A DNA stretch of 64,000 nt. It comes from a virus (lineage: Duplodnaviria > Heunggongvirae > Uroviricota > Caudoviricetes). Below, one piece after another: positions 1 through 64,000 of this stretch. The notes beneath the pieces were generated by a model. That model had not been told where the DNA came from, did no database searches, and worked only from the letters and a program-made list of their open reading frames with translations. The first letter of the stretch is position 1. Each line of letters opens with the position of its first letter. The position numbers were made by a program, and so were the translations under genes. Where the stretch lies: IMG/VR virus record IMGVR_UViG_3300021400_002728, positions 101,154-165,153 of that record; one strand, 5' to 3'.

Positions 1-250
1 TATTGATTGATTCTTTACTAATGTTTACAGTTTCTTCAATAATACCTAACTGTTCTTCCATTTCTACAAGATTGGATTTAATGTTAGCATTAGTTTCTGA
101 AACTTCAGCCATTGCAGTTACACGTTGTTGCCATAAGAAGTAAACTGCGACTCCTAAACACAATAGTAAAATAATTGTACAAATTATAATTCCAACAATG
201 GTTGACTTACTGTTTTTTGTCTTCTCATTGTTATTCATTTTTCTTCTCAT
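1..250 (-). CDS. Partial membrane-anchored coiled-coil protein, runs off window start
   Basis: Hand translation from ATG at 250: MRRKMNNNEKTKNSKSTIVGIIICTIILLLCLGVAVYFLWQQRVTAMAEVSETNANIK...; basic N-terminus, one TM helix, then heptads, like the 990-aa neighbour. Confidence 0.7.
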   Translation of the reverse strand, partial: MRRKMNNNEKTKNSKSTIVGIIICTIILLLCLGVAVYFLWQQRVTAMAEVSETNANIKSNLVEMEEQLGIIEETVNISKESIN

Positions 251-293
251 CCTTAAAAGCTCTCCTACCCTAATTAGAGTAGGAGAGAATTGT

Positions 294-3266
294 TTAGTCT
301 TTCCAGTGTCCACATACTCCACACACATCATGTATCTTATATAATCTAAAAGTACCATTTGAATTTACGCCAGTACTAAGATCTGTAAAGTTATCTACTT
401 CATTCATATATTGATTGCTGGTTCCAGGCATTCTATGTATAGTTATCCAAGCAGGTGAACCAAACCAATTACCTTTTATCTGCCATGTAGTAGCATCAAG
501 ATACCATGTACCTTTTCCATAAATTTCTACAGCAGTTCCGGCATCAAGATTACCATAATGCCAAGCACCAGTTCCAGCTGGACCACTAGCATCTCCTGCA
601 TAACATGATAGATACATTTGAATAGTAGGATAATTTAAATACTCTGTAGCAGTTTGGGTGTATGAATGTCCAGCTATTGGAATATCTTGCGAATCATAAT
701 GATAACCGCACGCACATGTATATGTATGTGTTCCTTTTGATGTACAAGTAGCATTAATTTTAACTGTACTCGTATAACTATGCGTAGTTGACAAAGTAAC
801 ATTACAACGTGAACATTTTGTATGAATACCAGCAGTTCCTACATATACTGCATTATGTCCTAACTTAGTTGTATAATCAGTATTAGCTGCTGCAGTGCTA
901 CATCTTGAACAAATATGCGTAGTATATCCATCTGAAGTACAAGTAGGCTGTACTACTTTAGATACATAATTATGTCCTAAAGCTGGCGTAACTCTCTGAA
1001 TAGAAGAAAGTTTTGCATGACATCTACTACAATAAACAACTTCATTATGAATACCAGTTAAAGTACATGTAGGCTCAGTTACTGTCTCATTTACATATGC
1101 CATTGGATTATGTCCCAATTTAGAAACAATCTGATCATCATAGTAATATGTACATTGTTTACCTGTACGTGGATTTATATTAGTACAATAATGTCTTGTA
1201 TATCCATTAGCTGTACATGTTGGTGCTACAGTAATAGTTTTTAAATTATGACCAGTACGAGGAATCTTTACCCAAGTGTCCATCGCATCTGCTTTACAAG
1301 TTAAACAATATTGAACATCATGATATCCACCATCTTCAGTACAAGTAGGTTCTATACGTCCTCTAACTTGTCTTTGAAGTACACAATATTTTGGATCTAC
1401 TGGAATATGAACTTCAAGCTGCAAGTTAACTATACCTTCAGCTAATTCTTCCCATGTTTCTGAACCGTCCCATCTTTGTCCATCTGCACGAACAGAACCT
1501 TTGTCGTTAAGTGCAGATGCAATATCGGATTTTATCTTAACGACATTTTGAAAAGAATTTTCTGCCTGAGTATTATAGTCAGACACTGCCTGCTGATATT
1601 GATTTATTAAGTTAGCAATTTCGTCTCTACTTTCCTGCTCTTGCTGACTTAAATTATTGTAGTTAGTAGTTAACTGATTATTGACTGAATCAAAATTATT
1701 GATAATATTTTGATTCTGTGTTACCAATATATCATTAACATCACTAAAATTATTATTGATCTCATTAGTCTGCGTATTAAAACTATTTGAGATTGTTTCA
1801 GTAATATCTGTATTAACGTCATCTAACTTATTATTAATCTCATTATTATTATTAGTAATATTTGTTTCAATATCCTCAAATGACTGATCTATACTATCTT
1901 GTAAATCGTCTAAAGACTGCTCATAAGATTCCTGCATATTAGTTAAAGCTGTCTGTAATTCTGTCTTAGTAGTATTGTGAAGATCAGTAAGATCACTTTG
2001 AACTGACGTTAACTTAGATATAGTTTCTTCATGTTCTGTTCTATTTTGTGTTGATAAATCAGATATAGCATCACTGATATCATCTAAAGTAGTATTAAAA
2101 TGATCAGTAATTTCATTTAAATGTGTTTGAACAGCTTCAAACTTTTCCTCCAAATTGTCTAAGTTGTTCTCATTAATCTGATTTATAAGTGTGACTATTT
2201 CATTCCTAGTAGTATCTATTTTTCCTGATAAATCACTCATATCAGTATTTATACTATCTAATGATTCATCTATATTTGTATTTACTGTTCTAAACTCAGC
2301 TGAAATTGTACCATTTAATACAGTCTCAAAATTATCAAGTTGTTCTGTTACTGCAGTTTCAAAAGAAGAAACCTGCTCAGTAATTTCAGTATGTTGTGTA
2401 GTAGTAAGTTCATTTAGCGTTATAACATTACTATCTACATTATCAACATGTGTTGTTAACAAACTAAACTGTTCTTCTAGATATGCTGGCATACTGTCGC
2501 TTGTAGACTCAATAATATTAGTTATAGTCTCAGTAGACAACGTAATCTCACTTGAGATAGACTCAAGGTTAATTGTCAATGAAGATAATACTCCATCAAT
2601 TTTTGTATTCAGATCATTAAAATTTTTAGTTATAAGTTCCTGTGTTTCTTTATTAGAATCTTCTAGATATTCATTAAGTTCTTCTTGGAACTTTGTAAGT
2701 TGAATATTGATCTTATCATAATTATCCTTATTGTCCTTAGACATTGTATCTAACTGACTGGATAATTCTCCTAATTTTGCTTGAATTGCTTCAAACTTAG
2801 ACTGCATATCAGCAGTCTGACCATTATTGATTTCAGTAATGAGCGTTTCTAAATCTGTTTTGGTAGTAGCAAGCTGTTTAGAGATATTATCTAAATCACT
2901 TGTCATTTTATTTAGAATAACATCAATATCCTCATTTACTGTAGTAAAACTATAATCAATAATTTCGCTAGACTCAGTTATAGATGTCTGTAAGTTCTCA
3001 ATTTCAACTATGTTAGTGTCTAATGTAGATCCCATTGTATCTAATGTATCAGACATAGTTTCAAGTTGTGATTTAATTTCTTCTGCTGATGCTAATGGTG
3101 AATCTTCATTATCAATTGTAGTTAATTGTGGTGCAGACGTCTTATAAAGTATTATACCAATCAAAGAACATAAAATAAGAACCATTACAACTATAGCAAT
3201 GATCCTTTTTATCTTAGACTGGCTTGAAGTCTGCATTTTCTTTTTCTCTGTACGCATAGCCTTCAT
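294..3266 (-). CDS. Membrane-anchored long coiled-coil protein with C-terminal Cys/His-rich TCT..G....C..C repeats
   Basis: 990 aa; TM at about aa 22-41, about 530 aa heptad region, about 7 xPTCTxxG...CxxC repeats. Confidence 0.75.
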   Translation of the reverse strand: MKAMRTEKKKMQTSSQSKIKRIIAIVVMVLILCSLIGIILYKTSAPQLTTIDNEDSPLASAEEIKSQLETMSDTLDTMGSTLDTNIVEIENLQTSITESSEIIDYSFTTVNEDIDVILNKMTSDLDNISKQLATTKTDLETLITEINNGQTADMQSKFEAIQAKLGELSSQLDTMSKDNKDNYDKINIQLTKFQEELNEYLEDSNKETQELITKNFNDLNTKIDGVLSSLTINLESISSEITLSTETITNIIESTSDSMPAYLEEQFSLLTTHVDNVDSNVITLNELTTTQHTEITEQVSSFETAVTEQLDNFETVLNGTISAEFRTVNTNIDESLDSINTDMSDLSGKIDTTRNEIVTLINQINENNLDNLEEKFEAVQTHLNEITDHFNTTLDDISDAISDLSTQNRTEHEETISKLTSVQSDLTDLHNTTKTELQTALTNMQESYEQSLDDLQDSIDQSFEDIETNITNNNNEINNKLDDVNTDITETISNSFNTQTNEINNNFSDVNDILVTQNQNIINNFDSVNNQLTTNYNNLSQQEQESRDEIANLINQYQQAVSDYNTQAENSFQNVVKIKSDIASALNDKGSVRADGQRWDGSETWEELAEGIVNLQLEVHIPVDPKYCVLQRQVRGRIEPTCTEDGGYHDVQYCLTCKADAMDTWVKIPRTGHNLKTITVAPTCTANGYTRHYCTNINPRTGKQCTYYYDDQIVSKLGHNPMAYVNETVTEPTCTLTGIHNEVVYCSRCHAKLSSIQRVTPALGHNYVSKVVQPTCTSDGYTTHICSRCSTAAANTDYTTKLGHNAVYVGTAGIHTKCSRCNVTLSTTHSYTSTVKINATCTSKGTHTYTCACGYHYDSQDIPIAGHSYTQTATEYLNYPTIQMYLSCYAGDASGPAGTGAWHYGNLDAGTAVEIYGKGTWYLDATTWQIKGNWFGSPAWITIHRMPGTSNQYMNEVDNFTDLSTGVNSNGTFRLYKIHDVCGVCGHWKD

Positions 3267-3439
3267 GTATATCTCACAATATACAATACCTCCTTTTTTA
3301 TTGTCTAAATTATTTTATTGTCTAAATTATTACGACTCTACATGTATTATTAAATAGCTCTTCGCTTATCTATTTTAAACAATAAAACTAACCTGATTTA
3401 TATATTTTTAATAAATCAAGTTAGTTAATTTATATGTAG

Positions 3440-3569
3440 TCGAGAGAGTAGGATTCGAACCTACGATACGCTGTTTCCCTCAAATTTTTTGAAAGATTGC
3501 TGTCTCAATCACAATAATGATCACGAATAAATTTATATGACAGCTGCCTTACCACTTGGCTATCTCTCG
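3440..3569 (-). ncRNA. tRNA-like RNA with a long ACAGCAA-module insert in the anticodon loop
   Basis: Acceptor CGAGAGA/TCTCTCG, D arm GCCAAGTGGTAAGGC, T arm GTAGG-TTCGAAT-CCTAC, anticodon stem GCTGT/ACAGC enclosing ATCAT-TATT-GTGATTGAGACAGCAA; no assignable anticodon. Confidence 0.7.
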
Positions 3570-3573
3570 AGGA

Positions 3574-3704
3574 GGTCGGGTAGAGGACTCTAACCTCATG
3601 TTTTTTCTTGTTACGTCTAACAAGCGCCACGTGAACTACTCAATCTCCAGCATAACTTGCGCACATGGTTACCTGGCAACATCTTTCATTGTGTGTTTCC
3701 CGAC
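3574..3704 (-). ncRNA. tRNA-like RNA (acceptor plus T arm) with about 100 nt non-tRNA core
   Basis: GTCGGG/CCCGAC terminal stem and GAGG-TTAGAGT-CCTC T-like arm. Confidence 0.45.
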
Positions 3705-3740
3705 ATATTAAATTAAATTATTGTAATCGTCATTACGAAA

Positions 3741-3816
3741 CTGGGGTGGCGGGATTCGAACCCGCGGGAAAATGCAGCAGTCAAAGTGCTGTGCCTTACC
3801 GCTTGGCGACACCCCA
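3741..3816 (-). tRNA. tRNA-Gln(TTG)
   Basis: Cloverleaf; CAGCA-CT TTG AC-TGCTG. Confidence 0.95.
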
Positions 3817-3829
3817 ATATATAATATCA

Positions 3830-4255
3830 CGTTACGTCTAACGTTAACTGCGTATCCGATTTTCATATATCAATTATACGCTTCATTGATATACTAGATT
3901 GACCTTTTTACATCCGTCAACAACCATTAAGGAAGGTATTGCTCAATCACTCCTCGAACCTGTACGAGCACCACCCCGTGGTCTGTTCATATCACACCTC
4001 TGGTTATTACTGCAACCTACGCAGTCCTCTCTCGATCCGTCTGCTTGAGGCACTAATTTAAGGTTCCACATACTTTACAGAGCTTTTCCCATTACTCCGA
4101 CCTTCTGCTTGGGTCTAACGTTATATCCTGTATAGATGAAAGGTGGTTTAATCTATTCACCGAGCTAATAGCCAACGTTTCATATAACTAATCGCTTCTG
4201 CTACCATACAGAATCGTATCCTACGGCCATCTTTTTGGTAAAGGTTCAGGCGACC
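3830..4255 (-). ncRNA. Unassigned ~430-nt structured non-coding region
   Basis: No ORF of 60 aa or more, GC above flanking spacers, several hairpins, bounded by tRNA-His and tRNA-Gln. Confidence 0.45.
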
Positions 4256-4259
4256 TTAA

Positions 4260-4335
4260 GGGTGACTGATGGGATTCGAACCCATGATCTCCGGAGCCAC
4301 AATCCAGCGTTCTAACCAACTGAACTACAGCCACC
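4260..4335 (-). tRNA. tRNA-His(GTG)
   Basis: CTGGA-TT GTG GC-TCCGG; encoded G-1 opposite C73. Confidence 0.95.
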
Positions 4336-4548
4336 ATATAGAACCTTTCGCTATATTGTCTTGTACTTTGGCAATATAGCCACTAAGTGATTTGGTAGGT
4401 TCTTTATCCATGTTTATTCATGGTACCAAACCGTCTCTCTCGCCGTTTTTAATAGGTAGGCACCGCAGGAAACCACTCGCGTCCTAAATCTTACTGCCTA
4501 TTCAGTCTTATTACTAAGAATTGATCAGATTCTTGTATGTAATAAGAA

Positions 4549-4622
4549 GTATGTTGATTGGACTCGAACCAACGACCTCCCGGCATGTAGACCGAGTGCT
4601 CTCCCGACTGAGCTACAACACA
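4549..4622 (-). tRNA. Atypical tRNA-Val(TAC)-like with 8-nt anticodon loop
   Basis: Cloverleaf; CTCGG-TCTACATG-CCGGG. Confidence 0.6.
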
Positions 4623-4770
4623 GTAATCCACATTTTCAATTCTTTGTTGAATAACGATTTTTAATTCTTTTTCTGAATAGTATGCTCTAAATACCATCAA
4701 CGTTTCTTTTGCTCGTGAGCACCTTATAACTAGATAATGAACGTCGAAGCACCTATGTTATAAGGTTCAT

Positions 4771-4895
4771 AGATAACTACGGAATCGAACCGTCTCATAA
4801 CCATACTTCCAAAGTTTCCTTTGTCTGTGGACTCGAACCACTTTCAACTCTTCACCCGTCGGTACATCAAGTTCCGCGCCATTACGGAATTATCT
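4771..4895 (-). ncRNA. tRNA-like RNA with two T arms
   Basis: AGATAA/TTATCT closing stem, D-like TTCCG-TAATGGCG-CGGAA, T arms GTGG-TTCGAGT-CCAC and ACGG-TTCGATT-CCGT. Confidence 0.55.
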
Positions 4896-5008
4896 AAGTG
4901 GATGGTTATGGATTCGGACCATTATTACTTACATACCCTCAAGGTTACATGCTGTTAGTTGTCGACTTTTAACAGGTCACCTAGTGTATACCACCCATAA
5001 TCCATAAG

Positions 5009-5184
5009 AGCTACTAACTTATGGACAATTGAGAGTGATTACCGTTTCTGTGTCATTAGAGTATATATCATTTCAACTCTAATTGGTACTGTATCCGGGG
5101 CTGCTCTCGGTTCGGTAGACTTATGCTGTGACTATTTTCATAATATAGCTCACCATTTCTGGCTGTCTACTCAGCTTTTGTAGC
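5009..5184 (-). ncRNA. Unassigned multi-stem RNA
   Basis: GCTAC/GTAGC outer stem, GTAGAC/GTCTAC and ATTAGAG/CTCTAAT inner stems, two CAGAAA loops. Confidence 0.4.
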
Positions 5185-5191
5185 AATCATT

Positions 5192-5404
5192 TTAATAATC
5201 ATACTCATCCTCGTCTTTATGACGAAGGTGTCGAATAAATCGTTTAACCTTTTCGACGATATACCAGATAATTGCAATTATGATACTCAATAATATTACT
5301 GGTCCACCGCCATTATTAATAATCTCTAGAATAAAACATCCACCAAAGACTATCATCAGAATCCCAAGAAAAAATGAATATCCATCATCATTCATCTCAA
5401 TCAC
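5192..5404 (-). CDS. Small two-TM membrane protein
   Basis: 70 aa, two hydrophobic stretches, AGGTG RBS. Confidence 0.6.
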   Translation of the reverse strand: MIEMNDDGYSFFLGILMIVFGGCFILEIINNGGGPVILLSIIIAIIWYIVEKVKRFIRHLRHKDEDEYDY

Positions 5405-5434
5405 CTTATTGAGTCTAGGTTAACGTTCTTTTAT

Positions 5435-5470
5435 ATTATATAATGTACATTGATATTTGTAAATAGTTTT
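5435..5470 (-). promoter_or_regulatory. Representative of a conserved promoter AAACTA-TTTACA-N17-TATAAT (at least 19 copies)
   Basis: Plus-strand tgtaaatag at 5458, 7881, 9979, 13815, 14040, 17351, 22366, 25099, 25199, 28591, 40984, 42429, 47091, 48169, 53866, 56040, 60974, 62377, 62758, each with a TATAAT-like hexamer 16-17 nt downstream on the minus strand. Confidence 0.85.
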
Positions 5471-5908
5471 TTAAGAATATCTTTCCATTTCTCGCTTAAG
5501 ATCCTTCTCTTTAATGGATTGACGCTTGTCATAATTGTGTTTACCTCTACAGAAACCAATTAAGACTTTTACTTTACCATTTACCATATACATCTTTAAA
5601 GGAACAAGTGTAGTTCCATTGTCAATGAGCTTTCTTTCTAAGGATCTAATTTCCTGCTTATGCGCAAGTAATCGTCTAGGGCGTCTTTCAGAAATATCGA
5701 AATCCATCGCATTATCATACTTTGCAATATGAGAATTGAGCAGAATAAGTTCACCTTTATCTATCTGACAATAAGAATCTTTAAGATTACATGAACCTTT
5801 CTTAATAGACTTGATCTCATGGCCCTTGAGCTCTATTCCACACTCAAGTGTCTCAAGAACCGTATAATCAAAATATGCTTTTCTGTTTTCAATATTTACT
5901 GAATTCAT
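5471..5908 (-). CDS. smpB: SsrA-binding protein SmpB
   Basis: NRKAYFDY, GIELKGHEIKSI, RRLLAHKQEI, TLVPL, GKHNYDKR motifs. Confidence 0.97.
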   Translation of the reverse strand: MNSVNIENRKAYFDYTVLETLECGIELKGHEIKSIKKGSCNLKDSYCQIDKGELILLNSHIAKYDNAMDFDISERRPRRLLAHKQEIRSLERKLIDNGTTLVPLKMYMVNGKVKVLIGFCRGKHNYDKRQSIKEKDLKREMERYS

Positions 5909-5917
5909 GACGTCACC

Positions 5918-6334
5918 TTAACTAAGATAATGTTTAACAACTTCCTGTGCCATTCTACCATCAAGAGCACTACCGAACTGTGCCTTAAGAGTCTTCATAC
6001 ATACACCAATGTTCTTCTCAATATTGTTAGTATTAAGATACTCAAGGATCTGCTCTTCAGTAATTGCCTGAGGAAGAAGTTCCTGACAGTAACCTACCTT
6101 TTCAGCAATCTCAGTTGCTCTTGTTGAGTCATTCTTTACGTACTCATATAGATCATTAAGCTGCTTGATCTCATTCTTTGCTGCCTTAACAAAGTCATCA
6201 TCAGTAACAGCTCTATTTCCGTCAGTCTTGGCAATCTTAAAAGCTCCGTCAAGAATTGACTTATATGTGAGCTTTGCATTCTCATTCTTGTTAACCATTG
6301 CTTCCTTAATAAGCTGTCTTACTTTTGCTTCCAT
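5918..6334 (-). CDS. GatB/YqeY domain protein
   Basis: IKEAM...EI.....LP...TEE.I helical pattern and MGxxMKxLK-like C-terminus. Confidence 0.7.
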   Translation of the reverse strand: MEAKVRQLIKEAMVNKNENAKLTYKSILDGAFKIAKTDGNRAVTDDDFVKAAKNEIKQLNDLYEYVKNDSTRATEIAEKVGYCQELLPQAITEEQILEYLNTNNIEKNIGVCMKTLKAQFGSALDGRMAQEVVKHYLS

Positions 6335-6349
6335 TTTCTTCTCTCCTTT

Positions 6350-6907
6350 TTATACTAAGAAGTTTATACACTTCTTTATTTCTTCTTGAATATCATTGTA
6401 CACTTCTTCAATAGATACTGGACAATTATTATGTGCATCTACTGCTACATTGTACATATAAGGTCGATCTTCATAGAACTTTGACTTGCTATGTGTATGA
6501 CCAAATATACCAAATATACATCTGTCTGGATTGCTATTAAGATCTGCAGTTAATGTAGGATAGTGACTAAGATAGAACTGTCTTCCTTTATATTCAATCT
6601 GTGTAGACCATACTATCTCTACAATCTTAGCTGATGCTTCATAGATCTTAATTTTTGCTGGTGTATCATGATTACCTATGATAAGATGAATCTTACCATT
6701 AAGTTTATTCAAAGTATTCTTAACATAATCTATATCTTTGCCAAGAAAGAAGTCACCTAGCATATACACAGTGTCATCTGGTGAAATCTTAGCATTCCAA
6801 TTATGTATTATATTATCGTTAGATTCTGATACATTCTTGAATCCTCTAGGACCCCAGATAAACTCTCTATCATGATTAAAATGAGTATCACTTATAAACC
6901 AAATCAT
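6350..6907 (-). CDS. Calcineurin-like metallophosphoesterase
   Basis: SDTHFNH, LGDF, GNHD, SHYP, GHTH motifs. Confidence 0.9.
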   Translation of the reverse strand: MIWFISDTHFNHDREFIWGPRGFKNVSESNDNIIHNWNAKISPDDTVYMLGDFFLGKDIDYVKNTLNKLNGKIHLIIGNHDTPAKIKIYEASAKIVEIVWSTQIEYKGRQFYLSHYPTLTADLNSNPDRCIFGIFGHTHSKSKFYEDRPYMYNVAVDAHNNCPVSIEEVYNDIQEEIKKCINFLV

Positions 6908-7377
6908 TGTCTTTTCTCCGTTATATAGTCATATACCTCTTTAGGTATGTATTTAGATACGTCTTTCTTATACTTAAGAAGTTCTCTTACCATACTAGAA
7001 CTAATGCTTCCAAGCTGTCCAGCTCTTACATAGATAGTATCAAGATCTGCAACTTCTTCATTTATAGATGCAAGGTTTTCTTCATAGTTATAATCCATGT
7101 CATTTCTAATACCACGAACTAACACGTCACAGTGATATTGTTCCGCAGCATCTACACTAAGTCCAGTAAATACGACCACTTTACAATTATTGATTCCTTC
7201 TCTTTCAAGAACATCTTTAATAAGTAAAGCCATCATACCTAAGTCATAGTTTCGTTTCTTCATAGGATTAACTCCTACTCCAATGACTAATCTATCAAAT
7301 AACTTAGCTGCTCTTTTAATTACGTGTAAATGACCATTTGTAAATGGATCAAAACTACCTGCATAAAAACCGTTCAT
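6904..7377 (-). CDS. coaD: Phosphopantetheine adenylyltransferase
   Basis: GSFDPFTNGH, VRGIR, ISSSMVRE motifs. Confidence 0.92.
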   Translation of the reverse strand: MNGFYAGSFDPFTNGHLHVIKRAAKLFDRLVIGVGVNPMKKRNYDLGMMALLIKDVLEREGINNCKVVVFTGLSVDAAEQYHCDVLVRGIRNDMDYNYEENLASINEEVADLDTIYVRAGQLGSISSSMVRELLKYKKDVSKYIPKEVYDYITEKRQ

Positions 7378-7386
7378 ACAGTCTCC

Positions 7387-7824
7387 TTATGTTAAAGTCG
7401 TTGTACACTTACTTCTTCTATCAGGACCTTTAAGTGCTTCAAGAATATCAGTGTAGATCTTTTCTTTATTTGTATTAACAAAGGTATTACATGCACAGTA
7501 AGTCATAAGACTTGTAGGACAATCTGTATACTGAATTACTATGATTCTTTTCTTAGTAGCAAAAGCATATCCTTGTTCCCAGTTAGTACCAGCTGTACCA
7601 ATTCTTCCAGGAGTAATCATAAGAAATATATTTGCAGTATCTATAGCATTCTTGTCAGCTTCAAATACTAGCTGCGACCAATCTTCCTGAGAATAATCCC
7701 AAGCATTTTCGATCTTAAGTTCAAATGGACAGTATACTTCATATCCATTATCTCTTAAATGCTTTGCTATATTTACCATTAATGTTCTTTGTTCAGATGA
7801 ACAACTACCTGCTAAATAAATCAT
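7387..7824 (-). CDS. Nucleoside 2-deoxyribosyltransferase family protein
   Basis: IYLAG, VYCP, D...ID.A, GTNWEQGYA motifs. Confidence 0.8.
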   Translation of the reverse strand: MIYLAGSCSSEQRTLMVNIAKHLRDNGYEVYCPFELKIENAWDYSQEDWSQLVFEADKNAIDTANIFLMITPGRIGTAGTNWEQGYAFATKKRIIVIQYTDCPTSLMTYCACNTFVNTNKEKIYTDILEALKGPDRRSKCTTTLT

Positions 7825-7934
7825 ATGTAATACCTCGTTTAGTTTATTTATGAGTATATTATAACATGAACATTTAGTAATGTAAATAGTTTCTAATAGA
7901 AAAAATGGACATGAGATTTTCTCACATCCATTGA

Positions 7935-8107
7935 TGAGGATATTGAGGATTCGAACACTCGAAGCCGCATTACTCTACGCTCGTCATCAGTGGTGCGCAT
8001 CCACTAATCTAGAATCATAGTACACTCAAGTTTATATGATTCGCGTTTTGTCTTTTTTGGCACGTGGATTACCGACCACGTCACTTTGACCACTTGTATA
8101 TCACCCC
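7935..8107 (-). ncRNA. tRNA-like RNA with 8-nt anticodon loop and about 100-nt variable region
   Basis: D-like ACAAGTGGTCAAAGT, ACGTGG-TCGGTAAT-CCACGT, T-like GTTCGAATC, terminal GGGGTGAT/ATATCCTC pairing. Confidence 0.5.
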
Positions 8108-8263
8108 ATATTAGTTTAGGCTGTTCGTCAAACTCCAGTTAGCAATTCAAACCCAACTTAGACTTACCGGCTAAGAGCGCTTCTAGCTTGCATAGGGCGA
8201 TTTACACGCCGCGTCTTAACTCCACTCTGCAGCAGTATCTAAGAATTACAGTTTGCACCTAAG

Positions 8264-8335
8264 AGTCGATGGAGGGAGTCGAACCCTCGATACTGGTTTT
8301 GCAGACCAGGGCCTTAACCACTTGGCTACATCGAC
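8264..8335 (-). tRNA. tRNA-Cys(GCA)
   Basis: CTGGT-CT GCA AA-ACCAG. Confidence 0.95.
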
Positions 8336-8340
8336 ATAAA

Positions 8341-8426
8341 CGACAGGACTGGGATTCGAACCCAGGAACCCGTTAAGGTCTCTAGTTTTCAAGACTAGCG
8401 CTTTATGACCACTCAGCCATCCTGCC
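8341..8426 (-). tRNA. tRNA-Ser(TGA)
   Basis: CTAGT-CT TGA AA-ACTAG, long variable arm, G73. Confidence 0.95.
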
Positions 8427-8515
8427 ACTTTATAATTAAAGAAACTTTGTTAAAGCATTATCTACTGCATATTTACAATATTCTAAGGCTGCTTCTTTTA
8501 TCTCGTAAATAGTTT

Positions 8516-9334
8516 TCATTTTGTAGTTCTCTTCTTAATAGCTTTAAGCTTTTCAATTTCAGCTTTAAGCTTATCTATCTCATCATTCTTTTTATTTAAT
8601 TCAGTTTCATACATATCAATTAGTGTTTCAGTACATTCTGTCAAGCTGACAATTTTTGCTTTAAGAATAGTAAATCCATCACTAAGTTCAGGATAATTAG
8701 CTTTTCCATAAGTAGTAAGTGGATAAACCCAAGTTCTAGTCTCATTTACATACTTATGAAGTTTTTCAGGTTTCATAACATAGAGATCTTCTACATTATG
8801 TGATCTATCGGCTAACTTAATAAGAATGGCATATTTATTTGCTTTAATCTGGTTAAAATAATCATCTAATTCAGCTTCAGTAGCACCAGATCTTTTACTT
8901 ACAAGTTTAATTGCTTCAAGTACCTTAGGTGAGAAATGATATTCATTTACCAGTTCAGTTCCACCTTTAGGAAAATATTCAGAACAGTCTTCTAAACTAT
9001 CATGTAGTAATGCTGCAGCAAGAAGATTATCAAGTTCATCAGGCTTTAATGGAAGTCTTAATGAAATAAGCGTTGAACAAACCTTTAATACATGAAGTAC
9101 ATAAGGTAGTCTATAAGACTGTCCATTTATAACAACTTCACCTTTACGATACTGACCATTATGAAAACGTCTAGCTAAAGGTAGTGCCTTTAGTGTTTGA
9201 GGAAGTCGAAGCGCAGTCGCATAACCTTTAATAAAAAGATAAGTTTTATCATATAAAAACGCTTCTTCTACATTGAAAGATTCTACGATTTTCTGTGACA
9301 TACAATCACTTCCTTTCTTATAATGAAAAAACAA
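8516..9334 (-). CDS. RelA/SpoT-type HD domain protein (small alarmone hydrolase-like)
   Basis: H..QYRK, PYVLHV, AALLHDSLED, IKLADRSHNV motifs; no synthetase domain. Confidence 0.8.
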   Translation of the reverse strand: MFFHYKKGSDCMSQKIVESFNVEEAFLYDKTYLFIKGYATALRLPQTLKALPLARRFHNGQYRKGEVVINGQSYRLPYVLHVLKVCSTLISLRLPLKPDELDNLLAAALLHDSLEDCSEYFPKGGTELVNEYHFSPKVLEAIKLVSKRSGATEAELDDYFNQIKANKYAILIKLADRSHNVEDLYVMKPEKLHKYVNETRTWVYPLTTYGKANYPELSDGFTILKAKIVSLTECTETLIDMYETELNKKNDEIDKLKAEIEKLKAIKKRTTK

Positions 9335-9553
9335 TCGTCTATATAGACGATTAAATTTGTATTTCTTTAATTAAGGAACCGTCACTGCTATCTTTCACTC
9401 CTACGACGGTGCACCTAACAGGAGATGTAGCATTTACTGGCGTTCAATCTTTTACCGTTTACAACTTGCTCCAAGATTGAACCAAAGGCGGCTGGAGCCA
9501 TGAAACAAAACTTGTAATCCAAAATGATAAAAATGGCAGATTATCATTTTGCA

Positions 9554-16469: not shown

Positions 16470-16542
16470 TGCTTAAGGCCAGAATCGAACTGGCGACACG
16501 TGGATCTTCAGTCCACTGCTCTACCAACTGAGCTACCCAAGC
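16470..16542 (-). tRNA. tRNA-Phe(GAA)
   Basis: GTGGA-CT GAA GA-TCCAC. Confidence 0.95.
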
Positions 16543-16657
16543 TTGCGACAATCACAGCTTTTTAGAGAAGCTGCTTCTTTGCCATCTGAAACTCTTTTTC
16601 AACCATAACTCCTACAGTATGTGTATGCATCCACATAAAGATTTATTATGGATTTAG

Positions 16658-16731
16658 TGCACGTAGAGAGGATCGAACTCCCGGCCTACTGCTTGTAAGG
16701 CAGCCGCTCATCCCAGCTGAGCTATACGTGC
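16658..16731 (-). tRNA. tRNA-Val(TAC)
   Basis: GCTGC-CT TAC AA-GCAGT. Confidence 0.93.
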
Positions 16732-16892
16732 ATAACGCGAGTTATTTGCTCATCTTTTACTCTTTAACTTTTTATCTATCTGACCCATGGTTATCAAATA
16801 AATATACTCATTAAATTTCATTGATTTACAGGTTACCAACCTAATAACACCACCAGCATTGTAGGGAGGTGTGTATCATCGTTTCTCCTTCG

Positions 16893-16968
16893 TGGACACA
16901 TGTGGGGCTCGAACCCACGACCTCCAACGTGACAGGCTGGCGTTCTAAACCAACTGAACTACTAGGCC
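16893..16968 (-). pseudogene. tRNA-Asp(GTC) with unpaired acceptor stem
   Basis: CCAGC-CT GTC AC-GTTGG intact but 5' GGCCTAG pairs poorly with 3' ATGTGTCC. Confidence 0.6.
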
Positions 16969-17054
16969 ATATTAAATTGTATGGGTTTCATGACCAACTT
17001 AATCCCATACTCATTAAGTTGTTTTAACTATCAATTTGATAGTTTCATGAAAAA

Positions 17055-17126
17055 TGCATCTGACAGGATTCGAACCTGCGGTATACGAGTTAAAAGCTCG
17101 TTGCCATACCACTTGGCTACAGATGC
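17055..17126 (-). tRNA. tRNA-Lys(TTT)
   Basis: ACGAG-CT TTT AA-CTCGT. Confidence 0.9.
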
Positions 17127-17191
17127 TTATTATTCAATTTGTTTTCGACATTTTCGTTTCATAATATCATTCTCCTTTTTATTTAGTTAAA

Positions 17192-17264
17192 TGCCTTGTG
17201 TTCGAGTCGAACGAACTCCTCTGGTATTTCAAGCCAGTGCTTCTACCGAGTTAGCTTACAAGGC
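17192..17264 (-). tRNA. Atypical tRNA-Phe(GAA)-like
   Basis: CTGGC-TT GAA AT-ACCAG with C31-A39 mismatch. Confidence 0.55.
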
Positions 17265-17366
17265 TTGGTAAAGTCTGATTCTTTACCAGTGCTAAATCGT
17301 TTCATAGTAGCATTCTCCTTTATGTTTTATTATATCAAACTATTTTCAAATGTAAATAGTTTTTAG

Positions 17367-17438
17367 CTGGCAAGGTGGGGATCGAACCCACGACCTGACG
17401 GTTAACGGCCGCCTGCTCTACCGCTGAGCTACATGCCA
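17367..17438 (-). tRNA. tRNA-Asn(GTT), C33
   Basis: GGCGG-CC GTT AA-CCGTC. Confidence 0.85.
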
Positions 17439-17447
17439 ATATTTGAA

Positions 17448-17532
17448 GGACACATTGTTTACGGAATCGAACCGTTTATTCTGATTTGCAGTCAAAAATT
17501 TACCAAAATTAGAATATTTGCTGTGAGTGTCC
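17448..17532 (-). ncRNA. ACAGCAA-module RNA carrying D-like, Cys anticodon and T arms
   Basis: GGACAC-TCACAGCAA...TTTGA-CT GCA AA-TCAGA...ACGG-TTCGATT-CCGT...GTGTCC. Confidence 0.7.
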
Positions 17533-17536
17533 CAAG

Positions 17537-17619
17537 CGCCGTACACAGGATTCGAACCTGCAAGTCCTTTCAGACCAACTGTTTTCAAGACAGCTCCCTC
17601 ACCAACCCGGACATACGGC
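17537..17619 (-). tRNA. tRNA-Ser(TGA)
   Basis: GCTGT-CT TGA AA-ACAGT, long variable arm, G73. Confidence 0.85.
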
Positions 17620-17771
17620 ATATAATACACATTACCTATTCTCATGTGTGGAAATCAATAGGCTTGTCATCTATCAATGGGAGTCGAACCAAACTGCTGC
17701 AGCAGTCTTTCATACTATCCACACCTTGATCCTCATCTTAGATGTACACAATCTGCAGTTTAATGTGTAAG

Positions 17772-17854
17772 CGACGTGCACAGGATTCGAACCTGCAAAG
17801 CCTTACGGCCCAACTGTTTAGCAAACAGCTCCCTCAACCACCCGGACACACGCC
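17772..17854 (-). tRNA. tRNA-Ser(GCT)
   Basis: GCTGT-TT GCT AA-ACAGT, long variable arm, G73. Confidence 0.85.
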
Positions 17855-18478
17855 ATTTTGAATAATTTTCTGAGAACTCCAGTGTTCTCCAGTTGTCACA
17901 TGGTTAGCTCTGACGTACTTTATAATAGATTTATTAAAGTCATCATATGAATAACCAGAGGACAACCTCATAACAATTCCTTCACCATTATGGTTACTTA
18001 CATCTGTTATTGCTTTGTCAATGTTTGCTTTACTGTAAATACCTTTGTATAAAACTGGTACAGTAATTAAATTAAGTTCTTGTGCTCTCTTAACTGTATC
18101 TTCCCAAGAAAGACATTGTTCACCATTCCATATTGAGAATACCATTAAGTAGCTTGGTAAATTTTCATAATAGATCGAGTGTTTAGCAAATAAATATTCT
18201 GCACATACTCTTTCGTCTTCATTCATAAGATACTGAAATGATCTGATGTAGTTTAATAACCATGAATGATACTCTTTATGGGCTGAATCAATACTTCGTG
18301 CATGACATATATCTTTATAGATTGAAGTATTTTCACCATCCATCTTTTCAGTAATTACTACTTCTTTACCTTCAAAATAAGGTTCAAAGTCAGTGAAGAT
18401 CTTATCATCTGAACTTCGTCCAGGTGAGAATGGAAAATGATATGTTCTTGGATATTTATATCTTTTCATCTTTCTCAT
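17834..18478 (-). CDS. ATP-dependent RNA ligase (Rnl2-like nucleotidyltransferase domain)
   Basis: YKYPRTYH, motif I EKMDGEN, AEYL, FSIW, EGIVMR, KYVR motifs. Confidence 0.85.
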   Translation of the reverse strand: MRKMKRYKYPRTYHFPFSPGRSSDDKIFTDFEPYFEGKEVVITEKMDGENTSIYKDICHARSIDSAHKEYHSWLLNYIRSFQYLMNEDERVCAEYLFAKHSIYYENLPSYLMVFSIWNGEQCLSWEDTVKRAQELNLITVPVLYKGIYSKANIDKAITDVSNHNGEGIVMRLSSGYSYDDFNKSIIKYVRANHVTTGEHWSSQKIIQNGVCPGG

Positions 18479-18493
18479 CTCCTTATTTTGTAA

Positions 18494-18565
18494 TGCTCCC
18501 GACGAGATTCGAACTCATAATATTCGGTTCGTAGCCGAGTAGTTTATCCATTAGCTTACGAGAGC
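18494..18565 (-). tRNA. tRNA-Arg(ACG)
   Basis: CTCGG-CT ACG AA-CCGAA. Confidence 0.88.
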
Positions 18566-18701
18566 TAACCGCATTTCTATTAGATTCTTATAAATGATCT
18601 AGGTCCCGCTATTTATAGATCATACAGTTTGTCTAATAGCATTTTTATTCTTTGTGAGGCATTGCGTACGCTCTCACATCAGTAAGGATTTACCTTACAA
18701 A

Positions 18702-18773
18702 CTGGCCGTTAAGGACTCGAACCTTAAATCTCCTGAGTCAGAGTCAGGCGCCTTACCATTTGGCTAACGGCCA
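18702..18773 (-). tRNA. tRNA-Gln(CTG)
   Basis: CCTGA-CT CTG AC-TCAGG. Confidence 0.95.
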
Positions 18774-18783
18774 ATATTTAAAC

Positions 18784-18878
18784 GAGAACCATAGGATTTG
18801 AACCTATATCTTGAGAGTTGGACCTCACCTATGCTGCACGAGAGGAAGCGCTTAAACCTACATTACACCAGATTCTCT
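18784..18878 (-). pseudogene. Degenerate tRNA-like element with GCAGCAT insert
   Basis: GAGAATC/GGTTCTC acceptor and ATAGG-TTCAAAT-CCTAT; irregular core. Confidence 0.4.
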
Positions 18879-18880
18879 AG

Positions 18881-18951
18881 CAGGCACGGAAGGACTCGAA
18901 CCCTCACGAATAGTTTTGGAGACTATCATGCTACCATTACATCACATACCT
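18881..18951 (-). tRNA. tRNA-Trp(CCA)
   Basis: ATAGT-CT CCA AA-ACTAT. Confidence 0.93.
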
Positions 18952-18957
18952 ATTAAG

Positions 18958-19038
18958 TCGGCAGGGGTGGATTCGAACCACCGCGTCATATGAAACGGAT
19001 TTACAGTCCGCCGCAATCGACCGCTCTGCCACCTGCCG
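18958..19038 (-). tRNA. tRNA-Tyr(GTA)
   Basis: GCGGA-CT GTA AA-TCCGT. Confidence 0.93.
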
Positions 19039-19042
19039 ATAG

Positions 19043-19116
19043 TGGGTATTGTGGGACTCGAACCCACGACCTGATGATTAAGAGTCAACTGCTCTAGCCA
19101 TCTGAGCTAAATACCC
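19043..19116 (-). tRNA. tRNA-Lys(CTT)
   Basis: GTTGA-CT CTT AA-TCATC. Confidence 0.9.
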
Positions 19117-19262
19117 ATATTTCTAAATCGCCGACGAAGTCAATTCCGCTTCGCCTCGGACCTCATTTTACTACTTTCCCAGTGGCCAGTTGGTACTTGA
19201 GGCTACATTCGGTCTAAACCTTCTATAATCTCTCAATAATGATGAGTTTATATACTAAATAC

Positions 19263-19325
19263 ATGACACTTTATTGGGTTTCAAATTAAAAGTTTGATCC
19301 ATAATAAAATTGCTGTATGTGTCAC
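19263..19325 (-). ncRNA. Free-standing ACAGCAA module presenting a Lys(UUU) anticodon stem-loop
   Basis: GTGACAC-ATACAGCAA-TTTTATT...TCAAA-CT TTT AA-TTTGA...AATAAA-GTGTCAT. Confidence 0.7.
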
Positions 19326-19329
19326 AAAT

Positions 19330-19402
19330 TCGCCTGACAGGATTCGAACCTGCAATCATCGACTTAGAAGGTCGGTGCGTTAATTCCATTGCGCCACAGG
19401 CG
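19330..19402 (-). tRNA. tRNA-Arg(TCT)
   Basis: CCGAC-CT TCT AA-GTCGA. Confidence 0.92.
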
Positions 19403-19404
19403 AG

Positions 19405-19478
19405 TGCACACCCTGGGATTCGAACCCGGGACCTCTCGGTTATCAGCCGAGTGCTCTAACCTACTGAGCTAGGTGTGC
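19405..19478 (-). tRNA. tRNA-Ile(GAT)
   Basis: CTCGG-CT GAT AA-CCGAG. Confidence 0.95.
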
Positions 19479-19575
19479 ATATTCGCCAGAACAATGTGCC
19501 CGTTATTATTCTGGCGAATGGTTGTTCATAACTGCAACCATCACTTAAGAAAGGAGTCACCAATGAATGGTAACG

Positions 19576-19648
19576 AGCTGATATAGAGACTTGAACTCTA
19601 AACCTACGGATTACTAAACCGTTGCTCTGCCAATTGAGCTATACCAGC
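19576..19648 (-). tRNA. tRNA-Thr(AGT), A34
   Basis: ACGGT-TT AGT AA-TCCGT; Thr-type body GCTGGTATAGCTCAATTGGCAGAGC. Confidence 0.85.
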
Positions 19649-19663
19649 ATATAGTAAAAAAAT

Positions 19664-19700
19664 AAGACCATATAACTTATCTAAGTTACGTGGTCTTTAG
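19664..19700 (-). terminator. Probable intrinsic terminator
   Basis: AAGACCA..TAACTT/AAGTTA..TGGTCTT hairpin followed by a T tract on the minus strand. Confidence 0.55.
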
Positions 19701-19724
19701 TAAAATAGTGTAGTTAACAAAATT

Positions 19725-19979
19725 TTACGGACCACTCCTAATAAAACTCTTAATCTGATCGACATCATTGGCTCCTACTTCTACGTCTTCAGAAATATCA
19801 AAGCCATTATCTGCTGACAAATACATCTTTCCATTAGCTATCTCAACATTAACCCAATAACTTGTCTGAACGCCATCATTAGTTCTAAGTTTTGATCCCA
19901 TAGTTCTAATGCGGTTAGCGAGGCTAACATTAACAGAATCAAGCTGTTCAATTGTGATAGAATTAATGTTCTTCTTCAT
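19725..19979 (-). CDS. Hypothetical protein
   Basis: 84 aa with GAAAGGA RBS. Confidence 0.6.
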   Translation of the reverse strand: MKKNINSITIEQLDSVNVSLANRIRTMGSKLRTNDGVQTSYWVNVEIANGKMYLSADNGFDISEDVEVGANDVDQIKSFIRSGP

Positions 19980-20059
19980 AACTAATTTTTCCTTTCATAA
20001 TATTTGTCAGTGCAGGTAACGAGACTCGAACTCGTATGGTGTTGCCACCGAGGGATTTT

Positions 20060-20751
20060 CTTACCACCATAATTTTCATTACCGTCTCAAACAAACGTTT
20101 GTGGTCTGGACTAATTCTTCACCATATCATTTAATGACTTAGGTGCGACGTGTATAGTCTCTATACATTTAGGTTACTAAACCATTTAGCTCGCCATTCC
20201 CATACAGCTTTAACTATCTGTAAGGCTTTGTGATTTAGCGTCGTTCTCATCTAGGAGTTTCCTACCTAGTGACTCATTTGTCTTTCCTCTTCTAAAACGA
20301 TAAGTTTTAGTTAAGGCATGGCAATTTGGACAAATTAATCGTAAATTTTCTAAACTATGATTAGTTGGATTGCCATCTATGTGATCTAACTCACAAGGTG
20401 TATATTTAGCACCTTCTGGTTTTTTATTCCAACCACATAATTGACATTTGTCCTCGAAATATCCTTCATTTATAAGTCTAATTTTTAACTTATATGTTTG
20501 ATAATGAGGATATTTACCAGCTAGTATATCTTCAGTGTTAATGTGCCTTGAAGTTGTTTTCTTGGTACCTTTTCCACCTTGATTTGCAATTATATGAAAT
20601 ACATTGAGCTGTTTAGCTTTAGCACTATATGCTCTATAAGACATTCCACATAATTTACTAGCTTGAGCCATGGTTTGACAGTGTTTGGTAATTTCAATGA
20701 ACTCTTCATCAGTAATACTAGATTTATTCATATCCATCACCAACTTTCTTT
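20060..20751 (-). mobile_element. Group I intron (692 nt) between U34 and A35, encoding an HNH endonuclease
   Basis: Exon 1 ends in U, intron ends in G; R-like ATAGAGACTATAC and S-like GAAGAATTAGTCC core elements. Confidence 0.85.
20210..20743 (-). CDS. Intron-encoded HNH homing endonuclease
   Basis: CQLCG...ELDHIDGNPTNHSLENLRLICPNCH. Confidence 0.9.
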   Translation of the reverse strand: MVMDMNKSSITDEEFIEITKHCQTMAQASKLCGMSYRAYSAKAKQLNVFHIIANQGGKGTKKTTSRHINTEDILAGKYPHYQTYKLKIRLINEGYFEDKCQLCGWNKKPEGAKYTPCELDHIDGNPTNHSLENLRLICPNCHALTKTYRFRRGKTNESLGRKLLDENDAKSQSLTDS

Positions 20752-20826
20752 AAGTCCCTTGCGTCTGCCAGTTCCGCCATACCTGCATATATGTATGGGC
20801 TAGGGTTACTAACCCATACTATATGA

Positions 20827-22290
20827 TTAAGCAGCTACTGTAACTGCTGCATAACGATCACTAAGGATCACATCGAGCATTGCTTCAAGAGGTGTCTTGT
20901 TAAGGCTCTGAATTACATTCTTGAATGTAGTTGCAGAATGTCCAGATACAAGCTGTACACCCTTATTAGTAGCATCTGCGTGGAAAGTATCAGACTCGCT
21001 GTTTACATTCCAGAATACTACGTTAGGAATCTTATATCCAGCGGCATCAAATGCCTTAGCATACTTCTCATAGAAGGTATCTGCACCATGTACGCTATAA
21101 GAATCAATCTGCATATCTGAAATTACAATGAGTGCTTCAGGTATCTCTTCAGCAGGAGTCTTATTAGCAATAGCAGTATCAAGGATAAGCTTGAATGCCG
21201 CGTCAAGATTAGTGTTATCATTGATAGTTCTGATATTTCTAATCTTATCAATAAGAGTTGCACCAGATACCTTAACTAAAGTAGGTCTTGAGCTAAAGGT
21301 CATGAAGTAACCTCCAAATGCACCCTTATTTCTCTCAGCAAAGTATAATGCGAGACCTACAGAAGATGCAATAGGAAGTCTATTGCAGCAAGTCATAGAT
21401 CCGGATGTATCAGCCATAACAAGAATATTCTTGTTAGGATCTACATAATCAGGAAGTGCCTTCCACTGAGCTTCAAGAACCTTACTATCTTCACCAAACA
21501 TGATCTTCTGAATGATGTCGTAAGGATAAAGTGTGCCGGCCTTAATCTCAACCTTACCAGAAGTTACATCTTCAAGGTACTTACTAAATCTATCCTTGTC
21601 CTTAAGACCGAAGAGCTTACGATACTTCATCATTGCGTTAGAAGGAATCTTATCATACGCAATAGTATCAAAGTTATTTGCAGAGACCTTAATCTCTACG
21701 ATGTCAAGGTACTTACGAAGAGCCTTAAGATCCTTCTTGAATGCCTTAACATTCTTATATCCGAGCTTCTGAGAAGTCAAGATACCCATCTTACGAGTTT
21801 CAGGAGATGAAGCATCAGGAGTCTTAATCCACTTAGCAAGAAGTGAAACAGGCTGATCCTTCTTCATATTCTTGACATCCATCTTGAACTGCTTCTTCAT
21901 TGCAGCCCACATCTCGTCTTCGCAGGCAGTTCCGACCAGACAATAGAGATCGTCGAATCTACCATAGAATCCAATTAATGGAATGTTAGGCGCGACGATC
22001 TCCTTGTGCTTATTTGCTGCATACGCAAGCAAAGTTCGGAAGGTCTCTCTTTCACCAAGTCCTTCTCTGATATCTCTACCATAGAAAAGGATCTTAGCGG
22101 CAAGCTCTTTGTTATCAGCGATTGCCTTCTCAAAGAGGTCAATCTTCCGATCAGAGTCTGCCTTTCTTAACGCGCCGATAGTTGAATATAAATCGACAAG
22201 TGCATTTCCTGAGGATTTCAGGCAAATGGCACCATTTTCCGTATAGGTAAATGATGTTGTTTCGCTGAGTTGTCTGTTCATCTTTGGCAT
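20827..22290 (-). CDS. DUF2828-family TROVE/Ro60-like protein with C-terminal vWA domain
   Basis: TENGA, RDIREGLGER, SLLAKWI, YDKIPS.AM, LYPYDI, MIDAS DTSGSM, ISDMQ, VFWNV motifs. Confidence 0.8.
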   Translation of the reverse strand: MPKMNRQLSETTSFTYTENGAICLKSSGNALVDLYSTIGALRKADSDRKIDLFEKAIADNKELAAKILFYGRDIREGLGERETFRTLLAYAANKHKEIVAPNIPLIGFYGRFDDLYCLVGTACEDEMWAAMKKQFKMDVKNMKKDQPVSLLAKWIKTPDASSPETRKMGILTSQKLGYKNVKAFKKDLKALRKYLDIVEIKVSANNFDTIAYDKIPSNAMMKYRKLFGLKDKDRFSKYLEDVTSGKVEIKAGTLYPYDIIQKIMFGEDSKVLEAQWKALPDYVDPNKNILVMADTSGSMTCCNRLPIASSVGLALYFAERNKGAFGGYFMTFSSRPTLVKVSGATLIDKIRNIRTINDNTNLDAAFKLILDTAIANKTPAEEIPEALIVISDMQIDSYSVHGADTFYEKYAKAFDAAGYKIPNVVFWNVNSESDTFHADATNKGVQLVSGHSATTFKNVIQSLNKTPLEAMLDVILSDRYAAVTVAA

Positions 22291-22416
22291 TTTACGTATC
22301 CTCCATAAAATTTGTTTTTGATTACCGATTGATTATGATGTAATTATATCATGTAATCATGCACTTGTAAATAGTTTCTTAAAAATTTTTCGATAAATTT
22401 TTTTTTCTTATCGAAA

Positions 22417-22490
22417 CGATCCCGATGGGACTCGAACCCACGACCTCCGCCGTGACAGGGCGGCGTTCTAACCAACTGAACTACGTGACC
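22417..22490 (-). tRNA. tRNA-Asp(GTC)
   Basis: CCGCC-CT GTC AC-GGCGG. Confidence 0.95.
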
Positions 22491-22495
22491 ATAAT

Positions 22496-23302
22496 ATGAT
22501 GCTGTAACTATATTCTTAATTCAAATGGAAAGAGTAAAGTTATAATAGTTTGCTGTAAGCATCACAATTTTGAGTCGTCCACTAAAGCAGGACCTCTCTA
22601 ATTAAAATGATTGACACGCTTTTCTTTGTAGGATTTTTTCGACAAGCGTTACACTCGATTTCCTAGTATACTCATTAGCTATACCAGACTGATGTCTAAT
22701 CAACACTTACGCGTTCATTTGACCACTATTAACATTTGATCTTGTTTGGTTTGCTGTAGTCAATCACAAAATGCAATTGTAAAGGTACAATACCTAAATG
22801 ACGAGAATAACAAGATAATTTTATGAAATTTTCTGTTGTTATTTTTATTGCTGTAATCGTCACAAGCAGGTAAGTTAATAAATGACTGACAAGGAATGTT
22901 TGATGGGATCTTTTGGTCATTACCTATGCTACACCATTTCCCGACATGTTAGGTACATGCCAACCTAATTTTTATTTACCCAAAAAATAAAATTAAGAAG
23001 ATTTGCAATTGTATTGCTGTTAAGTCAGTCACGACTTTGTAAAAATATGATTGTCACGGACTCTTCCTCGGATTTTCTGGTGGCATACCGCTCTTTACCA
23101 TTTCCGGATAGATCATTTGAATCGGATCTTTTGGCTGATACTATCATGTCTTCCATTTCCGAATAGGTCGTTAATCAGATTTTTTAGTGACCTATCAGTA
23201 TACATTTTCTGGATTGTTAAGCAATCAGCTTTTGCGCCTTTATCGCACACATACTGTTATCATCTCTTTAATATAAGAATGATTTGCTGTTAAGACAATC
23301 AC
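22496..23302 (-). repeat. Cluster of five ACAGCAA-module RNAs (22496-22565, 22687-22767, 22798-22863, 22957-23032, 23047-23302)
   Basis: Each starts GTGA(C/T)N2-6 then N2-ACAGCAA and closes on a complementary 3' strand, mostly ending (G/A)TCAT; interiors differ. Confidence 0.75.
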
Positions 23303-23340
23303 AAATTAAGTAATTTTTCTAAGACAGAAATATTACTTAG

Positions 23341-23413
23341 CTCCTCAAGTAGGACTCGAACCTACGACATCCCGGTTAACAGCCGGACGCTCTACCAACT
23401 GAGCTATTAAGGA
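23341..23413 (-). tRNA. tRNA-Asn(GTT)
   Basis: TCCGG-CT GTT AA-CCGGG. Confidence 0.95.
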
Positions 23414-23765
23414 ATATTATTATAAATAAATAGCTCTTCATAAAATAATATGAGACGTTACCACCGCTCCACCGAAGAGTAACTTTCCCAACCGGATATC
23501 CGAGTTGCTTCGGCCCCCGACATTAGTCGTTCAGCTAGTTTCTTCTTTAATGTCAGTTACTAGCAAGAGGACATGGGCTTGACTTTCGTCTAATCCACCA
23601 CTTAGTTTTATGAAACTAAGAAAACCGCTCCACCACCTGATATTTCAATCAGGAATGTAAAATAAATTACATTTAGAATGCGGTATAACAGAGTTACCTC
23701 TGCACGATAATTGATGCTGCTAAATGCATTATACGCGATGCAGTCATTCTATATCTATACCGCAA

Positions 23766-23842
23766 TTGCGGGTCTCGGGAGTCGAACCCGGTATCTCACA
23801 GCTTATGAGGCTGGAATGATCATTCCGTTTCACTCACCCGCG
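23766..23842 (-). tRNA. tRNA-Met(CAT), initiator-like acceptor
   Basis: CGCGGG/CCCGCA with C1-A72 mismatch; CCAGC-CT CAT AA-GCTGT (lacks three G-C anticodon pairs). Confidence 0.8.
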
Positions 23843-24000
23843 ATGGAAAGTATTAGGTCTCGATCCCAACAAACTTGCCCATCTGCAAGTACTTTCCAGA
23901 GTATGAGGATAAATAATATTGGAGGTATTATAATCTTCATCATGTTTCAATGGCAAAGTAACCTCATACTCAATCATTAATTTTATATCCTTTCGGATAA

Positions 24001-24073
24001 TCGGAGTAGCGGGACTCGAACCCACGACTTCATGCTCCCAAAGCACGCGGTCTACCAACTGACCTATACCCCG
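24001..24073 (-). tRNA. tRNA-Pro(TGG)
   Basis: CGTGC-TT TGG GA-GCATG. Confidence 0.95.
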
Positions 24074-24075
24074 AG

Positions 24076-24875
24076 GATATTACCTCCGAAGAGGTAACAG
24101 GTTTACAAAATACGCTGAGATAATTGGCGTTTGTACATAGCATCTATAGTCGTTGGAAACTATCTATCACACAGTCGATTAGACTGTAGCTATGAATGGC
24201 ACTAATCTTGTGAAGATTAGCAGACACTTACCAGAAGCTTCATAGATTTCATTTTGTCACATTCTTCCTTGCGGGATTCACAGCTTGCAGGCTGTTAGAG
24301 TTGCAACTACTCTTACTTCTCTCATGTATCACCTTGCGAGTTTTACATGCCACCATATTGCAGATGGATAAGCCATTTTTCGGCTTTCTGGTCGGATGCA
24401 CTTTTGCATGTTGTTAATAAATAACATTTGGGTTTTATATTATCAGTATAATCCAAATCTTTATTTCTAATAAAGAATTTTCCATTGAACTACGAGGCAT
24501 CCGTTTGGACACCAATACCTTTTGAGTACTGTCCATCCATCGTAATCCTGCTTGTCTTGAGTCGACTTACTCGATTATTCTAGACCGCACTTTCGTGTTG
24601 GATCTGTCATAAAAGTAAAATTAGCACTTATCATATCCCTATGACTTGCACCAAAGATCTACCTATCGGTCTTTATCATTTCTAATAAAGGGAACATTTT
24701 CCATTATTCCGTTTGCTTCGACTCCTCTGCAACTTTGCCGTTGGAGTTACGTTCAAACTAGATAGTGTAGGTTTTCCGCTGCACTGTATTGCTACAGTCG
24801 AGAAAGGTTTGGCTCCTTACTCTTTATCCCTGTTACCAGGTTTATCTAACGACCCGAAACCGACCGTTATATTAA
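24076..24875 (-). ncRNA. Large (~800 nt) ornate ncRNA, GOLLD-like
   Basis: ORF-free, hairpin-dense with many GNRA/GCAA loops, UUCG hairpin at 3' end, heads a phage tRNA array; size and context fit GOLLD better than ROOL; family not verified. Confidence 0.6.
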
Positions 24876-24959
24876 ACAATCAAATTTTAGGGCCAGAACT
24901 GAAGTTCTAGTTCAACTTGATTGATTAACACCTTAATTTGTCAAGGTTCAATAAATTCA

Positions 24960-25018
24960 ATGACTCGTTATATTTTTCACCCAATTGAAAATTTTTAAGT
25001 GATTGCTGACTAAGTCAC
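24960..25018 (-). ncRNA. ACAGCAA-type module at the head of the RNA district
   Basis: GTGACT-TAGTCAGCAA...TTTTCA-ATTGGG-TGAAAA...AGTCAT. Confidence 0.55.
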
Positions 25019-25269
25019 AAATTGAATTTGTTATTATTAAATAGCACTTCGTGCTAAATAATTAACTGTAATGTTATTTTATCACATCAGTTTTAATATG
25101 TAAATAGTTTTTTGAAAATTTCTTAAAAAATTTTTTCAATTAACTTTTTAATATCTTTTATCAACTGACTAAATTATCTTATCACATATTCATTTACTTG
25201 TAAATAGTTTTTTGAAAAAAGTTGAAAAAATTTTCTAAATTTAGAATAGTAATAATAAATAGCTCTTCG

Positions 25270-26463
25270 TTAGTCTTTACGCACAGCCTTCATTTTTACT
25301 TTATTTTCATACATTTGAGCATCAGCGCGTACAAATACATCATGAAACGAAGTATCTCTTTCCGCTGAATATACAGCATATCCAGTTGCGGCAGAAATAT
25401 TTTCCCACTCATTAGATTTGCCAGTTTTAGTTATAGACGATCCTATATTAGTAAGTAAGAAACTAAGTACGTCTACATTCTTACCAGATATAATTACAGC
25501 AAATTCATCTCCACCTATTCTAAAGCAATTACAACCAGTAAACATTGATCGTATATCATCTGCTAAGATCTTAAGTGCAATATCGCCCTTATCATGACCA
25601 TAGGTATCATTCATCTTCTTTAAGAAGTTAAGATCTATTATAATAAGAGAGAATTTAGCTATACCATTCTTAATATCATCATTTAGTTTTTCTTCATATT
25701 TTTCAAATGCGTTACGATTAGATAGACCAGTCAACCCATCTATATACATAATTTGTTCAGCCTGTAGAGCTTTAGCGGTCCAATATATTGAAGATCCTAA
25801 TACTGAATATTCAGATATATAAATAAAACATATAATTAAAAATAGTGGTACAAATAACTTATTACCTGGTACTATATTAGCTGCATTTGCAATATAGGTT
25901 ATTGCAGAAAAACTAAATAAAGCTGAAATAGGTATAATTATATAGTTCTTTAACTGGCCATTTGATACTTTTAGCATGCCTTTAAACGGTCGTTTTATAA
26001 AGACTACAAATAAGGTTGATATTAAGCTAAGTACTATAAGTTTAACTGCAATAAAGAATAATATATTCTTAATAGTATATGGACCATTTACTGGGTCAAA
26101 TAAATTAAGTCTTGAACCAATTATCTGATCAGTTGTACCGCAAAACAAAAATGTACTTACTACAATTATAAGTGTTGTAGTGCAGTTAATAAATATATTA
26201 TGTGATAATGTTTCTTTGCATAATGCATGCCCAAGTATACAAAGTGCAACACAATATAATACTAATGGTATGGCATCATTCATTATAAAGAAGCTATACC
26301 AAAACATAGTTAACGCTAACAATATAAAAACTGATCCAAACCACAAAAATGCATGTGTTTTCTTTGAATACTTCGGAGTTGTAAGTACGGACGTAAGTAA
26401 AGATGCATATGTAAAATTTAATATGCTACTTAACGACCATAATATGACTATCGAAGTTTCCAT
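25270..26463 (-). CDS. Multi-TM diguanylate cyclase (GGDEF)
   Basis: About 7 TM helices then DGLTGLSNR, DLNFLKKMNDTYGHDKGD, RIGGDEF. Confidence 0.92.
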   Translation of the reverse strand: METSIVILWSLSSILNFTYASLLTSVLTTPKYSKKTHAFLWFGSVFILLALTMFWYSFFIMNDAIPLVLYCVALCILGHALCKETLSHNIFINCTTTLIIVVSTFLFCGTTDQIIGSRLNLFDPVNGPYTIKNILFFIAVKLIVLSLISTLFVVFIKRPFKGMLKVSNGQLKNYIIIPISALFSFSAITYIANAANIVPGNKLFVPLFLIICFIYISEYSVLGSSIYWTAKALQAEQIMYIDGLTGLSNRNAFEKYEEKLNDDIKNGIAKFSLIIIDLNFLKKMNDTYGHDKGDIALKILADDIRSMFTGCNCFRIGGDEFAVIISGKNVDVLSFLLTNIGSSITKTGKSNEWENISAATGYAVYSAERDTSFHDVFVRADAQMYENKVKMKAVRKD

Positions 26464-26480
26464 ATAATGTCCTCCTCTAA

Positions 26481-28346
26481 TTAACTTGCATTATGAGAGG
26501 ATAAGAAATTCAAGAAATCTTCCATAGGAAGTGGTTTTGAAAAATAATATCCCTGAATATACTCAATATTAAGATCTAACATGGCCTCAAGTTGTTCTCT
26601 AGTTTCGATTCCTTCTGAGACAATGTTAAGATTCATATTATGCATAGTATGAGTCATTCCCTCTAATACCTGTTTTACTTTTTTATTGTTGAAATAACCT
26701 TGAGTAAAACTATAATCAAACTTGATATTTTGTACAGGAAAATCAACAAGATAATCAAGATTTGATCGTCCTGTTCCAAAATCGTCTAATGAAAATGTTA
26801 TTCCCTGTTCAAGTAATTGATTTATGTTTTTAATAAGATTATTTCTACTTTTATTCTGTGCTGTCTCAGTAATTTCGAGATTTATCATAGATGGATCAAT
26901 ATTATATTTTTCAATCATATCAATAATAAATTTGGCTGGATTTTCAAAATCAAACTGAGCTGCAGATAAGTTTACTTCTATATTATTAAGACCTAGTTGC
27001 TTAGGATCATGCTCAGAAATAAACTGACACACTTTCTCAAATATTCTCATACCCAATGGAATAATTTGACCAGTTTCTTCAGAAATTGGAATAAATACTC
27101 CAGGTGGAGTAATACTACCGTCAAGATTTCTAATTCGTACTAATGCTTCAGCAGCAGAAAATTTATGTGTCTTTACATTATAAAAAGGTTGATAGAATAC
27201 TTCTACTCTATCATCATTAAGAGCGTCTTCAATGAGATCGTGAACCTGATTATATTTTCTCAAGTCTGCGATAACGTCTTCATTAACTTCAATTATTTCG
27301 TCCTTTAATGACTCATTCATTTGAATAAAATTAAAGAACTCTTCAGGATTAATGAAATCTAGTCCATTTGGAATAACTATATAATGTAAAGTGGTTAAGT
27401 CTTCTTTTGAATTAGACTTAATATCTTTAAACTTTTCTAAATGTGCCTTCATTCGATATTTGTCATTAAATGCAACAACAAATAAATCATCATCTAACTT
27501 AAATACTGGATCTGAACCTAAACTATTTAAGGCCTGTGATGCCATAAATCTAGCTTTATTCTTAAGTTCTATTTCAACCATTTGAGATAAGTAATTAAGC
27601 TTAACCACAAATGCTGAAAATGGTGTCTTAAACTTAAACTGATCATTTATGTAATTAGTAAAACCAATATAATTAAACGTATTAGTATAAGTATCTAAAT
27701 ATACATTTGGATTTTCTAACTGTGTATAAAGTATAATTACACTAAATGCAGACGCAAATCCAATTAAAAGAAGTTCGGGAACTATGAATTGAATCAACAC
27801 ACAAACAAGCCAAATACCTTGCCATGTCATTATAGTTCTAAACTTTTTATATGACATTTCTTTTCTTTTTATAATAGCTAAAGAAATTGTAGTTAAAATT
27901 AAAATGACAGCCAAGATATATGCTACTAGAGTAGATGCTCCGTATGAATATGCTTGTCTGCCATCCATGGCGTATGATATAGGCAATGCTAATATCATCA
28001 GTTCTCCGAACGTAAAAATTGCATGCAGTATTCGTTTTATATGTTTATATTTATCATTAATTAGTAATTCAGTCATTACATATACATATCCGAGATATCC
28101 TTGTAGGACTAATGAGAATATGTATAACTTACATACTAATTTGGTTATAAATGGACTAAATCCGCATTTTGTTGAATAATAAATGCAGATTACTGATACT
28201 ATATCTAGTACCAACATTGCGATACAACTATATAAGGATCGCATAAACAATATTCTATTTGTTAACTTCAGTTTCTTTTCTCGCATGAATAGTACGTATA
28301 TGACTAGTACTATAAATAGAGAACAGCACTGTAATTCAATATTCAT
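26481..28346 (-). CDS. Multi-TM EAL c-di-GMP phosphodiesterase with degenerate GGDEF domain
   Basis: FYQP, AEALVR, EVNLS, LEITE, DDFGTG, KFD, EGIE, QGYYFSKP. Confidence 0.92.
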   Translation of the reverse strand: MNIELQCCSLFIVLVIYVLFMREKKLKLTNRILFMRSLYSCIAMLVLDIVSVICIYYSTKCGFSPFITKLVCKLYIFSLVLQGYLGYVYVMTELLINDKYKHIKRILHAIFTFGELMILALPISYAMDGRQAYSYGASTLVAYILAVILILTTISLAIIKRKEMSYKKFRTIMTWQGIWLVCVLIQFIVPELLLIGFASAFSVIILYTQLENPNVYLDTYTNTFNYIGFTNYINDQFKFKTPFSAFVVKLNYLSQMVEIELKNKARFMASQALNSLGSDPVFKLDDDLFVVAFNDKYRMKAHLEKFKDIKSNSKEDLTTLHYIVIPNGLDFINPEEFFNFIQMNESLKDEIIEVNEDVIADLRKYNQVHDLIEDALNDDRVEVFYQPFYNVKTHKFSAAEALVRIRNLDGSITPPGVFIPISEETGQIIPLGMRIFEKVCQFISEHDPKQLGLNNIEVNLSAAQFDFENPAKFIIDMIEKYNIDPSMINLEITETAQNKSRNNLIKNINQLLEQGITFSLDDFGTGRSNLDYLVDFPVQNIKFDYSFTQGYFNNKKVKQVLEGMTHTMHNMNLNIVSEGIETREQLEAMLDLNIEYIQGYYFSKPLPMEDFLNFLSSHNAS

Positions 28347-28382
28347 GATTATTTCTCCTCAGGTAAATCCTCAACTTTAGTC

Positions 28383-28514
28383 AAAAAATGCGGTAGAATT
28401 TAGGCTGCTACCGCTCAGCCAGGGGGAGGATTACCAGATGGCAATTATACTTGATAGGTCCTGCACCTACACCTTCAACCAAGGTTGCTGTACTGCTTTA
28501 TACTACAAGTATAA
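28383..28514 (-). promoter_or_regulatory. Riboswitch-like leader with intrinsic terminator upstream of the EAL gene
   Basis: TTATACTTG/CAAGTATAA stem then GCGGTAG/CTACCGC hairpin plus T tract before the GAGGAG RBS; promoter -35 at 28591-28596, -10 at 28568-28573. Confidence 0.55.
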
Positions 28515-28602
28515 CGGCTTTTTAGCCTTGGAGGTATTTACGATGACATTTTTTATATCTTAAAATTATTATATCAAGAAAACTATTATTTGTAAATAGT
28601 TT

Positions 28603-29358
28603 TTACTTATATTTTTCATTAACCTTATCAAAGTCAGATTTTATATAGTACCGATATATGTTCTTAGTAGTATATTTTTCATAAATGCTATCTGTGTAAT
28701 TCTCATCCTGATGTATACAATCTGGACAATCTATCCAGTGTAACTCTAATATGTATGTACCTTCCCCAAAAAGTGTACTTACACGTTCGCGTTCACCGTT
28801 TAAATTAGATATTTCGTAATCAGGTAGCTTAAGCTCATCTAGCTGCATATTTGCAGTAAATGCATAAGCCATAGTTAGTTTATCAGAAAATTCAATCTCT
28901 TCTATATCACCTTCAAATGCTGCGATGATATATCCGTCATTGATAATTGCGTATGTAGGTACCCATAGATGCATTTCACCATCATCATATTTTCGACCAA
29001 TTGATTGTTTTAGCCATGCATCAAAATCAGAATCATGATTTGGATTATCACATACATACACATGATCTCTAGGCATAACTGTTCGACTATGATTATAGAT
29101 CTTAATTCCAACTAATCCAATAAGTATAATCAAACAGAATACAATTAGCGGACCAAACTTTTTTAACGGATTAAATTTCTTTTTAGGTGTTTCTTCTACA
29201 GATTCTATATCTAGTTTAATATTAGATATAGGTTTTTCTGTATCAGATTTAGTATGTTCTGCTATTGCTTCTTCTCTTGCTCTAGATAACATTGCATCTA
29301 ATTCGTCTTTTGTGAGAGTTAAGAGTTCTTCACCCTCTCGGTTCTCAGCCATTAGCAT
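28603..29358 (-). CDS. Membrane-anchored protein with thioredoxin-like CxxC
   Basis: One TM at about aa 68-86; HWIDCPDC motif. Confidence 0.55.
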   Translation of the reverse strand: MLMAENREGEELLTLTKDELDAMLSRAREEAIAEHTKSDTEKPISNIKLDIESVEETPKKKFNPLKKFGPLIVFCLIILIGLVGIKIYNHSRTVMPRDHVYVCDNPNHDSDFDAWLKQSIGRKYDDGEMHLWVPTYAIINDGYIIAAFEGDIEEIEFSDKLTMAYAFTANMQLDELKLPDYEISNLNGERERVSTLFGEGTYILELHWIDCPDCIHQDENYTDSIYEKYTTKNIYRYYIKSDFDKVNEKYK

Positions 29359-30391
29359 CTACCTCCTTTACACTTAGAATTTCTTTCTTACCAGTTACTT
29401 CACATTTCATAAGATCTTGATTTGTGTAGTAAATAGTAAGCTCTTTACCTAAGGAAGTAAGCTTCTTTACTACGTCACCTGTGAGTTCGATTGTACGATC
29501 TTCACAAGCAGTATCACTAATCTTATAAATAAATTCTACACTATCAATACGAAGGAATATTCCTTTAGGATTAAATACTAGATTAGGCGCAGCCTTAAAC
29601 ATTGCAGCAGCGCTCATCGCCTTAGATAGAATTGATGTATCTAAGGTTACACTACTACCACCAATATCATTAAACAGATCCATAAAATCTGAATACTGGA
29701 AGTCATCATTAGTATTCTCAGTAATTACAATCAAAGCATAAAGCTCATCAGATTTAACAGCAAGCTTTTTAAGTTTGCCTTCAGTAATAACTGTATATTC
29801 AACGTTTGATAATGCATTAAGAATTTCAACACTATTAAGATCAAGTAACATATCAGTATCAAAAATACGTTTCTCTATAATAAGAACATTATCTGTATCT
29901 GATACCATGATATTATCACCAAAATAGATCTTTTCATAAGTTTCAACTACATGTGTAGGATCAAGTACAGATTTAAGTGTTCCTAATTCAATAGTACCAC
30001 CAAGCTGTTTATCATACGTGTAGTTTCCAGTAGGGTCATTGATACCTGACTGACCTCTTGGAACTTCATGATTATATGTAGGCAGTTTACATTTTACATT
30101 ACTTGACTTAACCTGAATAAACTTACCTTTTGTTTCAAGTGTAATATCGCCTTCACAAGACTTAATAAAGCTTGAGAATGTATTATAATCAACAATAGCG
30201 TAGAAATCTTCTGATGCCTGACCGATTTCCACTCTAATATTGTTTACACCATCAATAGTGTAACCATATACAATATCACCAGTACTTTCGAATCTAATCA
30301 TTCTTTCATACTGTTTACTTGCAACATTTTTTGACACTGCCATACCAAGTAAATTTACTTTCTTACGCAATTCGTCTCCATTGACAATCAT
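29345..30391 (-). CDS. Sliding clamp, DnaN (beta)-like
   Basis: 348 aa, repeated alpha/beta pattern resembling the beta clamp N-terminus; within the replication cluster. Confidence 0.55.
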   Translation of the reverse strand: MIVNGDELRKKVNLLGMAVSKNVASKQYERMIRFESTGDIVYGYTIDGVNNIRVEIGQASEDFYAIVDYNTFSSFIKSCEGDITLETKGKFIQVKSSNVKCKLPTYNHEVPRGQSGINDPTGNYTYDKQLGGTIELGTLKSVLDPTHVVETYEKIYFGDNIMVSDTDNVLIIEKRIFDTDMLLDLNSVEILNALSNVEYTVITEGKLKKLAVKSDELYALIVITENTNDDFQYSDFMDLFNDIGGSSVTLDTSILSKAMSAAAMFKAAPNLVFNPKGIFLRIDSVEFIYKISDTACEDRTIELTGDVVKKLTSLGKELTIYYTNQDLMKCEVTGKKEILSVKEVDANG

Positions 30392-30852
30392 TCGTTATTC
30401 TCCTTTTCAAATGATTCATAGTCAATAAGTTCTACTCCACATTTGTCTAAAATATACTCAGCAGCAGTAGTTTCCTCTGATCTATGGTATTTCTCTTTAT
30501 AAATTACTCTTTTTATTCCAACCTGTGCTAACATACATGCACATCTACTACAAGGTGAAATAGTTACATATAGATCAGAATCTTTAAGATCAGAAATCTG
30601 ACCATCATAATTAAGAATAGCATTTAGTTCAGCATGACACATATAGGTGTTTTTCTTTTCAATAAGAGTAGCACCTTCGCTATCTTTAGGAACTAATTCA
30701 TCTGGAAAAGTACTCGGAGCACCATTATATCCAGCAGATTTAATTCTCTTATTATGAACGATAACTGCGCCTACTTTTGTATTTGGGTCCTTACTTAACT
30801 TACTAGATTCTTCAGCCACCGCCATAAAATATTTGGGCCATTTACTATTCAT
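30388..30852 (-). CDS. dCMP deaminase
   Basis: SKDPNTKVGA, GYNG, HAELNAI, PCSRC. Confidence 0.92.
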   Translation of the reverse strand: MNSKWPKYFMAVAEESSKLSKDPNTKVGAVIVHNKRIKSAGYNGAPSTFPDELVPKDSEGATLIEKKNTYMCHAELNAILNYDGQISDLKDSDLYVTISPCSRCACMLAQVGIKRVIYKEKYHRSEETTAAEYILDKCGVELIDYESFEKENNE

Positions 30853-30866
30853 ATAACTTCACCTCA

Positions 30867-31340
30867 TTACTTAAGATTATTCAATACTTCACAATATAAA
30901 TCAACTGCTTTAGTATTATTGGTACCGTAGAATGAATTATCTACATATACACTAATTGGAGTTTCTTCAATTCGTCTCTGTAAATTTCTAGGAATTTCAC
31001 TATAATGTTTACCATTATATTCCTTCATAGTTTCTAAACCATAAATAATATGATCTTCAATAATAAGAGCTTCAATAGTTTCACATAAACCATGACCTCG
31101 ATAAACAGACCAACCTGGCTGATGAATTCTAGGATCATTTTTGTCAGGTATATCAAGTTCAGGTGCGGATCTAACAATAAGTGGATCAAGCAAAAGACGG
31201 CTAAAACATAAATCAAAAAGTCTAGCGTCAATTGTTCCAAATTTGATATAATCTAATGAACCATCTTTGATTTTGTTTATTATTATTGAAATACTTGTAT
31301 TAGTGGTTCGAAAATCTACATCTACAGGAAACATACTCAC
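30867..31340 (-). CDS. Hypothetical, possibly degenerate DUF262/ParB-like
   Basis: YSEIPRNLQRRIEETPISV resembles the DUF262 C-terminus; DGQQR motif absent. Confidence 0.4.
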   Translation of the reverse strand: MSMFPVDVDFRTTNTSISIIINKIKDGSLDYIKFGTIDARLFDLCFSRLLLDPLIVRSAPELDIPDKNDPRIHQPGWSVYRGHGLCETIEALIIEDHIIYGLETMKEYNGKHYSEIPRNLQRRIEETPISVYVDNSFYGTNNTKAVDLYCEVLNNLK

Positions 31341-31437
31341 CTACCTCCATATATAGTAATTATAACATGAGCATAGGTAAAAGTAAATAGTTTTATAAAA
31401 AACTAGTCAGACTTAATAAATCTGACTAGTTCTATTG

Positions 31438-31944
31438 TTAAACTCCAGTTGAGCCAAAGCCACCTTCTCCACGGCTAGTCTCTTCAGTAAAGAATCCATC
31501 TGCATTAGTAGATACAGTACAACCTTCAACATAAAGCATTACAGGTACAAACTGTACACACTTAGTTCCAAACTCAAGTGTCTGAGGCTTATTTGAAGTA
31601 TTGATAAGATGAATGTGCCATTCACCCTGATAAGACGTATCAATGAGTTCAGCACCAAAGATAAACTTCTTTTTGGTAGCTACTCCACTCTTATTATTTG
31701 CCATAAGACCTACATTCTTAGGGAACTTACTCTTAATTCCAGCAGGAATAAGAATATCTTCATGAGCAGGAACGGTGATAGTATTACCATCAATAGTTAT
31801 ATTATTACCATGCTTTTCGTTAAATTCCATGATTTCTGCTACAACAGCATCTTCTTTTTCAGGAACGTAGAAGTCAATACCAGCATTTTCTTCAAAATTC
31901 CAAACTGGATCTTTAACATTACGTACTTTCAAAAATTCTATCAT
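31438..31944 (-). CDS. dut: Trimeric dUTPase
   Basis: AGIDF, KSG, IDTSYQGE, QFV, RGEGGFGSTG. Confidence 0.95.
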   Translation of the reverse strand: MIEFLKVRNVKDPVWNFEENAGIDFYVPEKEDAVVAEIMEFNEKHGNNITIDGNTITVPAHEDILIPAGIKSKFPKNVGLMANNKSGVATKKKFIFGAELIDTSYQGEWHIHLINTSNKPQTLEFGTKCVQFVPVMLYVEGCTVSTNADGFFTEETSRGEGGFGSTGV

Positions 31945-31961
31945 TTTTCTAATTTCCTTTC

Positions 31962-32258
31962 TTATTTAGTTACACATTTCATATATTGAATTATCTGTGA
32001 TACATTATCTTTTGTTGAAATAATGTTTCTAATTCTTGTAATATATTCTCTTGTAAAGTCACTCTTTTCATTCTCCTGAAGTTCTTCAGTATGTTTATTA
32101 AGTGCTTTAATTAAAATTTCAATTGTAAAATCTACTGCTCTATCTCTTTTGTCAAGATCAGTAAGATATGTTACTCTATTCAGACCCTCTAAAAATGGTA
32201 TCAGCTGATTATATACTGATACCACGGCCGGAGGTGTCTGAGTTACTACCTTTGGCAT
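31962..32258 (-). CDS. Hypothetical protein
   Basis: 98 aa with GAGGA RBS. Confidence 0.6.
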   Translation of the reverse strand: MPKVVTQTPPAVVSVYNQLIPFLEGLNRVTYLTDLDKRDRAVDFTIEILIKALNKHTEELQENEKSDFTREYITRIRNIISTKDNVSQIIQYMKCVTK

Positions 32259-32304
32259 GATTATTCCTCTCTTTTACTATATATTTATTATTAAATAGTC
32301 TTTT

Positions 32305-33414
32305 TTAGTCCTCAAGTCCTGCGAGTTCAACGTCAACATCAAGTTCTTCACCATACCATCTTTCAGATGATACAACGTCACAGGAAATAGGAATTGTAAG
32401 TCTAGGTCTTGCAGCAGTTTCCATATCATAAGCAAATTGTTTCTTGACAAATCTTGCGTATCTTAAAGGTGTCTCAATAAGAATTTCATCATGAACTGGA
32501 ATAATAGCATAAGCTCCACGTTTCTGAAGTTCTTCATCATTTCTAATTTTAATAAGTGCTAACTTACTCATATCAGCTGCAGATCCCTGAACTCGAGAGT
32601 TAATAATCTGTCTACTAGCGTTGGCTATCTTATTTCCATTATCAATTACTAAGATTCTTTCTTTTGATTTAAGCTCATTTACATAATTAAATCGCTGCTT
32701 CCACCACATATTTGTAAGTTTTTCTGTAAATTTCTTTACATCAGACTCAGGTACTTTCATAGTATCATCAATTTCACCATTTTCGTCCAAGTAATGAAAT
32801 TCGAAAGTTGGAAGGTTATATTCTGGAAGTCGTCTCTTTCTACCCCAAAGAGTAGTAACGTATCCGTGTTCTCTAACCATCTGAGCAGATTCACGCTCAA
32901 ATACTTTAATTCTAGGGAATGCATCATAAACAGCATTCTTAATTTCTTTTGCTTCTTCAGGTGTACAACCTAACTGCTCAGCAATAGAATTCTCACCACG
33001 ACCATACATAATACCTAACAGAATCTTTTTAGCCTGACCTCTGTATTCCTTACCTTCCTTAAATACATCAGTCTCACCATCTGAAAGTTTATCATAGTCA
33101 TAATCATCAGGATTGATGTCTGAGTAATCTAATTCCTCAAACTTTTCCTTTCCATCATCATTACCATTCTTAAGTAATGCATATACCCACTTGCCATCAG
33201 CATTTTTCTTCATTGGACAACCCTTAGGAAAATGCTCAAGACATTTCTTATAAGGTCTATTGAATGAAATAGCTGCAATTTCAACATACAGATCTTTTCC
33301 ATCCATATATGCTTGAAGCATACCAGGATCTTCACACAACTGAGTAAGAACACGAGGTTCCTGCGCAGAGTAGTCAGCACCCTGTATAATTCGTCTTGTT
33401 CTTGCTTTAATCAT
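32305..33414 (-). CDS. polA: Family A DNA polymerase, C-terminal fragment (motifs A, B, C)
   Basis: ADYSAQEPR, AKKILLGIMYG, TLWGRKR, NSRVQGSAAD, VHDE. Confidence 0.92.
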   Translation of the reverse strand: MIKARTRRIIQGADYSAQEPRVLTQLCEDPGMLQAYMDGKDLYVEIAAISFNRPYKKCLEHFPKGCPMKKNADGKWVYALLKNGNDDGKEKFEELDYSDINPDDYDYDKLSDGETDVFKEGKEYRGQAKKILLGIMYGRGENSIAEQLGCTPEEAKEIKNAVYDAFPRIKVFERESAQMVREHGYVTTLWGRKRRLPEYNLPTFEFHYLDENGEIDDTMKVPESDVKKFTEKLTNMWWKQRFNYVNELKSKERILVIDNGNKIANASRQIINSRVQGSAADMSKLALIKIRNDEELQKRGAYAIIPVHDEILIETPLRYARFVKKQFAYDMETAARPRLTIPISCDVVSSERWYGEELDVDVELAGLED

Positions 33415-33418
33415 ATCA

Positions 33419-34921
33419 TTATACTCCTATAAGTACTTTTAGTTCCTTAACCTTAACAGCTTTAACAACTTCACCATCAGCAAGTTTATCACCTACTTTA
33501 ACAAGTTCAACCCACTGCCAAGTTCCATCAGCTAATTCAATTTCTTCACATCTATCAAAGATATATGCTCCATCATCTCTCTTGTCTACATCTCTGAATG
33601 TAGTCTGACCAATGAACATCTTACGAATGTCTTCATTATGTGAAGGAATATTCTGAAGGTTAAGAGGATCAGATGAACTCATACGACCAGTCTTAGCACC
33701 CATAGAATTGAAATGTGTATGAACACGACCATCAGTATGAGTGATTCCAGGAATATTGTCTACATAAGTAGATGTAATCTTTTGTGCAGCTCTATAGTCC
33801 AAAATATATTTAGCTATAGTATACTCTTTTGCCCAAATATCCATTACATCTGCATCTGTACAACGTTCCTTCTTACCTGCAATAGGCTTACATTTAAGAA
33901 TGTCATAAAACAAAATTGCAAGCTGAGTTGATGATCCAATATTAGGTGGCATATTAAATGGTTTATCTGCATGAGTAGCATTATATTTACCAATTTCAGC
34001 CTCATGAGTCATAATCTCTTTTATACAATTATCTAATGCATCCTGAAGATTTTTGTGGTATTTCTCATGAAGAGTAGCAAGATATTCAGAATCAACTGCA
34101 ACACCTGCATCTTCAAGATCTACGATAACATCAACCATTGGAATTTCAATGTTTCTAAATAACCAGTTAAGATCCTGCATATCAGGTCTATTTGATTCAA
34201 GATAATGAGCCTGGAACTCATAAAGTTCGTATGTATCAATAGCATCATGAGCAGCATACAGATATGCGTATTCAATAGGAATATAATTGAATGATACCTG
34301 ACCAAACAAATCTGAAAATGTCTGCTCATCACTATGGCTGATATATTTTCCATGTAAGTACTTCAAACCATGAGGTTCATTTTCATTAAGTAAGTGTCCG
34401 CCAAGTAACGTATCCCAATAACAACCAAGTCTAATACCAACCTGATTCTTAATTACTCGAATATCGAACTGAGCATTATGATAAATAATATCAGCAGTTA
34501 ATTCTTCTAATATTTCTTTTACTTCTTCCTCTGTTAACTGCTCTTCAATTCTGATTTCTGAAAAGTAATTTATATGGTTAATAGGTACATACGTTGCAGG
34601 CTCACCTGGAAAGTATAAACATAAACCAACAATCTTATGTACCAAAGGATTAAGACCCATGGTCTCAGTATCGATTGCAATCTTACCATGCTTATTGGCT
34701 TTCTGTATGTATTTTCGAAACGTCTCTTTATCAGTAATAACTTGATATTGATCTCTAAACTGCCCAAGATGCTGATCTACATCCTGTCGAATTTTCTCAA
34801 TAATCTCAATGACACTATTACCTTTAGGAGCAGTTTTCTTAGCCGATTTTATTTTTGCAGCCAACTCTTTATCTTGTAACGCATTTAATGTAGTTGACTT
34901 AAACTTAATTGGTAATGGCAT
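33419..34921 (-). CDS. polA: Family A DNA polymerase, N-terminal fragment (3'-5' exonuclease, thumb) with a 62-aa non-polymerase tail
   Basis: DTET, HNAQFD, YAAHDA, TGRMSSSDPLNLQNIP, IRKMF. Confidence 0.9.
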   Translation of the reverse strand: MPLPIKFKSTTLNALQDKELAAKIKSAKKTAPKGNSVIEIIEKIRQDVDQHLGQFRDQYQVITDKETFRKYIQKANKHGKIAIDTETMGLNPLVHKIVGLCLYFPGEPATYVPINHINYFSEIRIEEQLTEEEVKEILEELTADIIYHNAQFDIRVIKNQVGIRLGCYWDTLLGGHLLNENEPHGLKYLHGKYISHSDEQTFSDLFGQVSFNYIPIEYAYLYAAHDAIDTYELYEFQAHYLESNRPDMQDLNWLFRNIEIPMVDVIVDLEDAGVAVDSEYLATLHEKYHKNLQDALDNCIKEIMTHEAEIGKYNATHADKPFNMPPNIGSSTQLAILFYDILKCKPIAGKKERCTDADVMDIWAKEYTIAKYILDYRAAQKITSTYVDNIPGITHTDGRVHTHFNSMGAKTGRMSSSDPLNLQNIPSHNEDIRKMFIGQTTFRDVDKRDDGAYIFDRCEEIELADGTWQWVELVKVGDKLADGEVVKAVKVKELKVLIGV

Positions 34922-35699
34922 TACTGTATCTCCTCACTTTCAAATAATTAATTGCATCATCAGGATCCATTAAACCTTTTTTGATCTGACAATCCAAATA
35001 AAAACAATCATTTATAATCTGTACTAATTCTTCTACAGAAAGATCTTTGGCTAACTGACTATTTACAGTTATAATGTATGGATTCATTCCAGCAGTATCT
35101 TTCTGTTTTATTCTTAAAATATTCTGACTATTAGTTGATAATAATGCCATAATACTAATAGCTGACTCGGTAGTCTTAGGAAGTTTCTGCTTTCTAAAGA
35201 ACGCATCTACCCAACCATATATATCATTACTGTAGTCAGTAAATCTATTATATGACATATCTGAATCATTATATACTTTTAAGGCATTCTTAATAAGACC
35301 AAAATCGTTATTATTAGCTTTGATAAATCTTCTAGCTTGATCTTCAGTCAGATTACTGTTCTTCATTATATAAGGAAGATAATCGTTATCTAACTCAATG
35401 ATTTGATCTTTATACTTTTTATATGCAGCAGTTCTTTTGTCTATAGCATCAGTATAAACGAAAATGAACTCCTTACGTTCAAAAAGAGATTCATCTACTT
35501 TAGGCATATAAAGAATACTTAACGTCTTTTTCTTGAATAACTTACCATAAGGTTTGATTTGCCCATGTGAAACTAAGTCGGCATGAATAGCTTCTTTGAA
35601 TCTTTCTGCATACAAATCAATCATCTCACTGTCAATTGATACTAAACAGTAGACGTTCTTTGGATTCTTCATTGCCTCCTTAAATTCGTTTTTATTCAT
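34905..35699 (-). CDS. Clamp loader delta (HolA)-like subunit
   Basis: N-terminal VYCLV, central NDFGLIKNAL, C-terminal LDCQIKKGLMD resemble HolA. Confidence 0.55.
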   Translation of the reverse strand: MNKNEFKEAMKNPKNVYCLVSIDSEMIDLYAERFKEAIHADLVSHGQIKPYGKLFKKKTLSILYMPKVDESLFERKEFIFVYTDAIDKRTAAYKKYKDQIIELDNDYLPYIMKNSNLTEDQARRFIKANNNDFGLIKNALKVYNDSDMSYNRFTDYSNDIYGWVDAFFRKQKLPKTTESAISIMALLSTNSQNILRIKQKDTAGMNPYIITVNSQLAKDLSVEELVQIINDCFYLDCQIKKGLMDPDDAINYLKVRRYSNAITN

Positions 35700-35950
35700 T
35701 TCTTACCTTTCTCTTGAGCCCATTCAAAAGTTTTTAATTGCTCGCATTGTCTTTTCTTACATTCATGCAATTTTGTTTGATTTCTTGTCATATATGCTTT
35801 ATAATGACAACAATATGCATATGGTTGTGGTGAATAATTACCATCAATTAGTTTATACTCTTTATCTTGAACAGGCACATCCTTGTTGTTTTTACGACGT
35901 CTTCTCTGCTGAGCATGACGGTCTCCTCTACCAAGATTGTCGTACGACAT
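35696..35950 (-). CDS. Small basic Cys/His protein
   Basis: 84 aa, YCCHY...HECKKRQC. Confidence 0.55.
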   Translation of the reverse strand: MSYDNLGRGDRHAQQRRRRKNNKDVPVQDKEYKLIDGNYSPQPYAYCCHYKAYMTRNQTKLHECKKRQCEQLKTFEWAQEKGKK

Positions 35951-35962
35951 ACTTTTTCTACC

Positions 35963-36589
35963 TCATAATCTTCTCCATTCTTCGGACAGTCCTTTCATAT
36001 CTAACTGCCAGTTAACAATAAACTGTTTCTTATTCAAAGACTTAAGATTTTTAGCAGCATTATACTTACTACTAATCAATAGTTCTTTCCTTAAGTCCTC
36101 ACCATTCTTGATTCTTTCTAAAAGTCTATTACATACTACAGACATATAAACATTTAGATCGTATTCTTCTTTATACTCAAGTTTGTCTACAGAAGCAACT
36201 AACTCAGGTGTAGCAAACTCAATCTGACCAATACAATCACAATAATGTCCTATATTCTTGTAAGGTTCCATTCTTTCAATGATACATCTTGACTGAATAG
36301 ACATAGGAAGATTCATTATGTTCTTACAAGTTATAATTATATGATCTTCGTTTTCTTCAAGCATCTTAAGCATTGCACTAAAACATGCAGGTGACCATTC
36401 ATCTACATCTGCAAATACATAGTCTCCTCGATCAAGATTACGAAGATTATCTACTTTACCTTCAACCCAGTAAAAAGTAGGAGCAATTTCATTGACAAGT
36501 GTTTTCTTGCCACTATACTTTTGCCCTACTATAATAAGGTTACTAGGTAAAGTTTTAAGTCTTTCTCTTAACTTTTCCTGTTGTTCCAT
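35963..36589 (-). CDS. Clamp loader delta-prime (HolB)-like subunit
   Basis: GQKYSGKKT, MLKMLEE, IQSRC. Confidence 0.7.
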   Translation of the reverse strand: MEQQEKLRERLKTLPSNLIIVGQKYSGKKTLVNEIAPTFYWVEGKVDNLRNLDRGDYVFADVDEWSPACFSAMLKMLEENEDHIIITCKNIMNLPMSIQSRCIIERMEPYKNIGHYCDCIGQIEFATPELVASVDKLEYKEEYDLNVYMSVVCNRLLERIKNGEDLRKELLISSKYNAAKNLKSLNKKQFIVNWQLDMKGLSEEWRRL

Positions 36590-36681
36590 TAATTTACCAC
36601 CTCATAGAAGTCTCTGGATAGCCACCAGTGACCTCCAGTTGAATTTTAGTTATTGTATATATAGATATATATCAGTATATA

Positions 36682-36882
36682 TCAAGTTCTTCTGGTGTCA
36701 TTCTGGATAATGTCTTGAATACTTTGTTGGAACATTTCTTCAAAATTCATTCCATCTTTATTATCAATCTGCTGTTTACAAGAGTCATTTAAACTAGGCT
36801 TATTATCTGCAAACTGCATATTAATAGTCACATTCTGAACAGGTTGAACTTTTTGTAAGTATTCACAGTTCTCTATAGTCAT
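36682..36882 (-). CDS. Hypothetical protein
   Basis: 66 aa in operon. Confidence 0.45.
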   Translation of the reverse strand: MTIENCEYLQKVQPVQNVTINMQFADNKPSLNDSCKQQIDNKDGMNFEEMFQQSIQDIIQNDTRRT

Positions 36883-36908
36883 AACTATCTCATTATAGAA
36901 TAATTATA

Positions 36909-37574
36909 TCAAGAACGAGAACATTTGTAAATAGTTACGTCCAATGTTTCTGTATCAATAACTAACATAGTCTGATTACCAAAAGAAGTTCCATTTTCAT
37001 TAGTGCTAAATGTATCTACTAACCATAAATTATCATGATGTATGATCTTTTTTACTGGTGAATGACCAACTACTTGACAAACATCATAATACTCAATCCA
37101 TTCATCTGGTCTAGACCATAATGGTGAATCTGGATAATTAAATGCTGAATATAAGTTATAGAAATCATTTATGCCATCAAGTTTCTTATGATGTTTTTCT
37201 ACTCCAGCATGACTGAACACCACTTTATCAATTATATGAACAAGCTGAGGTTCAACTATACGTTCATACTTATTAAGCATCAACTTAATGTCTATACGAT
37301 AAATTTCACTGTTACCTGAACACCAATCATTTATCATATATGCAACATCATGATTACCATAACACCATAAACTATTTGGAAAGTCTTCCTTAAACTTAAT
37401 AGATCGATTTATAGTTTGTGTATATAGTTCTATATTTGAATCTTGACCCCAATCATCTACAAGATCACCTAAGAAAATAGCAAAGTCAGCTTTACCCTCT
37501 TTGAGCAAAGCTGATGCTTTATCAAACATCCAAGGTTTTAGATGTACATCTGGAATCGCTAATACTTTTGACAT
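36909..37574 (-). CDS. Metallophosphoesterase
   Basis: DVH, GDLVD, GNHD, SHAG, GHS. Confidence 0.88.
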   Translation of the reverse strand: MSKVLAIPDVHLKPWMFDKASALLKEGKADFAIFLGDLVDDWGQDSNIELYTQTINRSIKFKEDFPNSLWCYGNHDVAYMINDWCSGNSEIYRIDIKLMLNKYERIVEPQLVHIIDKVVFSHAGVEKHHKKLDGINDFYNLYSAFNYPDSPLWSRPDEWIEYYDVCQVVGHSPVKKIIHHDNLWLVDTFSTNENGTSFGNQTMLVIDTETLDVTIYKCSRS

Positions 37575-37754
37575 GTTATTTCAAACCTTCTTTTAATATA
37601 TCAATTACGATCTTATAAACACCTTTACGTTCGAAATAGTTCTTAACATAAGTATTAGTTGAAAGATGTTTATTAGTGAAGAACTTAACAAGTTGCTTAT
37701 CTGTATAGATTGATCTGATCAACTCATCTGAGAGTTCCTGACCATTGAAGTCCA
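37575..37754 (-). CDS. Small ORF below the track threshold (59 aa)
   Basis: Hand translation MDFNGQELSDELIRSIYTDKQLVKFFTNKHLSTNTYVKNYFERKGVYKIVIDILKEGLK; stop abuts next start. Confidence 0.45.
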
Positions 37755-37815
37755 TATCATGTAAACAACCAATAGAAGCAATGATGAACTTTCTAATAAT
37801 ACTATGTAAATAGTT

Positions 37816-38733
37816 TTACACAATAAGTCTTGCGATTATGATATTCTTAGGTGAGTCATCATATCTAATATCCTGAAGTGTAGTGAGCAAAGTTTCCAGA
37901 AGTTTTAAGTCTCTATTCTTAGCTACGCAATAATCAAGAAGCTGTCTAGTAAAGTAATGCAATTCATATCCATTATTATATACAGCCTCAATAAGATCAA
38001 TAATCTTATTTATGTCCTTATTCTTATATGCCTCACAAATATCTGCAAGTACATCTAATGATGTCATATTGAGAACTTTACATACAGTTTCAACATCAAG
38101 TTGACTATCTTCATACAATAGGCAGGTATCAATGTTTGTAAGCGCTTGACGAAGACTTCCTTTGGCTGAAGCTATAATATAATCCATAGCATCATCAGTG
38201 ATATTAATATGTTCAGCATCACACACTGTAGTAAGTCTCTTCTTCATACCTGCATCAGTGATAGGTGTAAAGTTGAGTCTCATACATCTACTCAATATAG
38301 TATTAGGAATCTTCTGAGGATCTGTGGTACAAAAAATAAATATTGCGCTTGGAATCTTTTCTTCAAGTGTAATCAGCATAGAAGACCAACCTTCTTTTGT
38401 GATACACTGGCATTCATCAAGAATAAATACCTTGAGATCTTTAATAAGTGGTTTGATTCTAGCTTTCTCACAGATTTCTTTAATCTCAGCTACACCGCCA
38501 TTCTTTGCACAGTCAAGTTCAATAATTTCGGCATTGATTTCATTTGCAAAGATTTTAGCACAAGTAGTTTTACCACATCCAGCACTACCTACAAAAAGGA
38601 TAACATTACTATAGGATTTTTTAGCGATCTGTTTACTAAGTACCTTTGTACATACTTCCTGATCACAAACGTCCTCAAATTTGGTTGGACGATATTTGTT
38701 TGCTAATCTATCTAGTACCATGATTTTCCTCAT
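37816..38733 (-). CDS. dnaX: Clamp loader ATPase, DnaX (gamma)-like
   Basis: KYRP, GSAGCGKTT, ELD, LDECQ, TLEE, ILSRC, GSLRQA. Confidence 0.9.
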   Translation of the reverse strand: MRKIMVLDRLANKYRPTKFEDVCDQEVCTKVLSKQIAKKSYSNVILFVGSAGCGKTTCAKIFANEINAEIIELDCAKNGGVAEIKEICEKARIKPLIKDLKVFILDECQCITKEGWSSMLITLEEKIPSAIFIFCTTDPQKIPNTILSRCMRLNFTPITDAGMKKRLTTVCDAEHINITDDAMDYIIASAKGSLRQALTNIDTCLLYEDSQLDVETVCKVLNMTSLDVLADICEAYKNKDINKIIDLIEAVYNNGYELHYFTRQLLDYCVAKNRDLKLLETLLTTLQDIRYDDSPKNIIIARLIV

Positions 38734-38798
38734 TCTTTCTCAAAAGTTCAGTCAAAAATATGCAGACATACAAGACATCTGCATATTCTTTATTATAA

Positions 38799-39044
38799 TT
38801 AAATAGCTTTTCGATTATAAAAAGTCTCCACCGTAATATTAGGTTCAGTTTTTAGAGCTTCAAAATATTCATTTACGAAAGACTGAAGTTCCTTAGGCTG
38901 ATTTTGAGAAACAACTAATTTGTTAGTCTCACCATCTGCAAAATGGGAACTTACATAATCTATGTTTCCATGAAGCTTGACTACACCATCGATAGTCAAA
39001 TCATACATGAGATTTTCTAAAATATAATCTAATGTAAGGTCCAT
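38799..39044 (-). CDS. Hypothetical protein
   Basis: 81 aa with AAGGAG RBS. Confidence 0.6.
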   Translation of the reverse strand: MDLTLDYILENLMYDLTIDGVVKLHGNIDYVSSHFADGETNKLVVSQNQPKELQSFVNEYFEALKTEPNITVETFYNRKAI

Positions 39045-39077
39045 GTTATCTCCTTTCTTTTTACTATAAATAGTTCT

Positions 39078-40919
39078 TTACATTACTCTTTCGAGAAGAT
39101 TACATACAGTATCAATAAATACTGAACAATAGTTTCTGTCAATTACAACGACCTTTGCCTGTCTAAGAGATTTGCCAAGATACTTCTCATTCTGCTTATC
39201 AGTAATAAGAATAGTATTAGGACCATCAAAGTACTTAAATGCAGTAGTTCCATCTGAATATACGTCTGCGTCAGCATCACCATCGAAAAGGATAATGTTA
39301 TAATTGTTTGCCTGAGATTGAGTATGTCTTCTAACTACCTGACCAACTACTGAGTGAAGACAGTTACAACCACAACTATGGAAACGCTTAGAAGTAGTAT
39401 CTTTCCATTCATCGATCTCAGTATTGATAGTGATTACATCAAAATCAAAATCCTTAGAACGAAGTCTGTTAAGTGCTGAGATAAACATATTCATCTTTGT
39501 ATCGTTATGACTGAATGAACCGGAATTATCGATGAAAAGATTAAAGTGTACTTTAGAGAATCTACGAATGTCACCATTTACATTCTGCTGATTCCACCAC
39601 TTATAGTCGTCTCTTCTAATAACAGATCTAGGATCAAATCTACCAGAGTATGCAGAGATTGCTGCACCATTCTTATCATCTTCCTTAAGTTTCTCATCGA
39701 TGATCTTTTTAAGTCTAGCAATAAGTACCTCATCGTTAAGTACTTCAAATACAGACTTAAGTGCATCCTTGAAGATTTTAGTCATATCATCATCAGAGAA
39801 CTTAGTATCAAGTTCTTTAATGAGATCATTTACATCGTCATCGGTAAGAGAATTTTCTTCTTCATCTTCACTTGTAGAAGAATTCGAATCATCTTCATCC
39901 TCATCGTCAGTACCATGGTTAGGCTTTGAATTCTGATTATCAGAATTGTCCTGATCATCAGACTCATCACTATCATCTTTGTCAGAATCAGATGAGGTAT
40001 TTCCATTAGACTCTTCGTCGTTCTCATCTTCATCATCTTCATCATCTTCATCTTCATCGTTATTAGAAGAACCTTCAGATTCTTCATTCTCATCTTCGTT
40101 TTCGTCTTCGTTTTCAGACTGATTATTTTCAGAAGACTGGTCGTTATTATTTTCCTGATCATTATCCTCATCAGAAGATTGATTCTGCTGAGACTGACCA
40201 TCACCATTCTGCTGTTCCTGATTCTGATCTTGATCCTGATTCTGATCTTCGTTATTTTTATTCTCTTCAAAATCCTTAGCAATATCGTTGTAAAGACCGA
40301 AGATTGCCTTTACATAAGACTGAATCTCATCATATTCACTACTACTAGTATAGTAGTAATCATCCATATGAAAATCAGGATCTGCATAAGATCTGTTGAT
40401 CTTTGCATATCTTCTAATAATCTGAGCTACTCTATCAACAAACTGCTTCTTACCTTTATGATAACGAACTACATTATAGAATGCATCATCTGCAGTTTTA
40501 GGATCGTCAGTTCCATCATAATTGTTGAGGAAAATAATATTCTTTCTGAAGTTAGTATTCATGTATCTCTTTGCAAGAAGAGTTTCGATTCTCTCATCTT
40601 CAAATATGTTAACTACATGATGATTATGTGAAGAATGACCGGTAGCATCCCAAAGCTTATCAGGAGTAAGTACAACATGAGAGATTTCATGATAAAGAAG
40701 ACCACGAATAACTTCTTCGACATCGACATTATATTTACCATCAACAACTTTGCTGAAGGCTTCAGCGATCATCTTATATCCAAGAACAATCTTATCCTCA
40801 AGGGGGCTATAATAAGATCTATCACCGTGAGAAAGCTCAACGTTGATATTTCTACCAAGATAATATCCAATAGGAAGTGTAGCAAGTATGTGGTTTACTA
40901 AATCATAAGAAATGTTCAT
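39078..40919 (-). CDS. CobT-like HExxH plus acidic linker plus vWA protein
   Basis: HEISH, NIFEDERIE, about 150-aa D/E/N/Q/S tract, DNSGS MIDAS, FDGD. Confidence 0.75.
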   Translation of the reverse strand: MNISYDLVNHILATLPIGYYLGRNINVELSHGDRSYYSPLEDKIVLGYKMIAEAFSKVVDGKYNVDVEEVIRGLLYHEISHVVLTPDKLWDATGHSSHNHHVVNIFEDERIETLLAKRYMNTNFRKNIIFLNNYDGTDDPKTADDAFYNVVRYHKGKKQFVDRVAQIIRRYAKINRSYADPDFHMDDYYYTSSSEYDEIQSYVKAIFGLYNDIAKDFEENKNNEDQNQDQDQNQEQQNGDGQSQQNQSSDEDNDQENNNDQSSENNQSENEDENEDENEESEGSSNNDEDEDDEDDEDENDEESNGNTSSDSDKDDSDESDDQDNSDNQNSKPNHGTDDEDEDDSNSSTSEDEEENSLTDDDVNDLIKELDTKFSDDDMTKIFKDALKSVFEVLNDEVLIARLKKIIDEKLKEDDKNGAAISAYSGRFDPRSVIRRDDYKWWNQQNVNGDIRRFSKVHFNLFIDNSGSFSHNDTKMNMFISALNRLRSKDFDFDVITINTEIDEWKDTTSKRFHSCGCNCLHSVVGQVVRRHTQSQANNYNIILFDGDADADVYSDGTTAFKYFDGPNTILITDKQNEKYLGKSLRQAKVVVIDRNYCSVFIDTVCNLLERVM

Positions 40920-41006
40920 GTTATACCTCCGAAATAAAACCGATCATTTATTATGGTTTAATTATAACATGAACATTATAAGATGTAAATAGTTTTATTT
41001 AATTTT

Positions 41007-41549
41007 TTATAGCTTTTTCATGTACTCTATTGGTACTACAATAGTAAGCCAGACACCATTCTCAGACTCATAAAACTTAAATCCATCTTTATACATCTGA
41101 TCAGTATCAATCTCATAAACTACTGGAGTTCCATGTCTCTTGCCAACATTAATCGCAGTAGCTACATCCTTTGATAAATGTACATAAAGACGGCTTTTAG
41201 ACTTAAGTCCTTGTTTGTCAATAGAACTTACATACTTTGCACCAGTTCCATGATAAAGTACTAAAGGTGGAATCTTTTCTTTAAGACCTACATCAACAGG
41301 AATTGAATGTCCTTGATTAGCTCTGATAAGAGTTCTGTCATCATTAAATGAATATCTAGTTTTCTTGTCAGTTCTAACAATCTCATCCAATTCTTTCATA
41401 TAAAATCCAGGATACTGTACAGCAATACCATTGATGAGCTCATCTACTTTTGCCCATCCATGTTTGTCAAGTTTAATACCAATCACCTCTGGCTTATGTC
41501 GAAGGATCATGCTAATAAACTTTGAAATTGTATCTAAATCAAAATTCAA
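41007..41549 (-). CDS. kptA: RNA 2'-phosphotransferase Tpt1/KptA
   Basis: SMILRH, KTRY, RANQGHS, LYHGT, YVHLS, NGVWLT. Confidence 0.95.
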
Positions 41550-41566
41550 GTTTATTTTATATTACC

Positions 41567-42391
41567 TCAAAATTCAAATCTGTTATCTTTATTATTACCT
41601 ACAATAGATGATGCATCTACTTCAATAGCGTATTCTTTGATTACTTCATCGATAGAACTCAATTCAATGAGATCCTTATAGTTAAGATAATCTGATTTAG
41701 CAATAATTACCATTACGCCATTAGAATAGTGCAAAGTATATACATCAGGACCAGACTCTCTTGCATGTAAAAGCTTAACATTCTTAAGACCCTTAACCTT
41801 GCCGCTAAGCAATGAAGGAGGAGTATTAGCTTCTAATATTTTGTTTTCTTCAAATTCTGCAGGACTTAATCCATCATTAGATGCCTTAAACAAGTTTTCT
41901 GCAAAAGTGTTTTTAGTCATAGAATTATTATTCTCCTCAGGTGTAGGATCTAATTTTATTTTATTAGGTGTTTTGTCAAATTGAACTACAATACGACCGT
42001 TCTCTAAGTGTAAGTTAGCTGCAAAAGTGCGACCGCTTTTTCTAGATACGAAATCTTTTCTCCTAATAGTTCCACCAGACTTAAGTACTTCTTTTTCCTG
42101 TTCAGAAAATGTTACGCCACAATATCCAGGTGGGCAATCATAAGTAAATGCAGGTGTAAACGCTAGATGTGAATTACCTTCTTCATCAGTTTGAGGCATT
42201 AACTTACCAGTTAACGATGAAAATTTCTGGCCAGTTTTACTTTCATATGGAAATGAAATTTCTTCACCATTAGCAAGCTTCTGACATTCTTCATCTGTAA
42301 ATGTCTTTCGTCCCCATTCACGTTTGAAGATGACTTCTTCACCAGTATTTGCATTTATACCTTTATAAAGACTCATAATTACATACCTCAA
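41567..42391 (-). CDS. Hypothetical with topoisomerase C-terminal-repeat-like segments
   Basis: Repeated F..EE...L..G..I...F.SK..G..F...L pattern. Confidence 0.5.
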   Translation of the reverse strand: MRYVIMSLYKGINANTGEEVIFKREWGRKTFTDEECQKLANGEEISFPYESKTGQKFSSLTGKLMPQTDEEGNSHLAFTPAFTYDCPPGYCGVTFSEQEKEVLKSGGTIRRKDFVSRKSGRTFAANLHLENGRIVVQFDKTPNKIKLDPTPEENNNSMTKNTFAENLFKASNDGLSPAEFEENKILEANTPPSLLSGKVKGLKNVKLLHARESGPDVYTLHYSNGVMVIIAKSDYLNYKDLIELSSIDEVIKEYAIEVDASSIVGNNKDNRFEF

Positions 42392-42437
42392 ATCTATTTT
42401 TTACTATTATAACATAGTAAAGACGAATTGTAAATAG

Positions 42438-42974
42438 TTATTGATCTCCGTATCTCAACTTTTTAGCCGGACCTTCAACCAATGCACAAATAGGTAAGCT
42501 TACTACAATAACAAATGCATCAGAAATAAACGATGTAGTATTCTTAGCAAATCTCACTAAGAATGGCTGACCAACTACAAAACTATCAATAAATGACTTA
42601 ATAAGTTCAATACCTATGAATGTCGCAACAATTGCTACAATGGCAGTTAGAATAACCTGAACAGTTTTATTCTTGATCTTCTTAATAAACTTAAGTGTCA
42701 TACCAATAATTAGGCCAATTGCAATATTACCTACTGCCCAACCAGGCATTTCATTAAATCCGAGTCCACCGATGATACAGTATAGAATAACACCTAGACA
42801 ACCAATGATGGCACCTTCATACCATTTGAAACACCATACAAAAACGGTCATTACTATGTAACCAAGACATAAGTAATAATTCTCAAATACTGGTACTCTC
42901 AAACACATGGATAATGCTACGAACAAAGCAATACCAACAGCAGGGAAAGTGATGTTTTTAGTTTTAATATTCAT
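42438..42974 (-). CDS. ECF transporter S component
   Basis: 6 TM helices, P..Y..LG motif. Confidence 0.8.
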   Translation of the reverse strand: MNIKTKNITFPAVGIALFVALSMCLRVPVFENYYLCLGYIVMTVFVWCFKWYEGAIIGCLGVILYCIIGGLGFNEMPGWAVGNIAIGLIIGMTLKFIKKIKNKTVQVILTAIVAIVATFIGIELIKSFIDSFVVGQPFLVRFAKNTTSFISDAFVIVVSLPICALVEGPAKKLRYGDQ

Positions 42975-42975
42975 A

Positions 42976-43404
42976 TTAACCTCTTACTTTTTCTTTAATC
43001 TGTTCACGAGTTTCCATTAGGATCTGACCAAGAAGATTTTGACCTTCACCATTAACCTTACCCCAAGTCGTATCTCCCCAAGTATTACCTTCAACTAATT
43101 CTTCATCTTTGGTATCAAGTAACTTAGCAGCAAGATACGGATTCTGAGTAAATTTTGCATATACAATCTTAGACATAAGATCTACCTTAACATCTTCCCA
43201 GTCCGGTCTTAATTTAATATGACGCCCCATTTTCTTAGCATCAGATGGATTCATACCACTAAACATCTTACGTTCAGCTGGATCTAGACACTTTTGTGCT
43301 TGAAAAGCAGCTTCATTGTTTTCATATCTTATTCCATCGAAAATAACAGGTGCCTTGTAAAAATTTGATAAAAAGAAATAATTGTTTCTGAATTCACTAA
43401 TCAT
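42976..43404 (-). CDS. NADAR family protein (YbiA-like)
   Basis: FLSNFY, EAAFQAQK, DWE, AKFTQN, LVEGNTWGDTTWG, GQNLLG. Confidence 0.92.
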   Translation of the reverse strand: MISEFRNNYFFLSNFYKAPVIFDGIRYENNEAAFQAQKCLDPAERKMFSGMNPSDAKKMGRHIKLRPDWEDVKVDLMSKIVYAKFTQNPYLAAKLLDTKDEELVEGNTWGDTTWGKVNGEGQNLLGQILMETREQIKEKVRG

Positions 43405-43425
43405 AAAAAGTGTCCTCCTTTCATA

Positions 43426-44244
43426 TCAGTTATCGTTATTTACTAAATCCTCAATATAGGTTGCATAAGCATCTCCATAAGGAAGATCATAGTCAAGTTT
43501 AATGGTATTTCGTTTAGTAATTACCTTAACACCAAGCTTAGGATTAAAACCTTCTTTATCTATAACAGTTGAATATAATCCAGTACCTCTCTTCTGCCAA
43601 CTAGGGCAATCATTATAGTTAATTCCATTCTGAAAAAGTAACTCATTCTTGAATGCTACACCCTTACCAGAAAGAATACTAGTTGCTTTTCGTTTAGACT
43701 CACCGTTCTTTCTAAGAGTCCAATAGCAATATCCATTAAGGGCATTTCTATTAGCATCTTCCTGCCTCCAAATGAAGTATCTCTTAACTACATCCATATT
43801 AGGAAGAGGACATACTCTACAGTCAAAGGTAGCAATAGGAAGATCTTTATCAATATCAACCACAATTACACCATCTCTAATTGCTTTCTGAAGACGTGCA
43901 GTAAAAAATGCACTAGCCTCACCAGCAAGAGTAGTATTGATCTTTCTTACTTTACGACCAAAAGTATTATCATCTAATCTGAAAAGCAATGAAATCTCAT
44001 CACTCTCAGTATAACCATATACAATCTGAAAACCACTATTCTCCATAAGATACTTAGTAGTCTCGACCATAAGATCTCTGAATCGTATATCAAATGGCGC
44101 CTCAAACTTACAAACCTCTTTGGTAAATTTAGTAAAGCTTCTACCATCAAGTCTGGCGACAATATACATATCAGGTAAAATGATTTGGTCTAAAGACTGC
44201 TCATATACGCGCATAAGACCATCTAAGTCATTAAAATTCATCAT
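43426..44244 (-). CDS. Thg1-like 3'-5' polymerase (tRNA-His guanylyltransferase family)
   Basis: RLDGRSF, YTESDEIS, FDCRV, WRQEDA.RN. Confidence 0.92.
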   Translation of the reverse strand: MMNFNDLDGLMRVYEQSLDQIILPDMYIVARLDGRSFTKFTKEVCKFEAPFDIRFRDLMVETTKYLMENSGFQIVYGYTESDEISLLFRLDDNTFGRKVRKINTTLAGEASAFFTARLQKAIRDGVIVVDIDKDLPIATFDCRVCPLPNMDVVKRYFIWRQEDANRNALNGYCYWTLRKNGESKRKATSILSGKGVAFKNELLFQNGINYNDCPSWQKRGTGLYSTVIDKEGFNPKLGVKVITKRNTIKLDYDLPYGDAYATYIEDLVNNDN

Positions 44245-44269
44245 TTATTTATACCAACTTTCTTTATTA

Positions 44270-44968
44270 TTATTTTCTTCTAGAAGACTTGCTATTGCCA
44301 AGGATCTGAAGAAGCTTAATGAAAAGATTGATAATGTCAAGATAAATATCTACTGCACTATCAACCGCATTATCAAGCGTCTTTGGATATTCCTGTGCTT
44401 TCCAGTAATCATATCCAATATATAATGTAAAGATTACTGCACCAATCCATGCAAGAGCATTCTGAGCCCAAGGGAAAAGGAACAGTGAAAGCAACTCAGC
44501 AATAATCAAACCAAAAAGTGCTCCAAGTAATAGACCACCAAGTTTTGAGAAAAATTCAGGAAATGCAATAGATAAAGCAATCATCGCAGCAGTAATTACA
44601 CATGTAAGAACAATTGCCTGCAGAACAATATCAGCATCTCCGCCTTTAACATAAGACTTAACGACAATTCCAACAACTAGTCCAACTGGAAGAACTACTA
44701 GATTATATCCAATAAAACTGATTAGTGGATTAGTTGATTTGGCCGACATTACAATACCAGTGATTGCGCACGCAAAATATCCAATAATAAATATAATTGG
44801 ATTAAACTGAAGTGCAACATCACCAAAAACATAGTACATTAAGACGTTTATAAGCAGTCCATAAAGAACTGTTCCGCCTAATGCTAAATTATACGTACGT
44901 GCATCGAGGATTTTTCCTTCCACAGCATTCATTCTTTCTTCTTTTCTTTCACTTGTCCAGCTACTCAT
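44270..44968 (-). CDS. Bax inhibitor-1/YccA family membrane protein
   Basis: 7 TM helices, AV..YLDIINLF C-terminal motif. Confidence 0.88.
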   Translation of the reverse strand: MSSWTSERKEERMNAVEGKILDARTYNLALGGTVLYGLLINVLMYYVFGDVALQFNPIIFIIGYFACAITGIVMSAKSTNPLISFIGYNLVVLPVGLVVGIVVKSYVKGGDADIVLQAIVLTCVITAAMIALSIAFPEFFSKLGGLLLGALFGLIIAELLSLFLFPWAQNALAWIGAVIFTLYIGYDYWKAQEYPKTLDNAVDSAVDIYLDIINLFIKLLQILGNSKSSRRK

Positions 44969-44980
44969 TTTCTGTCTCCT

Positions 44981-45910
44981 TTATACAATAGTTTTTCTAA
45001 ATTTAGTTCCAAGGAAGAAATCACTTCTCTCTGACCAGCCATCTTCAGATTCAGCAAGTAGATCTGAGAATCTTCTAAGTTTTGCGTCTGTATCATCAGC
45101 AAAGCTTAAAGCAGTGGCTTCAATAAGAGCAGGAACCTTAGGTGATCCATACTCAAGACCACCATGATGTGCTAAAATACAATGCTTAACTTCATTTGCA
45201 AGTGTCTTAGGAAATCCTTCGATCTTACGAACCTGAATATCAACCATCTCTGCACCCATATAGATATGACCAAGCAGATTACCTTCATCAGTATAATCAT
45301 TATCAGGGAATGCTGCGATTTCTTTGATCTTACCTATATCATGAAGAACTGCAACTGTAATGAGTAGATCTCTATTAAGTGCAGGATAGTTATCTGCAAG
45401 AGTAACACAAATCTTAGCAACTGAAAGTGAATGATCTAACAGACCACCAACATAAGCATGATGGACAGTCTTTGCTGCAGAGTTCTCCTTGAATCTCTTT
45501 ACAATCTTCTCATTTCCGAAGAATGCATTAAGCAGCTTGCTAAGATACTCATTTTTAACTGAACCCACGATCTCCATAAATTCAGCCCACATCTCATCGA
45601 CTGATCTAGGAGCCTTAGGACAAAAGTCTTCGATCTTAACTGTAGAAGGATCAGCTTTATAAGCAGTTGAAATATTGAGCTGAGGTGCCTCCTTAAAGGA
45701 CTGCATTGTACCAGTTACCTTAATAAAATCCTTAGCATCAAATACATCTACTGAATTGACATCCCAAACCTTTGCATTAAGAGTGCCAGATGAATCCTGT
45801 AAAACTAACGAAAAATAGTTATCACCTTTACTAGACACGCCTGATTCTTTCTTAACACAGTATACCAGTAAATCATTTACTGCATCACCAATCTTGTAAT
45901 CTTTAATCAT
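44981..45910 (-). CDS. 3'-5' exoribonuclease YhaM/Cbf1 (OB plus HD)
   Basis: DSSG...AKVW, HHAYVGGLLDHS, LHDIGK, HHG..EYGSP. Confidence 0.92.
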   Translation of the reverse strand: MIKDYKIGDAVNDLLVYCVKKESGVSSKGDNYFSLVLQDSSGTLNAKVWDVNSVDVFDAKDFIKVTGTMQSFKEAPQLNISTAYKADPSTVKIEDFCPKAPRSVDEMWAEFMEIVGSVKNEYLSKLLNAFFGNEKIVKRFKENSAAKTVHHAYVGGLLDHSLSVAKICVTLADNYPALNRDLLITVAVLHDIGKIKEIAAFPDNDYTDEGNLLGHIYMGAEMVDIQVRKIEGFPKTLANEVKHCILAHHGGLEYGSPKVPALIEATALSFADDTDAKLRRFSDLLAESEDGWSERSDFFLGTKFRKTIV

Positions 45911-45923
45911 TTAGTCTTCCTCC

Positions 45924-46229
45924 TTATAAACATTCTACTTTTGAATCATAACAGGTTTTTGCATATTTTTTAGATTCTTCGTCATCATTTAAGACAACTA
46001 AACCTCGTACATGTGTTTTTAAGTTCCATACATACATTATGCATTCATACTCAGTATTATTGAAAACTACTTCTACTGAATATATGCCGTCTTCTGTAGG
46101 AATAGGATCTATACGATCAATAATGTCATATCCAACAATTTTTTCAATCTTTCCATCGAGATATATGAAACAACCATTATTTAAGGTATCTAAAGCTGAA
46201 CTATTAAACTTATGAGGATATACTTTCAT
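45924..46229 (-). CDS. Hypothetical protein
   Basis: 101 aa with GGAG RBS. Confidence 0.6.
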   Translation of the reverse strand: MKVYPHKFNSSALDTLNNGCFIYLDGKIEKIVGYDIIDRIDPIPTEDGIYSVEVVFNNTEYECIMYVWNLKTHVRGLVVLNDDEESKKYAKTCYDSKVECL

Positions 46230-46240
46230 TTGATAACTCC

Positions 46241-46936
46241 TTAAATTAAATATTTGTTGAAATATGAAAAATCATATACATTATCGTCTTGTTTACGAGT
46301 TAATGTAGAAAAGTCATTAAATCCATTATAAACAAAATCTAATGTAGTATATTTATATCCATTTACATATACATCAAACTTAACGTTATCATCACTAACA
46401 AAAACTATTTTGAGTGCGACATTACTCGACTTACTCATTTCCTTAAGTATGTCAAGATTATTTATATCAGTTTGGTATTTGAAACGAGGATTGTATGCAT
46501 CAGGACCTTTTTCAAATATATAACATATTAAATCACCATCAACAAAATTATGTTCACGTAAATATCTATTTGTTTTTCGTGTAGCAGTTGAGTGATCTAT
46601 ATTACTGATATATTTAGCAATAACCCAGTTTATTAGTAAGTTAAGTAATAATAGTAATACAGCCCCAATAAAAATTATAAGTGTAAGCTTACTTCTAATT
46701 ACTGCTAAAACTGCTAAAGCAATAATTGCAAGAAATCCTATTATAGCAGATAATGTAGATAAAAAAGTAGTCATATTAAAATATCTCATATAAGTATTAA
46801 GATTCTTTTTATCTACTTCATAATCTTTACCATACTGCTCATAACAACATCTAGCTAATTCACGACCATACTGCGTAAGTGAATCACTATTGTAAGAGGG
46901 ATAAATAATAGTAGTTTGATAGTTCATGTTTTCCAT
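46241..46936 (-). CDS. Hypothetical membrane protein
   Basis: 231 aa, two TM helices. Confidence 0.7.
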   Translation of the reverse strand: MENMNYQTTIIYPSYNSDSLTQYGRELARCCYEQYGKDYEVDKKNLNTYMRYFNMTTFLSTLSAIIGFLAIIALAVLAVIRSKLTLIIFIGAVLLLLLNLLINWVIAKYISNIDHSTATRKTNRYLREHNFVDGDLICYIFEKGPDAYNPRFKYQTDINNLDILKEMSKSSNVALKIVFVSDDNVKFDVYVNGYKYTTLDFVYNGFNDFSTLTRKQDDNVYDFSYFNKYLI

Positions 46937-47122
46937 AGACGTAATCTCCTTTAATATTATATGTTTAGTCTACCGTCTAGAATCATGAACTAACATTAGT
47001 TCAAATAAATAATACTTAAAGTACGAAAGTATAACTCATAAAAAATCACCCTCATGTATATATTGTAATTATAACATGAAGGTGATATATTGTAAATAGT
47101 TTAATTCTATTTTTATAAAACT

Positions 47123-47581
47123 TTATGATTTTACTTTATAGGTTCTTACTACTGTTGCATGATAACCAGCATTCAGTACGTCTTCATACTTAAATACATC
47201 GTCTCTTGTTACAGGAGATTCAATAATCTCAAAGTAATCAGCTTCATTGATAGATTTCTCAGGAAGCTGCGCAAGTACTTCATGAATAGAAGGTTTGAAT
47301 AATCCATAATAACCATATCCATGAAGACATATAAAATCTTCAATTACTTCAAGATCTTCCTTATGCACAATATTTCTCTTATCAGTATCTCTATTCCAAA
47401 TATATGACTGATCTGACAAAGCAGAGAAACTGAACTCTTTCATATCATAAGTGATTCCGTCGATCATAATGATAGGCTTAGTTTTCTCATATCTTTTCTT
47501 AAGCTCATCGTCTTCGAGAAAATGAATATTAAGTTCTCGATCAATATTTACATATACTGGACCGTATAACTGTAATTTCAT
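47123..47581 (-). CDS. Hypothetical protein
   Basis: 152 aa with AAGGAG RBS. Confidence 0.7.
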   Translation of the reverse strand: MKLQLYGPVYVNIDRELNIHFLEDDELKKRYEKTKPIIMIDGITYDMKEFSFSALSDQSYIWNRDTDKRNIVHKEDLEVIEDFICLHGYGYYGLFKPSIHEVLAQLPEKSINEADYFEIIESPVTRDDVFKYEDVLNAGYHATVVRTYKVKS

Positions 47582-47593
47582 ACCTTCTCCTTT

Positions 47594-48118
47594 TTATTTA
47601 TCTTCATTAGTATCTATTTCATGCAGCCAATCATAAAGTTTATTTCCAATATAATTAGCTACAATTAATTTACGTTCGAATCTATCAGTAACATAATCAG
47701 GAAGATCAAATGTAAATGTTCTTGTTTCTGAACCAAGAATAATTGCCACATATATGTTCTTCTTATCTGTTATATTGTTAGGATCTATTCTGTCAATAAC
47801 TCCAGTAACACCAATTCCGATATATGCATTGTAAGCATTCTTACAATTCCAAGCCATATCAATAGCAGTTTCTGTAGAATATACACCATAGTCTCTTATG
47901 ATGTTTGCTCCAACTCCCTGCTGAATCTTAGCTTCATTACTATATGTAACAAAAGCACCTTTCATAATTGCAGAGGCGCCAGATTCATTAGTAATGAGAG
48001 TTGCAAGTAAACCAGATGTACAGCTTTCCATAGTAGAAATACTATAGTTCAGCTTAATAAGCATCTTAGTTATTTCTGACCAAATTTTATTTGTTGTAAG
48101 TATAGTTCCATCGATCAT
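47594..48118 (-). CDS. CinA C-terminal / PncC NMN deamidase family
   Basis: ESCTSG, FVTYSNEAK, VYS.ETA..MA, GVTG. Confidence 0.85.
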   Translation of the reverse strand: MIDGTILTTNKIWSEITKMLIKLNYSISTMESCTSGLLATLITNESGASAIMKGAFVTYSNEAKIQQGVGANIIRDYGVYSTETAIDMAWNCKNAYNAYIGIGVTGVIDRIDPNNITDKKNIYVAIILGSETRTFTFDLPDYVTDRFERKLIVANYIGNKLYDWLHEIDTNEDK

Positions 48119-48182
48119 TTTATATCTACCTCCAGTTATAGATATATAATAACATGATTTTACTTTAATGTAAATAGTTTTT

Positions 48183-48491
48183 CTACATTACACAAAAAGT
48201 TCCATCTGTATCAAACTCACCAGCATATAAAAGCTTAGCAATATTATGACCTTCTCTAATAAGTCTTTCTGTATGAGTATTCTCACCAAGCTTGATTTCA
48301 AATACATCACCTTCATAAGGATGTACAAATATCTGATATCCAGCTTCAAATAATCTAGTAGTTACTTCGCAAAGCTGAGTTGTATGAATAACGTCTAATG
48401 GAAAATCAAGAGCATCTTCTACTTCTTTTATTGTATGAAGTGTCTCTTTAGGATATTCACCTGGACGTAAATGAATATGAAATTCTTTCAT
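48183..48491 (-). CDS. Hypothetical protein
   Basis: 102 aa. Confidence 0.6.
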   Translation of the reverse strand: MKEFHIHLRPGEYPKETLHTIKEVEDALDFPLDVIHTTQLCEVTTRLFEAGYQIFVHPYEGDVFEIKLGENTHTERLIREGHNIAKLLYAGEFDTDGTFCVM

Positions 48492-48493
48492 AA

Positions 48494-49039
48494 TTATCTC
48501 CTTTTCTTAAAATACTGTTTAGTATTTTCATTAATTTTCTTACCTCTAACTTGATAGTAAAATTCTTCAAATAGATCTTTCTTTATAGCTTCTTCTGCTA
48601 ATAATCTTACTTTTTTAGCATCCTCTAAATCATCATAATAACCAAGATTTGCTCTATAGTTCTTATAACCAATATAGACATGCCATCTACACAATTTCTT
48701 TTCCCAGCTTACACCTTGTACTCCAGAGGTATTAGTTGAAATAGTTCCGTCTCTAAAAGTCATTTGTATGTTACAGCCATCAACAAAAGCATCTTTTCTA
48801 TGTAGACCAGCTTTACTGCATCTAGCAGAATCACCAGCAACTAAATATTCTTTGCTTTTACAGCCACAGCTTGATTCTCTTCCATCTCTTCTACTAGATT
48901 TAAGAGTAGACTCAAGTCTAACACAAGTATTTCCACAATCACATTTACAAAGCCAAGATTTCTTTTTATATGGCTTAGCAACTACTAATTCTTTTACTAT
49001 TAACTTTCCAAATCTTTGTCCAGTTAGATCTTTTGACAT
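48494..49039 (-). CDS. AP2-domain protein of homing-endonuclease type
   Basis: DLTGQRFGKL, WLCKCDCGN, SCGC, NTSGVQGVSW; no clear HNH. Confidence 0.75.
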   Translation of the reverse strand: MSKDLTGQRFGKLIVKELVVAKPYKKKSWLCKCDCGNTCVRLESTLKSSRRDGRESSCGCKSKEYLVAGDSARCSKAGLHRKDAFVDGCNIQMTFRDGTISTNTSGVQGVSWEKKLCRWHVYIGYKNYRANLGYYDDLEDAKKVRLLAEEAIKKDLFEEFYYQVRGKKINENTKQYFKKRR

Positions 49040-49041
49040 AA

Positions 49042-49230
49042 CTATTCCTCATTCTTAACTAAATCGCTATACTTGTCAATAATCTTTATAATATCATTTA
49101 TGCTTCCAACTGATCTATATTCAGAAATATCATTTTCTTCATAATCGTAATCTTCAACGTACTCACAGATATCACAACCATCAAAATTTTCAAGTATTTC
49201 TTGTTTTATTTTATTAAGTAATTCATTCAT
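49042..49230 (-). CDS. Small acidic protein, paralog of the C-terminus of 55346-55693
   Basis: ICEYVEDYDYEENDISEYR...IIKIIDKY. Confidence 0.6.
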   Translation of the reverse strand: MNELLNKIKQEILENFDGCDICEYVEDYDYEENDISEYRSVGSINDIIKIIDKYSDLVKNEE

Positions 49231-49252
49231 TAGCTACCTCCATATTTGTACA

Positions 49253-49714
49253 TTACTCATTGGTTTTTTCATGTCTAAGTCTTGCTCGAATCTTAGTTAA
49301 ACGTGATGTAAATTCTTTTGTAGTAAGAACTGTTTCAGACATCTTCTTTTTACCTTTGCTGTGAGTAAGAGTAGCATCACCAGTAGCAAGTAAAGCTTTC
49401 TTAAAACTCTCATTCTTAGCTAACTGATTATATGCTTTATCGAGAAGTTTCTGATACTCTTCGCTGTCTCGTTTATAAGCTTTGCCTTTCCAATATAAAG
49501 TTTGTTTTTGTCGCCAGTTTTTACTAGCTCCTTTAGATTTAGCAGCTTTACCAACTAACTTACAAACTTCTATTTGCATTTCAGGACTATTAAATTTAAG
49601 TGATTGTAAGAAGCCTTCCATTGAAGCACATTCTATACCATCAACAACGAATCCATGAGGAGCAAAGTTTGAAAGTGTTCCAGCTGGATAGCCATTTCCA
49701 CTTCCTATATCCAT
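49253..49714 (-). CDS. Phage-type NADAR protein (T4 gp30.3-like)
   Basis: LSNFAPHGF..DG..CASMEGFLQSLKF, LYWKG, ALLAT....LTHS. Confidence 0.8.
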   Translation of the reverse strand: MDIGSGNGYPAGTLSNFAPHGFVVDGIECASMEGFLQSLKFNSPEMQIEVCKLVGKAAKSKGASKNWRQKQTLYWKGKAYKRDSEEYQKLLDKAYNQLAKNESFKKALLATGDATLTHSKGKKKMSETVLTTKEFTSRLTKIRARLRHEKTNE

Positions 49715-49926
49715 TATTCATTATCCCTTATTTCTACAGTACCTTCAAAGGTATATTCAAAATCTTTAGGATATGTTCCGTCTTTCTTCATTATCTGAAT
49801 CTGATTATAACAAATAACAAGATCATGAAGAGAAACTTGTTTGCCATTTTTAAGTTCAATCACATCGTCTGAATGTGTATCATAATCAATTAACATGAAA
49901 TCTCCTTTGGCCATATAATATAACAA
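49714..49926 (-). CDS. Hypothetical protein
   Basis: 70 aa, coupled in operon. Confidence 0.45.
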   Translation of the reverse strand: MLYYMAKGDFMLIDYDTHSDDVIELKNGKQVSLHDLVICYNQIQIMKKDGTYPKDFEYTFEGTVEIRDNE

Positions 49927-50663
49927 CCATGTTCTGTAGCATTCATAAGATAAGTATTGTCTGAATCATATACTGGAACGGTTAAATTCATCATATTGAT
50001 AAATTTCTGGAATGTTTCGTCATTTACGTCATTCAAGTCTCTAAAACCAAATCTCAGATCCATATCAACAGGATAGAGATATACAGTATTAAATACATTA
50101 ATCATAAACTCTAGATCCCATTCAGTTTCAAATACAAATGGTGATTCAGGTCTAGGATTAGCAAAATCTTCAGGTAAAGCTTTATCCTGAAGAAGTCTCT
50201 GCATAGTGTCATGCCAAGCAGATAACCAATCTATAATGACACATTTAGGGTTAATCTTTTTGATGTTATTGATAATCTTACCACGATCTTTATGCTCAGT
50301 ATGATACCAAGCACCTTCAATTATAACAAGATCTGCACCACTCCAATATTCTTCAGGAAGTTTATCTGTACAATCCCAAACTCTTTTATGCAAGTTAGGA
50401 TAATCATTTAGCTGTTCTACGTGCTTAGGAATAATGTCAGATGCATAGATCTCTATATCAGGATAATTTTCGCATAACCAATTAGTATGAACTCCTGTAC
50501 CACATGCTATCTGAATTATTTTCTTAGGTCTAACATGCTCAATAGTATATTTGTACAGAAATCTCTTTCTATACAATTCTACCTTATGTCTATTATCATT
50601 TCCAGATAAACGTGTACTTTCATCAAAATTGTTATTGTAAAATTCATTTACGTTCATCTTCAT
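49890..50663 (-). CDS. Class I SAM-dependent methyltransferase-like
   Basis: IIQIACGTG motif I, YASDI motif II. Confidence 0.7.
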   Translation of the reverse strand: MKMNVNEFYNNNFDESTRLSGNDNRHKVELYRKRFLYKYTIEHVRPKKIIQIACGTGVHTNWLCENYPDIEIYASDIIPKHVEQLNDYPNLHKRVWDCTDKLPEEYWSGADLVIIEGAWYHTEHKDRGKIINNIKKINPKCVIIDWLSAWHDTMQRLLQDKALPEDFANPRPESPFVFETEWDLEFMINVFNTVYLYPVDMDLRFGFRDLNDVNDETFQKFINMMNLTVPVYDSDNTYLMNATEHGCYIIWPKEISC

Positions 50664-51429
50664 ATCCTTCTACTAAAAGATTGTTTTCAGTAATAATACC
50701 ATTTGTCCAGTAATTAGAAGAACTAATACTTTCTTTCTTAAATACAGTTTCCCATACAGATACAGGAAGTCCATCTACATCATAAATAATAGACTCATTA
50801 AAATTACCTTTTACAGGAAATGATTTAAGCTTACTTACTACATCATTAAAAGCATCTATGTCTGGCTGAATATCAGTTTCATAATACTTATAGCACTGTC
50901 TCAATTGCACATATCTAAGATTAAAACGCTTAAGTCTATTAAGCATTTCAAATATTTCAAGATAATTGTATCTATTGACCACTATACTAACACGCACATT
51001 GTCATTAGTAAGCTGATTAAGATGTTTAATAAAATCAAAGGTGAGGGGTGTTCCAGTGATTTTTTCAAATGTTTCTGGATTAAGAGACTGTAATGATAAA
51101 GAAATCTCTTCTTTACATTTATCACAAACAGTTGTATCTAATGAAGCATTAGTTCTAATACCTACCTTAAAGCCGAGTTCTTGCAAAAAATCAATTAAGT
51201 CAGATAAGTATGTATATAAAAGAGGTTCGCTATTTGTAGATGAAAGATAGATCTTTTCTACATTATTATTTTTGAGATGTTTTAACCATTTAGCAAAGTT
51301 AGGCCAATTCTGAAAGTGAGTATTAAGTGTATTGCACTTAGTAGACTCGTGCATTTCATTTCCTAAACAATAAAAACATTTTAGATTGCACTGTCCTACA
51401 AATAATATTTCTCCATAATCTATTCTCAT
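50644..51429 (-). CDS. Radical SAM protein
   Basis: CNLKCFYC, EPLL, IRTNA. Confidence 0.85.
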   Translation of the reverse strand: MRIDYGEILFVGQCNLKCFYCLGNEMHESTKCNTLNTHFQNWPNFAKWLKHLKNNNVEKIYLSSTNSEPLLYTYLSDLIDFLQELGFKVGIRTNASLDTTVCDKCKEEISLSLQSLNPETFEKITGTPLTFDFIKHLNQLTNDNVRVSIVVNRYNYLEIFEMLNRLKRFNLRYVQLRQCYKYYETDIQPDIDAFNDVVSKLKSFPVKGNFNESIIYDVDGLPVSVWETVFKKESISSSNYWTNGIITENNLLVEGYEDERK

Positions 51430-51716
51430 ATATTTTCCTTTGACTTTTGGATTGAGTTGAGGATTCGATCACAAATAACAGCATCCTCTTCAAATTGTTT
51501 CATAATAATCTTAGAATGCTTATCGCTAAGTTCATGATATTTATCTTCAAATTGCTTATATACACCTGTAAACTTAACACCTTCATCATAAGCTTCCTGA
51601 CTAATTACTTCTAAGATTCCATAGAATCTAGAAAATTCCATTATAAAAGTTGAGCTGTGTACATCAAGTTTTTCAAGTTCTTCGATCTTTCTTCGAATAT
51701 ATGATTCGTTTACCAT
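51426..51716 (-). CDS. Hypothetical protein
   Basis: 96 aa. Confidence 0.6.
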   Translation of the reverse strand: MVNESYIRRKIEELEKLDVHSSTFIMEFSRFYGILEVISQEAYDEGVKFTGVYKQFEDKYHELSDKHSKIIMKQFEEDAVICDRILNSIQKSKENI

Positions 51717-51717
51717 T

Positions 51718-51939
51718 TTACACCTCTTTTATTTCAACTTTCACTAATTTGAAATCTTGCGTTATACGTTTTGTTCGTTCATCTGAATTGATAGTCTTAC
51801 ATGCCTCTGTAGCATATTTTTCACTATGATAAATCTTAGATCTTCGAATTTGATTACCAAATTGATTTAGACCATAATAATAAAGACCCTCACTATTTTT
51901 TAATACTAAACCAACATCATGTGATAATCCTTTCTTCAT
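51718..51939 (-). CDS. Hypothetical protein
   Basis: 73 aa with GGAG RBS. Confidence 0.6.
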   Translation of the reverse strand: MKKGLSHDVGLVLKNSEGLYYYGLNQFGNQIRRSKIYHSEKYATEACKTINSDERTKRITQDFKLVKVEIKEV

Positions 51940-51950
51940 AAAAAGTCTCC

Positions 51951-52280
51951 TTATAATTCCTTTAACTGATCTTCAAATTCATCAACCTGACGACGTTCCT
52001 TTGGAGCATAATTTACTGCTGGACCATAGGCACCCTTATGTCTATATGAAGCATGACTATGCTTAGTTTTAGTCTTTTTAGCAGTACCAGCATTAGCATA
52101 TTTATTCATTTCATTGTTATTTCTAAGCTGACCTTCACAAATATCACCACGCTCAATAGGTGATAATGCACAGTCAGCAATACTCTTTGGTTTAAAAATG
52201 CATGTACTTATATTATTAAGTAAAGTCTTTCGTTTTTTAATAACAACATTTGTTCTACGTCTACGTTCGGCTCTATCCAT
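51951..52280 (-). CDS. Basic hypothetical protein
   Basis: 109 aa with GGAG RBS. Confidence 0.6.
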   Translation of the reverse strand: MDRAERRRRTNVVIKKRKTLLNNISTCIFKPKSIADCALSPIERGDICEGQLRNNNEMNKYANAGTAKKTKTKHSHASYRHKGAYGPAVNYAPKERRQVDEFEDQLKEL

Positions 52281-52288
52281 AGTATCTC

Positions 52289-52723
52289 CTAATCATAAAT
52301 TCCAAAGTCTGATTCATCTAAACCATAATCTTCTACTATAGTTTCAGCTAAACATTCTATGTCTTGATCATAGTCTTCTTGTTTCTTTTTCTTGTACTTC
52401 TTAGTATTGTCATTGATAAACTTCCAGAACTGTTGCTTAGTTACTAAGTTATCTATATTCTTACCAAGTCTGCACGCAATACTTTCTGCAAATTTGATCT
52501 GCTTTTCTGAAGGTTCAAATTCTTTTGGTAATATCCATTTATCGGCAATTGAAAATGGACCACTGTATTCATCTGTTTCAAACTTAATCTTACAGCCTGA
52601 GCATTTGTGTACAAATACTTTCATATAAGCATGATCTAGACCGAAGCCGTCCTCATCAATACAAGAACGGCTGTCAAATCTAGATGTCTTTTTCATTTCT
52701 TTTTTGCAGTTAGGACATTTCAT
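52289..52723 (-). CDS. Zn-ribbon hypothetical protein
   Basis: CPNC...CSGC; PSEKQIKFAESI motif. Confidence 0.65.
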   Translation of the reverse strand: MKCPNCKKEMKKTSRFDSRSCIDEDGFGLDHAYMKVFVHKCSGCKIKFETDEYSGPFSIADKWILPKEFEPSEKQIKFAESIACRLGKNIDNLVTKQQFWKFINDNTKKYKKKKQEDYDQDIECLAETIVEDYGLDESDFGIYD

Positions 52724-52736
52724 TCATACACCTTCT

Positions 52737-53810
52737 TTACTTAAGTCCAACTACTCTACTGTTCATTTCCATTACAAGTTCTCTGATCTTCTTGTAATCA
52801 GGTACCTCAGGAAGAGAAGTATTTGCAATAGCATACTGAAGTCTCTTCTCATATTCGTCTACCATCTCAAAGAACTCAGGAAGAACTTCGTTGTTCTCAT
52901 TTACATACTTACCGTTTCTGATATCCATAAGGAAATCATGCTCGGCAGTTCTATGAGTAATGATCTGTTCTTTCTCAAGAATATCGAAACACATAAGGTA
53001 GAGTCTTACAAGATGCATCATGTGCTTACCGATCTTATCATGCTCAATTGCTTTTGCGTTTCTCTTACCGAGACGGGTATATTCAGAAGTAACGTTCTTA
53101 AGTTCATTCCACATTCCGCAGTAATCACGAAGAGGATAATGAGTAAGAGTTACATCCATAAAGATCTCAGTCTCCATACCTTCCTGTTCAGACTTATCAA
53201 TATAAAGCTTAATAGAATCTTCAGGCATTGCAGGATAACGCTTGGTAAAGTCAGTCTGCATAAATTCCATAGTCTTAAGAATATGCTGCTCAAGACCGGC
53301 CTGAGACATAGAATGTGCTGACTTCTGGTTAAGTCTGTAAAGCTGAGAGTTTGCATAACCACCAAAAGAATGAGCACACTTCCTTGAAAGGAAAAGATGT
53401 GCATTATCTACAAGCATCTTACCTTCAGGTGAAAGATACATATACTGATCAGGATCAAGACCAAGCATCTCAATTGTGTTAGGGTTTACATTTGCGAGAA
53501 GGTTAATAATCTTGTTAAGCGAATAAACTGTAGTATCTGTATTAGTCTCAGTAACCTGCTCAAAGTTATCTACAGTACCAGCAAGAATATCTTCCTTACT
53601 GTTAAGTGCAATACCTCTAATATCAATATCAGAAGTAGGCTTGTTAGTTCCATATGCGTAAGAACCACCAAGACCAAGCATAATGATCTGTGAACCGATA
53701 GGTGTTCCATCAGCAGTTGTATTTGTTTTTCCTGCAGGTGCAAGATTTTCGTCTGTTCTGAGGAAATCATATTCGGTTGACTTAAGGGCTTCTTTAATGT
53801 TTTCGTACAT
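52737..53810 (-). CDS. Pol beta superfamily nucleotidyltransferase (RlaP-like)
   Basis: GGSYAYGTNKPTSDIDIRG, NPNTIEML, KHMMHLVRL. Confidence 0.85.
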   Translation of the reverse strand: MYENIKEALKSTEYDFLRTDENLAPAGKTNTTADGTPIGSQIIMLGLGGSYAYGTNKPTSDIDIRGIALNSKEDILAGTVDNFEQVTETNTDTTVYSLNKIINLLANVNPNTIEMLGLDPDQYMYLSPEGKMLVDNAHLFLSRKCAHSFGGYANSQLYRLNQKSAHSMSQAGLEQHILKTMEFMQTDFTKRYPAMPEDSIKLYIDKSEQEGMETEIFMDVTLTHYPLRDYCGMWNELKNVTSEYTRLGKRNAKAIEHDKIGKHMMHLVRLYLMCFDILEKEQIITHRTAEHDFLMDIRNGKYVNENNEVLPEFFEMVDEYEKRLQYAIANTSLPEVPDYKKIRELVMEMNSRVVGLK

Positions 53811-53884
53811 AAAAAATTACCTCCACTGTTATTTATAATTATATTATAACAAGTGGAGGTATCTTTGTAAATAGTTTTTAGTAT

Positions 53885-54355
53885 TTATTTGTCAGTATCT
53901 GCCTCATCAAAGAATACAGCAGTGTTTTTCATGATCTGTAATAGTTGATCAGAAATTCCATATCGTTCAGCGTTCTTTTCAAGTGACTGAAGTAAGTTAC
54001 CATCATGTTGTCTGAATGTTGAAGCTTTCCAGTCTGCCATCATCTCAAGTAGATCTACGAATGTCATATCATTAACACCATTCTGATAATGCTCTGGATG
54101 ATGTTTGTTCTTAGCATAATGATGAGCAAGCGTAGGCTTAAGATCATCCAGATTCTGCTGATACTCAGGGGTTCCATATGTCAGGTTCTTAAGACGCTCA
54201 TTGAATTCTGCAAAACCTTCAGCTTCAGGCGACTCAAGTTTTGTCTTATCATGGTTGATACCTCGAAGCGTCAATTTATCCGTGATCATTTTGATATACT
54301 TTCTTACTAGCTCAATATGAGCGATTGTTTCGAGTTTACTTTCAGCTAATTTCAT
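53885..54355 (-). CDS. HD-like DUF5662-type protein
   Basis: HD.TK, HHYAKNKHHPEH, EMMADW. Confidence 0.7.
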   Translation of the reverse strand: MKLAESKLETIAHIELVRKYIKMITDKLTLRGINHDKTKLESPEAEGFAEFNERLKNLTYGTPEYQQNLDDLKPTLAHHYAKNKHHPEHYQNGVNDMTFVDLLEMMADWKASTFRQHDGNLLQSLEKNAERYGISDQLLQIMKNTAVFFDEADTDK

Positions 54356-54408
54356 AAGTAAATCTCCTTTCTAATTAGATACATCTATCTAATTAATATA
54401 AATAGCTT

Positions 54409-55344
54409 TTAAAATACCAACGCAGCTTTACTATCCCAAGAACTATACATCTTACCATTCTCACGGATAATATAGTATTTAGTCTCATTATTAGTTGTAT
54501 CTTTTGCCATAGAATCTACATCTACAACAATAGAAAAACCTTTATAATCATACTGTGCAGCACCGTAAGGAAGTCTCTGAATAAGCGATCCATTTTTGAT
54601 AACGGTATGGTCTACAGCCTTAATGATAAACTCACTGTATTCACAATTATCTTCAATCCATTTAGCTTCTTCAGTACCAGGATTACTCCACATCTTTCTA
54701 AAAGTAACCTGATCTGCATGAAGTTCCGAACATCTATCAAGGATCTTCTGAACAAATGATTCAAATGACTTAGATGATGCAGTAAGTCCTTTTTCTGTAA
54801 TATAACATTCATTATCTTTGTCAAATACATAATCAGTTACATTAACACATATTCTGACATTAAGATCAAGCGAATATGCATTATTACAAAGTTCTTCAAG
54901 ACAAAGTTTCTTATCTGCACACTCTTCAACGAATCTATTCTTCTCATCATCAAAGATATTGAATGTAGAAATTGCGATTGTGGTAACTCCAATAGACTTA
55001 AGGAACTTAAGATAATCCATATCTATAAAAGCTCCAGTAGTCTGAATTTCAATATTTACAAAAGGTTCAGGCAATGCCCTCATAGCAAGGTACAACGCCT
55101 CAAGCCAACGTCTATTCTGCTGAGGTTCATTAGATCCAGTTAGCATAAGAGTTGTACAGCCCTTCTTAATAGCATGTTCCATTCTCTTAATAGTATCATT
55201 CCAGTACTCAAATGTATCGCATTTAGTTCCATCATACTTATTACGATATGGATTAGTGTGCTGTCTTGCTGTACATGTTTTGCAGTGATTTATACATTTT
55301 CCAGTCTTTGAAGGACAACAGATAGATAAACTTTGAATAGCCAT
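54409..55344 (-). CDS. Radical SAM protein
   Basis: CINHCKTC, LTGSNEP, IQTTG. Confidence 0.8.
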   Translation of the reverse strand: MAIQSLSICCPSKTGKCINHCKTCTARQHTNPYRNKYDGTKCDTFEYWNDTIKRMEHAIKKGCTTLMLTGSNEPQQNRRWLEALYLAMRALPEPFVNIEIQTTGAFIDMDYLKFLKSIGVTTIAISTFNIFDDEKNRFVEECADKKLCLEELCNNAYSLDLNVRICVNVTDYVFDKDNECYITEKGLTASSKSFESFVQKILDRCSELHADQVTFRKMWSNPGTEEAKWIEDNCEYSEFIIKAVDHTVIKNGSLIQRLPYGAAQYDYKGFSIVVDVDSMAKDTTNNETKYYIIRENGKMYSSWDSKAALVF

Positions 55345-55345
55345 A

Positions 55346-55693
55346 TTATTTCTCCTCTATATATTTATCAATAATCTTAATGATCTCAGAGACATTTCCT
55401 ATCTCACGATACTCAGATATATCATTTTCATCGTAGTCATAATCTTCAAACCATTCACAAATAGCAGCTTCACCAAAAGTATCAGTGATTTCTGACTTGA
55501 TACTTTCAAGTGCTACTCTATATTTGGCATAGTTTTCTTTTATCTTTTCAAGGATTTTAGCTTGGCGATAGCTTGTATTAAATTCATCTATAAACTTTTC
55601 TAGATTTTCCTGAGAAATCTTAGTCATACCTAAGCGGTCAACATGACATCTGATGGTTCTACCATCAAGTAATTTATATTCTTTAACTTCCAT
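55346..55693 (-). CDS. Hypothetical protein with a C-terminal domain shared with 49042-49230
   Basis: ICEWFEDYDYDENDISEYR...IIKIIDKY. Confidence 0.65.
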   Translation of the reverse strand: MEVKEYKLLDGRTIRCHVDRLGMTKISQENLEKFIDEFNTSYRQAKILEKIKENYAKYRVALESIKSEITDTFGEAAICEWFEDYDYDENDISEYREIGNVSEIIKIIDKYIEEK

Positions 55694-56142
55694 ATTTATT
55701 CTCCATAATACTTTTCTTTAACTGAATTAAGCTGTGTGTTAATTAGATCAATAATAGCATTCATTCCTTTTGTTTCAAGCTGTTTGTATGTAACTGGAGC
55801 AGTTGAAGTATTCTGCATGATTTCTACAGCTTTTTCAGCTTCACGTTTAAGTGTTACTAATGTGTCGTATAATTCAGTTTCTCTGTAAAGACGACCATTA
55901 ATTACAAGATCAGTAACATGCTCGAATTTTTTTTAGAAGGGTTCATTGCATGTTCAGGTGTAAATTCAATTTGATACCATTCTCTCATATATAAATACCT
56001 CCGTTGTTATAATATTATTATAACTAGAAATTAAGAGAATGTAAATAGTTTTATGCAAGAAAAAAGAGCGTCTTGGGAGGAGAACGCCCTTTTTCCTATT
56101 AAGATGAGAAGAATTTATAACCAAAACGCTTTCACGTTTTAA

Positions 56143-56436
56143 TTATCTACCAAAAATATAATTTTCTTCATCCTCCTCCTCATCCTCTGAGTCATTTTCA
56201 TCAGAGAAATCGAATATACCTACAGTAGTTATATCTACATAGCCATGAATAAGTGCAAAATCTAAAAGATCATTATATGTAGTATCAGATACTATATTTT
56301 GTGATTCAAATGTACATTCGCCATCTGTCTCTGCAATAGAAAGTATCATTATACCTTCATTAGTTCGACCAATATCATCAACTAATATAAGTCTACTCTG
56401 TCTATCGTCATCATAAAATTTTACTCTGATATACAT
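56143..56436 (-). CDS. Hypothetical acidic protein
   Basis: 97 aa with GGAG RBS. Confidence 0.6.
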   Translation of the reverse strand: MYIRVKFYDDDRQSRLILVDDIGRTNEGIMILSIAETDGECTFESQNIVSDTTYNDLLDFALIHGYVDITTVGIFDFSDENDSEDEEEDEENYIFGR

Positions 56437-56439
56437 ATA

Positions 56440-56667
56440 TTATCTCCTATTCCAACTCTCTATAGCCATATTTACATATTTGTCATCATTAATGTTTTTG
56501 TAAGATTCACCTTCATCTAGAGTAACAATCAATCTTGGACCATAACAATGGCAGTCTTCGCAATACATAGCAATATGTCTTTGTATTTTGCGTCTATCAC
56601 TACTAGTAGTCTTTGATGAATACTCTATCTTTGTACTCTTACAAAATGGACAAGGTTTTATCTGCAT
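56440..56667 (-). CDS. Lar-family restriction alleviation-like Zn-finger protein
   Basis: KPCPFC...CEDC..GP...AIESWNRR. Confidence 0.75.
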   Translation of the reverse strand: MQIKPCPFCKSTKIEYSSKTTSSDRRKIQRHIAMYCEDCHCYGPRLIVTLDEGESYKNINDDKYVNMAIESWNRR

Positions 56668-56669
56668 AC

Positions 56670-56984
56670 TTATACTCTCACATACTGATGTTTATTTGCA
56701 ACATACTTAGCTTCGATCTTAGAAGTAGAAAGCATGATACCAGTAAGTCCAGGTCTTTCAGAATTCTCAGAAGATCTCTGCCAGAAAATATACTTCCAAC
56801 CAGCATCAAAATACTTTCCTAAAAGAGCATCCATTACTTCATTCTGATACTCACCTTTAAGAATTGCATACTCCCAAGGATAATCTCCATGAAAGTCCTT
56901 AATAGACTGATCCATTTCCTTAATTAGCTCGTCAATCTTTGATTTATCAATACTTAACTGCTTCACATCATTAGGTGTAATCAT
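56670..56984 (-). CDS. Hypothetical protein
   Basis: 104 aa. Confidence 0.6.
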   Translation of the reverse strand: MITPNDVKQLSIDKSKIDELIKEMDQSIKDFHGDYPWEYAILKGEYQNEVMDALLGKYFDAGWKYIFWQRSSENSERPGLTGIMLSTSKIEAKYVANKHQYVRV

Positions 56985-57265
56985 TTATTTGTCTCCTCTC
57001 TAAGTAAATCTTCTACATGTTTATTAAACAATGATTCAAACTCTGCAACTGTCATAAGTGACTTAGCATCTTCAAATGACATACTAGATTCATCAAATGA
57101 CATACTTGTTATATTTGGAATCCATTTACCGTCAGGCTGTTTATTATGTCGTTCTATTCTTAGTCTATCTTCATGCATTTCTTCTTCTGTAAGATAGAAT
57201 TTATATGAGTTATTCTCGTATTCATATTCTATAGTCTGTTCTATATATAATACGTAGATTTTCAT
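56981..57265 (-). CDS. Hypothetical protein
   Basis: 94 aa. Confidence 0.6.
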   Translation of the reverse strand: MKIYVLYIEQTIEYEYENNSYKFYLTEEEMHEDRLRIERHNKQPDGKWIPNITSMSFDESSMSFEDAKSLMTVAEFESLFNKHVEDLLREETNK

Positions 57266-57274
57266 AATATCTCC

Positions 57275-57715
57275 TTAGGGCCAATCACATACCAAGATAT
57301 CAATATGCGTATTAGCAAATACTTTTAGGATTATAGAATGTACTTTCAACCAGTCTAATCCATCAAGACCACAACCAATCTTTGGAATAGCTAGTCTCAT
57401 AAGTGCTCTACTTACCATATATTCTTTGAGTTCTACTAAGCTCTGTTCAAGAGTTTCATAAGTAGGTTTGTCATAAACATTGTTCTTAGTAACAAGATTT
57501 ACAACTGTATAGTTATCCATAGGACATACTCGAATATATCCTCTATCTTCCCAGATTCTTTCCGGGTACATAGTCTTTAGAGTATTTTTAACTCCTCTAT
57601 TAGTGAACTGCTTAGCAATTCCTGCACCCATTACAAAATCTGAAGATATACAATGAGCTAAAATATAACCAGTTCCTACAGTAAATAAATCTCTATGCTC
57701 TTCACTGTACTGCAT
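57275..57715 (-). CDS. Macrodomain protein (TARG1/DarG-like)
   Basis: AHCIS.D..MGAGIA..F, NLVTK, PKIGCGLDGL.W. Confidence 0.88.
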   Translation of the reverse strand: MQYSEEHRDLFTVGTGYILAHCISSDFVMGAGIAKQFTNRGVKNTLKTMYPERIWEDRGYIRVCPMDNYTVVNLVTKNNVYDKPTYETLEQSLVELKEYMVSRALMRLAIPKIGCGLDGLDWLKVHSIILKVFANTHIDILVCDWP

Positions 57716-58121
57716 AAGTTTCCTCCTTTACTTTAATCCGATCTTTTACAAAAACTACATAAGGAACTCCACCTGAAAGTGCTGGCCACATCTCTCTAGG
57801 AAGTAAATATTTCAACCAGCCTGCAGCAATTCCAAGAAGCATAAGCTGTTCTATTGTACGATGATCTGCCCATTGTTCACCAGATTTAGTAGCAGCCATC
57901 TGAAGAAATGACCATCCACCTCCCTTATCCTCTTTGAATGTATCATCAAGTTCATTAAGCATCATTTTGATAGTAAGTGAATAATCATCGATCTTTTTAG
58001 GTACAAAACCAACATTTGTCACAATTCCTCTAGCTGGAATAAACTTAGTACCAGGTTCTGGTTCAGATTTGAATAAGCAATCCATAAATACTTCATTTAC
58101 TTTGCTAGCAGTAAGTTCCAT
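57702..58121 (-). CDS. Hypothetical protein
   Basis: 139 aa. Confidence 0.65.
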   Translation of the reverse strand: MELTASKVNEVFMDCLFKSEPEPGTKFIPARGIVTNVGFVPKKIDDYSLTIKMMLNELDDTFKEDKGGGWSFLQMAATKSGEQWADHRTIEQLMLLGIAAGWLKYLLPREMWPALSGGVPYVVFVKDRIKVKEETYAVQ

Positions 58122-58123
58122 AA

Positions 58124-59407
58124 TTATTTCTCCTTCTTAGCAATTTCGATTAGTCTATCAATAATATGAGACCAATCAGTAAATTCTTGTACATCACCCT
58201 TATAAGAAAGTTTAATAGTCTTTGAACTATGATCATAAAATGTATCTCTTATAATTTCATCTTTCTTTTCTTTTATAATTTCAGCTTCAGATTTCTTAGT
58301 TCCCCAGGCAAGATTACATTTAATGCTGTCACTAAGTTCATGTTCATACCAATCAGCATTCTGTAACCATTTAGGGAATTTATCTGAAGCGTATATTTCT
58401 TCAACACATTTATTATAAGAAGCTTTAGTTTTCTCAAGTATCTTTATAGTAGCTTCCTTATCATGTCTAAAGATAGAGAATGCTTTATTGATAAAGTATC
58501 TAATAGAGTAATATCTATCAGTAGCATCATTCTTTTCTGCTAGCATGTAATCAACTAGATCTTTATAATAAGTAGGAGTTTCTTCAAAGATCTGTTCACC
58601 TTCCTGTCTAGATGGACATTTAGGTTTAAGATAATCGTAAGAAATATCCTCAAGAATCTCTTTATAAATATCATTCATTTTTAGATTCTTATTTTCAGGA
58701 TATATATTTCCATATAAAGGATAATCTGGTCTAGTAAAGTCAAGACTAATAGTCAACTGACTATCTCTTCTAGGCCAAGAATAACCACCACCATTATCAC
58801 AGTTAAATGATACGATCTTAGAAAACATACCAAACATTATATCACTAGTAGTAAGTGTCTGATATTTATATCCAATCCTCCATTTAGTAGTTTTCTTCTT
58901 AGCTACATCTTTCTTTAACTGCTCATCTTTAAGAAGTTCCTGATATGAAGGCATATTCTTATGAAGTACTCCAAGCTGTCCATTTTTACGAGCAAAGAAT
59001 ACTTTCTCATCAGTCTTACCTTTATTCATGACAGTCTCAAGAATTAGATCACAGAGAATATCAGCATTGATACCTACTGCAAAAGGTTTAATTCCTTTCT
59101 TTTCCATAAGACACATCCAGAAAGAAAGCTTTCCACCTTGCCAAGAATTTCCAGCAGCAGAAATAATCTGGAAGGAAAAGTCTTTATTGTCAGTTTCTAC
59201 AATTGTAGGTTCTCTACGAGTCTTGGTCTTATAATCATTACTATACTCATAGCTTTCAGCCCATCTTACACCAGACTCAATTGCTTTCTTATTTTTTGCT
59301 TCAGCAACATAAGCTTTAGGATATTTCTTTCCATCATATTCCATATAGTCATCAGTTGAATATATGATAGAAATATCACCGATTTGTTTCCATCCAGAAT
59401 ATTCCAT
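58124..59407 (-). CDS. Hypothetical protein
   Basis: 427 aa, no recognised motif. Confidence 0.75.
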   Translation of the reverse strand: MEYSGWKQIGDISIIYSTDDYMEYDGKKYPKAYVAEAKNKKAIESGVRWAESYEYSNDYKTKTRREPTIVETDNKDFSFQIISAAGNSWQGGKLSFWMCLMEKKGIKPFAVGINADILCDLILETVMNKGKTDEKVFFARKNGQLGVLHKNMPSYQELLKDEQLKKDVAKKKTTKWRIGYKYQTLTTSDIMFGMFSKIVSFNCDNGGGYSWPRRDSQLTISLDFTRPDYPLYGNIYPENKNLKMNDIYKEILEDISYDYLKPKCPSRQEGEQIFEETPTYYKDLVDYMLAEKNDATDRYYSIRYFINKAFSIFRHDKEATIKILEKTKASYNKCVEEIYASDKFPKWLQNADWYEHELSDSIKCNLAWGTKKSEAEIIKEKKDEIIRDTFYDHSSKTIKLSYKGDVQEFTDWSHIIDRLIEIAKKEK

Positions 59408-59419
59408 GTGTTCGTCTCC

Positions 59420-60376
59420 TTAAATCATTTTAGTGATGGACTCTTTAAGAGCCTTCCATTTAGGGTGTGTTGCTTTCTGATGATCGAGTACATCGACAAT
59501 CTCCTGAATACTTGACTTTCCAAGATTCTTGATATTAATAAGATCAATTGCGTCAGCATTATAAAGATCGTTGAGAGTCTTATATCCTGCAGTCTTAAGT
59601 GCATTGTTAGTTCTTACTGAGAGATTAAGATCATCGATAGGTTTATTGAATACTTCAATAACCGCCTCGTTAACCTGGTTGACTGAGAGGTTAGGATAAT
59701 TAGACTCAATATATTTATTTATTGCTTTAACATCAGGGATCATAGAGAGGTAATTCTGAAGCTTTGAGAACTCTGTATAAGCAGCATCACACTCGGTCAT
59801 TTTATCTACCTTATACTGAGTAAACTCGTTGATTTTGTCTACATAATCTGCAAAGAATACCTCGGTGATAATAGAAGAATTACGAAGCTTTTCGATAGCA
59901 GCATCATCAATAGCCTTAACTCTTACTCGAGTAAGACCAAGCTCTTTACCGATTGTTTCATAACTCATTGGATCTGCCTTATATCCAGCATGCTTTGAAA
60001 CAACTTCAAAATAACGATCAGTCAAATTCTTCTTAATAACTGACCAAAGTCTGTTTTCATCATATTCAGGGAATACGACTTTCTGTCCAGCTTCTATATT
60101 AAAAATTCTCTTAAGAAGCTTGTCAGAAGGAGTATCAAGTTCGTCAATAAGACCTGCAAGTTCATCAGGTTCAATATAACGAATTCTGCTCTTAAAGTAC
60201 ATAGAGAAGGAAGTCTGAAGTTCGGTGTTTAGAGACTGAGGTCTAAGTCCGCATTCTCTACCGATCTGTGCAAGGGTGACTTCATCATTCTCTGCCTTTT
60301 TCAAAAGAACAAGTAATTTTTCAAGCTGCTCTCTTGTTTCTGTAATTCTGTTCTTATTCTGAATACTTCTTGCCAT
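59420..60376 (-). CDS. Regulator fusing a sigma70 region-4 HTH to an RNA polymerase alpha-CTD-like domain
   Basis: MSYETIGKELGLTRVRVKAI..AAIEKLR and PIDDLNLSVRTNNALK.AG..T...L....NLGKSS..EI. Confidence 0.8.
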   Translation of the reverse strand: MARSIQNKNRITETREQLEKLLVLLKKAENDEVTLAQIGRECGLRPQSLNTELQTSFSMYFKSRIRYIEPDELAGLIDELDTPSDKLLKRIFNIEAGQKVVFPEYDENRLWSVIKKNLTDRYFEVVSKHAGYKADPMSYETIGKELGLTRVRVKAIDDAAIEKLRNSSIITEVFFADYVDKINEFTQYKVDKMTECDAAYTEFSKLQNYLSMIPDVKAINKYIESNYPNLSVNQVNEAVIEVFNKPIDDLNLSVRTNNALKTAGYKTLNDLYNADAIDLINIKNLGKSSIQEIVDVLDHQKATHPKWKALKESITKMI

Positions 60377-60391
60377 AATAACTCTCCTTTG

Positions 60392-60676
60392 TTATCCTTC
60401 GTATAATTCAAATCTATACGTCTGTTTAATGTTAGGGTACTTGTTATGATCTACTTCCGACATAAACATATCGAAAGGTCGTGCATAAGTAAGTTTCTCA
60501 CCATACAGCGCTCTATATACTACTAATTTCTCTTTTGTTTCAGTATGGTTAGCTATACCAAGAACTTCATATAAGTACTGAGTTCCTTTTTCTCCTTCAA
60601 CCATTTCTCTCTTAAAGTGCTGTACAATATCTCCCGGTCTAAAATCATGGACCTTAATGTCTGTAATCTGTAACAT
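60392..60676 (-). CDS. DUF1653 family protein
   Basis: HFK, YEV...A.HTET.E..VVYRALYG, RP..MF.S. Confidence 0.85.
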   Translation of the reverse strand: MLQITDIKVHDFRPGDIVQHFKREMVEGEKGTQYLYEVLGIANHTETKEKLVVYRALYGEKLTYARPFDMFMSEVDHNKYPNIKQTYRFELYEG

Positions 60677-60733
60677 ACTAATATCTCCTTTACTAACTTC
60701 TTATATATAAAAACTACAAACTGTAGTGTTATT

Positions 60734-60991
60734 TTAATTATTAGACCAAAACTCCCAAGCAGAATCAGACATATTAGATAGTACTGCAATATCATCAGTT
60801 CTGATAATACCTACTTTATTTTTCCATACAACAGTGCATTCAGAAACCATATCGATCAATTCACATCCATGTGCATTTAATATTCTAACTGCTTGTTCTC
60901 TCATGTAGATTACCTCATTATAACAAGAGCCACTTTTATTGTTTATATTCATTATAAACAGTTTATATATAAATGTAAATAGTTTTTTCAA
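60734..60991 (-). CDS. Hypothetical protein (likely start at ATG 60904)
   Basis: GAGGT RBS and promoter precede the internal MREQAV. Confidence 0.5.
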   Translation of the reverse strand: MKKLFTFIYKLFIMNINNKSGSCYNEVIYMREQAVRILNAHGCELIDMVSECTVVWKNKVGIIRTDDIAVLSNMSDSAWEFWSNN

Positions 60992-61292
60992 AAAAGTTGC
61001 ATTATTTTACAAATAAAAAAGAGCAGTGCAATGTTACTTGCGCCACTCATTGAAATCAGTCATCATTTGTTCTTCTTTAAGTTCTTTATCTAGAGCATCA
61101 AAAAATGCACAGGGAATATAAAGTAATCCTACACAAATAAGTACTACTAACCAGAATGTTTTCATTATCAGCCACAAAATACCATATACGATTTTCATTG
61201 TGTTGTCCTTTCTTAAAAGAAGAAGGACCTGTCATAACGGATTTACAACGGGCCCTTCAATTTATGGAGGTATTTTTTGAAAGATGTCTTAG

Positions 61293-62330
61293 TTACTCAA
61301 GGGCTCTAAGAAGATCGTCTGCAGTAAGGACATATTCCTTAATCTCTTCAGCTCTGTCTGCAAGAGGCTGAGGAATAGGCTGTGCATGACCATCAACATT
61401 AAGGTTCATAGTTCCATAGATCTTGAACTCAGGATGAATTTTAATGGTACGACCCTGGAAATCGATAGATTCCTTATTGTCAGTGATAGTCTGAAGGAAT
61501 CTAAGAGTAGGATAAGGAAGAAGATTGATCTCATCAAGAAGGATCTTCTCACCATTTTCCATTGCAACACAGATATCAGAAGGATCAAAGTTAGGCTTAC
61601 CATCAGTAAATCCAAACTTCTGGATAACATCTGAAGGAAGCATATCAGATGCACAAGGAATCTGCTTAGTAGTAAGAGCAGTGGCATCATAAGTCTTACC
61701 AGCACCAGGTGCACCGTAGTAAATTATGAGACGAGTATTGATGGGCTTAGGGGTAGGTCCGCTAGATTTAAGTTGTGCAACGATCTTTGCAAATTCAGGA
61801 GACTTTACCTTTTCTGCAATTGCCATTGCATCGGGATGATCCATTACATAGAAGTAATTTCTTGTATATGCCTGAGGATCTTTATTAAGTACGAGGCTGT
61901 TTACATATCTAAGAGATACGTCAACCTTCCACTCAGAGAAGAACTCAATGAGCTTCTGAAGAGCAGCTTTTGCCTTAGTCTTATCAAGAACTCTCTTGAC
62001 CTCACCAGTAACAGGATCAACTTCAGTTACAGATGTATCATAAAGTCTATTAGGAATTTCATCCTCAGGTACACCTGCCATAAGAAGAATCTGTTTAATT
62101 GCAACATTCTTCTCTTCAGGTGTCTTACTAGTAGTCTTAACGATCTTAAGAATCTTATCACCTAAAGAATGCTCAGTAGGATTCTTCTTAGGTGAGTAAA
62201 TTTTCTCACTAGTATCACCTGGCGCGTTAAACAGACTGGTCATAATGTTGCCGTTCTGTGCATAGATGAATGCGTTAGATTTCTTGTTAATTGTTGGCAT
62301 AATACTTACCTCCATAATGCTTGTACTCAA
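61293..62330 (-). CDS. MoxR/CbbQ-like AAA+ ATPase
   Basis: GAPGAGKT, LLDEIN, GTMN, LADR. Confidence 0.85.
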   Translation of the reverse strand: MSTSIMEVSIMPTINKKSNAFIYAQNGNIMTSLFNAPGDTSEKIYSPKKNPTEHSLGDKILKIVKTTSKTPEEKNVAIKQILLMAGVPEDEIPNRLYDTSVTEVDPVTGEVKRVLDKTKAKAALQKLIEFFSEWKVDVSLRYVNSLVLNKDPQAYTRNYFYVMDHPDAMAIAEKVKSPEFAKIVAQLKSSGPTPKPINTRLIIYYGAPGAGKTYDATALTTKQIPCASDMLPSDVIQKFGFTDGKPNFDPSDICVAMENGEKILLDEINLLPYPTLRFLQTITDNKESIDFQGRTIKIHPEFKIYGTMNLNVDGHAQPIPQPLADRAEEIKEYVLTADDLLRALE

Positions 62331-62410
62331 TCGATCATTTATTTTATGATTTTATTATAACAAGAAAACATACTAATGTAAATAGTTTTTCTTAACTTTT
62401 TCAAAATATT

Positions 62411-62689
62411 TTAATTCTCGCCAAATACTTCTTCAAAAGTTTTTGTAGGAACTCCAACTATAGACAACATTGCATTGATTGCTTTTAACTTTTGCTCTTC
62501 AGTATGTTTAGTATCGTGTATAATTTTTAGTATTTTATCAGCTGCGATAAACTTTTGAGATTCTTCTGGAACATTACAATTATATGAATATGAATATACT
62601 GTATCATCTCCAGGTTTATTGAATATATCAGTGCTAATAGTAACTTTAGTATGTTCTTTATTAGATTCCTTATAAATAAACATTGGCAT
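62411..62689 (-). CDS. Hypothetical protein
   Basis: 92 aa with GAGGAG RBS. Confidence 0.6.
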   Translation of the reverse strand: MPMFIYKESNKEHTKVTISTDIFNKPGDDTVYSYSYNCNVPEESQKFIAADKILKIIHDTKHTEEQKLKAINAMLSIVGVPTKTFEEVFGEN

Positions 62690-62780
62690 TCAGTCTCCTC
62701 TATGATGTAAGTTAATAGTTTATTTTATAGGAATATAATAACAAGTTTAGAGGTAAATGTAAATAGTATTTTTATGTATT

Positions 62781-63014
62781 TTACGAAATTGTTCTTTCAA
62801 AACCATGCTCTCTAAAGAAACTTGTTACACCTGCCTGTGTACCAAATCTACCATATTTCTTATAAAGCTTATTTAGTTCCTTTATAGTGTTGTCCCATTG
62901 TTTTTCTTGTTCTTTTTCTGAAAGATCCTGCCAATCTTTATGTACAAACTCATATTTAATTGTTTTTAAGTGGTCTTCATCACCGCTATTTACTCGAATA
63001 AAAAATCTGATCAT
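62781..63014 (-). CDS. Hypothetical protein
   Basis: 77 aa. Confidence 0.55.
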   Translation of the reverse strand: MIRFFIRVNSGDEDHLKTIKYEFVHKDWQDLSEKEQEKQWDNTIKELNKLYKKYGRFGTQAGVTSFFREHGFERTIS

Positions 63015-63412
63015 TGTTTAATTTCCTCCTTATCTATTTTATGAGAATAACTTAATAAAAGTATTCCTAAGATCAAACAAATAATTTCAATATAAGTATG
63101 ACCGATTAAGAAAAATGCCACACCTAAGAATATAAATCCACCTAAAGCAAATAGTCTGTATTTACCTTTGATAAAGATAAATCTGACTATGTTTGTAAGA
63201 AACCATAAAATAGTAGAAACAGCTCCTATATTTGATAATGCAACCATTAAAGGCACATTATATTTGAGTTCTAACATTTCAGTATTATTACCCAACCAGG
63301 GACTAGTAATCTCTCCTAAGGCTACTTCTAAAGTATAGTCAAATGTAACTACTACCATTATGATTGTTATAATTAACAAAACTATTTCAGCAATAGTAAG
63401 TCCAATTAACAA
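63011..63412 (-). CDS. Hypothetical multi-TM membrane protein
   Basis: 133 aa, about four TM helices. Confidence 0.65.
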   Translation of the reverse strand: MLIGLTIAEIVLLIITIIMVVVTFDYTLEVALGEITSPWLGNNTEMLELKYNVPLMVALSNIGAVSTILWFLTNIVRFIFIKGKYRLFALGGFIFLGVAFFLIGHTYIEIICLILGILLLSYSHKIDKEEIKQ

Positions 63413-63464
63413 TTTCTAGTATTGGTTATATGGAAGTTTCTCCATCCTATATCTCCTTCCGTTT

Positions 63465-63959
63465 TTATTTTGTTATGACCTCAAATGGACTTATATACCA
63501 TTTACCGCATTTATAATCAGCATACTTAACTAATCCAACTTGATCATAGATCTTACAATTACTATCATCTATAGCAGTCATCCAGAAATATTTGACTCCA
63601 TATTGATAGTTTGGATCATTCATTCTATATTCTTGACCAGGCTTGACCTTGATATTATCTTGAATTATATCTTTAAGATCAATTTCAATAAAAGCACCAT
63701 AATGACCTATAACTATTCGATCATACTTACTACAAATCTTAGTTCCACAATGTGTATATAATGGAATATTCTTTCCTTTGATTTCAAAACCAGGTTTATT
63801 TTCTACTTTATATAATGTTCCACTAAATTCTTTTGGAATAGTAGAACAGTATTTTTCCATATTCATTTTAGCTATAAGACTTGGTAAAAGTTTATACTTA
63901 TATTGCTTAGCTAAACTTTCTTGCAAACTGAGCATTTCTTTTCCTATCTCGCTAATCAT
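63465..63959 (-). CDS. Hypothetical protein
   Basis: 164 aa. Confidence 0.65.
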   Translation of the reverse strand: MISEIGKEMLSLQESLAKQYKYKLLPSLIAKMNMEKYCSTIPKEFSGTLYKVENKPGFEIKGKNIPLYTHCGTKICSKYDRIVIGHYGAFIEIDLKDIIQDNIKVKPGQEYRMNDPNYQYGVKYFWMTAIDDSNCKIYDQVGLVKYADYKCGKWYISPFEVITK

Positions 63960-64000
63960 TATTTCTAAATTCCCTACAAATAAAATCAGTCATTATGAAT

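What the first reader, a model, noticed from the sequence alone, without database searches (positions are those of the whole stretch)
17448..17532. tRNA-Cys-like body mounted on the ACAGCAA stem in place of an acceptor stem
Seen: D-like loop, UUUGA-CU GCA AA-UCAGA and ACGG-UUCGAUU-CCGU arms enclosed by GGACAC/GUGUCC with the ACAGCAA bulge; a larger relative at 11385-11549 also has a GCA loop and T loop. This is the closest match in the window to a Y-RNA plan (protein-binding stem plus tRNA mimic). It should not be chargeable.
Basis: partly seen in the sequence, partly recalled or inferred. Interest (0 to 1): 0.7.

Follow-up and report, generated by a model that had tools for sequence, protein, structure and literature searches.

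The report
Phage tRNA-shaped partner RNA for Ro60-like protein
An 87-base RNA gene inside a giant rumen phage's tRNA cluster copies most of a tRNA but swaps the amino-acid-accepting stem for a conserved docking "handle"; across many phages this handle sits beside a gene for a Ro60-like ring protein, so it is probably an undescribed kind of Y RNA, not a working tRNA.

Summary
Window 17447-17533 (- strand) is an 87-nt RNA lying exactly between tRNA-Ser and tRNA-Asn. It has a 7-bp closing stem (P1), a 2-nt spacer, unpaired ACAGCAA, a short D-like hairpin with GG in its loop, a full anticodon-type arm (loop CUGCAAA), a T arm (ACGG-UUCGAUU-CCGU) and a 7-nt linker back to P1. ARAGORN and Rfam do not call it a tRNA. 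Only tRNA model positions 8-63 match (19.6 bits).

It is one member of a conserved family. An RNA-only pattern found it in 56 viral contigs (21 distinct sequences). P1 pairs in 100% of cells and six of its seven pairs show two-sided changes; the anticodon-type stem covaries too. The "anticodon" itself varies (GCA, UCA, GAA, GUA, GUU, GUC...), so "Cys-like" is lineage-specific.

In 50 of the 56 contigs a DUF2828/vWA gene follows directly on the same strand. The window's copy of that gene (20827-22290) is predicted to fold like Ro60. Best reading: a Y-RNA-like partner with a new handle and a new tRNA-mimic layout. Binding, RNA ends and charging are untested. This scan has flagged the same handle/Ro60-like system before, in at least 40 other genomes. 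I found no published description.

The parts
17447..17533 (-). Whole 87-nt handle RNA with an acceptor-less tRNA-like body. It is the only copy in the 394-kb genome.
   Evidence: Family covariance model R1 scores 82.3 bits, E 4e-13. It is the only match in the whole phage genome.
17527..17533 (-). P1 5' strand, GGGACAC
   Evidence: Pairs with 17447-17453. All 7 pairs are standard in all 23 family members, and 6 of the 7 show two-sided changes.
17518..17526 (-). 2-nt spacer UC plus the invariant unpaired ACAGCAA box (the 'handle')
   Evidence: ACAGCAA is invariant in the 21 seed sequences. The spacer is exactly 2 nt in 20 of 21. The strict handle pattern matches 9 times in the genome, all in the window's tRNA island on the - strand, against 1 match for the control.
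17498..17509 (-). D-like hairpin AUUU-UGGU-AAAU, with GG in the loop
   Evidence: A hairpin with GG in its loop occurs in 17 of 21 members, against 14% of shuffled bodies. The Rfam tRNA model aligns it to the D arm.
17479..17497 (-). Anticodon-type arm UUUUGA-CUGCAAA-UCAGAA (C32, U33, GCA, A37, A38)
   Evidence: 13 of 21 members keep the strict anticodon-arm format, against 0.8% of shuffles. All 6 stem pairs show two-sided changes. The triplet varies between phages.
17461..17475 (-). T arm ACGG-UUCGAUU-CCGU
   Evidence: Pairs in 100% of cells. Members found by the model and not by the seed pattern have covarying T stems: GCGGG/CCCGU in L014 and GAGG/CCUC in L053.
17454..17460 (-). 3' linker AAACAAU between the T arm and P1
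   Evidence: The family linker is AA(A) plus 0-5 nt, only about 1 nt in L021. A tRNA has no such linker.
17447..17453 (-). P1 3' strand, GUGUCCU
20827..22290 (-). DUF2828+DUF7788 (vWA) gene, 487 aa, the proposed protein partner
   Evidence: Pfam E 6e-39 and 2e-36. The AlphaFold2 model has pLDDT 89. The 12 PDB matches with the best E-values, ranks 1-13, are all Ro60/TROVE, E down to 1.4e-8, TM 0.47-0.61. The MIDAS residues D294, S296 and S298 are invariant. The genome has no Pfam TROVE gene.
17536..17619 (-). tRNA-Ser(UGA), ending 2 nt before P1
   Evidence: The same neighbours occur in relatives L010, L011 and L063.
17366..17438 (-). tRNA-Asn(GUU), starting 8 nt after P1
   Evidence: Processing of the flanking tRNAs would release the element with near-exact ends (inference).

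Best explanation
This is a stand-alone small RNA gene of the 'handle' family, defined by a 7-bp closing stem, a 2-nt spacer and unpaired ACAGCAA. I propose these RNAs are the partners of the phage's Ro60-like DUF2828/vWA protein.

This member belongs to a conserved subclass whose payload is a tRNA body without an acceptor stem: a D-like hairpin with GG, an anticodon-type arm and a T arm.

Proposed mechanism:
1. The RNA is transcribed with the tRNA array.
2. RNase P and RNase Z processing of the flanking tRNA-Ser and tRNA-Asn frees it.
3. P1 plus ACAGCAA docks on the Ro60-like ring, as the conserved stem and bulge of Y RNAs dock on Ro60.
4. The L-shaped tRNA mimic is displayed to tRNA-recognising factors, acting as a tether, gate or bait within the phage's tRNA and RNA-repair island.

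It is not a decoding tRNA.

Shown here, computationally: the conserved structure, the genomic linkage and the Ro60-like predicted fold. Inferred: protein binding, the L-shape, the processing route and the tether or bait role.
For: - Structure: P1 pairs in 100% of cells with 6 of 7 pairs changed on both sides. The anticodon-type stem covaries at all 6 pairs. Overall 90% of cells pair, against 68% in shuffles (0 of 500) and 33-47% in slid controls (independent count). The tRNA-format arms are far above shuffles.
- Not a tRNA: no ARAGORN call and only a local Rfam match to positions 8-63.
- Linkage: of 56 viral contigs found with an RNA-only pattern, 50 carry a DUF2828 gene directly downstream on the same strand, at 33-99% identity to one reference protein. 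The other six lie in tRNA arrays like this window.
- Reverse direction: 8 of the 9 loci fetched through the protein carry stem-plus-ACAGCAA RNAs within about 1 kb upstream of the gene.
- Protein: the 12 PDB fold matches with the best E-values are all Ro60. The genome has no canonical TROVE gene and no YrlA.
- Precedent: Y RNAs are encoded next to Ro60 and mimic tRNA (PMC4201824). Thermus phage phiLo Ro60 binds two upstream Y-like RNAs (PMC12135203).
- Context: an RNA ligase, a phosphoesterase and an HD protein lie in the same island.
Against: - No binding data exist. The link to the protein rests on gene neighbourhood and a predicted fold.
- In this window the element is 3.3 kb from the DUF2828 gene, not adjacent to it.
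- It lacks the Ro60-binding motif of known bacterial and phage Y RNAs (GNCGAAN0-1G, or CGAA).
- Of the 56 contigs, 34 carry DUF2828 genes at least 96% identical to the reference, so independent lineages number roughly a dozen.
- Transcription and RNA ends are not established. RNA-library contigs cover the element only inside long multi-tRNA contigs.
- The covariation alignment was fitted to the model.
Confidence: 0.6

Rival explanations
1. It is a tRNA mimic that acts without the Ro60-like protein. P1 would serve as a 7-bp acceptor-like stem, so the RNA is cut by RNase P and perhaps receives CCA. It then works as bait for host tRNA-targeting nucleases or tRNA-binding enzymes, or even as an unusual chargeable tRNA.
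For: - The anticodon-type arm keeps C32, U33, A37 and A38, and the T loop and D-loop GG are kept.
- P1 is 7 bp, and in L021 the T stem runs almost directly into P1.
- M. smegmatis YrlA, with a 7-bp acceptor-like stem, is cut by RNase P and gets CCA in vivo (PMC4201824).
- The variable 'anticodon' would fit an arms race with anticodon nucleases.
Against: - It does not explain the invariant ACAGCAA box or its tight linkage to DUF2828 genes.
- In most members a 9-nt 5' junction and a 2-8-nt 3' linker separate P1 from the tRNA body, which breaks the acceptor/T-stem stack that synthetases and the CCA enzyme measure.
- The phage already has a normal tRNA-Cys(GCA) at 8263-8335.
Confidence: 0.17
2. 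It is a cis-acting element, not a trans-acting RNA. It would be a 5' leader or operator through which the DUF2828 protein controls its own mRNA, or a processing or punctuation signal in polycistronic transcripts.
For: In most small phages the element ends about 15-30 nt before the DUF2828 start codon, next to the ribosome-binding site.
Against: - In this window, in relatives L009-L011 and L063, and in L029, L039, L047 and L073, it stands between tRNA genes with no ORF start nearby.
- A mere processing signal would not need a conserved anticodon-type loop plus a D-loop GG.
- Y RNAs upstream of rsr are likewise co-transcribed and then released (PMC4201824).
Confidence: 0.12
3. It is a decaying tRNA-Cys pseudogene that happens to lie in a tRNA array.
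For: It sits in a 40-gene tRNA array and has a GCA loop and a T arm.
Against: It is conserved over DUF2828 lineages only 33% identical to each other, with compensatory changes in three helices and an invariant non-tRNA box. The triplet is not Cys in most members.
Confidence: 0.02

Closest known systems
YrlA-type bacterial and phage Y RNAs bound by Ro60/Rsr (Rfam RF02553; Chen et al. 2014, PMC4201824)
   Same: A small RNA encoded beside a Ro60-type ring protein gene. A terminal stem with a conserved unpaired motif serves as the proposed docking site. The payload mimics tRNA, with T and D arms. The gene sits near RNA-repair genes.
   Different: - The partner is DUF2828, not Pfam TROVE.
- The motif is ACAGCAA, not GNCGAAN0-1G.
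- YrlA's docking stem takes the place of the anticodon stem, and YrlA keeps an acceptor-like stem-loop. Here the docking stem takes the place of the acceptor stem and a full anticodon-type arm is kept.
- RF02553 has no match in the genome.
Thermus phage phiLo Ro60 with Yrl1 and Yrl2 (PMC12135203; PDB 9KOP, 9L5Y)
   Same: A phage-encoded Ro60-type protein with partner RNAs encoded just upstream. The phiLo structures are among the top fold matches of the DUF2828 model.
   Different: Yrl1 and Yrl2 carry the CGAA motif in a bulge and are not reported as tRNA mimics. Sequence identity between the proteins is about 15-16% in the fold alignment.
Class I RNAs of dictyostelid amoebae (Rfam RF01414; Kjellin et al. 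2021, PMC7919456)
   Same: A short stem joins the 5' and 3' ends, followed on the 5' side by a conserved unpaired motif whose core is ACAGCAA. The first base is G and the remainder is variable. RF01414 aligns the stem and box here and scores 22 bits on a neighbouring handle RNA.
   Different: - The scores are far below the threshold of 41.5 bits.
- The element is 87 nt with a tRNA-like payload, against 42-65 nt.
- The host is a phage, not a eukaryote with a DUSE promoter.
- The known direct binder is the RRM protein Rnp1A.
- I could not test whether Dictyostelium has a DUF2828 protein.
Canonical tRNA (RF00005), specifically tRNA-Cys(GCA)
   Same: The D-loop GG, the 7-nt anticodon loop CUGCAAA, a 3-nt variable region and the T loop UUCGAUU.
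   Different: - No acceptor stem is contiguous with the T stem.
- A 9-nt handle stands where the 2-nt connector at positions 8-9 would be.
- The D loop has 4 nt and the T stem 4 bp.
- ARAGORN does not call it, and Rfam gives 19.6 bits against a threshold of 29.

Membership tests
Canonical tRNA (RF00005) | Full cloverleaf that reaches the gathering score or is called by a tRNA finder | tested here: not met
   ARAGORN makes no call. There is no Rfam hit at E<=1 in a 26-kb scan. A local scan gives 19.6 bits against 29, covering model positions 8-63 only.
Canonical tRNA (RF00005) | 7-bp acceptor stem stacked directly on the T stem, with a 2-nt connector at positions 8-9 | tested here: not met
   P1 is 7 bp, but 9 nt on the 5' side (UC+ACAGCAA) and 7 nt on the 3' side (AAACAAU) separate it from the body.
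Canonical tRNA (RF00005) | Anticodon arm with a 7-nt loop (U33, R37), and a T arm with a UUCRANY loop | tested here: met
   UUUUGA-CUGCAAA-UCAGAA and ACGG-UUCGAUU-CCGU.
YrlA / Y RNA (RF02553, RF00019) | Match to the family covariance model | tested here: not met
   No Y_RNA or YrlA hit in the window scans. RF02553 has no match in the whole genome.
YrlA / Y RNA (RF02553, RF00019) | Ro60-binding motif GNCGAAN0-1G (GGUCCGA in animals) near the 5' end (PMC4201824) | tested here: not met
   The sequence read has no CGAA outside the T loop. ACAGCAA occupies the conserved position.
YrlA / Y RNA (RF02553, RF00019) | Encoded next to a Ro60 (TROVE+vWA) gene | tested here: inconclusive
   The partner gene is DUF2828/DUF7788. 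It has a Ro60-like predicted fold but no Pfam TROVE match. It is adjacent in 50 of 56 contigs and 3.3 kb away in this window.
YrlA / Y RNA (RF02553, RF00019) | Bound by the Ro60 protein | not testable with these tools
   This needs an EMSA or RIP experiment.
Dictyostelid Class I RNA (RF01414) | Short stem joining the 5' and 3' ends, with a conserved 5'-most G | tested here: met
   P1 is GGGACAC/GUGUCCU and its first base is G. Features as defined in PMC7919456.
Dictyostelid Class I RNA (RF01414) | 11-nt motif (CCUUACAGCAA in the Rfam consensus) adjacent to the 5' stem strand | tested here: inconclusive
   The element reads ACUCACAGCAA, matching 9 of the 11 bases, including the whole ACAGCAA core.
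Dictyostelid Class I RNA (RF01414) | Model score at or above 41.5 bits (the authors used >=25 plus a stem), and length 42-65 nt | tested here: not met
   12.3 bits, E 6.6. Length is 87 nt.
Stem+ACAGCAA 'handle' RNAs next to DUF2828 genes (seen repeatedly in this scan; no published name found) | 7-bp covarying closing stem (R.U first pair, G-C third pair), a short spacer, then unpaired ACAGCAA | tested here: met
Stem+ACAGCAA 'handle' RNAs next to DUF2828 genes (seen repeatedly in this scan; no published name found) | Co-occurrence with a DUF2828/vWA gene in the same genome region | tested here: met
   The gene lies at 20827-22290. Family-wide, 50 of 56 contigs have it.

The most novel reading that the evidence does not exclude
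Stem+ACAGCAA RNAs together with DUF2828 proteins form a second, unrecognised lineage of Ro60/Y-RNA-type particles. It would span phages and eukaryotes, with the orphan Class I RNAs of Dictyostelium as its eukaryotic members. Within it, this subclass presents a complete anticodon arm and tRNA elbow on the ring protein as bait or adaptor for tRNA-targeting host defences or tRNA-repair enzymes.
Probability: 0.3. Interest if true: 0.85.

Novelty: new variant of a known kind. Interest (0 to 1): 0.68.

Why it matters
Ro60 and its Y RNAs are a conserved but poorly understood RNA-surveillance system. Its tRNA-mimicking bacterial Y RNAs have no known purpose.

This finding adds three things:
- a large phage-borne sister system with a different protein family (DUF2828, currently "unknown function");
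- a different docking motif;
- a different way of grafting a tRNA mimic onto the docking stem, replacing the acceptor arm where YrlA replaces the anticodon arm.

The layout keeps a full anticodon loop exposed and varies its triplet between phages. That gives a testable handle on what the tRNA mimicry is for. It would also give DUF2828 a function. It may also explain the Class I RNAs of social amoebae, which share the stem-plus-ACAGCAA design.

Tried and rejected
- A protein-pattern scan of viral contigs with the DUF2828 protein found no relatives. Exact-sequence look-ups and an RNA pattern worked in its place.
- MAFFT plus RNAalifold recovered only the T arm, because the 3' ends were out of register. 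I replaced this with a covariance-model alignment.
- My generic scanner for 'any 7-bp stem around ACAGCAA' was too permissive in this AT-rich genome: 34 of 55 sites, against 7 of 16 in the reversed control. I dropped it.
- RNA libraries: contigs from two runs of one study cover the element at 95-99% identity, but only inside contigs that also span a flanking tRNA gene (up to 590 nt). These show neither transcription nor RNA ends. No joints were reported across this stretch, so I have no evidence for or against circularisation or splicing here.
- The protein atlas returned only viral DUF2828 clusters, and a notes search found nothing. Whether Dictyostelium encodes a DUF2828 protein could not be tested.
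- Literature searches for DUF2828, and for ACAGCAA together with Ro60, TROVE or Y RNA, found no description of this system.
- Rejected readings: intron-containing tRNA-Cys (it would need two separate excisions, and a normal tRNA-Cys exists at 8263-8335), terminator (no U run), and CRISPR-like repeat (variable stems, no spacers).

Full report
**Setting.** The window is part of a complete 394-kb phage genome with direct terminal repeats. The RNA and DNA libraries that hold it are bovine gut or rumen samples. Window 3.4-24.6 kb, - strand, is a large RNA island. It holds 40 ARAGORN genes including a tmRNA, several tRNA genes with 50-60-nt inserts and a sub-threshold GOLLD-like RNA. Interspersed ORFs encode an RNA ligase, an RNase H-like protein, an HNH nuclease, an HD protein, a phosphoesterase and a 487-aa DUF2828+DUF7788 (vWA) protein at 20827-22290.

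**The observation.** On the - strand, 17447-17533 reads, 5' to 3':

| Segment | Sequence |
|---|---|
| P1 5' strand | GGGACAC |
| Spacer | UC |
| Box | ACAGCAA |
| Junction | AUAUUCUA |
| D-like hairpin | AUUU-UGGU-AAAU |
| Anticodon-type arm | UUUUGA-CUGCAAA-UCAGAA |
| Variable region | UAA |
| T arm | ACGG-UUCGAUU-CCGU |
| 3' linker | AAACAAU |
| P1 3' strand | GUGUCCU |

The element fills the gap between tRNA-Ser(UGA) (17536-17619) and tRNA-Asn(GUU) (17366-17438), leaving 2 nt on one side and 8 nt on the other.

It is not a conventional tRNA. ARAGORN does not call it. Rfam finds nothing at E<=1 in a 26-kb scan. A local scan aligns only tRNA model positions 8-63, D arm through T arm, at 19.6 bits against a threshold of 29. 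The single-sequence fold energy is unremarkable (z -1.72), so the case rests on comparison with relatives.

**A conserved family.**
- The strict pattern GTGAY-N4-9-ACAGCAA occurs nine times in the genome. All nine are in this island on the - strand, and the control pattern matches once.
- Orthologues of the element lie in the same tRNA-Ser/tRNA-Asn slot in related jumbo phages, with compensatory changes. One example is GGGACGU/GCGUCCU in L010.
- An RNA-only pattern (ACAGCAA, 30-60 nt, CGGTTCRAWTCCGTAA) matched 56 viral contigs, giving 21 distinct sequences.
- In my own count, all 147 P1 cells are standard pairs, against a mean of 106 when partners are shuffled. Pair 3 is invariantly G-C and pair 1 is G.U or A-U in 20 of 21. 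The spacer before ACAGCAA is exactly 2 nt in 20 of 21.
- A covariance model built from these sequences found further members outside the seed pattern. Their T stems covary: L014 has GCGGG/CCCGU and L053 has GAGG/CCUC.
- On the 23-member model alignment, 90% of cells pair, against 68% in shuffles (0 of 500 reach it) and 33-47% when partners are slid. P1 pairs at 100%, with two-sided changes at 6 of 7 pairs. All six anticodon-stem pairs show two-sided changes. This alignment was fitted to the model, which favours the structure. The independent P1 count agrees with it.
- The model finds exactly one copy in the whole phage genome.

**How tRNA-like is it?**
- Thirteen of 21 members keep a strict anticodon-arm format: a stem of at least 4 bp, a 7-nt loop [CU]U-NNN-R-N, ending 3-5 nt before the T stem. 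Only 0.8% of shuffled bodies do so.
- Seventeen of 21 have a short hairpin with GG in its loop, against 14% of shuffles. GG in a D loop and UUC in a T loop are the partners of the tRNA elbow. An L-shape is therefore plausible, but it is inferred.
- The triplet at the anticodon position is not conserved. It is GCA here and in L010 and L073, UCA in L009 and L053, and GAA, GUA, GUU, GUC, UAU, UGA or UUA elsewhere. 'tRNA-Cys-like' therefore describes this lineage only.
- The phage has a normal tRNA-Cys(GCA) at 8263-8335.

**Link to the Ro60-like protein.**
- In 50 of the 56 contigs found by the RNA alone, a DUF2828 gene starts a few tens of bases downstream on the same strand. These genes range from 33% to 99% identity to one reference protein. 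About a dozen lineages are independent, because 34 contigs are near-identical.
- The other six contigs place the element in tRNA arrays, as this window does.
- In the reverse direction, 8 of the 9 loci fetched through DUF2828 proteins carry stem+ACAGCAA RNAs just upstream of the gene; L014 has none there.
- An AlphaFold2 model of the window's protein (pLDDT 89, pTM 0.89) has only Ro60/TROVE structures among its 12 best-E-value PDB matches. These include Xenopus and human Ro60, D. radiodurans Rsr and Thermus phage phiLo Ro60, with E down to 1.4e-8 and TM 0.47-0.61 over the full length. Isolated vWA domains follow.
- The vWA MIDAS residues are invariant among 41 homologues.
- By sequence, the protein matches no solved structure. 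The genome has no Pfam TROVE gene and no YrlA.

**Most likely mechanism.**
- Known Y RNAs are encoded beside Ro60 and dock through a conserved stem with an unpaired motif. In bacteria they display a tRNA-like domain. In M. smegmatis they are co-transcribed upstream of rsr and then processed (PMC4201824).
- A phage Ro60 binds two RNAs encoded just upstream of its gene and engages host PNPase (PMC12135203).
- By analogy, I propose that P1+ACAGCAA is the docking site for the DUF2828 ring and the tRNA body is the displayed module.
- In this window the flanking tRNAs would provide the processing sites that free the RNA.
- The layout differs from YrlA. YrlA's docking stem replaces the anticodon stem and an acceptor-like stem-loop is kept. 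Here the docking stem replaces the acceptor stem and a full anticodon-type arm is kept.
- What the displayed tRNA mimic does is open. It could tether tRNA-handling enzymes, act as bait for anticodon nucleases, or gate the ring.
- The variable triplet within a fixed loop format fits a bait or adaptor role better than a single specific tRNA identity.
- I put 0.6 on the Y-RNA-like partner reading.

**Chargeability.**
- Absence of an encoded CCA is not informative, because tRNA-Asn, the neighbouring gene I read, also lacks one.
- The 9-nt and 7-nt junctions between P1 and the body break the acceptor/T-stem stack, which argues against aminoacylation.
- P1 is 7 bp, however. M. smegmatis YrlA, with a 7-bp acceptor-like stem, is cut by RNase P and receives CCA (PMC4201824).
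- End processing therefore cannot be excluded without experiment.

**Relation to Class I RNAs.**
- The local Rfam scan gave a weak hit to Dicty_Class_I_RNA (RF01414): 12.3 bits here and 22 bits on the handle RNA at 23176-23300.
- The alignment covers exactly the terminal stem and the ACAGCAA box.
- Class I RNAs are defined by a short 5'-3' stem, a conserved 5' G and an 11-nt motif next to the 5' stem strand. They are reported as unique to Dictyostelia and have no known mechanism (PMC7919456).
- The design is the same, but formal membership fails on score, length and context.
- I could not test whether Dictyostelium has a DUF2828 protein.

**The claimed larger relative.**
- Window 11381-11553 has a terminal stem (AAGAGUGUA/UACGCUCUU), a GCA-containing loop and a T-arm-like hairpin. 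It gives a 16-bit tRNA-Sec-like hit.
- Its box is ACAGCAG, which relatives do not conserve, and it does not match the family model.
- Kinship is therefore not shown.

**Expression.**
- Contigs from two size-fractionated rumen metatranscriptome runs cover the element, but only inside contigs that also span a flanking tRNA gene. No ends or joints can be read.
- The strain differences inside the element in those contigs are small insertions in the D-like region only. None falls in P1, the ACAGCAA box, the anticodon-type arm or the T arm.

**Prior notes and novelty.**
- After my own first tests I consulted the scan's notes.
- The stem+ACAGCAA/Ro60-like system has been flagged in this genome and in at least 40 others. 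I reproduced its main claims independently.
- I found no published description.
- I class it as a new variant of a known kind: a Ro60/Y-RNA-type system with a new protein family, a new docking motif and a new tRNA-mimic topology.

Noticed in passing
window 24112-24548 (-): A sub-threshold but significant match to GOLLD RNA (RF02032): 90.9 bits against a gathering score of 150, E 1e-22, over the full model length. It lies at the upstream edge of the tRNA island, next to tRNA-Pro.
   Followed up: no
window 3440-3569, 11554-11676, 11679-11802, 12135-12248 (-): tRNA genes whose anticodon stem carries a 48-63-nt insert. The insert consists of a hairpin (AUCAU-loop-GUGAU) followed by ACAGCAA (ACAGCUA in the fourth). 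This is the same handle with its stem closed by a loop, in a tRNA that keeps open acceptor ends, so it is a permuted arrangement relative to my element. 10451-10557 has an insert without the box.
   Followed up: partly
window 17620-17770 (-): The 151-nt 'spacer' between the two tRNA-Ser genes has a 9-10-bp terminal stem (UUACACAUUA/UAAUGUGUA) and a T-loop-like UGGUUCGACUCCCA, but no ACAGCAA. It may be another structured RNA, and it resembles 11381-11553 in plan.
   Followed up: no
window 17534-17768: One RNA-library contig (run X6) joins the 5' part of my element directly to position 17769, at the 3' end of tRNA-Ser(GCU). This suggests a strain variant that lacks tRNA-Ser(UGA) and the 151-nt spacer.
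   Followed up: no
window 13126-13197 and 4549-4622 (-): ARAGORN calls a suppressor-type tRNA with anticodon UUA (it would read UAA) and a tRNA with an abnormal anticodon loop ('ac'). ORFs in the window are nonetheless open under table 11.
   Followed up: no
window 25270-28346 (-): Adjacent GGDEF (397 aa) and EAL (621 aa) genes in a phage, conserved in relatives L010 and L011. The phage may interfere with host c-di-GMP signalling.
   Followed up: no
L012:9790-9865 (+): A handle-like RNA upstream of a DUF2828 gene has P1 GUGACCCU/AGGGUCAU but CCCGCAA in place of ACAGCAA. This may be a natural variant of the box.
   Followed up: no
window 9551-9912 (-): A phage-encoded tmRNA (138.6 bits) with tag peptide ANNVQMAA. 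A relative (L017) also encodes SmpB near its DUF2828 gene.
   Followed up: no
window 17834-18478 (-): The listed frame of the RNA ligase ORF (PF09414) overlaps tRNA-Ser(GCU) (17771-17854) by about 20 nt at its stop-codon (3') end.
   Followed up: no

What the first reader, a model, noticed from the sequence alone, without database searches (positions are those of the whole stretch)
19263..19325. Minimal 63-nt RNA presenting a perfect tRNA-Lys(UUU) anticodon stem-loop without a tRNA body
Seen: UCAAA-CU UUU AA-UUUGA on an AU stem above the ACAGCAA module. Established: tRNA-Lys(UUU) is the target of PrrC and other anti-phage anticodon nucleases. Inference: nuclease decoy. Two intact Lys(UUU) genes with different anticodon stems (13601, 17055) fit pressure on this tRNA.
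Basis: partly seen in the sequence, partly recalled or inferred. Interest (0 to 1): 0.72.

Follow-up and report, generated by a model that had tools for sequence, protein, structure and literature searches.

The report
Anticodon-arm mimic RNA of phage Ro60-like protein
A 63-base phage RNA that carries only the anticodon arm of lysine tRNA on a conserved "handle" is a real, conserved small RNA that always travels with a Ro60-like ring protein, and related phages swap the displayed anticodon, which suggests a bait for host factors that read tRNA anticodons.

Summary
On the minus strand, 19325->19263 folds into a 7-bp closing stem, an unpaired ACAGCAA bulge, an AU stem, and a 5-bp stem capped by CUUUUAA. 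That loop is identical to the loops of the phage's two tRNA-Lys(UUU) genes.

Fold energy alone is not significant; the support is comparative. In 30 distinct homologues, all 360 stem positions pair, and 4 of the 5 anticodon-stem pairs show compensatory changes. U33, U36, A37, A38 and A31-U39 never change.

The neighbouring 487-aa DUF2828/DUF7788 protein is predicted to fold like Ro60. In 79 of 80 viral loci carrying this gene, a copy of this RNA ends 106-160 nt upstream of it. Unrelated viral DNA (697 kb) gave no hit.

The loop does not drift. It switches between real anticodon loops, sometimes by one base in near-identical RNAs: Lys, Asn, Ser(GCU), Thr, and further away Asp, Arg, Leu, Met and Cys.

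Best reading: a Y-RNA-like partner of a Ro60-like protein that displays one tRNA's anticodon arm, probably as bait or decoy for an anticodon-specific host factor such as a defence tRNase. Binding and decoy action are untested. This scan had already noted the handle family on this same window, not on other DNA.

The parts
19263..19325 (-). Element A: 63-nt handle RNA displaying a tRNA-Lys(UUU) anticodon arm
   Evidence: Sequence and fold. Model R1 scores 77.5 bits. Orthologues with covariation. Fully covered by an RNA-library contig spanning 19260-19661.
19319..19325 (-). P1 5' strand, GUGACAC; pairs with 19263-19269 (GUGUCAU)
   Evidence: 100% paired in 30 homologues; 3 of 7 pairs show changes on both sides.
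19310..19316 (-). ACAGCAA, the unpaired 5'-side bulge (the 'handle' motif)
   Evidence: Positions C11, G13, C14, A15 and A16 are invariant in 30 homologues. All 9 strict genome matches lie on the minus strand in the tRNA region.
19281..19297 (-). Anticodon stem-loop mimic: UCAAA / CUUUUAA / UUUGA (loop at 19286-19292)
   Evidence: The loop is identical to both phage tRNA-Lys(UUU) loops. 4 of 5 stem pairs covary and A31-U39 is invariant.
20827..22290 (-). 487-aa DUF2828 + DUF7788 (weak vWA) protein, predicted Ro60-like ring; the proposed protein partner
   Evidence: Pfam. PHROG 850 'RNA-binding protein', E 6e-127. Model pLDDT 90.3, pTM 0.90. The 12 best PDB matches are all Ro60 or TROVE, E 1e-8 to 4e-5.
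17447..17533 (-). Family member H: the handle carrying a Cys(GCA) anticodon arm plus a T arm
   Evidence: The orthologue in L009 has the anticodon UCA instead.
22496..23302 (-). Family members B (22496-22565), C (22607-22767), D (22798-22863), E (22882-23032) and F (23047-23302), directly upstream of the Ro60-like gene
   Evidence: Each has a closing stem GUGAY.../...RUCAU plus ACAGCAA.
24960..25018 (-). Family member G (variant bulge UCAGCAA)
   Evidence: conserved in L009, L013 and L020.
17834..18478 (-). 214-aa RNA ligase family protein inside the tRNA array; context only
   Evidence: PF09414, 98 bits. PHROG 'RNA ligase'.
19329..19403 (-). tRNA-Arg(UCU), which ends 3 nt before element A
19042..19116 (-). 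tRNA-Lys(CUU), the next gene downstream of A after a 146-nt spacer. In L022 the orthologue of A sits 7 nt before tRNA-Lys(CUU).

Best explanation
Element A is a small non-coding RNA processed from the phage's tRNA-array transcript. It belongs to a family defined by a terminal stem followed by an unpaired ACAGCAA bulge (the 'handle').

By analogy with Y RNAs, the handle is the docking site for the phage's Ro60-like ring protein (DUF2828 + vWA). The rest of the RNA is the payload. In element A, the payload is a faithful copy of the anticodon arm of one tRNA species, tRNA-Lys(UUU): a 5-bp stem, A31-U39, and the loop C32-U33-UUU-A37-A38. It sits on a short GG/CC helix that continues the stack.

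The particle would present this arm to a host factor that reads anticodon arms. The most plausible factor is an anticodon-specific defence tRNase, for which the RNA would act as bait, competitor or sensor.

Shown here:
- The RNA is conserved and structured.
- Its anticodon-loop frame is under selection.
- The displayed anticodon switches between phages.
- The RNA is genetically coupled to a protein of predicted Ro60 fold.

Inferred, not shown:
- The protein binds the handle.
- The arm is recognised as tRNA.
- The target is a nuclease.
For: **Structure and selection.** In 9 distinct close homologues and in 30 wider ones, every stem position pairs. 4 of 5 anticodon-stem pairs carry compensatory changes. 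Loop positions 32, 33, 36, 37 and 38 and the A31-U39 pair never change.

**Anticodon switching.**
- Near-identical RNAs differ only at position 34 or 35: L256 (Lys) against L276 (Asn), and L250 (Asn) against L219 (Ser GCU).
- In loci found through the protein, so unbiased for the loop, the loops were CUGUUAA (65 loci), CUGCUAA (11), CUUUUAA (6) and AUUGUAA (2).
- In Lachnospiraceae genome contigs I also found Lys(CUU), Asp (CUGUCAC, with C38), Arg(UCU), Leu(UAA and CAA), Met(CAU), Cys(GCA) and UCA. All listed anticodon-like loops keep U33 and A37.

**Coupling to the protein.**
- In 79 of 80 IMG/VR loci holding a DUF2828 homologue, the best R1 hit lies on the gene strand and ends 106-160 nt before the start codon.
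- All 5 records found through the RNA pattern alone carry the gene.
- 98 unrelated viral loci (697 kb) gave no hit.

**Ro60 likeness.** The model has pLDDT 90.3. Its 12 best PDB matches are all Ro60 or TROVE structures, over the whole length, and include the Ro60 of Thermus phage phiLo. PHROG 850 is named 'RNA-binding protein'.

**Precedent.**
- Phage phiLo Ro60 binds two Y-like RNAs encoded just upstream of its gene. These have a terminal stem, a bulge with a conserved motif, and a second stem (PMC12135203).
- Bacterial and phage YrlA RNAs mimic tRNA (PMC4201824).

**Plausibility of a nuclease target.**
- tRNA-Lys(UUU), Thr(UGU) and Asn(GUU) are the targets of PARIS AriB, which shares a U36-A-A-U39 motif across its targets. 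The authors raise competition by overexpressed viral tRNAs as a possibility (PMC12409363).
- The U36-A-A-U39 motif is kept in all 30 aligned A-type RNAs and in the two Thr-type ones.
- An RNA ligase gene sits in the same tRNA array.

**Expression.** RNA-library contigs from two studies cover the element (one fully, one partly). The same runs carry the spliced form of the neighbouring tRNA-Leu intron, so they hold real RNA from this phage or a near relative.
Against: - No binding, cleavage or competition has been tested.
- The protein is Ro60-like only by predicted fold (13-16% identity). It is not a Pfam TROVE member.
- The handle does not resemble known Ro60-binding sites, and Rfam Y_RNA and YrlA models do not match.
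- In this jumbo phage, A lies 1.5 kb from the gene, not beside it.
- The wide range of displayed anticodons weakens any link to one nuclease such as PARIS or PrrC. It fits other anticodon readers equally well: aminoacyl-tRNA synthetases, t6A or wobble-modification enzymes, or the ribosomal decoding site.
- I found no relation between the displayed anticodon and the tRNA genes next to the locus.
- The RNA data are assembled contigs. They show neither ends, strand nor abundance.
- RtcB is absent from the genome.
Confidence: 0.45

Rival explanations
1. Naked RNA decoy. The 63-mer alone soaks up a Lys-specific anticodon nuclease, and the handle serves only for stability or processing.
For: The Lys(UUU) loop is exact and conserved in the jumbo-phage clade. 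tRNA-Lys is a known nuclease target (PMC12409363, PMC1484252).
Against: The handle motif is as conserved as the loop, and it is tightly coupled to the Ro60-like gene: 79 of 80 loci, and 5 of 5 records found RNA-first. The displayed anticodon is often not Lys.
Confidence: 0.12
2. Tether rather than decoy. As Y RNA tethers Ro60 to PNPase, the anticodon arm would recruit a tRNA-binding enzyme (a synthetase, a t6A or wobble-modifying enzyme, or a repair enzyme) or the ribosomal A site to the Ro60-like ring. This would serve tRNA quality control or repair during infection.
For: Ro60 with Y RNA acts as a tether (PMC4201824). Jumbo-phage TROVE proteins have been proposed to be RNA-repair platforms (PMC7824862). 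There is an RNA ligase gene in the array. The common types Lys, Asn, Ser(GCU) and Thr all carry U36-A37-A38, the loop signature of t6A-bearing tRNAs (the t6A link is from my own knowledge).
Against: Single-base anticodon switching between near-identical RNAs looks more like an arms race than housekeeping. More distant loops (Asp, Leu, Cys) do not share one modification class.
Confidence: 0.25
3. A cis-acting element of the tRNA-array transcript (a processing site, stabiliser or terminator), or a leader that autoregulates the Ro60-like gene, with no role in trans.
For: It lies 3 nt after a tRNA. In small phages it lies in the upstream region of the gene. Two RNA contigs of one run abut at 19258/19260, next to the element's 3' end (a weak hint).
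Against: No U-tract follows it. A processing signal would not need a species-exact anticodon loop with a switching anticodon. In the jumbo phages it is 1.5 kb downstream of the gene, so it cannot be its leader.
Confidence: 0.08
4. A decayed tRNA-Lys remnant with no function, or a minimal armless tRNA that still decodes.
For: It has a 7-bp terminal stem and an anticodon arm. It sits in a tRNA array.
Against: Covariation and 100% pairing across 30 homologues exclude decay. It has no T arm, D arm or CCA, and neither ARAGORN nor Rfam tRNA calls it.
Confidence: 0.03

Closest known systems
Y RNAs and YrlA bound by Ro60/Rsr (Chen et al. 2014, PMC4201824; Rfam Y_RNA, YrlA)
   Same: A small RNA encoded with a ring-shaped Ro60-type protein. 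Its 5' and 3' ends form a stem that is interrupted by a conserved bulge. The remaining module mimics part of a tRNA. Such RNAs are also found in phages next to tRNA clusters.
   Different: The protein is DUF2828/DUF7788, not Pfam TROVE. The bulge motif is ACAGCAA, and Rfam models do not match. YrlA copies the T, D and acceptor arms and puts the Ro60 stem where the anticodon arm would be. Element A copies only the anticodon arm, at 58-69 nt against 80-130 nt.
Thermus phage phiLo Ro60 with Yrl1 and Yrl2 (PMC12135203; PDB 9KOP, 9L5Y)
   Same: A phage Ro60 homologue with two partner RNAs encoded directly upstream. The RNAs have a stem-bulge-stem plan. 9KOP and 9L5Y are among the best structural matches of the window's protein.
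   Different: The Yrl RNAs carry a CGAA bulge and no anticodon arm. Their binding has been shown experimentally, which is not the case here.
Deinococcus radiodurans Yrn1 'anticodon arm' (PMC4201824)
   Same: A Y RNA that can be drawn with a 5-bp stem in the anticodon position.
   Different: Its loop has 6 nt and no anticodon-loop signature. In element A the loop is a species-exact 7-nt anticodon loop.
Nuclease-resistant phage tRNAs, such as T5 tRNA-Lys/Thr/Asn against PARIS AriB (PMC11464382, PMC12409363)
   Same: A phage RNA answer to attack on particular anticodon arms. Lys, Asn and Thr are involved in both cases.
   Different: Those are full, decoding tRNAs that escape cleavage through changes at positions 39 and 41. 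Element A cannot decode, and it keeps the U36-A-A-U39 frame.

Membership tests
Y RNA / YrlA (Ro60 partner RNA) | Encoded next to a Ro60 (TROVE + vWA) gene | tested here: inconclusive
   The coupling to the gene is very strong. However, the protein is Ro60-like only by predicted fold. Pfam assigns DUF2828/DUF7788, not TROVE.
Y RNA / YrlA (Ro60 partner RNA) | Terminal 5'/3' stem with a conserved bulged Ro60-binding site | tested here: inconclusive
   The stem-bulge-stem topology is present and conserved. The bulge sequence ACAGCAA differs from the known sites (CGAA; PMC12135203).
Y RNA / YrlA (Ro60 partner RNA) | Match to the Rfam Y_RNA or YrlA covariance models | tested here: not met
   No match at gathering score in the window. 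No match at E <= 10 on 19100-19345.
Y RNA / YrlA (Ro60 partner RNA) | Physical binding to the Ro60-type protein | not testable with these tools
   Requires EMSA, co-purification or structure determination.
YrlA subclass | tRNA-like domain with T arm, D arm and acceptor-like stem | tested here: not met
   Element A has no T or D arm. Sister element H does have a T arm.
tRNA | Cloverleaf recognised by ARAGORN or Rfam RF00005 | tested here: not met
   Not called at 19263-19325.
tRNA anticodon stem-loop | 5-bp stem, 7-nt loop, U33, purine 37, and species-typical positions 32 and 38 | tested here: met
   The loop CUUUUAA equals the loops of both phage tRNA-Lys(UUU) genes. The frame is kept in all 30 homologues.
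Anticodon-nuclease decoy (no curated family) | Is cleaved by, or competes for, an anticodon nuclease and protects tRNA | not testable with these tools
   Only circumstantial evidence: anticodon switching and the published target sets (PMC12409363).

The most novel reading that the evidence does not exclude
Phages of gut and rumen Clostridia carry a re-targetable anti-defence particle. A Ro60-like ring is loaded with mini-RNAs, each presenting the anticodon arm of one tRNA species. Single-base changes at positions 34/35 re-aim the particle at whichever anticodon-specific host tRNase the phage meets. This would be a new class of RNA-based counter-defence and a new job for the Ro60 fold.
Probability: 0.25. 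Interest if true: 0.9.

Novelty: new variant of a known kind. Interest (0 to 1): 0.75.

Why it matters
Ro60 and Y RNAs are conserved from bacteria to humans, yet what the variable part of a Y RNA is for remains poorly understood.

Here, a large and previously undescribed branch pairs a DUF2828 protein with ACAGCAA-handle RNAs. I saw it in hundreds of phage and Lachnospiraceae contigs. Its payload is readable: it is an anticodon arm, and its 'address' changes by point mutation between close relatives. That turns a vague question about function into direct experiments: which host protein binds a Lys, Asn, Ser or Asp arm?

If the target is a defence tRNase, this would be an RNA-protein decoy system. 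It would work alongside the already known phage strategy of carrying nuclease-resistant tRNAs.

Tried and rejected
- **Single-protein scan for relatives.** The search for related loci in viral contigs with the single protein found nothing. The alignment-based scan worked.
- **First DNA-pattern scan.** Narrowing the first gap fixed this. Hits from this pattern are biased towards CUUUUAA, so I used them only for covariation and for the RNA-to-gene test, not for loop statistics.
- **megablast against GenBank phages.** It found only a tRNA-Lys match in Streptomyces phages, which is irrelevant.
- **Rfam.** No family matches the element.
- **Fold energy.** The single sequence is not significant on energy alone.
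- **Laid RNA runs.** All are Logan contigs, so they give no ends, strand or abundance. Parts without cover mean nothing.
- **Displayed anticodon versus neighbouring tRNA genes.** I looked for a match in 27 loci and found no consistent relation.
- **RtcB.** Absent from the genome.
- **Sequence search of PDB with the protein.** No meaningful hit. Only the fold search shows the likeness to Ro60.
- **'ANN-codon tRNAs only'.** The IMG/VR set suggested this, but it does not hold in the wider Lachnospiraceae set.
- **Complex prediction.** Not used, because it cannot take RNA.

Full report
**Setting.** The window lies in a complete 394,266-bp phage genome with terminal repeats. It holds about 40 tRNA genes and a tmRNA, all on the minus strand. 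Relatives come from rumen and gut metagenomes. Bacterial contigs carrying the neighbouring gene are almost all Lachnospiraceae.

**The observation.** The minus strand of 19325->19263 reads as follows:
- GUGACAC, then AU, then ACAGCAA;
- an AU-rich stem;
- UGGA, then UCAAA-CUUUUAA-UUUGA, then AACCC;
- the return strand of the AU stem, ending in GUGUCAU.

Its energy is not unusual for this composition (z = -1.48), so one sequence proves nothing. The phage's two tRNA-Lys(UUU) genes both have the loop CUUUUAA, on different stems. The loop match is therefore exact (7 of 7).

**The family.**
- ACAGCAA preceded by GUGAY occurs 9 times in the genome. All are on the minus strand inside the tRNA region; the reversed control pattern gave 0.
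- Eight free-standing members (59-256 nt) share one plan: a 7-9-bp stem closing the 5' and 3' ends (GUGAY.../...RUCAU), an unpaired ACAGCAA on the 5' side, then a variable body.
- Five further copies sit inside tRNA genes as a circular permutation of the same module. Other reports of this scan treat those.
- Element A is the second smallest member (G, at 59 nt, is smaller).

**Orthologues and covariation.**
- I fetched the neighbourhoods of close homologues of the adjacent protein, a route that is blind to the RNA. Element A turned up at the syntenic place in each clade that covers this region.
- The apical stem differs between clades: UCAAA/UUUGA, GAAAA/UUUUC, AUAUA/UAUAU, AAAUA/UAUUU and CAUAA/UUAUG. 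The loop stays the same.
- On 9 distinct sequences, 108 of 108 stem cells pair, and 4 of 5 anticodon-stem pairs change on both sides.
- On 30 distinct sequences, 360 of 360 cells pair and 7 of 12 pairs change on both sides. No shuffle reached the covariation score, and slid registers collapse to 19-61% pairing.
- Invariant positions include the CAGCAA core, U33, U36, A37, A38 and the A31-U39 pair.

**The protein next door.**
- The 487-aa ORF at 20827-22290 is DUF2828 + DUF7788 with a weak vWA signal. PHROGs calls it an 'RNA-binding protein'.
- Sequence search of PDB finds nothing meaningful.
- A model built on 37 homologues is confident (pLDDT 90.3, pTM 0.90).
- Its 12 best structural matches are all Ro60 or TROVE proteins, aligned over the whole chain (E 1e-8 to 4e-5, TM 0.46-0.61). 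They come from Xenopus, human, Deinococcus and Thermus phage phiLo. vWA domains follow further down the list.
- The protein is therefore Ro60-like in fold, but it is a separate sequence family.

**Coupling of RNA and protein.** I built a covariance model from 10 A-type sequences.
- *Protein first:* in 79 of 80 IMG/VR loci fetched through the protein, the best hit lies on the gene strand and ends 106-160 nt (median 145) before the start codon. The one exception still has three other handle RNAs there.
- *RNA first:* all five viral records found only through a DNA pattern for the RNA encode the protein (E 1e-153 to 1e-163), with the RNA just upstream. Four of them carry the same A-type sequence, so they represent about two lineages.
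- *Control:* 98 unrelated viral loci (697 kb), each of which contains the linear pattern by chance, gave no hit at E <= 1.
- The A-type RNA is thus the most constant RNA companion of this gene. In the jumbo phages it has moved 1.5-2.4 kb downstream, into the tRNA array.

**The loop does not drift; it switches.**
- In the protein-anchored viral loci, the loops are CUGUUAA (Asn GUU; 65 loci, 17 distinct RNAs), CUGCUAA (Ser GCU; 11), CUUUUAA (Lys UUU; 6) and AUUGUAA (Thr UGU; 2).
- Near-identical RNAs differ only at position 34 (L256 Lys against L276 Asn) or position 35 (L250 Asn against L219 Ser).
- In Lachnospiraceae contigs the repertoire widens to Lys(CUU), Asp (CUGUCAC, which includes the C38 typical of tRNA-Asp by my recollection), Arg(UCU), Leu(UAA and CAA), Met(CAU), Cys(GCA) and UCA. 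All listed anticodon-like loops keep U33 and A37.
- Some Lys-type copies (L334, L340) have a 17-nt arm identical to that of this phage's tRNA-Lys at 13600-13673.
- Other short family members (D, G) do not conserve their loops in relatives.
- The selected feature is therefore 'a correct anticodon arm of some tRNA'. Which tRNA it copies changes quickly.

**Expression.** Only assembled contigs of metatranscriptome runs were available. One contig (19260-19661) covers the element fully, and one from another study (19152-19312) covers part of it. In the same two runs, contigs carry the joint 20056>20749, the spliced form of the group I intron in tRNA-Leu. These libraries therefore hold real RNA of this phage or a near relative. 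Ends, strand and level cannot be read from contigs.

**Mechanism.**
- The plan (terminal stem, conserved bulge, variable module, gene for a Ro60-fold protein alongside) is that of Y RNAs. Phage phiLo Ro60 has been shown to bind two such RNAs encoded upstream of its gene (PMC12135203).
- Known bacterial and phage Y RNAs (YrlA) copy the T, D and acceptor parts of tRNA and lack an anticodon arm (PMC4201824). Element A is the converse.
- I therefore read the handle as the protein's docking site and the anticodon arm as what the particle shows to a third party.
- Rapid re-aiming of the anticodon among close relatives is what an arms race with anticodon-specific factors would produce. The best-known such factors are defence tRNases.
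- PARIS AriB cuts Lys(UUU), Thr(UGU) and Asn(GUU), tRNAs that share U36-A-A-U39. Its authors mention possible inhibition by competing viral tRNAs (PMC12409363). PrrC is Lys-specific (PMC1484252).
- An RNA ligase gene lies within the same array. Jumbo-phage TROVE proteins have been proposed as RNA-repair platforms (PMC7824862).
- None of this shows binding, cleavage or protection. Synthetases, modification enzymes and the ribosomal decoding site remain possible readers.

**Verdict.**
- The decoy reading is plausible but unproven, and too narrow: the system is not Lys-specific, and it is tied to a Ro60-like protein.
- The handle family had been noted before by this scan on this same window. What this report adds:
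  - the orthologues and their covariation;
  - the finding that this minimal type is the constant companion of the gene;
  - the anticodon switching;
  - the negative control.

Noticed in passing
window 17834-18478 (-): A 214-aa RNA ligase family protein (PF09414, 98 bits) is encoded inside the tRNA array, about 0.8 kb downstream of element A. Its 3' end overlaps the ARAGORN call for tRNA-Ser(GCU) by about 20 nt.
   Followed up: partly
window 19117-19262 (-): The 146-nt spacer between element A and tRNA-Lys(CUU) has no ORF and no Rfam match. RNA-library contigs cover it. It folds into several hairpins, but its energy is not unusual (z = -1.33).
   Followed up: partly
window 17447-17533 (-) and L009:13575-13664: Sister element H (the handle plus an anticodon arm plus a T arm) shows Cys GCA in the window and in L013. 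It shows UCA, which would read UGA, in the L009 clade. This is again a single change at position 34.
   Followed up: partly
window 22607-23302 (-), elements C, E and F: The large family members contain repeated sub-modules of the form GGAAAUGG-hairpin-CCAAAAGAUCC (GGAAAUCG...CGAAAAAAUCC in C). What they mimic is unknown.
   Followed up: no
window 20056-20749: RNA contigs of two runs join 20056 to 20749, skipping 692 nt. This is direct evidence that the HNH-bearing group I intron in tRNA-Leu(UAA) is spliced.
   Followed up: partly
window 25270-28346 (-): Adjacent GGDEF (397 aa) and EAL (621 aa) genes lie in the phage genome, and the pair is conserved in relatives (L012, L020). The phage may therefore alter host c-di-GMP signalling.
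   Followed up: no
window 17055-17126 (-): The second tRNA-Lys(UUU) has G31-C39 and C41 where the first has A31-U39 and A41. Positions 39 and 41 are the ones whose change makes T5 tRNA-Lys resistant to PARIS AriB (PMC12409363).
   Followed up: no
L198:5161-5590 and L194:1170-1365: Small phages (about 40-80 kb) of the same gene family also carry tRNA genes with the handle inserted in the anticodon arm, just upstream of the A-type RNA. Both topologies of the module therefore travel together outside the jumbo phages.
   Followed up: no
window 13126-13197 (-) and 9551-9912 (-): The same array holds a tRNA with the ochre-reading anticodon UUA and a phage tmRNA (tag ANNVQMAA).
   Followed up: no

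What the first reader, a model, noticed from the sequence alone, without database searches (positions are those of the whole stretch)
22496..23302. Array of ACAGCAA-module RNAs directly upstream of a TROVE/Ro60-like gene: candidate unrecognised Y-RNA-like system
Seen: five elements in 800 bp share a closing helix GUGAY.../...RUCAU with an unpaired ACAGCAA after the 5' strand, while interiors differ (60-256 nt) and display anticodon-type loops (UU CAU AA, UU GCA AA, UU UGG GU). At least 14 copies of the module occur between 3.5 and 25 kb and I noticed only one partial match beyond it (28.5 kb). The DUF2828/TROVE-vWA gene starts about 200 bp downstream. Established: bacterial Ro60 (Rsr) is encoded beside Y RNAs that combine a Ro-binding stem with a tRNA-like module and partner with RNA repair/decay enzymes. 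The motif here is not the YrlA GNCGAA motif. Inference: ACAGCAA helix is the handle for the TROVE-like protein and the anticodon loops are cargo, e.g. decoys for host anticodon nucleases.
Basis: partly seen in the sequence, partly recalled or inferred. Interest (0 to 1): 0.88.

Follow-up and report, generated by a model that had tools for sequence, protein, structure and literature searches.

The report
Ro60-like phage protein's partner RNAs
A giant rumen or gut phage carries at least twelve small structured RNAs with one shared "handle" (a closing stem followed by unpaired ACAGCAA) next to a gene for a protein predicted to fold like Ro60; the same pairing recurs in phages of many bacteria, so these are probably an undescribed kind of Y RNA that displays tRNA look-alike parts.

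Summary
Five minus-strand elements at 22496-23302 share a covarying closing helix (5' GUGAY.../...RUCAU 3', with a terminal G.U pair) followed by unpaired ACAGCAA.

I find 12 such handles in the window: 8 free-standing and 4 grafted into tRNA bodies. All lie in the tRNA island. The strict motif occurs nowhere else in the 394-kb genome.

The gene 206 nt downstream (DUF2828+DUF7788) is predicted to fold like Ro60 over its full length. This comes from Foldseek, not from sequence.

Handles sit on the same strand within about 500 nt of DUF2828 genes in 59 of 80 species-level Lachnospiraceae-type genomes. They also lie beside the gene in 8 of 11 cultured phage lineages tested, including E. coli phage Bas63. 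Its DUF2828 protein gp130 is published as an anti-Ppl counter-defence factor.

Rfam 15 has no matching family, and I found no paper describing the handle.

Best reading: Y-RNA-like partner RNAs whose variable parts mimic tRNA pieces. Binding and the decoy idea are untested.

The handle resembles Dictyostelium Class I RNAs but fails their covariance model.

This scan has already reported the same pairing on DNA from more than 150 other genomes. The kind is therefore a repeat for the scan; this window adds a large, varied array.

The parts
23047..23302 (-). E1, free-standing handle RNA, 256 nt. P1 is GUGAUUGUC/GACAAUCAU, then UUAACAGCAA. It holds two copies of a second module, GGAAAUGG-hairpin-CCARAAAUCC.
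22882..23032 (-). E2, free-standing handle RNA, 151 nt. P1 is GUGACUGAC/GUCAGUCAU. It has one second module and a UUUGGGU loop.
22798..22863 (-). E3, minimal handle RNA, 66 nt. P1 is GUGACGA/UCGUCAU. The inner hairpin carries UUUCAUAAA.
   Evidence: 3' end read by hand; the scanner picked a wrong partner
22607..22767 (-). E4, free-standing handle RNA, 161 nt. P1 is GUGAUUGAC/GUCAAUCAU. It has one second module (UCG/CGA variant).
22496..22565 (-). E5, minimal handle RNA, 70 nt. P1 is GUGAUGCU/AGCAUCAU. It ends 4 nt before tRNA-Asp.
22416..22491 (-). Canonical tRNA-Asp(GUC), between the array and the gene.
22343..22371 (-). Sigma-70-like promoter match (TTTACA-17-TATAAT with TG, 11 of 12) in front of the DUF2828 gene.
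   Evidence: the total number of promoter-like sites in the region is no more than chance
20827..22290 (-). DUF2828+DUF7788 protein, 487 aa. A Ro60-like ring (helical repeat domain) plus a vWA domain with the MIDAS residues D294, S296, S298, T360 and D392 invariant.
24960..25018 (-). Free handle RNA, 59 nt, with the motif variant UCAGCAA.
19263..19325 (-). Free handle RNA, 63 nt. It starts 4 nt after tRNA-Arg. The apical loop CUUUUAA is of tRNA-Lys(UUU) type.
17447..17533 (-). Free handle RNA, 87 nt (GGGACAC/GUGUCCU), with a tRNA-like core: UGG, anticodon-type loop CUGCAAA and a T arm.
12189..12215 (-). Handle hairpin (GAAUCAU-UUUC-GUGAUUU, then ACAGCUA) inside a tRNA-like body at about 12233-12127. 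Its anticodon loop lacks U33.
11679..11802 (-). tRNA-Asp(GUC)-type body carrying the handle hairpin (11765-11739) in the 5' strand of the anticodon stem. It duplicates the canonical tRNA-Asp.
11554..11676 (-). tRNA-Pro(UGG)-type body carrying the handle hairpin (11635-11611) between nt 29 and 30. It duplicates the canonical tRNA-Pro at 24000-24074.
3440..3569 (-). tRNA body with a 58-64 nt insertion holding the handle hairpin (3523-3497).
17834..18478 (-). RNA ligase (PF09414) in the same tRNA island. This is RNA-repair context, not shown to be part of the system.

Best explanation
**What it is.** The elements are genes for small non-coding RNAs that partner the Ro60-like DUF2828 protein. They are a Y-RNA-like family not in Rfam.

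**Anatomy.**
- Each RNA has a constant handle: a terminal helix whose first pairs are G.U, N-N', G-C, A-U, Y-R in this phage group, followed at once by single-stranded (U)UACAGCAA.
- Each RNA also has a variable cargo, ranging from one anticodon-type hairpin to a near-complete tRNA-like core.
- The same handle, closed by a tetraloop, is also grafted into the anticodon stem of whole tRNA bodies.

**Inferred mechanism (by analogy with Ro60 and Y RNA; not shown).**
- The ring protein binds helix plus ACAGCAA.
- The cargo brings tRNA-binding factors to the particle, or holds them there. These could be host nucleases that cut tRNAs, or the phage's own RNA ligase and phosphoesterases.
- The vWA-MIDAS face holds a protein partner.
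- The net role is counter-defence in conflicts over tRNA or RNA integrity.

**How sure.**
- Real, structured, and genetically linked to DUF2828: about 0.9.
- Handle is the protein's binding site: about 0.6.
- Specific decoy role: about 0.2. Specific repair-scaffold role: about 0.2.
For: 1. Structure: P1 covaries. In 96 motif sites upstream of DUF2828 genes, 77% have a partner of 7 bp or more, against 10% in shuffles. Pair 2 is U-A (48) or G-C (24), pair 5 is C-G or U-A, and pair 6 uses all four Watson-Crick types.
2. Linkage: handles peak in the 500 nt upstream on the same strand, with 97 hits against 0-3 per bin in most other same-strand bins; a 22-hit bin inside the gene is a coding-sequence match (see noticed in passing). 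59 of 80 species-level genomes have at least one. The same peak appears in 80 IMG/VR loci. Handles are present with no tRNA gene within 21 kb (L010). The one IMG/VR match to a strict RNA pattern lies directly before a DUF2828 gene.
3. Breadth: handles lie beside the gene in Felix O1-type coliphages, a mycobacteriophage, and Listeria, Campylobacter, Bacillus, Staphylococcus and Fusobacterium phages. ACAGCAA stays constant while P1 is lineage-specific.
4. Protein: the AF2 model has pLDDT 91. The 13 best PDB matches are all Ro60 or TROVE structures, and all but the isolated TROVE-domain entry match over the full length. The MIDAS residues are invariant.
5. Cargo: 24 aligned gene-proximal RNAs share UGG and a T arm; anticodon-type arms are seen by eye but do not align. 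30 of 79 RNAs show a CU-NNN-A[AC] loop, against 2.2% in shuffles.
6. Context: RNA ligase, Metallophos and HD phosphoesterases, SmpB and tmRNA lie in the same island. RtcB lies near the Listeria phage gene.
7. Function of the protein: Bas63 gp130 matches PF11443 at 70 bits and counters the Ppl defence (preprint 10.1101/2024.10.10.617714).
Against:
- gp130 alone restored T7 growth on Ppl without any Bas63 RNA, so the RNAs are not needed for at least that activity.
- 21 of 80 genome loci showed no handle by my criteria. Neither did Acinetobacter ME3 or Xanthomonas XaC1 within 2.5 kb.
- Many handles sit in the gene's leader, which also fits a cis-regulatory role.
- The genome loci are mostly Lachnospiraceae (pro)phages and are not fully independent.
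Confidence: 0.6

Rival explanations
1. The handles are cis-acting leader or processing elements. They would be an autoregulatory 5' UTR of the DUF2828 mRNA, or punctuation for cutting the tRNA operon transcript, rather than stable trans-acting partner RNAs.
For: In most Lachnospiraceae-type loci one or two handles lie within 250 nt of the start codon, and the last one ends 10-15 nt before the ribosome-binding site. Handles abut tRNA ends in this window, at 19325, 17533 and 22496.
Against: - In this window copies lie up to 19 kb from the gene, and inside tRNA bodies.
- In Bas63, mistaenkt, Gabriela and the Staphylococcus phage they lie downstream of the gene.
- Cargo is diverse and tRNA-like, which a simple operator would not need.
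- A promoter-like site separates the array from the gene here.
Confidence: 0.15
2. The handle-bearing inserts are a new kind of tRNA intron or mobile RNA cassette. A processing or ligation machinery (the phage RNA ligase plus an unknown nuclease) would recognise the handle and remove it to give working tRNAs. DUF2828 would be a chaperone at most.
For: - Four tRNA bodies carry the handle at about the same place in the anticodon arm, and ARAGORN and Rfam read them as tRNAs with 34-64 nt inserts.
- The array composition differs between 80%-related phages, so elements are gained and lost.
- An RNA ligase lies in the island.
Against: - Most copies are free-standing and not in tRNAs.
- The tagged Asp and Pro bodies duplicate canonical tRNAs of the same array.
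- Several tagged bodies have defective anticodon loops: C37 in the Asp copy, no U33 at 12233-12127 and at 3440-3569.
- In some relatives the handle hairpin replaces the whole anticodon arm, which leaves nothing to splice back.
Confidence: 0.1
3. The similarity is a repeat family without RNA function: a DNA-level repeat, a promoter for the phage RNA polymerase, or a recombination site.
For: The 5' part (UUGUGAY...ACAGCAA) is a conserved DNA word on one strand of a phage that has its own RNA polymerase (earlier scan note on this genome).
Against: - The distant 3' strand covaries with the 5' strand across 59-256 nt.
- The element exists in two circularly permuted topologies that keep the same helix.
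- It recurs in phages that have no such polymerase context.
Confidence: 0.03

Closest known systems
Ro60 (Rsr, TROVE+vWA) with Y RNAs, especially bacterial and phage YrlA tRNA mimics (Chen et al. 2014, PMC4201824)
   Same: - A ring protein with a vWA domain.
- Small RNAs encoded within a few kb on the same strand.
- A stem that joins the RNA's two ends and carries the presumed binding site.
- A second module that mimics tRNA (T arm, D-loop GG).
- RNA-repair genes (RtcB, RNA ligases) nearby.
   Different: - The protein matches Pfam DUF2828/DUF7788, not TROVE, and finds no Ro60 by sequence in the PDB.
- The RNA lacks GNCGAAN0-1G and gets no Y_RNA or YrlA hit.
- The conserved element is a single-stranded ACAGCAA beside the helix.
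- Many copies per genome (12 here), with a handle that is also grafted into whole tRNAs.
Dictyostelium Class I RNAs (Rfam RF01414; Kjellin et al. 2021, PMC7919456)
   Same: - A short stem joining the 5' and 3' ends, with a conserved 5' G.
- An unpaired motif directly after the 5' strand that reads CCUUACAGCAA. The phage RNAs read (U)UACAGCAA, and C6, C9, A10 and A11 are constant in both.
- A variable remainder, a length of about 60 nt, and many gene copies.
   Different: - RF01414 scores only 16.5-22 bits against a cut-off of 41.5, and gives no hit at E<=0.5 in four cultured-phage loci.
- The stem sequences differ.
- Class I RNAs are reported only in Dictyostelia, with a DUSE promoter and the RRM protein Rnp1A as the known binder.
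- Whether Dictyostelium has a DUF2828 protein could not be tested here.
Bas63 (Escherichia phage JohannRWettstein) gp130, counter of the Ppl defence system (PhageMaP preprint 10.1101/2024.10.10.617714)
   Same: - The same protein family: bas63_0130 matches PF11443 at 70 bits.
- The gene lies directly beside a tRNA array.
- The authors noted the Ro60-like fold and guessed that some neighbouring 'tRNAs' are Y RNAs.
   Different: - No RNA partner was identified there. I find three handle RNAs 0.5-1.2 kb downstream, lying between the annotated tRNAs and under small annotated ORFs.
- gp130 acted without them in T7.
- Identity to the window's protein was not measured for Bas63; Felix O1-type homologues are about 35% identical.

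Membership tests
Y RNA / YrlA (partner RNAs of Ro60) | Encoded near a Ro60-type gene on the same strand | tested here: met
   E5 ends 206 nt before the gene. Across 80 genomes there is a peak within 500 nt upstream.
Y RNA / YrlA (partner RNAs of Ro60) | Stem formed by the 5' and 3' ends that carries the protein-binding site | tested here: inconclusive
   The terminal covarying helix is present. That it binds the protein is untested.
Y RNA / YrlA (partner RNAs of Ro60) | GNCGAAN0-1G motif, and a match to the Rfam Y_RNA or YrlA models | tested here: not met
   No such hit at E<=10 in 22480-23345, nor at E<=0.5 in four cultured-phage loci. The motif here is ACAGCAA.
Y RNA / YrlA (partner RNAs of Ro60) | tRNA-like domain in at least one RNA per genome | tested here: met
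   The 17533-17447 RNA has UGG, an anticodon-type loop and a T arm. 24 aligned relatives share UGG and the T arm.
Y RNA / YrlA (partner RNAs of Ro60) | Physical association with the Ro60-type protein | not testable with these tools
   Needs RIP-seq or EMSA.
Ro60 / TROVE protein family | Ring of helical repeats plus a C-terminal vWA domain | tested here: met
   The AF2 model has pLDDT 91. Foldseek top hits are 1yvr, 2i91, 1yvp, 2nvo and 9l5y, with TM 0.45-0.62 and residues 13-474 aligned.
Ro60 / TROVE protein family | Sequence match to Pfam TROVE (PF05731) or to solved Ro60 chains | tested here: not met
   Pfam gives only DUF2828, DUF7788 and a weak VWA_2. phmmer against the PDB finds no Ro60.
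Ro60 / TROVE protein family | MIDAS motif in the vWA domain | tested here: met
   D294, S296, S298, T360 and D392 are invariant in 44 sequences.
Dictyostelium Class I RNA (RF01414) | Score at or above the family's gathering cut-off (41.5 bits) | tested here: not met
   Best scores are 22 bits in the array and 16.5 bits genome-wide, where control genomes also give hits. There is no hit at all in four cultured-phage loci.
Dictyostelium Class I RNA (RF01414) | Short terminal stem plus the 11-nt motif next to its 5' strand | tested here: inconclusive
   The architecture and 7-9 of the 11 motif letters agree. With so short a motif, homology cannot be told from convergence.
Dictyostelium Class I RNA (RF01414) | DUSE promoter and occurrence in Dictyostelia | tested here: not met
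   These are phage and bacterial sequences. The defining features are taken from PMC7919456.
Intron-containing tRNA | Removing the insert restores a canonical anticodon arm | tested here: inconclusive
   True for the Pro(UGG) and Asp(GUC) bodies. The bodies at 12233-12127 and 3440-3569 lack U33. No splicing data.

The most novel reading that the evidence does not exclude
The phage and bacterial ACAGCAA-handle RNAs and the Class I RNAs of dictyostelid amoebae would be one RNA family, related by descent or transfer, built to dock on DUF2828-type Ro60-like proteins. Pfam DUF7788- and DUF2828-named proteins also appear among AlphaFold DB clusters; from their accessions and one 'Plant/T31B5-30' name I take many of these to be eukaryotic (where the organism column was blank). 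If true, an abundant, developmentally important amoebal RNA class with no known mechanism would gain a candidate protein partner and a Ro/Y-RNA-like mode of action. I could not check whether Dictyostelium encodes such a protein.
Probability: 0.1. Interest if true: 0.9.

Novelty: new variant of a known kind. Interest (0 to 1): 0.72.

Why it matters
Ro60 and its Y RNAs are a classic RNA-protein particle whose bacterial and viral roles are still poorly understood.

Here a second, much larger and unstudied branch of Ro60-like proteins has what looks like its own partner RNA family. The branch has 8561 clusters at 50% identity and occurs in 709 cultured-phage records. The RNA family has a simple, searchable handle.

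The system is present in tractable phages, including Bas63 and other Felix O1-type coliphages and the Listeria (Pecentumvirus), Bacillus and Staphylococcus phages tested here. One member already has a counter-defence phenotype. The question of what the RNAs do is therefore directly testable.

The RNAs display anticodon arms, T arms or whole tRNA bodies. This points to the arms race over tRNAs (anticodon nucleases, tRNA repair) and offers a natural scaffold for presenting RNA pieces.

Many of these RNAs are currently annotated as nothing, or as tiny hypothetical ORFs.

Tried and rejected
**Searches that found nothing or failed**
- Rfam at gathering thresholds over the window and four related loci gave only tRNA, tmRNA and, in one relative, a group II intron. 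Permissive Rfam searches gave no ribozyme, Y_RNA or YrlA match.
- The search for related loci with the single protein found nothing; the alignment was needed.
- The 'longer' homologue search, meant to reach eukaryotic forms, gave only a RecQ-DUF2828 fusion.
- The protein atlas showed viral clusters only.
- Paper searches for DUF2828, ACAGCAA, and TROVE with Dictyostelium found no description of the RNA.

**Ideas considered and dropped**
- A self-cleaving ribozyme (HDV-like, 'theta' or hatchet type, suggested by the G.U at position 1 next to tRNA ends). No Rfam match, and the short elements end at P1, leaving no room for the further helices those folds need.
- A promoter. The distant partner strand covaries.

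**Tests that were too weak**
- RNAalifold on a MAFFT alignment recovered only the T arm, because the 3' strands of P1 were misaligned. I replaced it with a direct pairing test with shuffles.
- Strict full-length patterns over 301 genomes of one bacterial family gave 2 true and about 6 chance-level matches. This was underpowered because P1 varies.
- My loose scanner alone is noisy: about 16 chance hits per genome against 40 observed. Only the clustered, strict-motif copies are counted.
Full report
**Setting**

The window is part of a 394-kb phage genome with direct terminal repeats and 32% G+C. Earlier notes of this scan assign it to rumen or gut Lachnospiraceae.

Almost all genes run on the minus strand. 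Between 3.4 and 24 kb lies a tRNA island with 40 ARAGORN predictions. These include a tmRNA and a UUA suppressor tRNA. The island also encodes:
- SmpB;
- an RNA ligase;
- Metallophos and HD phosphoesterases;
- a YkuK-type RNase H-like protein.

**The observation**

Read on the minus strand, 22496-23302 holds five elements, E1 to E5, of 256, 151, 66, 161 and 70 nt.
- Each begins with GUGAY and ends with RUCAU.
- The two ends pair over 7-9 bp, with a terminal G.U.
- The paired sequences differ between copies, for example GUGAUGCU/AGCAUCAU and GUGACUGAC/GUCAGUCAU.
- (U)UACAGCAA follows the 5' strand and stays unpaired in minimum-free-energy folds.

The word ACAGCAA alone is not striking: 16 copies against 9 expected. 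The composite G[UG]GAY-N2-10-ACAGCAA is. It occurs 10 times in the whole genome, always on this strand and always inside the tRNA island. From base composition I expect about 0.8.

With relaxed criteria I count 12 handles in the window:
- Eight are free-standing: E1 to E5, 25018-24960, 19325-19263 and 17533-17447.
- Four are hairpin forms (RUCAU-tetraloop-GUGAY-NN-ACAGCAA, or ACAGCUA in one) set into tRNA bodies at 3440-3569, 11554-11676, 11679-11802 and about 12127-12233.

The free and hairpin forms are circular permutations of the same helix plus single strand.

**The neighbouring protein**

The 487-aa product of 20827-22290 matches Pfam DUF2828 and DUF7788. It does not match TROVE. It finds no Ro60 by sequence in the PDB.

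An AlphaFold2 model built on 44 homologues is confident (pLDDT 91, pTM 0.90).
- Its 13 best PDB matches are all Ro60 or TROVE structures, and all but the isolated TROVE-domain entry match over the full length. They include frog and human Ro60, Deinococcus Rsr and the Thermus phage phiLo Ro60, with E 1e-8 to 4e-5 and TM 0.45-0.62.
- Swiss-Prot models give the same answer, followed by telomerase p80.
- The vWA domain keeps an intact MIDAS motif.

The Ro60-like reading of this family is not new. PHROGs calls it 'RNA-binding protein'. Mycobacteriophage annotators call it 'Ro-like RNA binding protein'.

The family is very large:
- more than 6500 close proteins;
- 8561 clusters at 50% identity;
- 709 cultured-phage records.

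**Linkage of RNA and protein**

*Related and distant metagenomic phages*
- Relatives with 80% protein identity keep the array, but with a different set of elements.
- A 532-kb phage (56% identity) has one handle 220 nt before the gene.
- A small SPP1-portal phage (53%) has about seven handles in the 1.2 kb before the gene. Five tRNA-like bodies there carry a hairpin-form handle; one of them has the variant AAUCAGCAA.
- A 154-kb contig (53%) has a free handle and a run of hairpin-form repeats before the gene. The repeats carry motif variants such as CUGCAA and CCGCAA. ARAGORN predicts no tRNA in the 21 kb fetched.

*Larger samples*
- In 80 IMG/VR loci the hits pile up in the 1.5 kb upstream on the gene's strand, with almost none on the other strand.
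- In 80 loci from different species-level genomes, mostly Lachnospiraceae, 59 have at least one handle within 2 kb upstream. The 500-nt bin before the gene holds 97 hits, against 0-3 in most other same-strand bins. The one other exception is a 22-hit bin inside the gene, which I read as a conserved coding-sequence match (see noticed in passing).
- A strict pattern for one RNA subclass hit IMG/VR once. That hit lies directly in front of a DUF2828 gene, behind two more handles.

*Cultured phages with 27-40% identical proteins*
- Handles flank the gene in coliphages mistaenkt and Bas63, mycobacteriophage Gabriela, Listeria phage LP-048, Campylobacter phage F357, Bacillus phage Izhevsk, a Staphylococcus phage and a Fusobacterium phage.
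- One Vibrio phage is doubtful.
- Acinetobacter ME3 and Xanthomonas XaC1 show none within 2.5 kb.
- Across these lineages ACAGCAA is constant. The helix sequence is lineage-specific: AGACC..., UGGAC..., UAGGAA..., AAGACAC....

**Is it a structured RNA?**

Among 96 distinct motif sites upstream of DUF2828 genes, 77% have a partner of 7 bp or more within 130 nt. After shuffling the downstream sequence the figure is 10%.

| Pair | Observed |
|---|---|
| 1 | G.U in 73 of 74 |
| 2 | U-A (48) or G-C (24) |
| 3 | G-C |
| 4 | A-U |
| 5 | C-G or U-A |
| 6 | all four Watson-Crick types |

These are compensatory changes of the kind expected of a conserved helix. The 3' U is almost always followed by G.

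**The cargo**

The gene-proximal RNAs of 78-104 nt align well.
- Invariant features are G1, G3, A4, C5, CAGCAA, a UGG that resembles the D-loop G18-G19, and a T arm (GGUUCRANYCC).
- Several also show an anticodon-type arm. These arms do not align as a conserved feature.
- The window's 17533-17447 RNA belongs to this class.

The shorter RNAs carry only an extended hairpin, often tipped by a seven-base loop of the form CU-NNN-AA. 30 of 79 RNAs have such a loop on 3 bp or more, against 2.2% in shuffles. The triplets shown are diverse: GUU, GCA, GUA, UUU, GUC, CAU and others.

In this window:
- The 19325-19263 RNA shows CUUUUAA, the tRNA-Lys(UUU) type.
- The tagged Asp and Pro bodies duplicate canonical tRNAs of the same array.
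- Several tagged bodies have flawed anticodon loops: C37 in one, and no U33 in two. This speaks for mimics rather than decoders that await splicing.
- E1, E2 and E4 hold a second module, GGAAAUGG-hairpin-CCARAAAUCC. It occurs nowhere else in the 394-kb genome, is kept with compensatory changes in the relatives, and appears once in a distant phage. I cannot name it.

**How it most likely works**

Shown:
- a covarying RNA family;
- its tight genetic linkage to a protein predicted to fold like Ro60;
- tRNA-like cargo;
- RNA-repair genes nearby.

Established elsewhere: Ro60 binds a conserved helix near the paired ends of Y RNAs. Bacterial and phage YrlA RNAs add a tRNA-like domain and are encoded within 4 kb of Ro60 on the same strand (PMC4201824).

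Inferred:
- The DUF2828 ring binds the helix plus ACAGCAA.
- The cargo engages proteins that recognise tRNA.
- The MIDAS face holds a protein partner.

The one experimental datum concerns the protein. Bas63 gp130 is needed for normal plaques on hosts with the Ppl defence. It rescues T7 when expressed alone (preprint 10.1101/2024.10.10.617714).
- I verified that bas63_0130 is a DUF2828 protein, at 70 bits.
- Three handle RNAs lie just downstream of it, partly under annotated mini-ORFs.
- Because gp130 worked without them in T7, the RNAs may tune or redirect the protein rather than being required for every activity.

The decoy-for-anticodon-nuclease idea and a repair-scaffold idea both fit. Neither is tested.

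**Comparison with known families**

The system works like Ro60 with Y RNA. It fails the sequence-level membership tests on both sides:
- no TROVE match for the protein;
- no GNCGAA motif for the RNA;
- no Rfam Y_RNA or YrlA hit.

The best sub-threshold Rfam match in the array is the Dictyostelium Class I RNA family. It scores 22 bits against a cut-off of 41.5, with E 0.2. That family is defined by a 6-bp terminal stem, a conserved 5' G and the unpaired motif CCUUACAGCAA beside the 5' strand. Its function is unknown (PMC7919456). The architectural likeness is striking. The model, however, does not recognise the phage RNAs in wider searches. I could not check whether Dictyostelium has a DUF2828 protein. 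I treat this as a lead only.

**Novelty and status within this scan**

I found no Rfam family and no paper that describes the handle.

Other agents of this scan have already reported the same pairing, including the Class I resemblance and the Bas63 lead, on DNA from more than 150 other genomes. I used those notes as leads and re-tested the claims above myself. They are not independent evidence.

What this window adds:
- an unusually large and varied set: 12 handles, in two topologies here; a third, in which the handle hairpin replaces the whole anticodon arm, occurs only in relatives;
- three long RNAs with an extra conserved module;
- four tagged tRNA bodies.

Noticed in passing
window 23160, 23105, 22942, 22663 (minus-strand starts, inside E1, E2 and E4); L001-L003; L010:9904: A second conserved RNA module, GGAAAUGG-hairpin-CCARAAAUCC: two short helices around an asymmetric A-rich internal loop. 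In the whole 394-kb genome it occurs only inside the three long handle RNAs. It is kept with compensatory changes in related phages, and occurs once in a distant phage. It could be a docking site for a second factor. A k-turn-like reading fits some copies but not all.
   Followed up: partly
window 5471-5908, 9551-9912, 13126-13197: The phage encodes its own SmpB, a tmRNA (tag ANNVQMAA) and a tRNA with anticodon UUA (ochre suppressor type), all inside the tRNA island.
   Followed up: no
window 25270-26463 and 26481-28346: Adjacent GGDEF (diguanylate cyclase) and EAL (phosphodiesterase) genes just upstream of the tRNA island. They are conserved in the 80%-related phages L002 and L003.
   Followed up: no
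L179 (Bas63, MZ501086.1) 3249-3523; L181 (Staphylococcus phage S-CoN_Ph4) 3971-4318: Small 'hypothetical protein' ORFs annotated in cultured phages overlap handle RNAs (bas63_0137 and 0138 on the opposite strand; CoNPh4_CDS0145 and 0144). They are probably mis-annotations.
   Followed up: partly
P0271 (1148 aa, JGI metagenome): A natural fusion of a DUF2828/DUF7788 protein with a RecQ-family helicase (DEAD, Helicase_C, RQC, HRDC).
   Followed up: no
L011-L090 and L091-L170, 500-1000 nt into the DUF2828 gene; L010:10523: In the clade with 50-54% identity, the coding sequence itself contains a conserved match to the loose handle pattern (GGGAUUAAAACAGCAA, encoding part of the conserved GI(K/L)TAxK stretch). 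It is absent from this window's gene. It is probably a coincidence of a conserved peptide.
   Followed up: no
window 11833-12127: A long structured stretch between two tagged tRNA bodies. Another first-stage note reads it as a split mimic of the 23S rRNA L11-binding region. I saw the sequence but did not examine it.
   Followed up: no
window 22343-22371 (minus strand): A near-consensus sigma-70-type promoter with an extended -10, between tRNA-Asp and the DUF2828 start. The gene may therefore be transcribed separately from the RNA array.
   Followed up: partly
L173 (Listeria phage LP-048) 6116-8063; L180 (Bacillus phage Izhevsk) 4501-5742; L010:12790-13230: RNA-repair-type genes recur within 1-3 kb of the DUF2828 gene in unrelated phages: RtcB ligase with a metal-dependent phosphohydrolase, a metallophosphatase, and a KTI12/AAA_33-type kinase.
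   Followed up: partly
L004:297-891: A group II intron (domains 1-4 and the 3' catalytic part) in the 532-kb relative, next to a DNA polymerase A gene.
   Followed up: no
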